39,794 bases of DNA from Pseudomonadota bacterium (GCA_043798385.1 JAZDOU010000426.1:1-39794); one strand, 5' to 3'. Counted from the first letter of the stretch, positions 1 to 39,794 are shown. Notes: generated by a model not told the origin, from the sequence alone. Program-made: numbers and translations.

Positions 1-183
1 CTTCTTTTTTGTCAGCCTGGTTCAAGAATTCTCTAAAAACCGCTACAAGACTTTTTCCAAATCGTTTTTAATTAAGGGGGGGCAATCGAATTATATATTT
101 TTTTCCCTCCGATCCGATTCATTTGGAGACCCGATCCTTCACGTTCAGCATATTGTTGACCCGGAAAATCGAACCTTACCGTT

Positions 184-2142
184 TTAGTTCTCCCCGCCAA
201 AACGTTCTTTGGGGGATGACTTGATGATTTGGGGAGTAAGAAAAATAAGCAATTCAGTATCCTCATAGGCCTTGTAACGTGTTTTGAAGAGCCAGCCTAA
301 GATCGGGATATCGGCCAGTCCGGGGATCCGATTTTCTGCATAGGATTCCTTTTTATACATAATCCCTCCCAGTACCACAGTGTTTCCATCGTCAACCACC
401 ATCTCTGTTTTAGCCTCTTTGGTTGTAATGGAGGGGTTTCCCAGAGAGTCCGTATACCTAAAATCAGGTTCATTTTTTGTAATTTTCAGCTCAATGCGCA
501 TCTTTTTACCGCTCGATATGTGGGGGGTTACCTCCAGGGTCAAGGCTGCATCTTTATAGGTGGTGGAAAAGGTGTTGTTTTCGGTTCGAGTGGTAACCGG
601 AATAGACTTTCCTTGTTTTATAACCGCCGGCTTATTATCCAGAGTCAATATTTTGGGGGAAGAAAGGGTTTTTCCGCGGCCCGCCTGTTCCATGGCTTGC
701 AGGCGGACATCGAGGTTGAAATTGGTAGAGGAAAAGCTTAATCCTATGCCACCGAAAGCGGGAACAGCGGTGGTAAAAGGCAGGTTGACGGCATAGTTAT
801 TGGTTGGATTAGTAGATGTTGCCCCGGCGTCTCCGCCTCGAATCGTCCCGGCAAAGGGACCGGAGGCATTGGAGAAAGGAAAGGCCCCTCCCCAGCGAAT
901 CCCCAGATCCCTGGTAAAATTGGCATCGGCCTCAATTATCCGGGCCTCAATCATGACCTGCGAAATCGGCTGGTCAATGGATTTTACAAGGCTTTCTATA
1001 TATTCGAGGTCCCGTTCAGACCCTTTGGCTATCAGGGTATTGGTATGAGGGACACTGATGATATTAACAGTGGTGCCCGTGACCTTGAAGGTCTCTGTCT
1101 GGGTTACCGACGGGCTTCCCGGCTGTCTTTCATGGGCAATTTTTTTCTCTTTTTCTATTGATCCTTGGATGAGATCTTCAACTACCTTCACGTCCACGTT
1201 TTTTATCTGAAACTTTCTTGTCCGGTAAACCACTTTGCCGATTTTTTGGCGCTGTTCTTCATTTTTCAATTCCTCTTGCTCTTCTTTTCGCGTAGCCTCC
1301 CGCTTTTTTCTGGCATCATCCAATTTTTTTCCATAATTTTCACTCGTAATCACTAAATACGTATTAGGGCCATGGTCGATCTTTACCAGATTAACGGACT
1401 CCAGGATGGCATCTAAGGCCTCCTGCCAGGTGACATCTTTTAAGGTCATGGTGACCTTTTTTTCTTTAACATCATCACCCACCAGGATATTGACCTCTCC
1501 GATGTCGCTGATCGATCGTAAGACGTTGTGGAGGTTTTCCATGTAAAAATCAAATTTATAGCGTTGTTTTCCGGCATCAATTATTTCTTTCTTCTCCTCC
1601 CTTTCTCGAAGGGTTTTTTCTGTAGTGAATTCTTCAACTGTTTTTGGGGGCAGGACATTCTCTTTTTCTTTAACGGGGATTGGTTGAGCGATCCGAGTTC
1701 CCATGGTTGGAAAATCGATCAAAATCTGGAAAGGTTTCCCTTCTGTGGTGGAAAGCCGATAGGTTGGAGCTTGAGAGAAGGCAAAAATGATGCGAACCGT
1801 ATTGGGATTGAATTGAGAAAAGTTCAACTCTTCAAACCTGGGGTCTTTAATCTTAAAAGAGCCGCCTTTATCCAAGGTGCAAGGGCTTAAGTCGATAACC
1901 AGGCGGTCAGGATCGGAAAGTGTCAGTGGACGATAGGTAACGGGTCGGTTCGTTTTCAGAATGACTCGCAATCGATCCGGTAGGGCTTGGTCCTCAACCT
2001 GGATTAACCGGGCCTTCTGAGAGGTCGGTTTTCCTCTAGCCCAGAGTGAAGGGCTATTTTCGCCCAGGCCGGAAAGGAAAAACAGGCCTGCCCAGAATAA
2101 GATCAGTGTCAACTTTTTGTTTTTAGTCATGTTCGCTCTCAT
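184..2142 (-). CDS. pilQ: Type IV pilus secretin PilQ with N-terminal AMIN-like domain
   Basis: Secretin motifs QVMIEARIIEA, SSPKILTLDNKPAVIKQG, IPGLADIPILGWLFK, ELLIFLTPQII; N-terminal 'PDRLVIDL' AMIN-like segment; last gene of pilMNOPQ. Confidence 0.96.
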   Translation of the reverse strand: MRANMTKNKKLTLILFWAGLFFLSGLGENSPSLWARGKPTSQKARLIQVEDQALPDRLRVILKTNRPVTYRPLTLSDPDRLVIDLSPCTLDKGGSFKIKDPRFEELNFSQFNPNTVRIIFAFSQAPTYRLSTTEGKPFQILIDFPTMGTRIAQPIPVKEKENVLPPKTVEEFTTEKTLREREEKKEIIDAGKQRYKFDFYMENLHNVLRSISDIGEVNILVGDDVKEKKVTMTLKDVTWQEALDAILESVNLVKIDHGPNTYLVITSENYGKKLDDARKKREATRKEEQEELKNEEQRQKIGKVVYRTRKFQIKNVDVKVVEDLIQGSIEKEKKIAHERQPGSPSVTQTETFKVTGTTVNIISVPHTNTLIAKGSERDLEYIESLVKSIDQPISQVMIEARIIEADANFTRDLGIRWGGAFPFSNASGPFAGTIRGGDAGATSTNPTNNYAVNLPFTTAVPAFGGIGLSFSSTNFNLDVRLQAMEQAGRGKTLSSPKILTLDNKPAVIKQGKSIPVTTRTENNTFSTTYKDAALTLEVTPHISSGKKMRIELKITKNEPDFRYTDSLGNPSITTKEAKTEMVVDDGNTVVLGGIMYKKESYAENRIPGLADIPILGWLFKTRYKAYEDTELLIFLTPQIIKSSPKERFGGEN

Positions 2143-2221
2143 ATAGGGGCAAGGGTTTTCATTGATCGATAAAGTAAATTTTATTTTCCCATCCGGGGTT
2201 TCCGGATAAAAACTATTTTGA

Positions 2222-2767
2222 TTAAGGTATTCTCAAGGAGATCTTGCGAGAACTTTTTCGTCCCAAGAAATCCCGAGAAGGTTCCTCGATGACCACTTCC
2301 TTATCGGCGATCCGGATTACTTTTCCGCCCCTTTTGCCGATCGGAGTTCCAATCTGAATTAAGAACCCTTTGTTGGTCGGATCCTGGACCATGGCCTTTT
2401 TTAAACCCGAACCGGTTATCACCCCTACCAGCTCAAAATCGCTGACTTCAAACTGTTCCAAGGGCAAACCCTTGGCCTTCTTTCCACCCTTGGAATCCAG
2501 CGCGGCCTGTACAGGAAGGAAAGGGTCCGGTTTCCCCGTTGGATTATAAAGGGCAGCCGGTGGCTCTGATTTTTCCACAGGGGTAGGGAGGGCCGGTTTT
2601 CCCTTGGGGGTTAATGGTCCCGGTTGGGCCATTGATTGGGGTTGCCCGGATTGTACCGGGCGGGCCACTGAGAGCCCCTTCTGGGTAGAGGGGCCCTGCG
2701 GCGACTTATCACCACAGCCCCCTAAGGCCAGCAAACCAATAATAACAAGAACCGGACCTTTTCTCAT
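2222..2767 (-). CDS. pilP: Type IV pilus lipoprotein PilP
   Basis: Lipobox LGGC, 'YNPTGKPDPF' and 'PLEQFEVSDFELVGVI' PilP motifs; operon position. Confidence 0.92.
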   Translation of the reverse strand: MRKGPVLVIIGLLALGGCGDKSPQGPSTQKGLSVARPVQSGQPQSMAQPGPLTPKGKPALPTPVEKSEPPAALYNPTGKPDPFLPVQAALDSKGGKKAKGLPLEQFEVSDFELVGVITGSGLKKAMVQDPTNKGFLIQIGTPIGKRGGKVIRIADKEVVIEEPSRDFLGRKSSRKISLRIP

Positions 2768-2770
2768 GGG

Positions 2771-3394
2771 TTATTTTTTCTTTTCATCCTTTGGTTTGGG
2801 CTTGGCAGTCGGGGGCGGAGGAGGCAGGACCCGAAAGGTCACCAGTTGACAGTGGGTTGTTATCTGGCCCGTCTTTATTTCAAAGGCCCCCAATTCCAAT
2901 TGCTTTACATTTATGATTCTTGGAAGTCTCCTGATGCCGTCAAAAAATACCCCGATTTGATGGTAGTTCCCTCTCAGGTTCAGGGTGATGGGAATTTCCG
3001 CCAGGTATTCTTGGGCATTTTCTTTTTCCGGTTTAAAAAGAAGGAATTCCAACCCCTGCTTCTGTCCCAGATCGGCGACATGCCTAAGCAGGTGAGGTAT
3101 TTCTTTGGCTTCCGGCAGCATGGTCAGGATCTGTTGATAACGGACATCCATTTCAGCCAGCTCTCGTTTGAAGCGGCCGACCTGTGCCCGGGTTCGCACA
3201 ATTTGAGCCAATTTTGTTTTTTCCCGATCGATATCCTCCTTTAGAAGGTTTGATTTTTCCCAGAGGGGCAGGAATAAGAAGAAGGTCAAGGCCGCCACAC
3301 CTAAGATCAATCCCAGCCCGGCCAAAAGTATTTTTTGAGAAAGGGAGAGCTGTTTCAGGCGATCGATTAGGGGGGAAAATGAAATGCTCGCCAC
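2771..3394 (-). CDS. pilO: Type IV pilus assembly protein PilO
   Basis: TM helix, coiled coil, 'LPEAKEIPHLL', 'GNYHQIGVFFDGIRRLPRIINV'. Start moved to the in-frame GTG at 3394, just after the pilN stop, instead of the ORF-track start 3448 that overlaps pilN. Confidence 0.93.
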   Translation of the reverse strand: MASISFSPLIDRLKQLSLSQKILLAGLGLILGVAALTFFLFLPLWEKSNLLKEDIDREKTKLAQIVRTRAQVGRFKRELAEMDVRYQQILTMLPEAKEIPHLLRHVADLGQKQGLEFLLFKPEKENAQEYLAEIPITLNLRGNYHQIGVFFDGIRRLPRIINVKQLELGAFEIKTGQITTHCQLVTFRVLPPPPPTAKPKPKDEKKK

Positions 3395-3395
3395 G

Positions 3396-3971
3396 TTATT
3401 TTTTCTCCGCCGGAGGAGCTGGAGGCATGGGAACCTTTGTCCAGGCAATCAGGGTGAATTGCTTAACCTTCAAATCCTTATAGAGGGCTTGGGTGGATTG
3501 AACCAGATCCACTTGTTTAATTAAGGATGAGGATTCAAGACGTTTCATATACTCGGCAAGAATCTCATTACTGAGGGACATCCCATCTATTCGGATTTCC
3601 GGGCCGTTTTCCTTTAAGGCGATCAGCCAGAGTTGATTAACCGGCAGTGTCGTCGAAAGAATTTCCATCAGATGTACCGGTCCGTGACGGTCTTTTTCCA
3701 GGTTCTGAAAAAGGGTCAGTCTGGCTTGGGTCAGTTCCTTCTTTTGTTTGAGCTCCCTGATCTCTCTTTGGAGGACCGAGGCCGCCCGAGTTTGTTTTTC
3801 TAAAGACTCTTTCTCTTCTTTAAGACTTTGAATTCGGCCTTCTAACTTCCAATAACCCAGAAAGGCCGCCAGCAGAAAAAAGATATAACAAAGGATTACT
3901 CCTTTAAGCAGCCAGGTGCGGTCTTTTTCTTTTCGGACCTTATGAGCGGCCAGCAGGTTAATCCTGATCAT
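3396..3971 (-). CDS. pilN: Type IV pilus assembly protein PilN
   Basis: N-terminal MIRINLL PilM-binding motif, TM helix, coiled coil. Confidence 0.94.
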   Translation of the reverse strand: MIRINLLAAHKVRKEKDRTWLLKGVILCYIFFLLAAFLGYWKLEGRIQSLKEEKESLEKQTRAASVLQREIRELKQKKELTQARLTLFQNLEKDRHGPVHLMEILSTTLPVNQLWLIALKENGPEIRIDGMSLSNEILAEYMKRLESSSLIKQVDLVQSTQALYKDLKVKQFTLIAWTKVPMPPAPPAEKK

Positions 3972-5029
3972 CTATCCCCACTTTGTCTTAAGGCTAAGCC
4001 AAAGGCAATGGCCAATTGAGGCCCTATGGTCTGTAAATAGTTGGAGTCAAAGGTTTCCGGATCAATCCGGACTTGATAAAAGGGATTAAATAATTCTACC
4101 GGGAGTTGAAGCCTTTGGGAAAGGTATTGGGGAAGGCCGGGTAACAGGGATGAACCGCCTGAAAGGATTATTTTTGTTGGTTTGGCGTCGGGATCAGAAG
4201 CGCTTAACATGTCAAATACCTTTTTAATCTCTTCCGACCAGGACTGAACGGTCGATAAGAAAAAAGGACCGATTTCGTCCAGGTGGTCTGGACTACGGTC
4301 CCACCCCAATTTAATTTTTTCCGCTTCTTCAAAAGAAAGATTCCAGAGCGACTCTATTTGTTCGGTAAGTTGTCTTCCACCTAAAAAGATATCCCTGGTA
4401 AAGATAGGTCCGTCTTTGTTGAGGCCATGAAGGGTGATCTGGCTGGCCCCGAGATTCACCAAGGCCAAAGGGCGGGAATCCAAAGGATATTTGTTTTCGT
4501 AGGCGTTGGCCAGGGCAAAGGCTGTTACATCGGCAATACGGGCCTCCAATCCTGATAAGCTAATGACCTCCTGGTAGGCGTTCAGGGTCTCTTTTTTAGC
4601 GGCCACCAAAAGGACCGACATGGTGTTTTGGTCTTCTTTTTGAGGACCCAAGATCTGAAAATCCAGGTTGACTTCTTTGATATCAAAAGGAATATGGTCC
4701 TGGGCTTCATATTGAATAGATTGGGCTAATTCCTTTTCAGGCATAACCGGCAAAGTAATTTTTTTGATAATGACCGAATACCCGGAAATGGCAAAGACGA
4801 TTTCTTTTGATTTTATCTGCAGGTGGGCTAACAGGGATTGTAAGGTGTCGGCAATTAACCGCGGTTCCTTAAACTGGCCGCCGACTATTGCCGAAGGGGG
4901 GAGATTGGCCAGCCCAAACCTTTCAAGATGGATTTCTTTCTGATGATAAGCGAGATGGCAAACCTTTATGGAATGGGAACCGATATCCACCCCGATATAG
5001 GAATCTTTTTTGGCCCTTGGAAACCGCAT
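3968..5029 (-). CDS. pilM: Type IV pilus assembly protein PilM (actin-like fold)
   Basis: 'IGVDIGSHSIK', 'EAQDHIPFDIKEVNLDF', 'VLLVAAKKE', 'LSGGSS', C-terminal 'AIAFGLALR'. Confidence 0.96.
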   Translation of the reverse strand: MRFPRAKKDSYIGVDIGSHSIKVCHLAYHQKEIHLERFGLANLPPSAIVGGQFKEPRLIADTLQSLLAHLQIKSKEIVFAISGYSVIIKKITLPVMPEKELAQSIQYEAQDHIPFDIKEVNLDFQILGPQKEDQNTMSVLLVAAKKETLNAYQEVISLSGLEARIADVTAFALANAYENKYPLDSRPLALVNLGASQITLHGLNKDGPIFTRDIFLGGRQLTEQIESLWNLSFEEAEKIKLGWDRSPDHLDEIGPFFLSTVQSWSEEIKKVFDMLSASDPDAKPTKIILSGGSSLLPGLPQYLSQRLQLPVELFNPFYQVRIDPETFDSNYLQTIGPQLAIAFGLALRQSGDR

Positions 5030-5475
5030 GATTTTTGCTTACCTATGGCCCATCCGGAAAAGAGTTTTTAGAAGGCGTTTCCGGATGGAGAGACCCTAAG
5101 GATTAATGTTGACAAGTGATTAATTTCATTGTTTTTAACAAGGAGAAGGTTCAAAATTTTTCCAAGGTATTCGATCCTTTTCTCCTGATCGAATATTGAG
5201 AAATCAAAAACAATATCTTTAATTTTATCTCTTTTGTCAAGAAATTTATTAGGTTTTTTCATGTCAGGACAAATGGTTAGGGATTTTTTTTGGCCGGAAA
5301 AGGTGGTTCCCAAAAAAGCCTCCAGATCAGCGCACCAGGAACCAAAATAAAAGGGAAAAAGGGAATTATTAAAGGAAGTATTTCTTCAGGCGTTAAGCAT
5401 TAGATTTAGAGAGAAGGGTTGACGGCTTCGCAAAAAATTCACTTTGCAACGATTAAATAACACTCTAAAAATTAC

Positions 5476-5743
5476 CTTGGCCGTGCATCCTTTCTCGAAT
5501 CAACGCCACCAAAGTCCTTGGTCTAAAGACGAGCATTAGAGATGAATACGACACAAACTGCATTATTTACCGCTGCTTCCTTCCAGACCTGACGGGGTTC
5601 ATAACCGTTTGTTGCGTATCGTCCAATCCTGACCTTAGAAAAGGGTCCTTTGCTGTCGTTAGAATCCTCAAAAGGAGATTCTGCCCCGCATAAGCGGATT
5701 TCGGGTACAGGGCACCGCCAGCTCCCCGCTTAGCACGGCCAAG
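5476..5743 (-). ncRNA. ffs: Large (Alu-domain-containing, Bacillus scRNA-like) signal recognition particle RNA
   Basis: Minus strand contains the SRP helix-8 core GAACCCCGTCAGGTCTGGAAGGAAGCAGCG. The 5' end CTTGGCCGTGCTAAGCGGGGAGCTGGCGGTGCCCTGTACCCG resembles large bacterial SRP Alu domains. An 11-bp terminal helix (CTTGGCCGTGC/GCACGGCCAAG) closes about 268 nt. Confidence 0.93.
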
Positions 5744-5749
5744 AAACCA

Positions 5750-6025
5750 CTATCCGTCAACGCGTTCTTTTAATTCTTTTCCCACTTTGAAAAAAGGGAG
5801 TCTCTTTTCGGAGACATTGATTATGGACCCAGTTTTTGGGTTTCTTCCCTTATATCCTTGATAGTTTTTAACCTTAAAACTGCCAAAACCGCGGATTTCT
5901 ACCCTCTCCCCCTTAGCCAGGGCCTCTTCAATACTTTCGAAGAAGTGGGTCACCACTAATTCGGCATTTTTGATGGTCAGGTCCTGGTCTTTCGCTAAGG
6001 CCTCAATCAACTGGGACTTGTTCAT
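5750..6025 (-). CDS. ihfB: Integration host factor beta / HU-family DNA-binding protein
   Basis: MNKSQLIEAL...ERVEIRGFGSF...GRNPKTG...LPFFKVGKELKERV. Confidence 0.9.
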   Translation of the reverse strand: MNKSQLIEALAKDQDLTIKNAELVVTHFFESIEEALAKGERVEIRGFGSFKVKNYQGYKGRNPKTGSIINVSEKRLPFFKVGKELKERVDG

Positions 6026-6074
6026 CTTCGGTTCCCTTTCTTTTTGGTAAGGATTAAATTAATCATATTCAATT

Positions 6075-6102
6075 ATTATACCTCTTTTTCCTGGAAAGGC
6101 AA
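6075..6102 (-). promoter_or_regulatory. Putative sigma70 promoter for ihfB (and probably the SRP RNA)
   Basis: Minus strand TTGCCT-16 nt-TATAAT about 50 nt upstream of the ihfB start. Confidence 0.55.
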
Positions 6103-6170
6103 GAACTTTTCATGTTGATTTTTATTAAGAGGTGAGATATGAACTGGTTTAAAAAAATAGAGGGGAAAAG

Positions 6171-7256
6171 ATGAACATTAAAAAATCGATTCAGGATCTG
6201 ATCCCATATCCTCCCGGGAAACCCATTGAAGAATTAACTCGGGAATATGGCATTCAAGAAGTGATCAAACTGGCATCCAACGAAAACCCGATTGGACCTT
6301 CCCCTCAGGCACTCCGGGCGATCCGGCGGGCCTTATCGAACCTTCATCGCTATCCGGATGGAAGCGGCTATTATTTAAAACAGGCCCTCGCTCGGTTTTT
6401 AAAGTTGAAGCCGGAACAAATTGTCTTGGGGAATGGTTCCAATGAAATTATCGAATTGGCCTTGCGAACCTTCCTAAGGCCGGGTTTTGAAGTGTTATCG
6501 CCTACCCCCTCTTTTCTGGTGTATGGAAAGGCGGTTCAGGCCATGGGAGGAAAGAGTATTCTGATACCGCTGAAGCGATTCAGAATTGATTTGGATGCGA
6601 TTCTGGACCGGATTGGTCCTCGAACCCAAATGATCATTATCAACAACCCCAATAACCCAACCGGGACTATAATCAAAAGGAAGGAATGGGAGCGGTTCTT
6701 AAAGGCCGTTCCGGCCCGGATTATGATCCTTTTGGATGAAGCCTATATTGACTTTGTGGAAGATCCTGAGTGCCCATTAGGGGTTGACTATCTGAATTCC
6801 TCCCAACCTCTTTTAGTTATTCGAACTTTTTCAAAGGCTTATGGATTGGCCGGGCTTCGGATCGGCTATGGACTGACCCAGGCCGACTTGGCTGATTATA
6901 TAAACCGGGTTCGACAGCCCTTTAATGTGAATTCTCTGGCCCAGGCCGGTGCCTTGGGGGCCTTAAATGATCAGGTCTTCTATGAAAATACCCGGACCCT
7001 GGTTCGAAAGGGCAAGAAAGACCTGGAAAGAGGATTGGAACGTCTGGGGCTTTTCTATGTGCCTTCAGAAACCAATTTTATTCTGATAAGGGTTCCTCAA
7101 CAGGCCCAGGCCGTCTATGAGGCCATGTTAAAGAAGGGGGTTATTATCCGATCGATGAGAAGTTATGACCTGGGAGATTACATCCGGGTGAATGTTGGGC
7201 TTCCGGAAGAAAACCGGCGTTTTTTACAGGTTTTGAAACAGGTGATTGAAAAATAG
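6171..7256 (+). CDS. hisC: Histidinol-phosphate aminotransferase
   Basis: 'IKLASNENP', 'GNGSNEII', 'NPNNPTG', 'DEAY', PLP lysine motif 'RTFSKAYGLAGLRIGY'. Confidence 0.96.
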   Translation: MNIKKSIQDLIPYPPGKPIEELTREYGIQEVIKLASNENPIGPSPQALRAIRRALSNLHRYPDGSGYYLKQALARFLKLKPEQIVLGNGSNEIIELALRTFLRPGFEVLSPTPSFLVYGKAVQAMGGKSILIPLKRFRIDLDAILDRIGPRTQMIIINNPNNPTGTIIKRKEWERFLKAVPARIMILLDEAYIDFVEDPECPLGVDYLNSSQPLLVIRTFSKAYGLAGLRIGYGLTQADLADYINRVRQPFNVNSLAQAGALGALNDQVFYENTRTLVRKGKKDLERGLERLGLFYVPSETNFILIRVPQQAQAVYEAMLKKGVIIRSMRSYDLGDYIRVNVGLPEENRRFLQVLKQVIEK

Positions 7257-7263
7257 GATTTCT

Positions 7264-7298
7264 TCTAACCTTGAACGTTGAACATTGAACCTTGAACC
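7264..7298. repeat. Tandem heptamer array (TTGAACN)x4 plus one degenerate unit
   Basis: tctaacc ttgaacg ttgaaca ttgaacc ttgaacc between hisC and cmk. Confidence 0.85.
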
Positions 7299-7312
7299 GT
7301 TTTTTTATATCA

Positions 7313-8014
7313 ATGACCAAACCCAAAATCATCATCACCATCGACGGCCCTGCCGGGGCGGGAAAAAGCACCATCACCAGGTTGTTGGCCCAACAATTGG
7401 GGTTGGATTGTCTGGATACCGGGGCCATGTATCGGGTGGTGGCCTGGGTGCTTAGAGAAGAGAAAAAAGAGGAATGGTCAGGAGAAGGATTGGCCCTTTT
7501 TTTAAAGGATTTGGATTTTACTATTGAAGGGACCGGACCTGCCCAAAAGGTCCGGGTTGACGGCCTCGATGTGAGTCAAGAGATTCGAACCCCGGAGATT
7601 AGTCAACTGGCCTCGGCCATTTCTATGAAACCAGAAGTCCGGTCCTTTTTAGCCGAAAAGCAGAAGGCCTATGGGAGCCGGGGGGGCCTAATTGCTGAAG
7701 GAAGAGATATGGGGACCGTTATTTTTCCCCAGGCCGACTATAAATTTTTTTTAGAGGCCTCTTTGGAGGTCCGGGCTCATAGAAGGTTCCAGGAGCTGAC
7801 TCAAAAAGGACAATCGGTTTCCTTCGAAGAAGTGAAACAGGACATGGAGGCCCGGGATCGGCAGGACCAAGAGAGGGCCTTGGCTCCCCTTCGTCCTGCC
7901 CAGGATGCTCATGTCGTCAATACGACTCAAATGTCGATCGAAGAAGTGGTAAAATTAATCTGTTCAAAGCTTATTCAATTTTATCCGGATTTAAAGATTT
8001 CCGGCCTAAGTTAG
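7313..8014 (+). CDS. cmk: Cytidylate kinase
   Basis: 'ITIDGPAGAGKST', 'LDTGAMYR', 'EGRDMGTVIFP', 'RDRQD'. ATG at 7313 preferred because the ORF-track TTG at 7292 lies inside the heptamer repeat. Confidence 0.96.
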   Translation: MTKPKIIITIDGPAGAGKSTITRLLAQQLGLDCLDTGAMYRVVAWVLREEKKEEWSGEGLALFLKDLDFTIEGTGPAQKVRVDGLDVSQEIRTPEISQLASAISMKPEVRSFLAEKQKAYGSRGGLIAEGRDMGTVIFPQADYKFFLEASLEVRAHRRFQELTQKGQSVSFEEVKQDMEARDRQDQERALAPLRPAQDAHVVNTTQMSIEEVVKLICSKLIQFYPDLKISGLS

Positions 8015-8041
8015 CTACAAGTAAGGGCGCTGGAATTAAAC

Positions 8042-8070
8042 TTGATTTTTATGAATATTTTTGATAAGCT
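8042..8070 (+). promoter_or_regulatory. Putative sigma70 promoter for rpsA
   Basis: TTGATT-17 nt-TAAGCT with TG extended -10. Confidence 0.5.
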
Positions 8071-8113
8071 TCATTAATTAACGATAAACGCCAACTAAAT
8101 CTATTTGAAATTT

Positions 8114-8423
8114 AGGTGTCTGGGGGTCTTGTTTTTGGAGTTGTCCAAAGGGTAACTAAGAGCCCAAAACCCGGCCCGAATAGCCTAATTTGATTAAGAG
8201 CAGGGCATTCACCTCTCGGCTTCCGGCCGATCGGCTATGCCGATCTCTTGGGGAGATTCCTGGAGGGATCGGACAGGAAGCCTCGTTTAAGGTCGGCAAA
8301 GCCGACCGACCTATTTCTATCTCGGGTGTAGGCCTGCTTTTGAATCAAGTTCAGCTTTTGGCCTGGCAAAGAAGCTCATGGCCTATGGGTGGACAACTCC
8401 AAAAACAAGACCCCCAGACACCT
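8114..8423. repeat. Structured element E1: perfect 34-bp terminal inverted repeat enclosing several GC-rich hairpins
   Basis: 8114-8147 AGGTGTCTGGGGGTCTTGTTTTTGGAGTTGTCCA is the exact reverse complement of 8390-8423; homologous to 37754-37974. Confidence 0.9.
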
Positions 8424-8561
8424 GATTTCAAGTTAGAGATAAATTTTCAAATTGTAGAGCGACTAAAGAGGGAACACGGATTGAGTAGAAGAGGGGTTGG
8501 ATGGACCAGCGGTTCCCCGCATTTGAAGAGAAAAAAAGAAGTTTAGGGGGAAAAAAGGTTA

Positions 8562-10346
8562 ATGGAAAATAGGACAGAGGAAAAGGGCAACCAAGAACAC
8601 GAAACTACAGCCAAAGAGATGACCGTCTTAAGTGAGAAGTCTCAGGGGATTCAAGGGGAAGAGGAATTTAAAGAACTCTATGAGGAAAGCCTGAAGACGT
8701 TTCAGGAAGGGGAAGTGGTCAAGGGAAGGATCGTCAGTATTGACAAGGAATTTGTGATGATCGATATCGGCTATAAATCGGAAGGCCGTATTCCCATCCA
8801 GGAATTTTTGACTCCCGGGGGAGAGGTACAGGCCCTGGTCGGTGAATCGGTGGACGTCCTGATTGAAAAACGGGACGATGAAGAAGGGGATATCCTCCTT
8901 TCCAAAGAACGGGCCGCCAAGATCCTGGTTTGGGACGAAATAAGCCGAATTTATCGTGACGATGGGGTGATTGAGGGTAAGATTGTCGGGAAAGTCAAAG
9001 GTGGACTTACGGTTGATATCGGCCTGCCCGCTTTTCTTCCGGGGTCTCAGATAGACTTGCAGCCGGTTCGCGATATGGATAATTTATTAGAGGCCACTTT
9101 TCCGTTTAAGATACTAAAATACAACAAAAAAAGAAATAACGTGGTTCTCTCCCGCCGGGCTCTGCTGGAAAAGGAACGGGAAGAACAAAGGAATTCTATT
9201 TTAAACACTATCGAAAACGGCCAGATCCTGGAAGGAATGGTGAAGAATATTACCGATTACGGGATCTTTATCGATCTGGGCGGAATCGATGGGTTACTGC
9301 ATGTTACCGATATGGGTTGGGGCCGGGCCGGCCATCCCTCCGAGACCTGTAAAGTGGGAGAAATTATTAAGGTCAAGGTTTTAAATTTTGACCGGGACCG
9401 TCATCGGGTTTCATTAGGATTGAAGCAACTCTACCCTGATCCCTGGATTTCGGTGGTTGAGCGATACCCCCTCGGCCATAAAGTTAAGGGGAAGATCGTC
9501 AACTTGACTGATTACGGGGCCTTTGTAGAATTAGAAAATGGGGTGGAAGGGTTAATTCATGTTTCTGAGATGTCTTGGACCCAAAAGGTCAAACATCCTT
9601 CCAAGATTGTTTCAGTGGGGGAAGTCGTTGAGGCCCTGGTTTTGTCTGTGGACCCGGATAAGAAAAGAATATCCTTAGGTATGAAACAGGTTGAGCCCAA
9701 TCCCTGGGATGTGATTGCAGAAAAATATCCGGTTGGAACAATCATTGAAGGAAAAATAAAAAATATTACCGATTTCGGCCTTTTTATAGGTATTGACGAA
9801 GGGATTGACGGTCTGGTTCACATTTCGGATATTTCCTGGATCAAGCGGGTGAAACACCCTTCGGAGTTATACAAAAAGGGGCAGGAGATCCAGGCCAAGG
9901 TCCTGCATATCGATAAAGAACAGGAACGGTTTTCATTAGGGATCAAGCAACTGGCCACCGATCCCTGGGAGGAGATCCCTAAAAAATATCCCACCGGATC
10001 GGTCGTTAGTGGGGTTATCACCAATGTGACCGATTTTGGGATATTTGTCGAGATCGAAGAAGGGGTAGAAGGACTGGTCCATGTCTCGGAGGCCAGTAAG
10101 GAGAAGATTAAGACCCCCGTCGGGCTATTTAAGGTGGGGGAGTCGATCATGGCCAAGGTAATCAATATCGCCAAGAAAGAAAGGAAAATAGGTCTTTCCG
10201 TCCGGCGGGCGAAAAAAGAAGAAGAGCAGACCATGATCAAGGAATATATGAATAGTTCCAAAGAGGCCAGTTCCAATCTGGGCGATTTGCTCCGAGAGGA
10301 GATGGAAAATAAAATCAAATTTTCCCTGGATTCGGTTGAATCCTAA
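8562..10346 (+). CDS. rpsA: 30S ribosomal protein S1
   Basis: Repeated S1 domains ('DIGYKSEG', 'VKNITDYGIFIDLGGIDGLLHVTD', 'GVEGLIHVSEMSW'). Confidence 0.98.
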   Translation: MENRTEEKGNQEHETTAKEMTVLSEKSQGIQGEEEFKELYEESLKTFQEGEVVKGRIVSIDKEFVMIDIGYKSEGRIPIQEFLTPGGEVQALVGESVDVLIEKRDDEEGDILLSKERAAKILVWDEISRIYRDDGVIEGKIVGKVKGGLTVDIGLPAFLPGSQIDLQPVRDMDNLLEATFPFKILKYNKKRNNVVLSRRALLEKEREEQRNSILNTIENGQILEGMVKNITDYGIFIDLGGIDGLLHVTDMGWGRAGHPSETCKVGEIIKVKVLNFDRDRHRVSLGLKQLYPDPWISVVERYPLGHKVKGKIVNLTDYGAFVELENGVEGLIHVSEMSWTQKVKHPSKIVSVGEVVEALVLSVDPDKKRISLGMKQVEPNPWDVIAEKYPVGTIIEGKIKNITDFGLFIGIDEGIDGLVHISDISWIKRVKHPSELYKKGQEIQAKVLHIDKEQERFSLGIKQLATDPWEEIPKKYPTGSVVSGVITNVTDFGIFVEIEEGVEGLVHVSEASKEKIKTPVGLFKVGESIMAKVINIAKKERKIGLSVRRAKKEEEQTMIKEYMNSSKEASSNLGDLLREEMENKIKFSLDSVES

Positions 10347-10421
10347 TCACGACCCTTTACTTCACAGGGAAGAATTTCCAATCCAAAATTTTGGAAAGCC
10401 TCCCGAAAAAACTGCCAACCG

Positions 10422-10481
10422 GTTCGGAGTTTAGAGTTCGGAGTTGAGATTTTACTCCGAACTCCGAATTTGGAACTCTAA
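10422..10481. repeat. Inverted pair of heptamer arrays (GTTCGGA-like / ACTCCGA-like)
   Basis: gttcgga gtttaga gttcgga gttgaga ... actccga actccga atttgga actctaa. Confidence 0.8.
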
Positions 10482-10507
10482 CCTTTTTACAATCCTGGTC
10501 AAAACAT

Positions 10508-11413
10508 TTGTCTAATAGAAAACATCCCCTCCTGTTTGGACTTCTGATCTCCTTCCTGGTAATCTGCGCTTTGGTCCTTTCCCTGGGAGGGGTCAGCTAT
10601 TTTTTTACAGATGACTCCAGCCTCCATTTTGGGAATCGGATCGCGGTGGTTTCCATCAAAGGTGTTATTGCCGATTCCAGAGGAGTGGTCGAGCAGTTAA
10701 AAAAGTATCGTCAAGACGACCGGGTCAAGGCGATTGTCCTGCGGATTGATTCCCCTGGGGGGAGTACGGCCGGCTCTCAAGAAATCTATCGCGAGGTCCA
10801 GAAAACCGCTTCTCAAAAAAAGGTAGTCGCCTCAATGGGGAATGTGGCTGCTTCCGGAGGGTATTATGTAGCCCTGGCGGCCAATAAAATAGTCGCCAAT
10901 CCCGCCAGTCTGACCGGGAGTATCGGGGTGATCATCCAGTTTTCGAATTTTAAAGAGCTTCTCGATAAAATCGGGGTGAGCAGTGAGGCGGTTAAAAGCG
11001 GCCCTTATAAAGATATCGGCTCACCGGTTAGGGATATGAAACCGGAAGAGCGCCGTCTTTTAGAAGGGGTGATCAAGAACGTCCACCGGCAATTTATCGA
11101 AGTGGTTGTTAAAGGGCGAAGGCTGAGCCGGGAACAGGTGGAGAAGATAGCCGATGGCCGTATTTTTACCGGCGAACAGGCCAAGGCCCTTGGATTGGTA
11201 GATGAATTGGGCAGTTTCGAAGACGCCGTAGAATTGACTAAAAAATTGGTTGGGCTTTCAGGCGAAGTAAAATTGATCTACCCGGAGAAGAAACGGTTTT
11301 CTCTCTGGGATCTTATCTTCAGTAAAATGATAGGAGAGATTAAAGAGTCCCTGCAACCCAATGGGCCTACAGCCCAACTCCTCTTTATTTCCCCGATATT
11401 TTATAAGAATTGA
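10508..11413 (+). CDS. sppA: Signal peptide peptidase SppA (36K type, S49)
   Basis: 'LRIDSPGGS', 'SMGNVAASGGYYVA', 'TGSIGVI', 'ADGRIFTGEQAKALGLVDELG'; TTG start. Confidence 0.95.
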   Translation: MSNRKHPLLFGLLISFLVICALVLSLGGVSYFFTDDSSLHFGNRIAVVSIKGVIADSRGVVEQLKKYRQDDRVKAIVLRIDSPGGSTAGSQEIYREVQKTASQKKVVASMGNVAASGGYYVALAANKIVANPASLTGSIGVIIQFSNFKELLDKIGVSSEAVKSGPYKDIGSPVRDMKPEERRLLEGVIKNVHRQFIEVVVKGRRLSREQVEKIADGRIFTGEQAKALGLVDELGSFEDAVELTKKLVGLSGEVKLIYPEKKRFSLWDLIFSKMIGEIKESLQPNGPTAQLLFISPIFYKN

Positions 11414-12009
11414 TGGAACTCTCCCAGCCCTTCCCTGATCACCTCAATTTCATTATCAATCAGTGAGATAATTGTCGAGGGCTGATTAGCCAGTATCCCC
11501 CCGTCAACGGTCAGATCAATCTGCGATCCAAAGGTTTCCTCAATCAAAGAAGGATCGGAAAAGACTTCCCCGCCTGAAAAGCCGACACTGGTGCTGATGA
11601 TCGGATGTCCCAGTCCTTTCACAATGGCCAGACAAATATTGTTGTTCGGCACCCGAATGCCCACGGTCTTTCTTTTGGTCACCATGACCTTGGGTACCAG
11701 TTTGGTGCCCAGGAGGATAAAGGTATACGGTCCCGGCAGGCACCGTTTCATGTTCTTATAGGCCTGATTAGTGACCTGGGCATATAGACTGATATTCTTT
11801 AAGTCCGAACAGATAAAGCTGAAGGGTTTTTGGCGGTCTCTTTTTTTAATCTGATAGATCCGTTGGATGGCCTTCTTGTTGTACATATCACATCCGAAGC
11901 CATAGATGGTATCCGTCGGATAGGCAATGACCCCTCCTGCCCTTAATATATCCACGGCCTTATCGATCAGTCGTTTTTGCGGATTGGAAGGATTAATTCG
12001 GAAGATCAT
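11401..12009 (-). CDS. Sua5/YciO/YrdC family protein (threonylcarbamoyl-AMP synthase-like)
   Basis: 'GGVIAYPTDTIYGFGC', 'LPGPYTFIL', 'KRKTVGIRVP', 'PSTII'; YciO-like; converges on sppA with a 13-bp overlap. Confidence 0.92.
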   Translation of the reverse strand: MIFRINPSNPQKRLIDKAVDILRAGGVIAYPTDTIYGFGCDMYNKKAIQRIYQIKKRDRQKPFSFICSDLKNISLYAQVTNQAYKNMKRCLPGPYTFILLGTKLVPKVMVTKRKTVGIRVPNNNICLAIVKGLGHPIISTSVGFSGGEVFSDPSLIEETFGSQIDLTVDGGILANQPSTIISLIDNEIEVIREGLGEFHQFL

Positions 12010-12271
12010 AAGAGCTCCTTATAAGGTACAAGGTTTAAGTTTTGAGGAATAAGGTTTTCCATCTCTGTAAACCAGGTTACCACTTTTCTTCTCAGTAAAT
12101 TTAAAAGTGGCCTAAAAATCAGCTTCACCCTGGGGTCTTAGATCTGCAGCCTCCGAACCTTTTGCCAACAATTAAGTACAGACATTATATATTGAAGAAA
12201 AAAGCCTTGTCAAACGATCTCTTCCCTTTTATAGAGATAGGAGCGACTGTAAGGCTGAAAAGACTTTTCAG

Positions 12272-13054
12272 GTGGAGAACCTTATGCCTATGCCTGCCTG
12301 GATATTTTATATCCTCCTGCTGCTACTGGGATTAATTTTCGGCAGTTTTTTTAATGTCCTCATCTACCGGTTACCTCGGCAGGAATCCGTTGTCTGGCCT
12401 GGATCCCGATGTCCGCACTGCCGACATCCCCTGTCGGCTTCGGATAATCTGCCCTTGGTAAGCTTCTTGCTATTAAGAGGATCATGTCGCTATTGCCAGG
12501 CCCCAATTTCTTATCAATATCCTCTGGTCGAAGGGATGACTGCCCTGGCCACAGTTCTGATTGGCTGGATATTCGGTCTTTCCTGGGCCTTTTTTCAGGC
12601 CTGGCTATTTTTTGGCGCCCTCCTGGTCGTTTCGGTTATCGATCTATCCCATCAGATTATCCCCAATGTCATTACCTATCCCGGAATAGTGATTGGTTTC
12701 GTGCTTTCCTGGCTGACCGGGGCACCCGGCTGGTATTCCTCCTTGATCGGCCTGCTGCTTGGGGGAGGTGTGCTATGGCTTGTGGCGCAGGGGTACGAAC
12801 TTTTGGCCCGGAAAGAAGGGATGGGAGGAGGGGACATCAAGTTGTTAGCCATGATCGGCGCCTTTCTGGGTTGGCCGGGGGTTTTGGTCACCCTTCTTTC
12901 GGGTTCTTTTATAGGGACCCTGGTGGGTCTGGGACTGATCCTGATTTGGAAGAAGGATCGCACCTACGCTATCCCTTTCGGCCCCTTCCTTTCCCTGGGG
13001 GCGGTAATTTATCTTTTCTTCGGACCAGCCCTTCTGAATTGGTATCTTGGGTAA
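12272..13054 (+). CDS. pilD: Prepilin peptidase / N-methyltransferase
   Basis: 'GSFFNVLIYRLP', two CxxC pairs, 'GMGGGDIKLLAMIGAFLG', 'IPFGPFL'. Confidence 0.96.
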   Translation: MENLMPMPAWIFYILLLLLGLIFGSFFNVLIYRLPRQESVVWPGSRCPHCRHPLSASDNLPLVSFLLLRGSCRYCQAPISYQYPLVEGMTALATVLIGWIFGLSWAFFQAWLFFGALLVVSVIDLSHQIIPNVITYPGIVIGFVLSWLTGAPGWYSSLIGLLLGGGVLWLVAQGYELLARKEGMGGGDIKLLAMIGAFLGWPGVLVTLLSGSFIGTLVGLGLILIWKKDRTYAIPFGPFLSLGAVIYLFFGPALLNWYLG

Positions 13055-13274
13055 AGCGCTTTTTTTCTGCTTCTCTTAGTCTCCCTTTTATAAAAACCTC
13101 TTTCAGAACACCCAGTGCAGAGAACAAATTGTCCGGTTTTATCTTGGAAAACCGACGGCTGACGATTTTTTCTCCCTCGAGGTTGCAAAACTGCCGGAGC
13201 CTGCAAATACAGGGTGTTCGGGGCGAAGCCGTAACCATAACCTGCCAGCCCCGGAAAACAAAGGATAGGACCTG

Positions 13275-13751
13275 ATGGCAGCAAGAAAAAGTCAATCAGG
13301 CTTTTCTTTATTGGAAACGATTCTGGTCTTATCCATTTTAAGCCTCATTTTTACCATCGAAGGGGTTAACTTTTTGAAGTTACTGCCCAGGTATCGCCTG
13401 GACGGAGCTGTTCAAAGTTTAATCTCCGATTTCCAATCGGCCCGCATGAAGGCCATCGGACAAAATTGTTTTTTCCGGGTTCAGATCGTACCCGAAAAGA
13501 ACCTCTATTTTTTAGAACGGGAATCTTTGGTCGGCTCTTCTCGCTGGCCTGGAGTTCAAGAAGGAATCCTGCGGAAGTTCAGCTCCCCCGACAATCCGTA
13601 TTACTATCCCGGGGTTGATTTGGAAAGCAGCACTAATAATCCTGTTTTTTCACCCCGGGGCACGGTGGTGGGGACCACGATTGTTTTAAAAAATTCCTCC
13701 GGTCAAAAAAAAATCACCCTTTCCTCCCAAGGCAGGGTGAAAGTGCAGTGA
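13275..13751 (+). CDS. Minor pilin, FimT/FimU (GspH-like) family
   Basis: Class III signal G|FSLLE, 'LISDFQSARMKAI', C-terminal 'FSPRG...SSQGRVK'. Confidence 0.82.
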   Translation: MAARKSQSGFSLLETILVLSILSLIFTIEGVNFLKLLPRYRLDGAVQSLISDFQSARMKAIGQNCFFRVQIVPEKNLYFLERESLVGSSRWPGVQEGILRKFSSPDNPYYYPGVDLESSTNNPVFSPRGTVVGTTIVLKNSSGQKKITLSSQGRVKVQ

Positions 13752-13758
13752 GGTTAAC

Positions 13759-14640
13759 ATGAAAAAAGAAAAAAATTCCAGAGGATTTACATTGATCGAA
13801 TTGCTGGTCTCCCTGGCTCTGTTGGGAGTGGCCTTAGGATCGCTTTACCAGATTTTTCTATCGCAGGCTGAGGCCTACAAGACACAGGCCCTGGTCGTCC
13901 AGAGGCAACAAGGACTGCGGGCGGCTTTGGAGTTAATCGCTCGGGATTCCAGGGGCGCCGGCTATCCGGGTCTGGATCAATCCTTTTTGAAGCGTCTAAT
14001 CGATTGGATCCCCAATTCCTTTATCCCCGAAGTTCCCCAGCCAGTCATTCCCAACGGTGTTCTTACCGTGTCCCGGGGAGGGATTAACCCGGATACCCTG
14101 TTCCTGGCGACCGTCCTTTCGGGCGAGACGAATCCAACCAGTCTGTCTCAAGGGGCCCTGGCCGGAGACATCTCCATTAAACTGGCCTTAAACGGTTCAG
14201 AAACCAATGATCAGTTTAATGTTTCCGACCTGATTTATATTGGAAAACCTCCTGAATTAGCGAAAGTCAAACAGATTTCGGGGAATGTTCTGATTCTCGA
14301 TACCGATCCCTTTTTGCCCGGCAACCAGGGGCTTAAGAGGGCCTATCCGGGTGGAACCGAAATAGGTGAGATTAGTTTCGTCAGTTATGCGGTCTTTACC
14401 GACCGCAACGATTCAGCAGGGAAATACCATGACCTGGGGGTGTCTGTTCTGAAAAGAAAAATCAATGCCGGCGGTTTTGAACCCCTGGCCGATGGAATAA
14501 CCGACTTAAAAATAACCCTGATTAAACCGGAATTGTTCCGCCTTCAGCTTTCCGTTTTGACTGGTCGTCCCCGGGTCGGACCCCAGGCAGGTCAGGAAAA
14601 ACTGTTGACAATGAGCACCCGGATCATGAAACGAAACTGA
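13759..14640 (+). CDS. Minor pilin, PilW-like
   Basis: Class III signal RG|FTLIELLVSL, 'LRAALELIARDSRGAGY', 'EPLADGITDL'. Confidence 0.82.
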   Translation: MKKEKNSRGFTLIELLVSLALLGVALGSLYQIFLSQAEAYKTQALVVQRQQGLRAALELIARDSRGAGYPGLDQSFLKRLIDWIPNSFIPEVPQPVIPNGVLTVSRGGINPDTLFLATVLSGETNPTSLSQGALAGDISIKLALNGSETNDQFNVSDLIYIGKPPELAKVKQISGNVLILDTDPFLPGNQGLKRAYPGGTEIGEISFVSYAVFTDRNDSAGKYHDLGVSVLKRKINAGGFEPLADGITDLKITLIKPELFRLQLSVLTGRPRVGPQAGQEKLLTMSTRIMKRN

Positions 14641-14664
14641 GCGGGTGGTGGAGTAATTAAAAAT

Positions 14665-15786
14665 ATGAGACGGTTCATAAAACAACAAAATGGTGCCGCT
14701 TTAGTGGGGGTCATGATGGCCTTATTGGTTTTGACTCTTTTGGGGACTACCGCCTTTCTGACTTCCAACACCGAACTTAAAATCAGTTCCAATTATAATC
14801 AAAGCCTTCAGGCCCTCTATGCGGCCGAGGCCGGCCTGCAAGCCCTCTTGTCGGCCTATCGGCAAAATCCCGAATATTTTTTACAGAAAAACACAGCTCT
14901 TGAAATGAACTTTCCCGTTGATGAACCGGACCATTCGAACCGGTCAGGGACCCAATTTTGGATCAAAGCGTTGCGATACGATTCACAGGAAATCCCGGCC
15001 TATGCAGAGGTGATTATCTATGGCAAAGACAACGGTCGATATTCACTGGCTCGATTGCGAGCCACCATATTGTGCACCCAATCAGGGGAGACATCGGATG
15101 TGCCCCAAATTTTTAAAGTAGGTATCGTCACCGCCGGCCGACTCAACCTCAACGGCCCACTTTCGATCGTTGGGGACCTCCATGCCAACCAGGGATTTTC
15201 TATAGAACCTTCTTCCGTCCTTGAACAACTCAAGTCTCAACACTCTTCCCTGACCCAATCTCTGGACCCCTTGCGCCCGGACTATCTCCCTCCCATGGAA
15301 GTTCCGATGATCTCCGAAAATGGGTTCCAGAATTATCGAACCATTGCCCAACAGAAAGGCAACCAAACCCTTTTCGGCCGGCAGAACCTCTTTCTGTCCG
15401 GTGATCAGAAGGGCCATTTGATCTTTGTGGACGGCAATGTGACCCTTCAAGGGAGCAACTTATCCGGAGTCACTCTGGTGGCCACGGGATCAATTACCCT
15501 TAATGGGGTCACTGTTCTTAATAGGGAAGGCAACCTGGATTCGGCCTTTATTGCCGGTAGGGATATTATGGTCAATGAATTTTCGCAACTTGCCGGGGTA
15601 TTCTGGGCCAATGGTTCTATAAAAAAGCTGGGTTCCGGCAAGCTGTCAGGGGCCCTGGTTTGCCAGGGGAATATCTCTCAAATGGAAGGATTTCAATTTG
15701 AGAGGGCCTCTCAGATTTCCAATGCCTTTCTGTCTCCTACGGCGACACCCTATTCTTTTACCTTGGGCGGCTGGTCTCAGATTTAA
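14665..15786 (+). CDS. Minor pilin, PilX-like
   Basis: 'QNG|AALVGVMM' lacks Glu5, as is typical of PilX; 'QALYAAEAGL'; Gly/Asn-rich beta-solenoid-like C-terminus. Confidence 0.8.
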   Translation: MRRFIKQQNGAALVGVMMALLVLTLLGTTAFLTSNTELKISSNYNQSLQALYAAEAGLQALLSAYRQNPEYFLQKNTALEMNFPVDEPDHSNRSGTQFWIKALRYDSQEIPAYAEVIIYGKDNGRYSLARLRATILCTQSGETSDVPQIFKVGIVTAGRLNLNGPLSIVGDLHANQGFSIEPSSVLEQLKSQHSSLTQSLDPLRPDYLPPMEVPMISENGFQNYRTIAQQKGNQTLFGRQNLFLSGDQKGHLIFVDGNVTLQGSNLSGVTLVATGSITLNGVTVLNREGNLDSAFIAGRDIMVNEFSQLAGVFWANGSIKKLGSGKLSGALVCQGNISQMEGFQFERASQISNAFLSPTATPYSFTLGGWSQI

Positions 15787-15788
15787 TC

Positions 15789-15873
15789 TTGGCGGCTTCG
15801 TAAAAACTAAATCTTCCGGCCCAAGCCCCGAAACGCCCATTGTATAAACGCTGACTTTTTTCGGGTCCATCAA
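15789..15873. repeat. Short MITE/REP-like element with imperfect IS-like ends
   Basis: TTGGCGGCTTCGTAAAAA ... GACTTTTTTCGGGTCCATCAA; related half-sites at 5419-5437 and 37648-37668. Confidence 0.6.
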
Positions 15874-15897
15874 TCTTAAAAGAAATGATAAAAATCC

Positions 15898-15927
15898 TTG
15901 ACAGGGCAGAATTGGGTATGATAATTT
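15898..15927 (+). promoter_or_regulatory. Putative sigma70 promoter for csp
   Basis: Perfect TTGACA followed 16-18 nt later by GATAAT or TG-n-TAATTT. Confidence 0.5.
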
Positions 15928-15974
15928 TCACTTCAAAGACATCTGGTTTCCCACATGAATCACCTAAAAAAAAT

Positions 15975-16012
15975 AAAGGCAAAAAAGGCAGCGCACTTTT
16001 TTGCCTTTTTTT
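15975..16012 (+). terminator. Terminator-like hairpin in the csp leader
   Basis: AAAGGCAAAAAAG-gcagcgca-CTTTTTTGCCTTT followed by TTTT. Confidence 0.55.
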
Positions 16013-16073
16013 ATTCTGCCTTACAGCGGGTCTTGGATCCGTATAGCTTTATTTATTTTAAGGAGGGGCATGA

Positions 16074-16283
16074 ATGAAGAGTAAAGGGAAAGTGAAATGG
16101 TTTAATGATGCCAAAGGATTTGGGTTTATTGAACAGGACGGGGGATCAGATGTTTTTGTTCATTATTCAGCTATCCAAATGGACGGGTTTAAAACCCTGA
16201 AACAGGGCCAGGATGTGGAATTCGAGATTACTGAAGGGGCCAAAGGCCCCCAGGCCGCTAATGTCATGAAGCCAATCGATTAA
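16074..16283 (+). CDS. Cold-shock protein (CspA family)
   Basis: '[15 protein letters not shown]', 'DVFVHYSAI', 'KGPQAANV'; RBS AAGGAGG. Confidence 0.97.
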
Positions 16284-16303
16284 TCAGACCATTGAAAACA
16301 ACT

Positions 16304-16345
16304 AAAGGCCCTCCAGTGATTTGCTGAAAAAGGAGGGCCTTTTTT
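16304..16345 (+). terminator. Intrinsic terminator after csp
   Basis: AAAGGCCCTCC...GGAGGGCCTTTTTT. Confidence 0.75.
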
Positions 16346-16359
16346 ATGACCAGCGTTTG

Positions 16360-16449
16360 GTTCAAAGCTGGAAGCTTTAAGCTCAAAGTTTCTAGTTTGG
16401 GCTTTTTTTCAGATTTTAAACCCGTAACCCGCAACTCGAAACCCGTAAC
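16360..16449. repeat. Two heptamer arrays (GCTNNAA-like; AACCCGN-like)
   Basis: gttcaaa gctggaa gctttaa gctcaaa ...; aacccgt aacccgc aactcga aacccgt. Confidence 0.7.
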
Positions 16450-16511
16450 AGAATAAATTTGAAATCTCTCTGGTTGGTCTTCAACACTACCAAGTAAGAC
16501 CGAAAGCGTCG

Positions 16512-18227
16512 ATGATTGATCAACTTCAAATTGGTAATGTGGCCCTTATCGATCGGGCCAGCCTTTCTTTTTCACGGGGATTAAATATCTTTTCCGGAGA
16601 AACCGGGGCTGGGAAATCAATACTTATCAAGGCTGTAAATCTTCTTTTAGGAGAAAAACCGACTCCTGACACTATTCGTCAAGGAGCTGAGGAGGCCTGG
16701 GTAGAGGCCCTGTTTTCTCTTCCTTCCCATCACCCGGTAACCGGATTACTGGAATCCCTTGGCCTGTCGGCCGAGGAACAAATCCTGATTAAACGGACGG
16801 TCCAGCCCAGCGGAAAAAGCCGCGCCTGGATCAATGGAAGTTTGGTCAGCCAGTCAGTATTGAGCCGGGTAACCCGCTCCTTAATGGGTATCTCCAACCA
16901 GCATGAACATCAATCGTTGTTGAACCCGATCCAACATCTTTATCTCCTGGACCGCTTCGGCGGTTTGATTCCCTTGCGGCAGGAAGTTCAGAGTCAATTT
17001 GCGGCCCTGCAAGGCCTGATTAATGCCTGGCAAGCGCTCAGGGAGAAAGAAGAGCAACGAAAGAGCCAGAAAGACTTGTGGCTTTTTCAGACCCAGGAGA
17101 TCGACCAGGCCAATCTCCATTCCGGAGAAGATGTGGCCTGTCAACAGCGGAAACGGGTTCTCCTGCAGGCAGAAAAGATCTGGGAGAAGATTCATCAGGC
17201 CCAGCAGGGTTTATCTGAGGAGGAACATTCCTGTCTGAACACCCTGTCTCGAGCCAAGGACCTGATCCGATCGGTGACCGCTATAGATCCCGATCTTCAG
17301 CCGTTGTTTCAGGATTTGGAAAGCTTACAAATGCAGTTGTCCGAGATCACCACCGGTTTACGGGATTACCTCTCCCGCCTGGTTTTTGATCCCCAAATTC
17401 TGGAACAGGTTGAGGAACGGCTGGAGCGGATTCAGAGACTGACCGCCAAATACGGCCCCACCGTTGAGGACGTTCTGGGTTACCGTTCTCAGCTTGAAAA
17501 AAATTTACAGGCCGGGGAAGATCAAGTCGTTGAGCTCAAAGAGTTGGAAAAAGAGATCCAGGCAGGACGGAGACATCTTTTTGAAACCTCCCTTGATTTG
17601 TCCAGTCAGAGAAAAAAGGTGGCTTTGGATTTGAACTCTCAGGTTGAGGCCGAGTTGCAGGGATTGGGAATGGGCGGGTGTCAATTCCAGGTGATCTTTT
17701 CCCCCCTGACTTCCGAGCAGGAGGCCGATGAAACAACCCTTCATGAAGGAACCGTATTGAGTCAGGACGGCCTGGAAAAAGGGGAGTTTTATATCGCTCC
17801 CAATTTGGGTGAAGGTCTACGGCCCTTGGCCCGAATTGCCTCCGGGGGAGAACTCTCCAGGATTTTATTGGTCCTCAAGGGGTTACTGTCCCGTCAGGAT
17901 TCCCTGGAGACCTTGATTTTTGATGAAGTGGATTCGGGCATTGGAGGAAGTCTGGGCCAGGCCGTGGGACAGAAGCTGCGTCGATTGTCCCAAGCCCATC
18001 AAGTCGTTTGTATTACCCATCTTCCCCAGATCGCCGCCTTTGCCGAGACCCATTTTCAGGTAGTTAAAGAGACCCGGAAACAGCGGACCCAGACTAAAAT
18101 CCTCCGGCTTCAACAGGAAGAACAGGTTAAAGAAATGGCCCGGATGCTGGGGGGATCTTCGACTTCTTCAAAGACCTTGTCGGTAGCCCGGGAGATGTTG
18201 AATCAGGCCAGGAAACATCAGGAATGA
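16512..18227 (+). CDS. recN: DNA repair protein RecN
   Basis: Walker A 'SGETGAGKSIL', 'IASGGELSR', 'LIFDEVDSGIGG', 'VVCITHLPQIAA'. Confidence 0.97.
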   Translation: MIDQLQIGNVALIDRASLSFSRGLNIFSGETGAGKSILIKAVNLLLGEKPTPDTIRQGAEEAWVEALFSLPSHHPVTGLLESLGLSAEEQILIKRTVQPSGKSRAWINGSLVSQSVLSRVTRSLMGISNQHEHQSLLNPIQHLYLLDRFGGLIPLRQEVQSQFAALQGLINAWQALREKEEQRKSQKDLWLFQTQEIDQANLHSGEDVACQQRKRVLLQAEKIWEKIHQAQQGLSEEEHSCLNTLSRAKDLIRSVTAIDPDLQPLFQDLESLQMQLSEITTGLRDYLSRLVFDPQILEQVEERLERIQRLTAKYGPTVEDVLGYRSQLEKNLQAGEDQVVELKELEKEIQAGRRHLFETSLDLSSQRKKVALDLNSQVEAELQGLGMGGCQFQVIFSPLTSEQEADETTLHEGTVLSQDGLEKGEFYIAPNLGEGLRPLARIASGGELSRILLVLKGLLSRQDSLETLIFDEVDSGIGGSLGQAVGQKLRRLSQAHQVVCITHLPQIAAFAETHFQVVKETRKQRTQTKILRLQQEEQVKEMARMLGGSSTSSKTLSVAREMLNQARKHQE

Positions 18228-18249
18228 TGAATCCATCGAGGGCGTCAAG

Positions 18250-19023
18250 ATGTCGCCAATAAGAATGCCGGATCTTTCCCCCTGTCTGATCAATCCCAAA
18301 AAATCTCGCCTGGAACCCAGACTTGATGGGCCGGCCCTTATAATCCCCCTTCCCGGTGATTTGCAGCGGGTGGCCGGGTTATTTAAAGAGGCCGGTACCC
18401 TTTCCTTCAAAAATGATTTTTTGAAGGTTTTTCAACTTTCGGATTCCCTCAGGACCATCGGTTTGGCAGGACCCGCTGTGGGGGCCCCCCAGACCATAAT
18501 GATTTTGGAAAAGGTGATTGCCCTTGGGACTCGGCAGGTCATCCTCTTGGGTTGGACCGGGGGGCTTCATCCGGCCCTGTCTCCCGGAGACCTGATTCTT
18601 CCCGATGAGGCCATCAGTGAAGAAGGGACTTCCAGACATTACTCGGACGAATTACGTCCCAAGCCGTCTTTAGGCCTCTTGCAAACCTTGCAGAAGGCCT
18701 TGAAGGAAGAGGGACTCTCCTATAATCAGGGACCGGTCTGGACCACCGATGCCCCCTACCGGGAAACGATAGACAAAGTCAGGGCCTTTCAATCCCAAGG
18801 GGTCCTGGGAGTGGATATGGAGACCTCGGCCTTATTTACCGTCGGGGCCTTTCGAGGGATCGAAACGGCGGCCTTATTGATTGTTTCCGATGATCTTTCC
18901 GGAATGACCTGGCGTCATGGCTTCCGGGAATCCCGGTTTTTAGAGGCCCGGAAACAGGTCTGCCGGTTTTTGGTCCAATTTGTCGTTCGTTCTCCATTCT
19001 CTAAATGTAAAACGGCTCTCTAA
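18250..19023 (+). CDS. Nucleoside phosphorylase (PNP/UDP family 1)
   Basis: 'GPAVGAP', 'EEGTSRHY', 'VWTTDAPYRET', 'VDMETSALF', 'IVSDDL'. Confidence 0.9.
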   Translation: MSPIRMPDLSPCLINPKKSRLEPRLDGPALIIPLPGDLQRVAGLFKEAGTLSFKNDFLKVFQLSDSLRTIGLAGPAVGAPQTIMILEKVIALGTRQVILLGWTGGLHPALSPGDLILPDEAISEEGTSRHYSDELRPKPSLGLLQTLQKALKEEGLSYNQGPVWTTDAPYRETIDKVRAFQSQGVLGVDMETSALFTVGAFRGIETAALLIVSDDLSGMTWRHGFRESRFLEARKQVCRFLVQFVVRSPFSKCKTAL

Positions 19024-19126
19024 AAAGATACCGGTTGATAAATTTGGTCATTGAACACTATGAATTCACAGGGGAAAAGATCTTCCGAGGTCTTTCGGGT
19101 CCAGGTTAATAATTATCCCGGAAAAC

Positions 19127-19155
19127 TTGACAGGTCTTACTTAAAATGGTAGAAG
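19127..19155 (+). promoter_or_regulatory. sigma70 promoter of tRNA-Pro
   Basis: TTGACA-17 nt-TAGAAG with TG extended -10, about 10 nt upstream of the tRNA. Confidence 0.65.
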
Positions 19156-19164
19156 ATAGCTCAT

Positions 19165-19241
19165 CGGGACGTAGCGCAGTCTGGTAGCGCACCTGAATGG
19201 GGTTCAGGGGGCCGCTGGTTCAAATCCAGTCGTCCCGACCA
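19165..19241 (+). tRNA. tRNA-Pro (anticodon GGG)
   Basis: CGGGACG...CGTCCCG-ACCA acceptor stem, D arm GCGCAGTCTGGTAGCGC, anticodon arm CCTGA-ATGGGGT-TCAGG, T arm GCTGGTTCAAATCCAGT; 77 nt with encoded CCA. Confidence 0.98.
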
Positions 19242-19249
19242 GTTGAATC

Positions 19250-19285
19250 AAATGGGTTAGTTCATGAATGAGCTAACCCATTTTT
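19250..19285 (+). terminator. Intrinsic terminator after tRNA-Pro
   Basis: AATGGGTTAGTTCAT-GA-ATGAGCTAACCCATT followed by TTT. Confidence 0.8.
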
Positions 19286-19377
19286 GTTTAGTGGGCAAAT
19301 AGGGTGCAGGCTTCTGAATGATAACCAGGGAACATATTCGATGCCGAGAAAACAAAAGGTAGGGTGATAAGGGACAG

Positions 19378-19415
19378 CGAGCGCATTCCCCGTAGCTTGC
19401 TGCGGGGAGCTTCAA
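19378..19415. repeat. REP-like / IS200-IS605-end-like hairpin
   Basis: TCCCCGTAGC-TT-GCTGCGGGGA followed by GCTTCAA. Confidence 0.55.
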
Positions 19416-19960
19416 AATGACCCTCAAGTTTTTTCAAAAATCCTCATCCCACCGAATTCGACTGTTCACCTACAAACAAACGAAATCATGGCGGCTAAAA
19501 TTTATCGATTACCAAAAGAAATGTGCGATAGAAACTCTTCGAATTCCACCTCCCTCTTTTGATGACAGGATGGGCAAAATTTTGGGGGAAGAAGGGATTA
19601 TTTCCTTGACAGACGGGCGGGCAAGTCCGAAAATATCAAACAATAAAGCAGATCCTGTTCTTATTTGCAGTCGGACTGAGTCTGGTTTTTTCCTTCGGAT
19701 GGTTGGGGAATCTCTCGCCTTTACCATAGCCTTTATTACCATTTTAATATCCTTTGTTTTTTTATGCTGCAAACCGCCTGCCATCCCGTTTATCTTCGGG
19801 AGTCCGCAGTAAAAACAATCCCAACGGATCCGAATAACCAATTTTTCATCAGGTAAGGGGAATTAGAATTCTTTTTATTGGTCGTAGCAACTACAGCCTT
19901 CACCAGGATCAGGGGGCCAATAGTAAAATTTTTATCGAAAGGGATCACGAAAAAAGAGTT

Positions 19961-20191
19961 TTAACCCGATCGCTTGAATATTTCTCGTTCTTCCAGGTTC
20001 AGGGAAGTATAGATCCTTCCTTCTTTTTTGTGAAAGAGTATTTTCTCTTCCCGGGCCAACCAGCTCAAGGCTGGGTAAACGATTTCCCCTTTCTCTTTCA
20101 GAAGTTGGGGGAGCTTTGAAATATCTACCCGTCCTTTCTTCCCCAAGGTCTTCCAAACCCTTCCGGCCATCTCTCCAATAATGTCCGTCAT
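19961..20191 (-). CDS. Small winged-helix protein (DUF2582 family)
   Basis: 'IGEMAGRVWKTL...ALSWLAREEKI' pattern; RBS GGAGG upstream. Confidence 0.8.
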   Translation of the reverse strand: MTDIIGEMAGRVWKTLGKKGRVDISKLPQLLKEKGEIVYPALSWLAREEKILFHKKEGRIYTSLNLEEREIFKRSG

Positions 20192-20464
20192 ACCTTTCCT
20201 CCGAAAACAATCAGGATCGCTATTCTAATTATTCGCCGCAAGGGAAACCCCTTGGGTAAAAAATAAACCTTATTCGTTTGGGCAAGGACGAAAAAGTCAA
20301 TTCTATCAGAAAGATTAGAAAATCGAATATTCAACCCTTCCTTTTCACCGATGAATAAAAATTTTTCATGACCGCTATTTGACGGAATACCCGTAGGCAT
20401 TGAGACAGGTATTCACGGCTCGGTAATATTCCTGATTTTTTTGGGCTTGCTGGGCCTCTGACAT

Positions 20465-20612
20465 ACCCGTTGCCGCTTTGCTCCCATTCTTTGAGTATCT
20501 GGAGCTTCTGCTCGGGGGTCAGTCTTCGGGCTTTTCTTTCGTTGGGGGTCATTAGTTGTACGCTCATTTATCTTCCTCCTCCTTACGATCCTATCATTTA
20601 TTGAGCGTTTCA
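20465..20612 (-). pseudogene. Truncated IS3-type transposase OrfA (HTH) with probable left end
   Basis: 'RKARRLTPEQKLQILKEWEQSGNG' after strong RBS AGGAGGAGG, then the similarity is lost; TG-starting end 'TGAAACGCTCAATAAATGATAGGA' at 20612. Confidence 0.6.
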
Positions 20613-21012
20613 ACCGCCTTTAATAAAAGATCAACATATTCTTTTCAGGTCTAATTACAGTCATATTAATCCCCCCAGACTAAGCAATGAATTGATTTCT
20701 ATCGAATTATAGGCTTCTTTGCGCAGACTGTTCGATTTTGAACGACCTCAGAGTTAATCAGACGAATTAGGAATAAATTTTGTCGATTTGTTCCTAATTA
20801 GCACTAATAATAATCCTAAATAACTCGATTTTGAATTTCTTTCAAATAAAATTTTGAACGAGCCTTTGATGACATTTTAACTTAAATTGGTTTGGTACGG
20901 TCATAACCTGAGTAGATCATGCCTCTAAAAATTAATGATATCAACCAGCTGGATAATCGGCTACTCCTAACACCGGAATGAAAATAAGAAATGAATGTAG
21001 TTTGTCTTTATT

Positions 21013-21027
21013 TGGCATTTTAATTGC
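21013..21027 (+). promoter_or_regulatory. Putative sigma54 (-24/-12) promoter
   Basis: TGGCAT-TTTAA-TTGC matches TGGCAC-N5-TTGC with one mismatch; an IHF-like site TATCAACCAGCTG lies at 20939-20951. Confidence 0.6.
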
Positions 21028-21240
21028 TAATATAAAACTATTCTCCGACAAGACTCAAATAAAAAATACCACCGTTATAAGTCAAGACGATTGGTTACAA
21101 AAACCATTTTATGGTTACGCCGGTTGTCGTCGATGTAGGTCCATGTGGCGGAAATTTCAAGCTGCATGGAAATCTTATTTCCATTAAAATAAGTTATGAA
21201 AATGAAAGAGAGTCCAGAGAAAAATCGAAAAAATTAAAAA

Positions 21241-21558
21241 AGTGGGTATGCACTTTACCCAACCGACCACATAGTGTGGCATGTGGTTATGGAAAAGCGA
21301 ATACATCCAATTGCCGACGTTGACTATCCAGGAGTTTGACGAATGGTTTAGTGGTGAAGACGCTTAATTCGACTACATTTTCCGAAAATGTAAACGGTAA
21401 ACATCGGTAACTGCGGGAACGCTGTTTCACAAGACCCACAAACCGCTGCGAACGTGGTTTCTTGAAATGTGAATCAAGCAGTGGCTTGCGCAGCCGTTCG
21501 ACGTCGAATGATCGTAGGGGGTGGGCCAGAATATGGTTGAGGTACCTGTATACCCACT
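21241..21558 (+). mobile_element. Internally deleted IS1595-family element (pseudogene / MITE-like)
   Basis: Ends AGTGGGTAT / ATACCCACT. Manual translation from 21289: MEKRIHPIADVDYP / QEFDEWFSGEDA*FDYIFR / KCKR*TSVTAGTLFHKTHKPLRTWFLEM* / QAVACAAVRRRMIVGG. These resemble N- and C-terminal IS1595 transposase pieces with the DDE core missing. Confidence 0.8.
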
Positions 21559-21822
21559 ATATAAAAAAATTTCTCCTTGCTTTTTAGGGGGGGATATAAT
21601 TAAAGTAATACGGCGTTGATCCGTTACACGAAGCTTGCGAGGTCGGAGGCCCATGCAAGCGAGTGACATCGGTGTTCGATGGGGTGCTGAAAAGTTACAA
21701 AAAAATAAAAAAACGCACCATTTCCCACTTTTTGGAAATTCAAGCGCAGAAGTTGGCGTTCATAAATAAGGATCAACGCAAACAACCACCAGGCCGGGTA
21801 GCCTCGGCCCAGAGGAGATGCC

Positions 21823-22707
21823 ATGAGCAAAACAAAAGACAAGCGAGAAGCAGCCGTGAAAATAGGCTGTATTCAGATGGAACCGGTCGTCGGTGAGATA
21901 GAAAGCAACGTCCGCAAAACCGTTGAGATGATCAGGGAAGCGGCTGGAAAAGGTGCTAACCTCATTGTTCTCCCCGAGCTTTGCAATTCGGGCTATGTTT
22001 TTGAAAACCGCGAAGAAGCTTTTGAGTTGGCTGAAACGATTCCCGATGGTCCCACCTGCCTGGCCTGGACCGATGTCGCTGCAAAACACGGTCTGCACAT
22101 TGTGGCGGGAATTAACGAACGTGACGGCAGTGTGCTCTATAACTCGTCAGTTGTTATAGGCCCCGAAGGTTATCTTGGGGCTTTCCGCAAGGTACATTTG
22201 TGGAATGAGGAGAATCTTTTCTTTGAGCCGGGGAACCTCGGTTTTCCGGTATTCAAAACGCCTCTTGGGCGTATTGGAACCTTCATTTGCTACGACGGTT
22301 GGTTCCCCGAGAGCTATCGTCTCTGTGCGCTCCAGGGCGCTGATATCATTTGCATCCCGACAAATTGGGTACCTATCCCCGGGCAAGCAAAGAATCGCGA
22401 AGCTATGGCAAACATCCTAGTTATGGCAGCGGCACACTCGAATTCAGTGTTTATCGCAGCTGCCGACCGGATTGGTGTTGAGCGCGGCCAGCCTTTTGTT
22501 GGGCAAAGCATTATTGTTAGTTATAGTGGCTGGCCGATTGGCGGACCCGCGTCTCCAGACGCGGAGGAAATCATTTACGCCGAGGCAAATCTCGCAGACG
22601 CACGGCGCAAACGTAACTGGAACGAATACAACCAGGTTCTGCGAGATAGGCGAACCGATGTTTACGACGAGATGCTCGGTTCGCAAATAGAACCGTGGTG
22701 GTATTGA
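21823..22707 (+). CDS. Nitrilase / carbon-nitrogen hydrolase family amidohydrolase
   Basis: Catalytic triad motifs 'VLPEL' (E), 'FRKVHL' (K), 'FICYDGWFPE' (C); RBS GAGGAG. Confidence 0.93.
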   Translation: MSKTKDKREAAVKIGCIQMEPVVGEIESNVRKTVEMIREAAGKGANLIVLPELCNSGYVFENREEAFELAETIPDGPTCLAWTDVAAKHGLHIVAGINERDGSVLYNSSVVIGPEGYLGAFRKVHLWNEENLFFEPGNLGFPVFKTPLGRIGTFICYDGWFPESYRLCALQGADIICIPTNWVPIPGQAKNREAMANILVMAAAHSNSVFIAAADRIGVERGQPFVGQSIIVSYSGWPIGGPASPDAEEIIYAEANLADARRKRNWNEYNQVLRDRRTDVYDEMLGSQIEPWWY

Positions 22708-22764
22708 ACGGTTCATAACTTTAATTTCACTACAGGGAACTCACAACTAAAAAAGGGGGGCAAC

Positions 22765-24033
22765 ATGAAAGAGAAAAAACAACAGAAGGAGTCAGACATT
22801 ACTCGCCGGAACGCACTTAAGAAAATCGGCCTTATAGGTGGAGGAATAGCTGCAACACTTGCGGCACCGAGAATACCTCTACTCGCTAATGCCTCAAGTA
22901 AACCTATCAAGGTGGGAGTTATCTCGCCTCTTAGTGGTGCTTGGACCGTCTATGGTAAGGCCCACAGCGCTGGTTTCCAGTTGGCTGTAGACGAAATCAA
23001 CGATGCGGGTGGCGTCCTTGGACGCAAAATTGAGCTCGAAATTGCCGATTCAAAGACCGAGCCACGAATCGTCGTTGAGCAAGCAAATAGACTAATTCGG
23101 CAGGAAAAAGTTGATTTTCTCGCTGGTACCTTCAGCAGTGCAGAACGCAACGCTGCTGGGCCGGTTGTAAAAAGTGCGAATAAGATTCTTCTTTATCCTA
23201 CTTTCTACGAAGGTCAAGAGCAGAATTACTACCCTGGTGTTTGCAACAAGAATATATACATGTTCGGCCCCGAGCCGACACAGCAAGTTTGGCCTTTCTT
23301 GGAATACATGATAAAGAAATTTGGTAAAAAGTTCTTTCTGATCGGCTCCGATTACGCTTGGCCTCGGGTCACTAACTTGGTTACTAAGCGGAAGTTGGAA
23401 AAAGTCGGGGGCCAGGTTGTTGGCGAGGTGTACATTCCATTCAACACACCGCAGTACGAATCTGTCTTGAGGAAAATCCGTGCTTCAAGCGCCAATATTA
23501 TTTTTCACAGTCTTACCGGTAGCGACACCATCAACTTCCGTCGCCAGTTGGCTGAGACCGGCATGAAAAAAGATATGATACTATGGACCGTTGATGATGA
23601 AGAAGTAGTCACCACTGGCCTCGGCCCCGAGGCCTCCGCTGGCGATTATGTTAGCTTTGACTACTTCATGACCCTAAAGAACCCGAACAACGAATCGTTC
23701 CTAAAGCGGTTCCGGAAAAAATTCGGCAATGATGCTCTAATGAATACCGTTGGCGTTGCCATGTACAACGCGGCACACATGGCGGCCATGGCGATAAAAA
23801 AGACAGGGAAGGTTAGTACCGAAGCTCTTCGCGAGGGACTGAAAGAGCTAACATTTGATAAGGCTCCGCAAGGAACAGTAAGGATGCGGGGGCTTGACAA
23901 TCAGATGGTGTTGCCTTCCTACTTGATGCGCGTGCGCAAAGGGTGGACGAACTTTGATGATATGTTCGAGGAGGTCCAGTCGCTTAAATCGGTTGAACCT
24001 CTCGATGCTCGTTGTAAACCATTGCCACTTTAG
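22765..24033 (+). CDS. Tat-exported ABC substrate-binding protein, UrtA/AmiC/FmdD-like
   Basis: Twin-arginine 'TRRNALK'; 'IKVGVISPLSG', 'LLYPTFYEG', 'LIGSDYAWPR'. Confidence 0.9.
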   Translation: MKEKKQQKESDITRRNALKKIGLIGGGIAATLAAPRIPLLANASSKPIKVGVISPLSGAWTVYGKAHSAGFQLAVDEINDAGGVLGRKIELEIADSKTEPRIVVEQANRLIRQEKVDFLAGTFSSAERNAAGPVVKSANKILLYPTFYEGQEQNYYPGVCNKNIYMFGPEPTQQVWPFLEYMIKKFGKKFFLIGSDYAWPRVTNLVTKRKLEKVGGQVVGEVYIPFNTPQYESVLRKIRASSANIIFHSLTGSDTINFRRQLAETGMKKDMILWTVDDEEVVTTGLGPEASAGDYVSFDYFMTLKNPNNESFLKRFRKKFGNDALMNTVGVAMYNAAHMAAMAIKKTGKVSTEALREGLKELTFDKAPQGTVRMRGLDNQMVLPSYLMRVRKGWTNFDDMFEEVQSLKSVEPLDARCKPLPL

Positions 24034-24362
24034 CCAGATAAACGAGCAAGGTGCTTCCATTTGCAACGATGCGGTCATAAACTTCAACTTTCGATTCTTT
24101 TAAATTAACGCAGCAGACTCGAAAAATATTTCCTTTGTTAAACCACTAAAAATGCGAATGGTCTCTGCTCGACTTTAACGGGGGCTCCCTTAGCTGTCCG
24201 TTCACTAAAAAAGAAAGCAGATATAGGGTTTCACAAAATTAGAGATTTGGGACGAAGGTTTTAACGAATCGGATTTTATCGCGCTGGCCGGTTTTAACTG
24301 CGGTCAGCGCAACAACAAGTAAAGTCAAATTTACTGCGTTTGCGAGGGTGATTTAACTTATA

Positions 24363-24460
24363 GAGGACCGCAAAAATAATGCAATGGGACCCTCACCATT
24401 CTAACCTGTGTTTAAGGGCGTTTGGTAGTGATCGCCTGTTGCATTATTTATGCTGCTCTC
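24363..24460. mobile_element. 98-bp MITE-like element flanked by TATA
   Basis: GAGGACCGCAAAAATAATGCAA ... TTGCATTATTTATGCTGCTCTC imperfect 22-bp TIRs, with TATA on both sides. Confidence 0.65.
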
Positions 24461-25046
24461 TATAAACTCAAATAAATAACGTTTCCGCCTCCTTGATAAA
24501 TTAGGTATAATTAATAAATTCACATGTATACTAATGTTTTTGTACTTCTCCCTAATACATTAGTAGTGAACAGAATAAGAAGAAAAATATATCTTAAAAC
24601 CGAATTATTGAGTGGGTTCTATTTGAAAGAAGTAGATCATATTTTTTTAGATTTTTTTGTGAGACATCTTATGGGGTGAATTGAAGAGATTGTTTGTGAA
24701 ATATAGAGTCCAGAAGAAACCTTTTTGATTTTGGTAAAGTCACAAATTTGGATTAAGTTTTTGATAGAATTGTAAACGGGAGGAGTAAAATTAACATAAG
24801 GAAAATTCGAGGGGATTGCATAAATACCAAAGAGAGATTTACGAAATAGGATGGCAAAAATTTTTGCCCCTCATCAAAAAGTAGTAAAAACGAGCGTAAG
24901 AGCTGTATTTCAGCGGCATAACTTATTGAATATTAAGACATATTTTGATGGGAGGGCAAGTCAAAAAACAGCTTGCCAGACAACTTAGGAATCACAAACA
25001 GTTGTGTATTTTGTGAAAGGCACAAAGTACTTAAAAGAGGAGGCTT

Positions 25047-25904
25047 TTGAAAATGAACATTGTGCTCAGCGTAGGCATCGACGCAATCCTTATCACTCTT
25101 GTATTGGCGTTCGCGGCCTTTGGCTTGGCGATCATTTTCGGTTTAACAGGGGTAATAAACCTTAGCCATGGTGCGATGTTAACCTTAGGGGCCTATTTTA
25201 TGTGGGCAACCTCGACGGCTGGTATCCCGTTTTTTTTATCGGTTTTGATCGCCGCGGTGGGAGTTGGAGTTTTCGGTTTGATCCTTGAGCACTTCGTTAT
25301 TCGGCATTTTTACGACAAACCTTTCGATACATTATTACTGACTTGGGCCTTTTTCATGATCGTCACCGAATTGATCAAGATTGTTTTCGGCGTCTCTATC
25401 AGAAGTGTTGCCAATCCGCTTCCCGGTGCTTTCAATATTAGCACTTTCGAGTTTCCGATCTACCGCACGTTGATCGCCTTGTTTTCGGTCCTGATTATTG
25501 CCACCACCGTAGTAGTCTTTTATCGAACATCTATCGGGATAAAGATCCGCGCGCTCATACAAAATAGTGAAGCCGCCTGCCTTCTGGGTCTCAATATAGA
25601 TTATTCTTACAAGGTTATTTTCATATTCGGTTCGTTCATAGCGGGTTTATCCGGGGCTCTAATCAGCCCGTTGCTAAGCATTGATCCTTACATCGGCAAC
25701 ATTTTTTTGATCCGCTCCTTCTTCGTTGTTATTGTGGGCGGTATTGGCTACCTCTTTGGCGGCACTTTAGTGGGTAGCTTTCTCATTGGTGGATCCGAGA
25801 CGCTTTTTGCTCTGTTCACAGGCCAAGTTTTCGCTCAGACGGTGGTCTTCGCCCTTGCCATCGTTATCCTTAGGTTTCGGCCCTTTGGAATACTACACTC
25901 TTGA
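25047..25904 (+). CDS. ABC permease, UrtB/LivH type
   Basis: 'GLAIIFGLTGVINLSHG', 'GIKIRALIQNSEAA', 'SFFVVIVGG', 'LRFRPFG'. Confidence 0.93.
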   Translation: MKMNIVLSVGIDAILITLVLAFAAFGLAIIFGLTGVINLSHGAMLTLGAYFMWATSTAGIPFFLSVLIAAVGVGVFGLILEHFVIRHFYDKPFDTLLLTWAFFMIVTELIKIVFGVSIRSVANPLPGAFNISTFEFPIYRTLIALFSVLIIATTVVVFYRTSIGIKIRALIQNSEAACLLGLNIDYSYKVIFIFGSFIAGLSGALISPLLSIDPYIGNIFLIRSFFVVIVGGIGYLFGGTLVGSFLIGGSETLFALFTGQVFAQTVVFALAIVILRFRPFGILHS

Positions 25905-25917
25905 TTAAGGAACTTGT

Positions 25918-26922
25918 GTGAAAATAGAATCGCACTCAATATCGCGGATTTGGATGCCCCGTGGCGAAACATTGACGGCAATCATACTATTTGCTCTGAT
26001 AGCAGCTCTACCAGTTTTTATCTCAGGGTATCCGATTTACATCTTGCCACAATATATGCTTTTCGGAATGCTTGCGATGTCTCTCTCATTGGTCTGGGGC
26101 TTCGCAGGTGCACTGAGCTTCGGTCAGGGTGCTTTTTTCGCTATCGGGGCCTACACCATGGGGCTCACCATGAAGGCGACCTGGATTGTCAACCCTGCAT
26201 ATGTCGGACTTGTCATGAGCGTTGTCATAGGAGGTCTTTTATCTGCCATTGTCGGCTACTTCTTGTTTAGTGCGGGCGTCCGTGGCTCTTACTTTGTCCT
26301 CATTACTATTGCTCTCTCAATCATTACCGAGCAAGTTGCAGTTAGCCAATCACAGATCACAGGTGGCTGGAATGGGATGTTCATCGACCGAATGTCGCTC
26401 ACACTAGGTGATTTATTGCAAGTTTCGTTGAGAAGTGACGCAGCAATCTACTATATAATCCTGCCTATCGTCGGCGCTTCATATTTTTTACTACGTCTCT
26501 TGACCGGGTCTAAAGTAGGCAAGATTCTAATAGGCATCCGGGAGAACGAAGAACGGATCATCTCTCTCGGCTTCAATAGTACGCTATACAAGACTATCGC
26601 CTTTACTATTTCGGGTGCGATTGCCTGTCTCGCAGGTGCATTTTACGGGACCCATGCGGAATTTGTCGCACCATCATCTGGCGGTGTTTTGTTTTCTACT
26701 GAGGTTGTCGTCTGGGTTGCGATAGGTGGTCGAGCCTCTCTTCTAGGAGCCTTGTTGGGGGGGATCGTAGTCTCATTATTTTCAAATTATCTCAGCGCGA
26801 TTTTCCCGCAATATTGGCAGCTAATCCTCGGCTTGGTTTTCTTGGTTGTCATCGTATATTTCAAGGGCGGTGTGGCCGGCGCTTTAAGCCAGTTCTTTAA
26901 CCAGCAGCCGAAAAGGGGGTAA
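25918..26922 (+). CDS. ABC permease, UrtC/LivM type
   Basis: 'LVWGFAGALSFGQGAFFAIGAY', 'TGGWNG', 'GIRENEER', 'VVVWVAIGGRASLLGA'. Confidence 0.93.
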   Translation: MKIESHSISRIWMPRGETLTAIILFALIAALPVFISGYPIYILPQYMLFGMLAMSLSLVWGFAGALSFGQGAFFAIGAYTMGLTMKATWIVNPAYVGLVMSVVIGGLLSAIVGYFLFSAGVRGSYFVLITIALSIITEQVAVSQSQITGGWNGMFIDRMSLTLGDLLQVSLRSDAAIYYIILPIVGASYFLLRLLTGSKVGKILIGIRENEERIISLGFNSTLYKTIAFTISGAIACLAGAFYGTHAEFVAPSSGGVLFSTEVVVWVAIGGRASLLGALLGGIVVSLFSNYLSAIFPQYWQLILGLVFLVVIVYFKGGVAGALSQFFNQQPKRG

Positions 26923-26928
26923 TGGAAT

Positions 26929-27657
26929 ATGGAGGTAATCCTTCGGACAGAGAAGTTAAGCAAGAGGTTCGGAGGTTTGGTTGCCTGCGACAACATTGAC
27001 TTCAGCCTGCCGAAAGGTGCTATCCAATGCATAATAGGACCTAATGGCGCTGGCAAAACGACGTTTATCAGCCTTATCTCAGGGCACCTGCGGCAAAGTT
27101 CAGGTACCATTTGGTTCAAGGACCGTGAAATCACCACAATGTCCTTAATCAAGCGAGCCCAAAAGGGGATCGTTCGAAAGTTTCAAACCCCTACGCTATT
27201 CAACACATTGACAGCTTACGAAAACGTGGAGATCTCTGTTCTAGGAACCAATTGCCCGAGCTATATGCGAAGTTCGCGTGTTCTGGAAGTGCTCGATCTG
27301 GTACGCTTGGCAGATAGTGTCGATACACCGGTGAACAGCCTATCTCACGGCCAGCGCCAGTGGCTTGAGATAGGCCTCCTTATCGCTAACAATGCGGAAA
27401 TCCTCCTGCTCGACGAACCGACGGCAGGAATGACAGCAGAGGAGACTGCTTCAACTGCAGCGCTCTTAGTCAAGTTTGTAGAAGAGTTCAATTATTCGGC
27501 GATCATTATCGAACATGATATCAACTTCATTCGTGAACTCTGTGCTCCAGTTACTGTTCTAAACATGGGGAAAGTTCTCGCTGAAGGCACCTTCGAAGAA
27601 ATCGAAATGGATGAGAAAGTACGAGATGTCTATTTAGGAGAAAATGATGGGGGATAA
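26929..27657 (+). CDS. ABC ATPase, UrtD/LivG type
   Basis: 'IIGPNGAGKTT', 'LSHGQRQWLEIG', 'LLLDEPTAGM', 'IIEHD'. Confidence 0.95.
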   Translation: MEVILRTEKLSKRFGGLVACDNIDFSLPKGAIQCIIGPNGAGKTTFISLISGHLRQSSGTIWFKDREITTMSLIKRAQKGIVRKFQTPTLFNTLTAYENVEISVLGTNCPSYMRSSRVLEVLDLVRLADSVDTPVNSLSHGQRQWLEIGLLIANNAEILLLDEPTAGMTAEETASTAALLVKFVEEFNYSAIIIEHDINFIRELCAPVTVLNMGKVLAEGTFEEIEMDEKVRDVYLGENDGG

Positions 27658-28363
27658 TGATATTCATCTACGCGTCGAAAGTCTGACTGCAGGTTATGGT
27701 AGCATTACTATCCTGCGTGATATTTCCCTACAGATTAACCATGGGCAAATACTTGGGGTTCTTGGACGCAATGGCATGGGCAAGACGACTCTGATTCGGT
27801 GCCTCTCGGGTCTGATCCCATTAACAAGGGGCGCCATTTTTTTAGATGGAGAGGACATTAATCGCTTGCCGCCCCATAAGAGGGCACGAATCGGTATAAC
27901 GACGGTGGTTCAGGGGCGGGGCATTTTCCCTGATCTCACTGTTCACGAGAATTTAGAAATGGGACGAATTGCCTCCAATACAAAAAAGAGGAACCGGATT
28001 GACGAGGTTGTCGGTTACTTTCCAGTCCTGTCAGATCGGTTTAGTCAGAAGGCAGGCACACTCAGTGGTGGCGAACAGCAGATGCTGGCCATCGGCCGCG
28101 GTCTCATGACCGGACCTAAGCTTATGTTGTTGGACGAACCCTCGGAAGGCATAATGCCGATGCTTGTCAGGCAGATTTCGGCTATTTTAGTAGAGATTAA
28201 TCGCAACGAGAGAATGAGCATCATTATCGTCGAGCAGAACCTGCCGATGGTTTTCAGTATGACTAACAGCTGCATTATCCTCGAAAAAGGGCAGATAGTG
28301 ATCACGGGCAACAAAGAAGAACTTTCTCAAAGCACGGTCATGAAGCAACACCTTGCCATCTGA
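27644..28363 (+). CDS. ABC ATPase, UrtE/LivF type
   Basis: 'LGRNGMGKTT', 'LSGGEQQMLAIGRGL', 'LLDEPSEG', 'IVEQN'. Confidence 0.95.
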   Translation: MMGDNDIHLRVESLTAGYGSITILRDISLQINHGQILGVLGRNGMGKTTLIRCLSGLIPLTRGAIFLDGEDINRLPPHKRARIGITTVVQGRGIFPDLTVHENLEMGRIASNTKKRNRIDEVVGYFPVLSDRFSQKAGTLSGGEQQMLAIGRGLMTGPKLMLLDEPSEGIMPMLVRQISAILVEINRNERMSIIIVEQNLPMVFSMTNSCIILEKGQIVITGNKEELSQSTVMKQHLAI

Positions 28364-28464
28364 TATATGATCTATCCTGGGAAAGTGGACATTCTTGATT
28401 TAGTTAAGGATGTTAAATATTTTCTCCATAGACTTAATTAAGAAAGAACAGGGGCAGTTGCGTA

Positions 28465-31134
28465 CTAAAAGCTCGCCAATAATTTCTTCTTAAAGGGTTG
28501 GAAGTCTCTTTCATCAAAACAGTAACCAAGTTTTAAAAAATTTCCCCTAAATTTTATTACCTCATCTCTTACTTTTTTTCCTTTTATGGCATCGGCCAAT
28601 AAAGGGGAAAAGGATTCAAAATCTTTTTCCTTCATACCAAAGCGAGTCATTTCAGAAACGCCCAGACGAAGGGCCGATGAAGCCGTAAAGGATTCATCGG
28701 AGGGAATAGCCTGGTAATTAACAATAATATTATTGTTTTCAAGAATCCTGGCAATACTTGGCCCTTGAGTATAACCTACATTAATGATCACTTGGTGTGT
28801 TTCGGTAAAATTGACTTTCGGGTCTCCTTCCACTTTCAGCCCATTATTAAATAAGGCTCTGGCGAAGGCTTTGGCATTTTTTATGACCTGTGGCTGGTAT
28901 TCATCTTTAAAGGCGTTCATCTCCAGAGTCGCTAAAAGTTGACCAAGAAGAGTCCCTAGATGATGATTGCTTACCATGCCAGGGAACGCTCGCCTTTCAA
29001 TTGTTTTCCATAATTCATAAAGAGGGGTGTTTCCCGCAAAATTCCCGCCGATGACTCCACGCTGAGTTCCAAAAAAGGTTTTGTGGGTTGATCCTGTTAC
29101 GATATCGGCCCCATCATTAAAGGGCCACTGAAAATAAGGACCGGTTAAACCGATAACATGCGCAATGTCATACAGGATAAGGGGCCTTGGATTTCTTTGG
29201 GCAAGATATGTTCTAATTTGAGAAACCGGTTCAGGATGAAGCATCATACTTTTTCCAAAAATAATCAGTTCGGGATCAATCTGATCAAGCAGCTTAAGGG
29301 TCTCGGGTACGTTTATTCGATAAGGATTATCCAATTCTATAGGAAAGGGAACTACGGCAAAACGATCCAGAAGGGGGTCTTTTGAAACAAAATCTCTTAA
29401 GGCGCCCATTGGCTGGGCGCTTAAATGTCCTCCTCGGCCAATGTGATTGTTTAAGACAAGCCTTATTCTTTTGGGTTCGCTTTTTCTGTTATCTCTGTTC
29501 TTCCAATCCACCAGGGCACTAAAGACGGTCATATTGGCCATTTGCCCGCTTACCGGTCTGACTTCGACCAGAGGGCAATCTAAAAATGTTTTCATTTCTT
29601 CGCCGAGTTGTGACTCAACCCAAGCAATAAAATCCGTTCCCTGATAATAAAAAACCTCCTTTTCAAAGGCAGCAATAAGTTCCTTATGCTCGGCATAACG
29701 GCCCATAGGATCAGATACGGAAAGGAGCCTTACTAAAGGCGATGGGGTTTGCTCCGAAGGAATAAGGTTGATGCATTGGAGCTGGCGCCAGGTATGGTTT
29801 TCAATACTTTTCCGTAAAAGAATGGTTACTTTTTCCAATACTTTTTCAGATGGATGACTTGAAGATGGTTTTTCATAATCCACAGGAATGGATCTGAAAT
29901 AAGGAGGGGCTTCAGACCGGCCGTGCCATCTTACTATTCTGGCTTTAAATGATTTTTTCCTTCCGGCTACGACTACCTCCGTTTCAAAGGGCAAAGTGGA
30001 GTCAACCAGAGCAAGAGCGATTGCCCTAAGTTGATGTGAATCGGTCATGGTCATGGTCGACCCTTCCCCATCAAAGCGCCAGTAGGGAATCGTTGTTCCG
30101 CTGGTAACGAAACCAATTCTCTTGTCTTCCCAAAAAATCGGGTCACCTTGTCTGGCCACCCCTTTATCCAGAACAGCGATGGGTCTAACTCTTAAGGGGA
30201 GATGTTCGGAAGGATTGTCTAAAATCCAATGAACTGTTTTTTGATAGTCTTGAAATTGTTTTAAAAGGGCTTCGCGTCCAATAAAATCCCCCTTTGAGAC
30301 ATTGAAGCTCACAGCCACCGGTGCCAGCGATAGTGCAAAAATCGGAATCTCTTTTCCTTCAGCATCTTTTCCTAATTCATGGCCATAAAGAGGCATATTG
30401 GCCTCAAGTCTTAGCGTATCACGCGCACCAAGGCCTATGGGCAAAACACCTGAACTCCTTCCAGCCTCGAAAATTGTATTCCAGACGTCTTCAACTATTT
30501 GAGCCGGCGGAAACAGCTCAAAGCCAAGCGGTTCACCCGTATACCCGGTCCGGGAGATGTATAGGTCCGTCCCACAAATCTTTCCCTGAGACAAACTATT
30601 GTGATAGGGTTCAGGAAGATGGCCTCCTTCCATAACGCTCTCGAGGATTTGTTTGGTCAGAGGCCCCTGAAAAGCTATCATGGCCAGACCTTCCGTATCG
30701 TCAATAAGCGAAAGATCAGAAAAATTTTTGGATTTATTTTGAAAGTGATTCCAAACTCTTTCTCTGTTTGAAGCATTGACCACCAAAAGTAAATCTTCCA
30801 TTCCAAAGCGATACAAATAAGTATCATCTATGGCGCCGCCCTGATCATTTTGGACAATGGTGTAATGGGCCTGCCAGGGATCAAGGGCATAGCAATTATT
30901 GGTTAGGGCATGCTGAAGGAAAGACCATTTGTCTTTTCCCTTAATTCTAAAACGCCCCATATGGCTGACATCAAAAAGGCCGCCAAATTTTCTGACTCGA
31001 AGATGTTCCTGTAGTATTCCTGGACTATATTGAACAGGCATCTCCCAGCCGCCGAAATCAATCATCCGAGCGCCGTTGGCTTTATGCCATGAATTCAAAG
31101 GGGTTTTATTGGGCTGAGGTGTTGAATTCATCAT
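28465..31134 (-). CDS. Fusion: glycine cleavage T protein (aminomethyltransferase) + serine hydroxymethyltransferase
   Basis: N-half GcvT motifs 'DFGGWEMPVQY', 'GLFDVSHMGR', 'SRTGYTGEPLGFEL', 'GLGARDTLRLEA', 'GFVTSG'. C-half SHMT motifs 'INLIPSE', 'YYQG', 'SGQMAN', 'GGHLS', 'YDIAHVIGL', PLP lysine 'GSTHKTFFG', 'LRLGVSEMTRFG'. ATG 31134 follows GGGAGA. Confidence 0.92.
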   Translation of the reverse strand: MMNSTPQPNKTPLNSWHKANGARMIDFGGWEMPVQYSPGILQEHLRVRKFGGLFDVSHMGRFRIKGKDKWSFLQHALTNNCYALDPWQAHYTIVQNDQGGAIDDTYLYRFGMEDLLLVVNASNRERVWNHFQNKSKNFSDLSLIDDTEGLAMIAFQGPLTKQILESVMEGGHLPEPYHNSLSQGKICGTDLYISRTGYTGEPLGFELFPPAQIVEDVWNTIFEAGRSSGVLPIGLGARDTLRLEANMPLYGHELGKDAEGKEIPIFALSLAPVAVSFNVSKGDFIGREALLKQFQDYQKTVHWILDNPSEHLPLRVRPIAVLDKGVARQGDPIFWEDKRIGFVTSGTTIPYWRFDGEGSTMTMTDSHQLRAIALALVDSTLPFETEVVVAGRKKSFKARIVRWHGRSEAPPYFRSIPVDYEKPSSSHPSEKVLEKVTILLRKSIENHTWRQLQCINLIPSEQTPSPLVRLLSVSDPMGRYAEHKELIAAFEKEVFYYQGTDFIAWVESQLGEEMKTFLDCPLVEVRPVSGQMANMTVFSALVDWKNRDNRKSEPKRIRLVLNNHIGRGGHLSAQPMGALRDFVSKDPLLDRFAVVPFPIELDNPYRINVPETLKLLDQIDPELIIFGKSMMLHPEPVSQIRTYLAQRNPRPLILYDIAHVIGLTGPYFQWPFNDGADIVTGSTHKTFFGTQRGVIGGNFAGNTPLYELWKTIERRAFPGMVSNHHLGTLLGQLLATLEMNAFKDEYQPQVIKNAKAFARALFNNGLKVEGDPKVNFTETHQVIINVGYTQGPSIARILENNNIIVNYQAIPSDESFTASSALRLGVSEMTRFGMKEKDFESFSPLLADAIKGKKVRDEVIKFRGNFLKLGYCFDERDFQPFKKKLLASF

Positions 31135-31555
31135 AATTCTCCCTATCAAAAGTGTGCCTGGTAATAATTAACGACTGCTTTGACCGGCCAGCGAATTTCG
31201 CTCTTCAATTCCCTGATCAGGGGAAACAACTGATTCGCCTTTTTTTATTATACCTTCAATAGTAACGTTTTCTGAGGAATTCTTCAAAAAGAAAATGAAA
31301 AGGCCCTTCTTTCCGAAGGGATATGCTGAAGTTCTCGGTGACTATCTTGATGAGGATATCCGGTTCCGGAATTCAGGCCTGAAGGACTCAAACCAGAACT
31401 CGCATCGAAAGTTGGGCTGAATCATATCTTTGTCGTTTCTAAGTCCAACAAAATATCAATATTCTTTTATTGACGATTACCGATTGTACTCTTCCGTTTT
31501 ATTCAAAATTGAATTTTGAGGACTTCAGGAAGCTATTAACACCATTCTGCTCTAT

Positions 31556-31891
31556 TTAAACATGAGCGGCTTTACCTAAAACCTCTTCAGCCCATTGATT
31601 AAGGCTTTTGCCTGAAGTTTTTGCCATGACAAGAGCTTTGGCATGTATCTCAGGAGAAACGCGAAGCATCATCTTGCCGGATGCTGCCTTCAAGGGTTTG
31701 CGGCCTGTGGCTGCGCAATCTGCGATATAATGATCAATAGCGGCCTGGAAATCGTCCCGGAGTTCTTTTACGGTTTCTCCCTGGATGGTTATATTATCAG
31801 CGATTCCTATAATCTTGCCGGTAAAGATATTGTCCCTTTGATCAAATTCGATCCGTGCCGTATACCCTTTATAGGTCATTATGTTCTTCAT
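31556..31891 (-). CDS. hicB: HicB-family antitoxin (C-terminal RHH)
   Basis: 'MTYKGYTARIEFD...GETVKELRDDFQAAIDHY...SGKMMLRVSPEIH...GKSLNQW'; ATG 31891 follows GGAGGT. Confidence 0.92.
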   Translation of the reverse strand: MKNIMTYKGYTARIEFDQRDNIFTGKIIGIADNITIQGETVKELRDDFQAAIDHYIADCAATGRKPLKAASGKMMLRVSPEIHAKALVMAKTSGKSLNQWAEEVLGKAAHV

Positions 31892-31961
31892 GGTGTTACC
31901 TCCAATCTCGTGTAGGGACTGCAAAAATCGCTTCAAGAACGCGTCGGTGTTTTGCCTTCAT
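31888..31961 (-). pseudogene. hicA: Internally deleted HicA toxin
   Basis: MKAKHRRVLEAIFAVPT (HicA-like N-terminus), then a stop after 21 aa; the HicA-like tail LEVTP* in another frame overlaps the hicB ATG (ATGA). Confidence 0.75.
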
Positions 31962-32109
31962 AGCTATAGGATAATATTTTAAGATGTTTCATGCAAGCAA
32001 TATTTGATAGCGCAAGGTCCAGGCAACATGATAACGCTATGTAATAATGTCAAAAAAAGGCACGTTGTTCATTTCATTCAGTTATAGTTGCCGAATTTAT
32101 GACTTTAAT

Positions 32110-32250
32110 TTCCATAGCCCATAGCCCCCCCTGTTGTCACAACCCCAAGCTGGCGAGCGATCTCAGCCATCGGAATCCCTTGTTCTCGGTACAAATATTA
32201 ACAACGCCGCCTTCGAAGTTCCGACACGGCCTTTCGACGAATCCCGATTT
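32110..32250 (-). pseudogene. C-terminal HTH remnant of a REP-associated (Y1/RAYT-like) transposase
   Basis: Manual translation GIRRKAVSELRRRRC*YLYREQGIPMAEIARQLGVVTTG with an internal stop. Confidence 0.55.
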
Positions 32251-32260
32251 ACAGGGTTTT

Positions 32261-32575
32261 CTATTGATGAGAATGAAGCAATTGGAGAGAAAGTGGTTTT
32301 ACCCTCTGCCATTCATTGGAGGCGTGCTCTGCCTTCCACAGGTCGTAATTTTTCTGCAAATTAAGCCAAAAATTAGGAGTAGTATCAAAAGCCCGAGATA
32401 AACGGAGGGCCATATCCGGTGTAATAGCCCCTCTTTCGTTTAGAATTTTTGATAATGTCTTTCTTGAAGTGCCGAGAATCGATGCCAGTTCGCTAATTGT
32501 TATGGATAAATAGTTTAAATAATCTTCTTTAATGATCTTCCCCGGGTGCGTTGGTTGCCTTTCCATTTTTCTCAT
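32261..32575 (-). CDS. higA: HigA/VapI antitoxin (HTH-XRE)
   Basis: 'PTHPGKIIKEDYL', 'ITPDMALRLSRAFDTTPNFWLNLQ'. Confidence 0.94.
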   Translation of the reverse strand: MRKMERQPTHPGKIIKEDYLNYLSITISELASILGTSRKTLSKILNERGAITPDMALRLSRAFDTTPNFWLNLQKNYDLWKAEHASNEWQRVKPLSLQLLHSHQ

Positions 32576-32586
32576 GCCCTTACCCC

Positions 32587-32865
32587 TCAATGATAATCGT
32601 CGTAATCAACAACAAAGATATCGCCGTTAATAAATTTGAAATAAAGTCTCCAGTTTCCAGATACTTTCACAGCATAGTGATCTTGTTTATCTCCGGCAAG
32701 CGTGTGCAGGTTAGAACCTGGAAAATTCACATCCTTTAATTCATTAGCGGCATTTAGTCTGTCAAGTATTCTCTCCAATCGGTCGGCGTGTTCAGGTCTT
32801 AGGCCTTTTTTCTTCCCCGTATAGAAGAAGTTTTCAAGACCCTTATGTTTGAATGACCTGATCAT
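32587..32865 (-). CDS. higB: HigB (RelE/ParE superfamily) toxin
   Basis: 'MIRSFKHKGLENFF', 'LHTLAGD', 'VKVSGNWRL', C-terminal 'DYH'; toxin-first order. Confidence 0.94.
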   Translation of the reverse strand: MIRSFKHKGLENFFYTGKKKGLRPEHADRLERILDRLNAANELKDVNFPGSNLHTLAGDKQDHYAVKVSGNWRLYFKFINGDIFVVDYDDYH

Positions 32866-32873
32866 TATCGACA

Positions 32874-32902
32874 ACCGTAACCGAATGGGTTACATTTGTC
32901 AA
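32874..32902 (-). promoter_or_regulatory. higBA promoter with overlapping palindromic operator
   Basis: TTGACA-17 nt-TACGGT on the minus strand; palindrome GTAACC-N5-GGTTAC at 32877-32893; the ATG lies about 9 nt after the -10 (near-leaderless). Confidence 0.75.
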
Positions 32903-33017
32903 GAAAGAAACTGGGTTCATTTAAATAAAATCTGTTTATCTTTTAAAATTTTAAGGAAATAGGCAGTTTTCGAATGGAAACTAAACAGGATTAAATTTGT
33001 CTTCAGGACCGATTCTC

Positions 33018-33046
33018 TTGTATTTAGGATTAATCCGGGGTATAGT
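33018..33046 (+). promoter_or_regulatory. Putative sigma70 promoter for the RRM gene
   Basis: TTGTAT-17 nt-TATAGT. Confidence 0.6.
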
Positions 33047-33172
33047 GAAACGAATTAGTTGCTAAGAGCGTTTTAAAATTAACGATTAGACCCGCGAAGA
33101 ACTCTAAACAACTCCTTGGCGGGTTTTCTATTTTAGATAGTAGGATTACTCTACCAGGAGGCAGGGGGTATA

Positions 33173-33439
33173 ATGAACAAAAAAATTTACGTTGCGAATC
33201 TATCCTTCCAAACCAGTGAACCTGAGATCAGGGCCCTTTTTTCCAAAGCGGGGGAGATCACCTCTGTCAAGATCGTCGGAGACAGACAGAGCGGTCAAGG
33301 AAAAGGTTTTGCCTTCGTGGAGATGTCTACTCAGTGGGAGGCCAGGAGGGCCATTTCCATGTTTAATAAAACCAAGTTCAAGGAAAATATTCTGTTGGTA
33401 AAAGAGGCCATAGTCAAACGTGGCTTCGGTGGAAGATAA
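33173..33439 (+). CDS. RRM (RNP-1) RNA-binding protein
   Basis: RNP2 'IYVANL', RNP1 'KGFAFVEM'; RBS AGGAGG. Confidence 0.94.
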   Translation: MNKKIYVANLSFQTSEPEIRALFSKAGEITSVKIVGDRQSGQGKGFAFVEMSTQWEARRAISMFNKTKFKENILLVKEAIVKRGFGGR

Positions 33440-33544
33440 TAAACCTCCCCCCCATGGCCTTAAGAAAATTTCTTCAAGACCCCAAGGCGGTTAACCGTCC
33501 TTCGAGGTTCCGGACCTTTATAGGAACCCCTGCGGTCGGTTAAC

Positions 33545-34078
33545 TCAATCTCCTCCAAATTCCGTAAGACTATAGTAATGGTATCCTTTTTTTTGTAATT
33601 TTTTCTCGCCGCCGACATCGGGCAGATTGACGATAAAGGCCATTTCAACGACGATACCCCCGAGCTTTTCAACCAAGGCTGCCGCAGCCAAGGCTGTCCC
33701 GCCGGTTGCCAACAAGTCATCGACGATTAGCACCTTAGTCCCCTTGGATATGGCATCGGTATGAATCTCAACCGTGTCCGTGCCATACTCAAGCTGATAC
33801 TCGTGTCTCATGACTTCCGCCGGAAGCTTACCCACCTTTCTGATCGGCACGAAACCTTTCCCGAGGGTGTAAGACAAGGCCCCGCCGATAATGAAGCCCC
33901 TGGCCTCTATCCCGACAATAAGGTCAAAATTTTTATCGCCTTGAATGTACCGCTGGGTGATCGTGTCGATCACCAGTCTGAAGCCAACCGGGTCTTTGAG
34001 AAGGGTGGTAATATCCCTGAACATGATCCCTTTTTTCGGATGATCCGGGATGGATCTTATCTTTGATTTAATCGACAT
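33545..34078 (-). CDS. apt: Adenine phosphoribosyltransferase
   Basis: 'PKKGIMFRDITTLL', 'GIEARGF', 'YQLEYGTD', PRPP loop 'VLIVDDLLATGGT'. Confidence 0.97.
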   Translation of the reverse strand: MSIKSKIRSIPDHPKKGIMFRDITTLLKDPVGFRLVIDTITQRYIQGDKNFDLIVGIEARGFIIGGALSYTLGKGFVPIRKVGKLPAEVMRHEYQLEYGTDTVEIHTDAISKGTKVLIVDDLLATGGTALAAAALVEKLGGIVVEMAFIVNLPDVGGEKKLQKKGYHYYSLTEFGGD

Positions 34079-34093
34079 AGTCTTTAGTCTCCT

Positions 34094-34858
34094 TTATCTT
34101 AAACAAATGTCATTATATTCTCTTATCCTGGGAATGACATCCAGAAACAGGTTAATAACATTAGCCGCATTTTTGTTCATAGTAGCCAGGATCATCTCCC
34201 AGGTGACCGGCTCTTCTTCCTCATGCCAGCAGTCATAATCCGTTGACATGGCGATTACGGCATAATGCATCTTTTTCTCCCTGGCCAGTGTGACTTCGGG
34301 AACAGTGCTCATATTGATGACGTCCGCTTTCCAGCTTCTGAACATGTGGCTTTCAGCCTTGGTAGAAAACCGCGGACCTTCGATGGTAACGACCGTCTTG
34401 TCCCGGTGATAGGCAACCCCCATCCGCTCGGAGGAAGAGGCCAGCAAATCTAATAAATTTGGGCAGAACGGTTCTGAAAACGGCGTATGAACAACAACAT
34501 CCTCATCAAAAAAGGTGGTTTCCCTTCTTCTGGTATGATCTATAAACTGGTCGGGAAAAACCAGGTGTCCCGGGAGTATCTCTTCCTGAAGGGACCCGAC
34601 CGCAGTTGAGGCCAGGATATGGGAGCAGCCTTGTTCTTTCAAGGCCCAGACGTTAGCCCGAAAATTTACCTTGCTGGGATAGATGGAATGGTCCTTGCCA
34701 TGACGGGCAATAATAGCGGCCTCCACGCCTTCAATGGTCCCGCAGGTCAGCAAAGAGGTGGGAGAACCGTAAGGGGTAGTCACGGCTATCTCGGTGGCAT
34801 TTTTAAGGATCTTTGGGTTATCCAACCCTGATCCGCCGATAATTCCAACCTTGATCAT
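34094..34858 (-). CDS. mtnP: S-methyl-5'-thioadenosine phosphorylase
   Basis: 'VGIIGGSG', 'ARHG', 'VNFRAN', 'IEGPRFSTKAES', 'INMS', 'TDYDCWH'. Confidence 0.93.
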   Translation of the reverse strand: MIKVGIIGGSGLDNPKILKNATEIAVTTPYGSPTSLLTCGTIEGVEAAIIARHGKDHSIYPSKVNFRANVWALKEQGCSHILASTAVGSLQEEILPGHLVFPDQFIDHTRRRETTFFDEDVVVHTPFSEPFCPNLLDLLASSSERMGVAYHRDKTVVTIEGPRFSTKAESHMFRSWKADVINMSTVPEVTLAREKKMHYAVIAMSTDYDCWHEEEEPVTWEMILATMNKNAANVINLFLDVIPRIREYNDICLR

Positions 34859-34890
34859 AATCGCTCCTCAAATAGGTTATTGATGGCGGG

Positions 34891-34919
34891 AGTATAAAAT
34901 AGGGCGGTAAGAGGGTCAA
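34891..34919 (-). promoter_or_regulatory. sigma70 promoter for mtnP-apt
   Basis: TTGACC-17 nt-TATACT on the minus strand. Confidence 0.7.
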
Positions 34920-35011
34920 GGAGAAAAATGGGTTGGTCCCTTTTCAGTGTGACCTGATTGATCCGGGATCAAGGGGTCAGGGGGATAGACTGGTTTTCGT
35001 TAAATTTTTTT

Positions 35012-36283
35012 TTAAATAATAAAGAACAGCACACTAAGAAGAGCAATAGCCCACATGGCCGGTTTTATCTCTTTGATCTTTCCCGACAGGGATTTCAATA
35101 AAGTGAACGATATGAAACCCAGCGCCAGTCCGGAACTTATGCTGTAGCTCAGTGCAATCATGACGATAATGATAAAGGCCGGAAAGGCTTCTTCCGGGAG
35201 ATCAAAATTGATGTGTACTATTTCCTTGATCATGAAAAGACCGACCATAATCAGGGCCGGGGCAGTAGCATAATTAGGCACTATTCCGATAAGCGGTACA
35301 AACAGCAAGCCTAATAAGAACAGTATTCCCGTAACAACTGCCGTGACCCCGGTCCTTCCGCCGGCTTCAATCCCGGCGCCTGATTCAATATAGGCAGTAG
35401 TGGTTGAAGTGCCCAGAACTGCTCCGATCATGGTTGCCAGGGCATCCAATCCCAGGAGTCTGTTAATGATCCCGGTATAGTTTTTTTGGTCGGACAGCTT
35501 GGCCTTATGGGAACAGGCGACCAGGGTCCCCAGGCTATCAAAGAGATCCATGAACATTAACGCAAAGATGGCCCCGAAAAAGCTCCATTTAATGGCCCCG
35601 AGGATATCCAGCTTAAAGGCAATGGGCGCAAGATTAATGTTTACGGCCAGAATCTGCTCGGGAAAGGGGATCTTTCCGGTTATCAAAGCGATTGCGGTGG
35701 AAGCGAATATCCCAATCAGCAATGAACCCCTGATCTTCTTGAGTTCGAGGACCACCATGATCACTAAACCAATCAGTCCGATGATTACCGTGGGAGTGAA
35801 TTTTCCCATCCCGACCAGGGTGGCATCATTTTTTATCACCAGGCCCAGGTTTACCAGTCCGATAAAGGTTATGAAAAATCCGATACCCACGGAAATTGCA
35901 AAGACAAGCGATTTGGGGATGGCGTCCACCAGTCTGGCCCGTATTCCCGCCAACGTCAGGAGCAGGAACAGCACCCCCGAGAGAAAAACAATGCCGAGGG
36001 CGGTTTCCCAGGGTATCTTTTCTCCAACCACCAGGGAATAGGCAAAAAAGGCATTTAATCCCATGCCCGGGGCCATGGCAATAGGGCTGTGGGCAAAGAA
36101 TCCGACCAGTAGTGTGCCCACGGCGCTGGCAATACAGGTCACAGCAATCAGCGCACTTTTATCCATTCCGGCAACACTGAGTATCTGGGGATTTACAAAG
36201 ATGATGTACGACATGGCCAGGAAGGTTGTTAACCCGCCTATGATTTCCGTTTTGAGATCAATGGATTGGTTATAAGCCTTCAT
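35012..36283 (-). CDS. NCS2/AzgA-family purine (adenine/guanine/hypoxanthine) permease
   Basis: 'GLTTFLAMSYIIFVNP', 'APGMGLNAFF', 'DLFDSLGTL', 'TTAYIESGAGIEAGGRTG'. Confidence 0.95.
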   Translation of the reverse strand: MKAYNQSIDLKTEIIGGLTTFLAMSYIIFVNPQILSVAGMDKSALIAVTCIASAVGTLLVGFFAHSPIAMAPGMGLNAFFAYSLVVGEKIPWETALGIVFLSGVLFLLLTLAGIRARLVDAIPKSLVFAISVGIGFFITFIGLVNLGLVIKNDATLVGMGKFTPTVIIGLIGLVIMVVLELKKIRGSLLIGIFASTAIALITGKIPFPEQILAVNINLAPIAFKLDILGAIKWSFFGAIFALMFMDLFDSLGTLVACSHKAKLSDQKNYTGIINRLLGLDALATMIGAVLGTSTTTAYIESGAGIEAGGRTGVTAVVTGILFLLGLLFVPLIGIVPNYATAPALIMVGLFMIKEIVHINFDLPEEAFPAFIIIVMIALSYSISSGLALGFISFTLLKSLSGKIKEIKPAMWAIALLSVLFFII

Positions 36284-36325
36284 TGGATAAACCCTCCTTT
36301 TCTTGAAAGAGTGGTTACAAAAGGA

Positions 36326-36354
36326 ATAATAGACAAAACATTGTTTTATGTCAA
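36326..36354 (-). promoter_or_regulatory. sigma70 promoter of the purine permease with a palindromic operator in the spacer
   Basis: TTGACA-17 nt-TATTAT; AAAACA-T-TGTTTT palindrome at 36335-36347. Confidence 0.7.
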
Positions 36355-36497
36355 ATCTCTTTTTCGGTTCTCTTTTTCTTTCCCCTTGATCGCCGTTCCT
36401 TTACTGGGTATAATCATTTTTAACCCTCATGACCATGTGGGCACCGACAAGGTATGAAAATGGATTTCTTCGAACATTGAAAGGAGGAAGATCCTTT

Positions 36498-37637
36498 ATG
36501 ACGCACTATCCGATGCTCTTTACACCTTTTCAAATTAAAGATTTGACCTTGAAGAACAGGATTACTATGGCCCCTTTGTTTCTGGGCTATGCCAATCCCG
36601 ATGGGACTGTTAATTCATTGATCCTGGATCATTACCAGGAGATGGCGGCTTCCGGGGCGGCCTTGATTGTCGTGGAAAATGTTATCGTTGATCCCCTTGG
36701 TCTGGGATCCCCTTTTTCGATGCGGATTGATGAGGAACGGTTTCTATCCGGTCTCTCCGGTCTGGCCAAAACCATCCATCATCAAGGGACCTTAGCCATT
36801 CTCCAGATCAATCATGCCGGACGGTATGCCTATGGGTCCGCCAAAATTGCCCCCTCTGCGATTGAGACCAATCAGGTCCTGCCCAGAGAGATGAATCAGG
36901 CGGATATCGACCAGGTAATCAAGGCCTATGTCACGGCGGCTGTGAGGGTGAAAGAAACCGGTTTTGACGGGGTGGAGATCCACGGCGGAACCGGGTATCT
37001 GATTGTCCAGTTCCTTTCTCCACGGACCAATAAACGGACCGATGCCTATGGCGGGCCATTGGAAAACCGGATGCGATTTCCTTTAAGGCTGGTCGAGGCC
37101 GTTATGGAGGCCGTTGGCCCGGATTTCCCGGTAGGATATCGTTTCCTGGCCGATGAATGGTTACCCGATGGACTCCACCTGGAGGAGACCAGCCTCTATG
37201 CCCGGGAGTTGGAAAAAAGGGGGGTGGCCTATGTGTCGGTTATGGCCGGGACCTATGATTCTTTTTTTCTGCCGGAAAATCTCCAGGCAGAAAAGAAGGA
37301 AGGCTATATGGTCTCTTTCGCTCAGCAGATAAAAAAGACTCTTTCCCGGACACCGGTTATAACAGCCGGCCGGCTCCAGTCTCCGGAAACAGCCAATCGA
37401 ATTTTGGAAGAAAAGAAGGCGGACCTGATCGGTTTGGCCAGGGTGCTTCTGGCCGATCCCCTCTGGCCGAAAAAGGCCCAAGGGATCTTAACAGAACCGA
37501 TTGTCTCCTGTGAAGCGACCTGCTCTTTGTGTATGAAAAGGGTGTTCAGCGGCAAGCCGGCCTTTTGTTCCCAGTGGGATAAGGCCCGCCAGAAGGCCTT
37601 TTTGGAACGTATCGGGGAGAAGCAAGAAAAGGGCTAA
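36498..37637 (+). CDS. NADH:flavin oxidoreductase, Old Yellow Enzyme family
   Basis: 'LKNRITMAP', 'QINHAGR', 'GFDGVEIHGGTGYL', 'FLSPRTNKRTDAYGG', 'ADLIGLAR', C-terminal CxxxCxxC...C; ATG 36498 follows AAGGAGG. Confidence 0.92.
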   Translation: MTHYPMLFTPFQIKDLTLKNRITMAPLFLGYANPDGTVNSLILDHYQEMAASGAALIVVENVIVDPLGLGSPFSMRIDEERFLSGLSGLAKTIHHQGTLAILQINHAGRYAYGSAKIAPSAIETNQVLPREMNQADIDQVIKAYVTAAVRVKETGFDGVEIHGGTGYLIVQFLSPRTNKRTDAYGGPLENRMRFPLRLVEAVMEAVGPDFPVGYRFLADEWLPDGLHLEETSLYARELEKRGVAYVSVMAGTYDSFFLPENLQAEKKEGYMVSFAQQIKKTLSRTPVITAGRLQSPETANRILEEKKADLIGLARVLLADPLWPKKAQGILTEPIVSCEATCSLCMKRVFSGKPAFCSQWDKARQKAFLERIGEKQEKG

Positions 37638-37695
37638 AGGGCAGTAATTGATAGACTCGTAAAAAGTCATCAATTTTTGAAGAAAGAAATTTTTA

Positions 37696-37999
37696 GAGGT
37701 TGTCCCAAAGTTACGTGATCTTGCTGCTCTGGGAAAAACTATTGAGTGTGTCCAGAGGCATCTGGGGGTATTGATTTTGATGATTGTCCACCTAAACGTC
37801 AGGGTCCAAAAACGAGTCGGGAGTCTCAGGTTTAAATTTCAAGCAGGCCAACACCAAAGCTTTTTCTCTCTGGGATGAATTCCTGGCTTCAGACTAACTT
37901 AGAAATCAGGGCCGGGTTCGGGCGATGGACTCCCCTTTGGACAATCCTCAAAATCGATACCCCCAGATGCCTCTTAGCACGTAACTTTGGGACATTCCC
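37696..37999. mobile_element. Non-autonomous element with IS1182-like ends that contains structured element E2
   Basis: Perfect 17-bp IR TGTCCCAAAGTTACGTG (37701-37717) / CACGTAACTTTGGGACA (37978-37994); inner 37-bp IR at 37754-37790 / 37938-37974. Confidence 0.7.
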
Positions 38000-38119
38000 C
38001 ACAATTAACTCTCACCCGAGGGAGAATTCGTTACGGATAAAAGGATTGAAAAAACTTTAGGATTCGATTATCGTTAATTTTCTAAATCTGAAAAAATGCT
38101 TAAAAGGAAAATCGCACGA

Positions 38120-38377
38120 ATGGAAGAGCTGATTCTTAAACTAAAAAAAGAGATTATCGAAAATCTGAATCTGGAAGACTTTACCCCGGAAGAACTGGAG
38201 GCGGAAGCCCCCCTTTTCGGGGAAGGGCTGGGGCTTGATTCCATTGATGCCTTGGAACTCATGGTGTTACTGGAGAAAAATTACGGCCTCAAGATCGAAG
38301 ACCCCAAACAAGGGCGGAAGGTATTCTACTCCATCAAAACGATGGCGGCCTATATATTGGAGCATCAAAAGAAATAA
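38120..38377 (+). CDS. Acyl carrier protein
   Basis: 'APLFGEGLGLDSIDALEL' phosphopantetheine motif; start MEELIL at 38120. Confidence 0.93.
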   Translation: MEELILKLKKEIIENLNLEDFTPEELEAEAPLFGEGLGLDSIDALELMVLLEKNYGLKIEDPKQGRKVFYSIKTMAAYILEHQKK

Positions 38378-38381
38378 TACC

Positions 38382-39578
38382 ATGCCTGTTAAGATCTTCG
38401 TGACCGGTATCGGGATCATCAGCGCCATTGGCGGGAATGCCGGGGAGGCCTTGGACTCGCTGAAGAAGGCCAGATCCGGCCTGGGCCCCATTACCCATTT
38501 GGATACCATCTTCAAAGGGGAACTGCCGGTGGCTGAAGTAAGGCTTTCCAACGAGGAACTGGCTGACCGGTGCGGGGCAACCGATGGTCAACTTGTCACG
38601 CGGACAACCCTTCTGGGCCTCATTGCAGCCAGGGAGGCCGCCCGGCAGGCCGGGTTAGACCCTTCCGAAAAACAGTTCCGAACCGGCCTCGTCTCGGCCA
38701 CCACCTGCGGCGGCATGGACAAGACCGAGATTAATTTCAAGCATTACCAAAAAGGGGGGGCCTTTATCCATTTCATCTTTACCCGCGACTGCAGCGACAG
38801 CACCGAACGAATCGCTGATGATCTCGGCATCCGTGACTACCTGACGACCATCAGCACGGCCTGTTCTTCTTCCGCCAATGCCGTTATCCACGGGGCCCAG
38901 CTCATCCGCCAGGGAATCGTTGACCGGGTGATCGCCGGAGGGACGGACGCTTTGACGAAATACACCCTCAATGGGTTTCATGCCCTGCAGATCCTGGACA
39001 AAAATCCTTCTAAACCCTTTGATAAAGACCGCCTGGGATTGAACCTCGGGGAAGGGGCCGCCTATCTGGTGCTCGAATCGGAAGGCTCGGCCGACGGGAA
39101 AAGGATCCTCGGCGAATTGAAAGGCTACAGCAATGTCAATGATGCCTATCATCAGACCGCCTCTTCCCCGGAGGGTCTGGGGCCTTATCTCTCTATGCGG
39201 GAGGCCCTGGAAAAGAGCACTCTTGAACCGGAAACGATTGACTACATCAATGCCCACGGGACCGGTACCGACAACAACGACCTGACCGAGGGCTTGGCCA
39301 TTGAAAAACTCTTTGCACCCCATATTCCACCGGTATCCTCCACCAAACCTTTTACCGGTCATACCCTGGGAGCTGCCGGCGCCGTTGAAGCCGTGATCTC
39401 CATTATGGCCCTGACCCACCAGGTGATCTTCCCCAACCTGAACTTCCGGAACAAAATCCCGGAACTGGGTTTTGAACCGGTTAAAGAGCTGATGCCGACG
39501 GCTACGGTCAGAAATGTGCTGAGCAACTCCTTTGGGTTTGGAGGCAATGACAGTACCTTAATATTCTCTGCAGGTTGA
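38382..39578 (+). CDS. Beta-ketoacyl-ACP synthase (FabF/FabB-like KS)
   Basis: 'ISTACSSS' (Cys), 'YINAHGTGT' and 'TGHTLGAAG' (His pair), 'SNSFGFGG'; ATG at 38382. Confidence 0.94.
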   Translation: MPVKIFVTGIGIISAIGGNAGEALDSLKKARSGLGPITHLDTIFKGELPVAEVRLSNEELADRCGATDGQLVTRTTLLGLIAAREAARQAGLDPSEKQFRTGLVSATTCGGMDKTEINFKHYQKGGAFIHFIFTRDCSDSTERIADDLGIRDYLTTISTACSSSANAVIHGAQLIRQGIVDRVIAGGTDALTKYTLNGFHALQILDKNPSKPFDKDRLGLNLGEGAAYLVLESEGSADGKRILGELKGYSNVNDAYHQTASSPEGLGPYLSMREALEKSTLEPETIDYINAHGTGTDNNDLTEGLAIEKLFAPHIPPVSSTKPFTGHTLGAAGAVEAVISIMALTHQVIFPNLNFRNKIPELGFEPVKELMPTATVRNVLSNSFGFGGNDSTLIFSAG

Positions 39579-39579
39579 C

Positions 39580-39794
39580 ATGGAAGCCTACATCAGAGGA
39601 ATTGGGAACATCTCACCACAACACACCTTCGACAACGCCCTCTTCCTGGAGGAGGTCGTCTCCCATCATTGTATTCGGATGGTCAGTCAGGAACCCAATT
39701 ACAAAGACACCATAAAACCCATCCAGCTTAGACGGATGAGCCGGGTTTTGAAGATGGGGGTTATGGCGGCCGGTATCTGTTTGGACGATGCGGT
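39580..39794 (+). CDS. Partial KS chain-length-factor-like protein (runs off the window)
   Basis: Manual translation MEAYIRGIGNISPQHTF...EPNYKDTIKPIQLRRMSRVLKMGVMAA; starts 1 nt after the KS stop; absent from the ORF track because it has no stop in the window. Confidence 0.75.
   Translation, partial: MEAYIRGIGNISPQHTFDNALFLEEVVSHHCIRMVSQEPNYKDTIKPIQLRRMSRVLKMGVMAAGICLDDA

Follow-up and report, generated by a model that had tools for sequence, protein, structure and literature searches.

A typical REP sequence is about 20–25 nt in size. The BIMEs and ERIC sequences of enterobacteria comprise mosaic palindromic modules in intergenic space and imperfect long palindromes that are transcribed, and Correia elements have terminal inverted repeats (TIRs) of conserved sequence and a TA duplication. 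REPINs consist of two inverted REPs of 16–25 nt, and the passages on their hairpins in Bertels and Rainey (2011; PMC3116915) describe compensatory changes as 'common'. The 'peel and paste' properties of IS608 are set out in excerpts of three papers (PMC3201880, PMC5934647, PMC5027513). Excerpts of PMC2649163 report that Correia elements can give rise to outward promoters at their termini and that their RNA hairpins are bound or cut by RNase III.

Here we analyse E1, a long-stemmed structure between cmk and rpsA in the window (the whole 39,794-nt stretch of DNA that was analysed, contig C8 of its assembly). E1 is very probably a copy of a mobile repeat that is non-coding, non-autonomous and present in high copy number in an uncultured Thermodesulfobacteriota lineage, and not a gene-specific regulator. 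The family to which it belongs fits none of the defined families tested; its behaviour is nearest to that of REPIN/IS200-type hairpin elements. A non-exhaustive literature search found no published description of it.

Like REPINs, the E1 family is non-coding, intergenic, present in dozens of copies and vertically persistent in its lineage, and it forms a long hairpin with frequent compensatory changes on both sides, as the REPIN excerpts also describe. Its own genome and those of its relatives carry Y1/RAYT-like genes, as REPIN/RAYT genomes do. Its units are longer, however, spanning 270–372 bp compared with about 70–110 bp for REPINs, and their most conserved parts are the interior and two unlike end modules, X and Y, rather than two inverted REPs. 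In a further departure from the REPIN/RAYT arrangement, the repeats flank no RAYT-like gene, and the RAYT-like proteins found here are multi-copy, have a DnaA-like helix–turn–helix (HTH) and score below the NCBIfam cut-off. With IS200/IS605 elements and their non-autonomous derivatives (PATEs), the family may share unlike ends with small subterminal palindromes, insertion beside a specific tetranucleotide and the lack of a clear duplication at the one known empty site, and it is likewise rich in hairpins. It differs from IS200/IS605 in its long end-to-end stem; no full-length IS with its ends was seen, and the E1 target is CCAA rather than CTAA. Correia elements of Neisseria are, like the E1 family, small elements with inverted repeats that lie in leaders and in intergenic regions (excerpts of PMC2649163), but the two are unrelated in sequence and host, and the E1-family arms vary and co-vary with no duplication seen. 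Compared by description, BIMEs and ERIC resemble the family in being intergenic mosaics of palindromic modules, whereas the modules of the E1 family are nested tip-in-tip and not side by side.

E1 is a strain-variable insertion upstream of rpsA

The features of the locus, in window coordinates, are:

7292..8014, + strand: cmk (cytidylate kinase), upstream gene; open reading frame (ORF) with orthologues 65–77% identical in 11 congeners
8042..8070, + strand: conserved promoter-like box of rpsA, upstream of E1; TTGATT at 8042–8047, 17-nt spacer, TAAGCT at 8065–8070
8095..8466, + strand: E1 inserted unit, 372 bp, ends ±1–2 nt owing to A runs; CTAA at start and end
8095..8113, + strand: left end module X of E1, degenerate CCAAAGATATTTGAAATT; aligned with copies C282, C331, C445 and C10
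8114..8147, + strand: left arm of the 34-bp stem of E1; outer 8 nt vary by subfamily, inner part GGGGGTCTTGTTTTTGGAGTTGTCCA
8148..8213, + strand: core interior, left half; AAAGGG.., CCGGCC, ..GCAGGGCATTCACC; invariant or near-invariant columns in alignment A1 (see below)
8214..8309, + strand: nested double-hairpin cassette, long form; GGCTTCC 8218–8224 ... GGAAGCC 8276–8282, then GGTCGGC-AAA-GCCGACC 8291–8307
8226..8275, + strand: extra block within the first-hairpin loop of the E1 cassette; contig joints 8224/8225 to 8276
8310..8389, + strand: core interior, right half; GGCCTGCT, TTTGGCCYGGCAAAGAAGCTCATGGC
8390..8423, + strand: right arm of the 34-bp stem of E1; from repeat finder and exact reverse-complement check
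8424..8466, + strand: right end module Y of E1, ..AAGTTAGAGATAAATTTTCAAAT..GAGCGACTAA; truncated, without the TAAGAAT box; aligned with C10, C331 and C418
8562..10346, + strand: rpsA (ribosomal protein S1, 594 aa), downstream gene; ORF, first 200 aa 82–88% identical in 11 congeners

A reading of the DNA made from the sequence alone (the sequence-only reading) had placed E1 between a plausible promoter (8042–8070) and rpsA. This position was borne out, and the box is conserved in congeners: CTTGATTTTTATGAATATT(T/A/C)TTGATA (window 8041–8066) is kept in the cmk–rpsA spacers of 11/11 congeners and of two metagenome loci. Scanning 7950–8600 for the sigma-70 consensus gave no promoter-like sites, so that the box was not called, and a single terminator-like site, no more than in shuffled sequence. 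Conservation and position suggest that 8042–8070 acts as a promoter. Some 25 nt separate the −10-like box of rpsA from the start of E1, which lies downstream of it in sense orientation. The congeners' spacers also keep the 3′ portion of the leader as far as the rpsA start codon, and E1 leaves this conserved stretch and the Shine–Dalgarno region intact.

E1 itself is absent from the cmk–rpsA spacer in 11/11 congeners and in 2/2 metagenome relatives. We compared contigs over 7500–9300 from four DNA runs (X1–X4), which their records label as groundwater metagenomes and one of which may be the source of the assembly. Empty-site contigs were present in three of the four runs, from two studies: X2 (860 nt, 10 + 11 differing letters), X4 (3408 nt) and X1 (211 nt). 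They join 8081 to 8465/8466, and the 10–11 letters between match 8083–8092. Run X3 holds the filled allele, with contigs that extend from cmk as far as 8141 in the left arm and others that start at 8394 in the right arm and continue into rpsA. The empty alleles come from metagenome contigs of strains 0–5% different and from other clones; as contigs, they show that both forms exist but give no frequencies. With a caret at the joints, the empty allele reads ..AAAC(A/G)CC(A/G)A^AGAGGG.. and the filled allele ..AAACGCCAA^CTAAATCTATTTG...GTAGAGCGACTAA^AGAGGG... E1 is thus flanked by ..GCCAA on the left and AGAGGG.. on the right, with CCAA where most copies of the family have CTAA. In this comparison, which is of one site pair (rpsA), the empty allele has no CTAA and there is no evident duplication of 3 bp or more. 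A search of the own assembly with flank pairs returned no empty alleles.

The 372-bp unit from X to Y was inserted as a whole. Its bounds come from the joints of the empty-site contigs, the alignment of orthologues and the alignment of copies; the span of 8100..8437 first given for E1 was too tight, as the empty-site contigs place the unit at about 8095–8466. E1 is therefore a recent, strain-variable insertion. Missing as it is from relatives and from near-identical strains, it must be mobile and dispensable for rpsA. The suggestion that E1 might be an unrecognised ncRNA gene, or might have been recruited into S1 control, is not supported, on the same grounds: the same leader occurs without E1 in all 11 congeners, in both relatives from metagenomes and, in three of the four runs, in contigs of strains that are nearly identical. 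The outward-facing, promoter-like end of E1 no longer has a −10-like box. For annotation, the structure before rpsA should be recorded as a strain-variable insertion and not filed as an S1 leader or riboregulator.

The structure itself is well above chance expectation. The predicted RNA fold of 8095–8466 has −181.9 kcal/mol compared with −111.6 ± 6.2 in 100 shuffles (z −11.4). The perfect terminal inverted repeat first read from the sequence is there, 8390–8423 being the exact reverse complement of 8114–8147 (34/34), and a repeat finder extends the arms to 8100–8147 / 8390–8437 (48 nt, 88%). The five small hairpins also lie where they had been placed (starts 8216, 8231, 8244, 8257/8274 and 8291). 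The sole ORF across E1, a frame of 118 aa, is not conserved and extends beyond the element. Neither E1 nor E2, the second element of the window, matched Rfam at gathering thresholds, and a relaxed Rfam search of 8000–8600 gave nothing usable (best matches E 3.3 and 9.3).

A dispersed family of nested modules

The sequence-only reading had described a two-copy element, which is wrong: a BLAST search of the own genome with E1 gave 209 matches in 120 loci, both E1 halves being present at 45 of these. This genome is a fragmented metagenome-assembled genome (MAG) of 4.2 Mb in 527 contigs with 7.6% contamination. Both invariant anchors, TTGTCCA ... TGGACAA, together with mostly paired arms are found in 53 own-genome copies. 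A typical copy has a core of ~200 bp, and the copies are found in either orientation and at sites that are not orthologous. The family was detected in 12/13 other congeneric genomes and in 15/20 genomes of the same taxonomic family, but in 0/20 single genomes sampled from the phylum's other families; exact arm matches came from MAGs titled Thermodesulfobacteriota or 'Deltaproteobacteria bacterium RBG_13_43_22'. Many copies sit at contig ends of the own assembly, and family repeats probably account for part of its fragmentation for that reason.

The second element had been described as a divergent, inverted homologue of E1 at 37754–37974. These bounds were too narrow, and the unit is:

37693..38001, − strand: E2 full unit, 309 bp; core inverted relative to E1; other arms and other end modules, same core anchors

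Its relationship to E1 stands, with the inner motifs TTGTCCAAAGG, CCGGCC and GGCCTGCT in common (alignment A1), as does the pairing of its arms (37754–37790 / 37938–37974, 35/37). E2 does lack the central hairpins, as had been noted, but these belong to a separate nested cassette (8214–8309) that is missing from most E1-subfamily copies too. The E2 subfamily is young and has about 15 copies of 96–98% identity (8 full copies aligned). Its copies show no conserved flank motif; a direct repeat (9 bp) was present in 1/7 and none in 6/7.

Copy alignments resolve the elements into layers, which run from the outside in as X, outer stem, inner stem, core interior and, at the tip, the cassette, with Y at the right. 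X and Y are unlike each other. The X consensus is CCAAAGATATTTGAAATT, usually with CTAA just before it; searched with a pattern that itself contained CTAA, it occurs 19–39 times per genome in five relatives compared with 0–2 for the reversed control. Module Y reads AAGTTAGAGATAAATTCTCAGAT-N9-TAAGAATCTAA and occurs 22–64 times per genome in the five relatives compared with 0 for the reversed control; among 201 sampled genomes of the phylum it is multi-copy in 6/6 of the family and in 2/2 of one other family. Small palindromes can be read from the alignments in both ends, CAAA-GATA-TTTG in X and GAGA-TAAAT-TCTC in Y. The outer stem varies by subfamily (GTCATAG/CTATGAC, GTGTCT/AGACAC, GGTTTA/TAAACC), and the inner stem terminates in the invariant GTTGTCCA / TGGACAAC. 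The core interior has the invariant motifs AAAGG, CCGGCC, GGCCTGCT and GGCCCGGCAAAGAAG (alignment A1), and the conserved core of E1 measures ~190 bp.

The 96-nt tip block of E1 (8214–8309) is missing in copies C282, C331, C445 and C394, and metagenome contig joints 8210/8213 to 8310 skip it. It has the form GGCTTCC-loop-GGAAGCC followed by GGTCGGC-AWA-GCCGACC and was found at 36 places with enough flank, across three different repeat families: 10 are within E1-family cores (7 in short form and 3, including E1, in long form), 23 within a different ~130-bp repeat and 3 within a third repeat. The long form has ~50 additional nt in the loop of the first hairpin. X and Y also enclose quite different palindromic cargo, for example heptamer repeats. 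In relatives, they are spaced only 8–21 nt apart at loci L144–L147 and surround a short outer palindrome, GGTGTAGGGGG.CCCCCTACACC, alone and without the core, at L148, L149, L152 and L153. The alternative offered by the sequence-only reading, MITEs with variable hairpins as their cargo, was therefore largely right: the cargo is variable and its layers sit tip-in-tip.

These layers allow a broader and distinctly speculative interpretation, which we consider improbable as a whole, namely a so far undescribed hairpin-in-hairpin mobile DNA. Its base would be a ~75-nt X/Y unit that inserts beside CTAA without duplication and that gained cargo by successive insertions at hairpin tips (the outer palindrome, the 190-bp core, the double-hairpin cassette and a further 50 nt). 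Since the core interior is invariant and the stem co-varies freely, the form read by the enzyme would be a folded single strand, of DNA or RNA, and the enzyme might be one of the multi-copy RAYT-like Y1+HTH proteins; Y would serve as a portable promoter.

Co-variation of the stem arms

The sequence-only reading had observed in two copies that the arms differ while each copy stays self-complementary, and this holds for 65 distinct copies from 5 genomes. The copies (53 own and 12 that passed the filter out of 20 fetched from 6 other species) were anchored on the invariant heptamers and their arms compared ungapped. At 25 arm positions (−33 to −9) within-copy pairing is 0.91–1.00, and 94% at variable positions. 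When the left arm is set against another copy's right arm, pairing falls to 0.28–0.97, and to about 0.3–0.5 at variable positions. All four Watson–Crick pairs are seen at several arm positions.

Alignment A1 holds 35 copies (25 own, 10 from 4 other genomes) picked from the 65 by canonical length. Its RNAalifold consensus stem has 30 pairs, 13 of them with compensatory changes; 96.7% of cells are paired compared with 85.4% in shuffled alignments, and 129 cells are altered on both sides compared with 38.8. The covariation score is 0.360 compared with 0.148 shuffled, with 0/500 shuffles reaching 0.360 and slid controls scoring 0.03–0.10. Because copies are related within subfamilies, there were fewer independent events than these figures suggest; nevertheless, many distinct arm types, each complementary within itself, are present. 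The stem arms truly co-vary, which is unusual for mobile hairpin repeats, and in this the family resembles REPINs more than classical MITEs. Conservation is highest in TTGTCCAAAGG/TGGACAA and the interior motifs rather than in a 20–25-nt REP. An interior helix is unsupported by the alignment save for one invariant GGCC/GGCC pairing. Among transition mismatches on the X-to-Y strand, A.C outnumbers G.T (38 vs 18); the copies are not independent and the signal is weak, and if anything it favours the other strand.

Movement of the family and its possible effect on rpsA and recA

CTAA is found at the left flank and as the last four bases in most copies. Y and X stand head to tail with one shared CTAA in the own-genome copy C282 and in G010, and an element upstream of recA has the flank CTGA and the end TTAA. 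Unlike ends, a flanking tetranucleotide that equals the last four bases, no clean duplication and compensated hairpins together point to a mechanism of the IS200/IS605–RAYT kind. We tentatively suggest, as a proposal that may well prove wrong, that a Y1 (HUH) transposase of the IS200/IS605 or RAYT type moves the element by a single-strand, hairpin-dependent mechanism. The enzyme would be supplied in trans and would insert the element beside a CTAA-like tetranucleotide. For copying, the element would fold into a hairpin, most likely as single-stranded DNA, and only masters with compensated arms would spread, as proposed for REPINs; the need to fold would then account for the co-variation of the arms. 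An alternative to selection is that the arms of the palindrome are corrected against each other during replication. Such arm-against-arm correction of quasi-palindromes would proceed by template switching.

Y1-domain genes gave 8 matches in the own genome and 7–20 in each of 5 relatives. Two Y1 proteins of ~330 aa, one of which carries a DnaA-like HTH, resemble the REP-associated tyrosine transposase at 64–67 bits, below the cut-off of 80. Neither X nor Y was found at any of 38 Y1-gene loci, three of which had a loose match to the arm core alone, and no family repeats lay beside the 6 own-genome Y1 genes tested. The own genome yielded no TnpB and no tnpA/tnpB-bearing IS sharing ends with the family. 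Across its 527 contigs there were no arm pairs 0.33–5 kb apart and no X..Y 0.45–6 kb apart, save for neighbouring separate copies. With at least 65 varied copies that keep their pairing around a fixed interior, and a filled/empty pair of sites, recognition of the hairpin rather than of its sequence is testable.

Two other candidates were rejected. The idea that the GGGGG/CCCCC boundary marks the duplication of a TA or palindromic target was dropped because the flanks are a further variable part of the stem. An integron attC site has RYYYAAC ... GTTRRRY boxes at its recombining ends and lies in cassette arrays; here ATCTAAC spans the element junction, GTTAGAG is ~40 nt inside the right end, and the copies are dispersed upstream of housekeeping genes and not in arrays.

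A classical MITE would be a deletion derivative of a DDE-type IS, moved by cut-and-paste of double-stranded DNA through a transposase that binds the TIRs, with a 4-bp YTAR-like target duplication. IS5-group elements duplicate a short target of this type (CTAA). The long terminal inverted repeats, the small non-coding units in many copies (53 two-armed, 120 loci with pieces) and CTAA at both flanks of most copies all suit this explanation. The flanks of E1, CCAA and CTAA, could represent a 4-bp duplication in which one base changed later, the empty allele having CCAA only, and a direct repeat of 9 bp is present at one of the E2 copies. A DNA-binding transposase should nevertheless fix the sequence of the arms, which is not conserved and shows up to four Watson–Crick pair types per position. 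X and Y, as the outermost ends, differ from each other, CTAA is missing from the empty allele, six of the seven E2 copies have no direct repeat, and no longer element with these arms (0.33–5 kb) or with X..Y (0.45–6 kb) was found among the 527 contigs of the own genome. We therefore regard a classical MITE as unlikely. Strong stem co-variation around invariant interior motifs, a very stable predicted fold and the sense orientation of E1 inside the presumed rpsA leader could instead indicate a structured ncRNA, a multi-copy RNA gene or a cis-regulatory leader, with the stem selected as RNA and E1 recruited for S1 synthesis. This we judge very improbable: the rpsA site is polymorphic for presence and absence among close strains and empty in 13/13 relatives, copies occur in either orientation at non-orthologous places, and nested tip insertions of 96 and 50 nt are tolerated. 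Nor is there an Rfam family match, alignment support for an interior helix beyond the one GGCC/GGCC pairing, or a preference for G.U-type mismatches on the sense strand.

The host might also keep the element as a portable regulatory cassette, in which the hairpin insulates against or terminates read-through and Y (GTTAGAGATAAATTCTCAGAT-N9-TAAGAAT) is an outward mobile promoter. Genes called as ORFs of at least 150 aa, a crude measure, place 21 of the 35 own-genome Y modules with TAAGAAT facing a gene start, 6 facing a gene end and 8 with nothing within 400 nt; in the 21, the distance from the end of the box to the first start codon is −7 to 129 nt. The strong over-representation of Y relative to its reversed control (22–64 vs 0) and the promoters that Correia elements generate at their ends (excerpts of PMC2649163) are in keeping with this idea, as is the position of the recA element, which ends ~45 nt before the start codon with the old upstream sequence 330 bp off. 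The cassette cannot explain E1, however, whose Y is without the TAAGAAT box. No canonical −35 can be read at 17 nt, an orientation bias could also arise from strand-specific insertion, and the genes were called as long ORFs only. On balance this explanation is possible but rather doubtful. That Y might be an orthologous native promoter was discarded, as it is present before recA in 0/11 congeners and the rpsA spacers are also without the element.

For the mobile hairpin repeat that we favour, effects on the host gene would be by-products of insertion. rpsA would still be transcribed from its old promoter, through E1; if this promoter is the box at 8042–8070, transcription of the essential rpsA mRNA has to pass through the element. 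The leader would then gain 372 nt with a perfect-to-near-perfect duplex of 34–48 bp near its 5′ end. By analogy with Correia elements, which may be the best model for the effect of E1 on rpsA mRNA, this stem is likely to be an RNase III substrate and could alter mRNA stability. Since strains without E1 exist, any such effect would be a side effect and not a designed control, probably an insertion accident, tolerated or mildly useful, and no conserved control device. The full family element upstream of recA, ~45 nt before the start codon, is present in the own genome only (1/12), where it displaces by 330 bp the upstream sequence found in the congeners. Both of these housekeeping genes, rpsA and recA, tolerate a hairpin element of 300–370 nt between the old upstream region and the start codon.

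Module Y at gene starts

Module Y, the right end module of E1-type units, consists of the motif GTTAGAGATAAATTCTCAGAT-N9-TAAGAATCTAA. On contigs of the window's source genome (G000) it lies shortly 5′ of many unrelated genes and is oriented toward them, with 21 of 35 copies facing a gene start. It resembles a portable promoter. Copies are also present on C283, C343 and C349. In G000 a complete unit, made up of left module X, core and Y, reaches to ∼ 45 nt upstream of the start codon of recA (locus L154). At this recA site the element is absent from all 11 congeners.

C331:587-630, module Y
C418:368-410, module Y
window 8431-8466, truncated module Y
C429, about 6105-6470, X-core-Y element upstream of recA

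Flanks, a possible landing site and transposase genes

E2, the divergent relative of E1, has copies at C428:23899-24207 and elsewhere. Of seven copies, one has a perfect 9-bp direct repeat (TAACCTTTG) at its flanks; the other six have no such repeat and carry a TTAA-like motif 4-6 nt outside one end.

The site of E1 in the cmk-rpsA spacer may be a repeated landing place. Spacers of other species contain differing additional stretches of ∼ 100-170 nt (L047 in G010; L044/L045 in G005, G006; L050 in G012), located at or close to E1's position within the leader of rpsA, or immediately 5′ of that gene's promoter box.

Genes with a Y1 transposase (Y1_Tnp) domain are numerous, with 7-20 matches per genome in the relatives G003, G007, G008, G010 and G016; G000 has them at C151:21361-22368, C227:210-1205, C344:4982-5941 and on C81. 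Some encode proteins of ∼ 330 aa resembling REP-associated tyrosine transposases (RAYTs), with a C-terminal DnaA-like HTH in one of two scanned; others are ordinary IS200-type copies (145-189 aa). None of these genes adjoins the repeats under study.

Further repeats and RNA genes

A double-hairpin cassette of ∼ 47 nt, GGCTTCC-GAAK-GGAAGCC ... GGTCGGC-AWA-GCCGACC, is hosted by three different repeat families and occurs at 36 places in G000. Its long form has ∼ 50 additional nt within the first loop.

A second abundant repeat in G000 (∼ 130 bp, TTAGTWCGAAAATAG ... GACGGCTTAG) is frequently tandem, and its opposite strand likewise terminates in CTAA. Examples lie at C310:12100-12260, C440:3700-3880 and C373:8470-8640.

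Directly upstream of ORF 16512-18227 in the window, an X-like module (CCAACCAGAGAGATTTCAAATTT) is followed by heptamer repeats of GTTACGGG type; this region looks like a further partial member of the X-Y superfamily. The SRP RNA and tRNA of the window are ordinary genes.

window 8214-8309, double-hairpin cassette
window 16380-16480 (-), X-like module and heptamer repeats
window 5481-5738 (-), large bacterial SRP RNA (148 bits)
window 19165-19238 (+), tRNA
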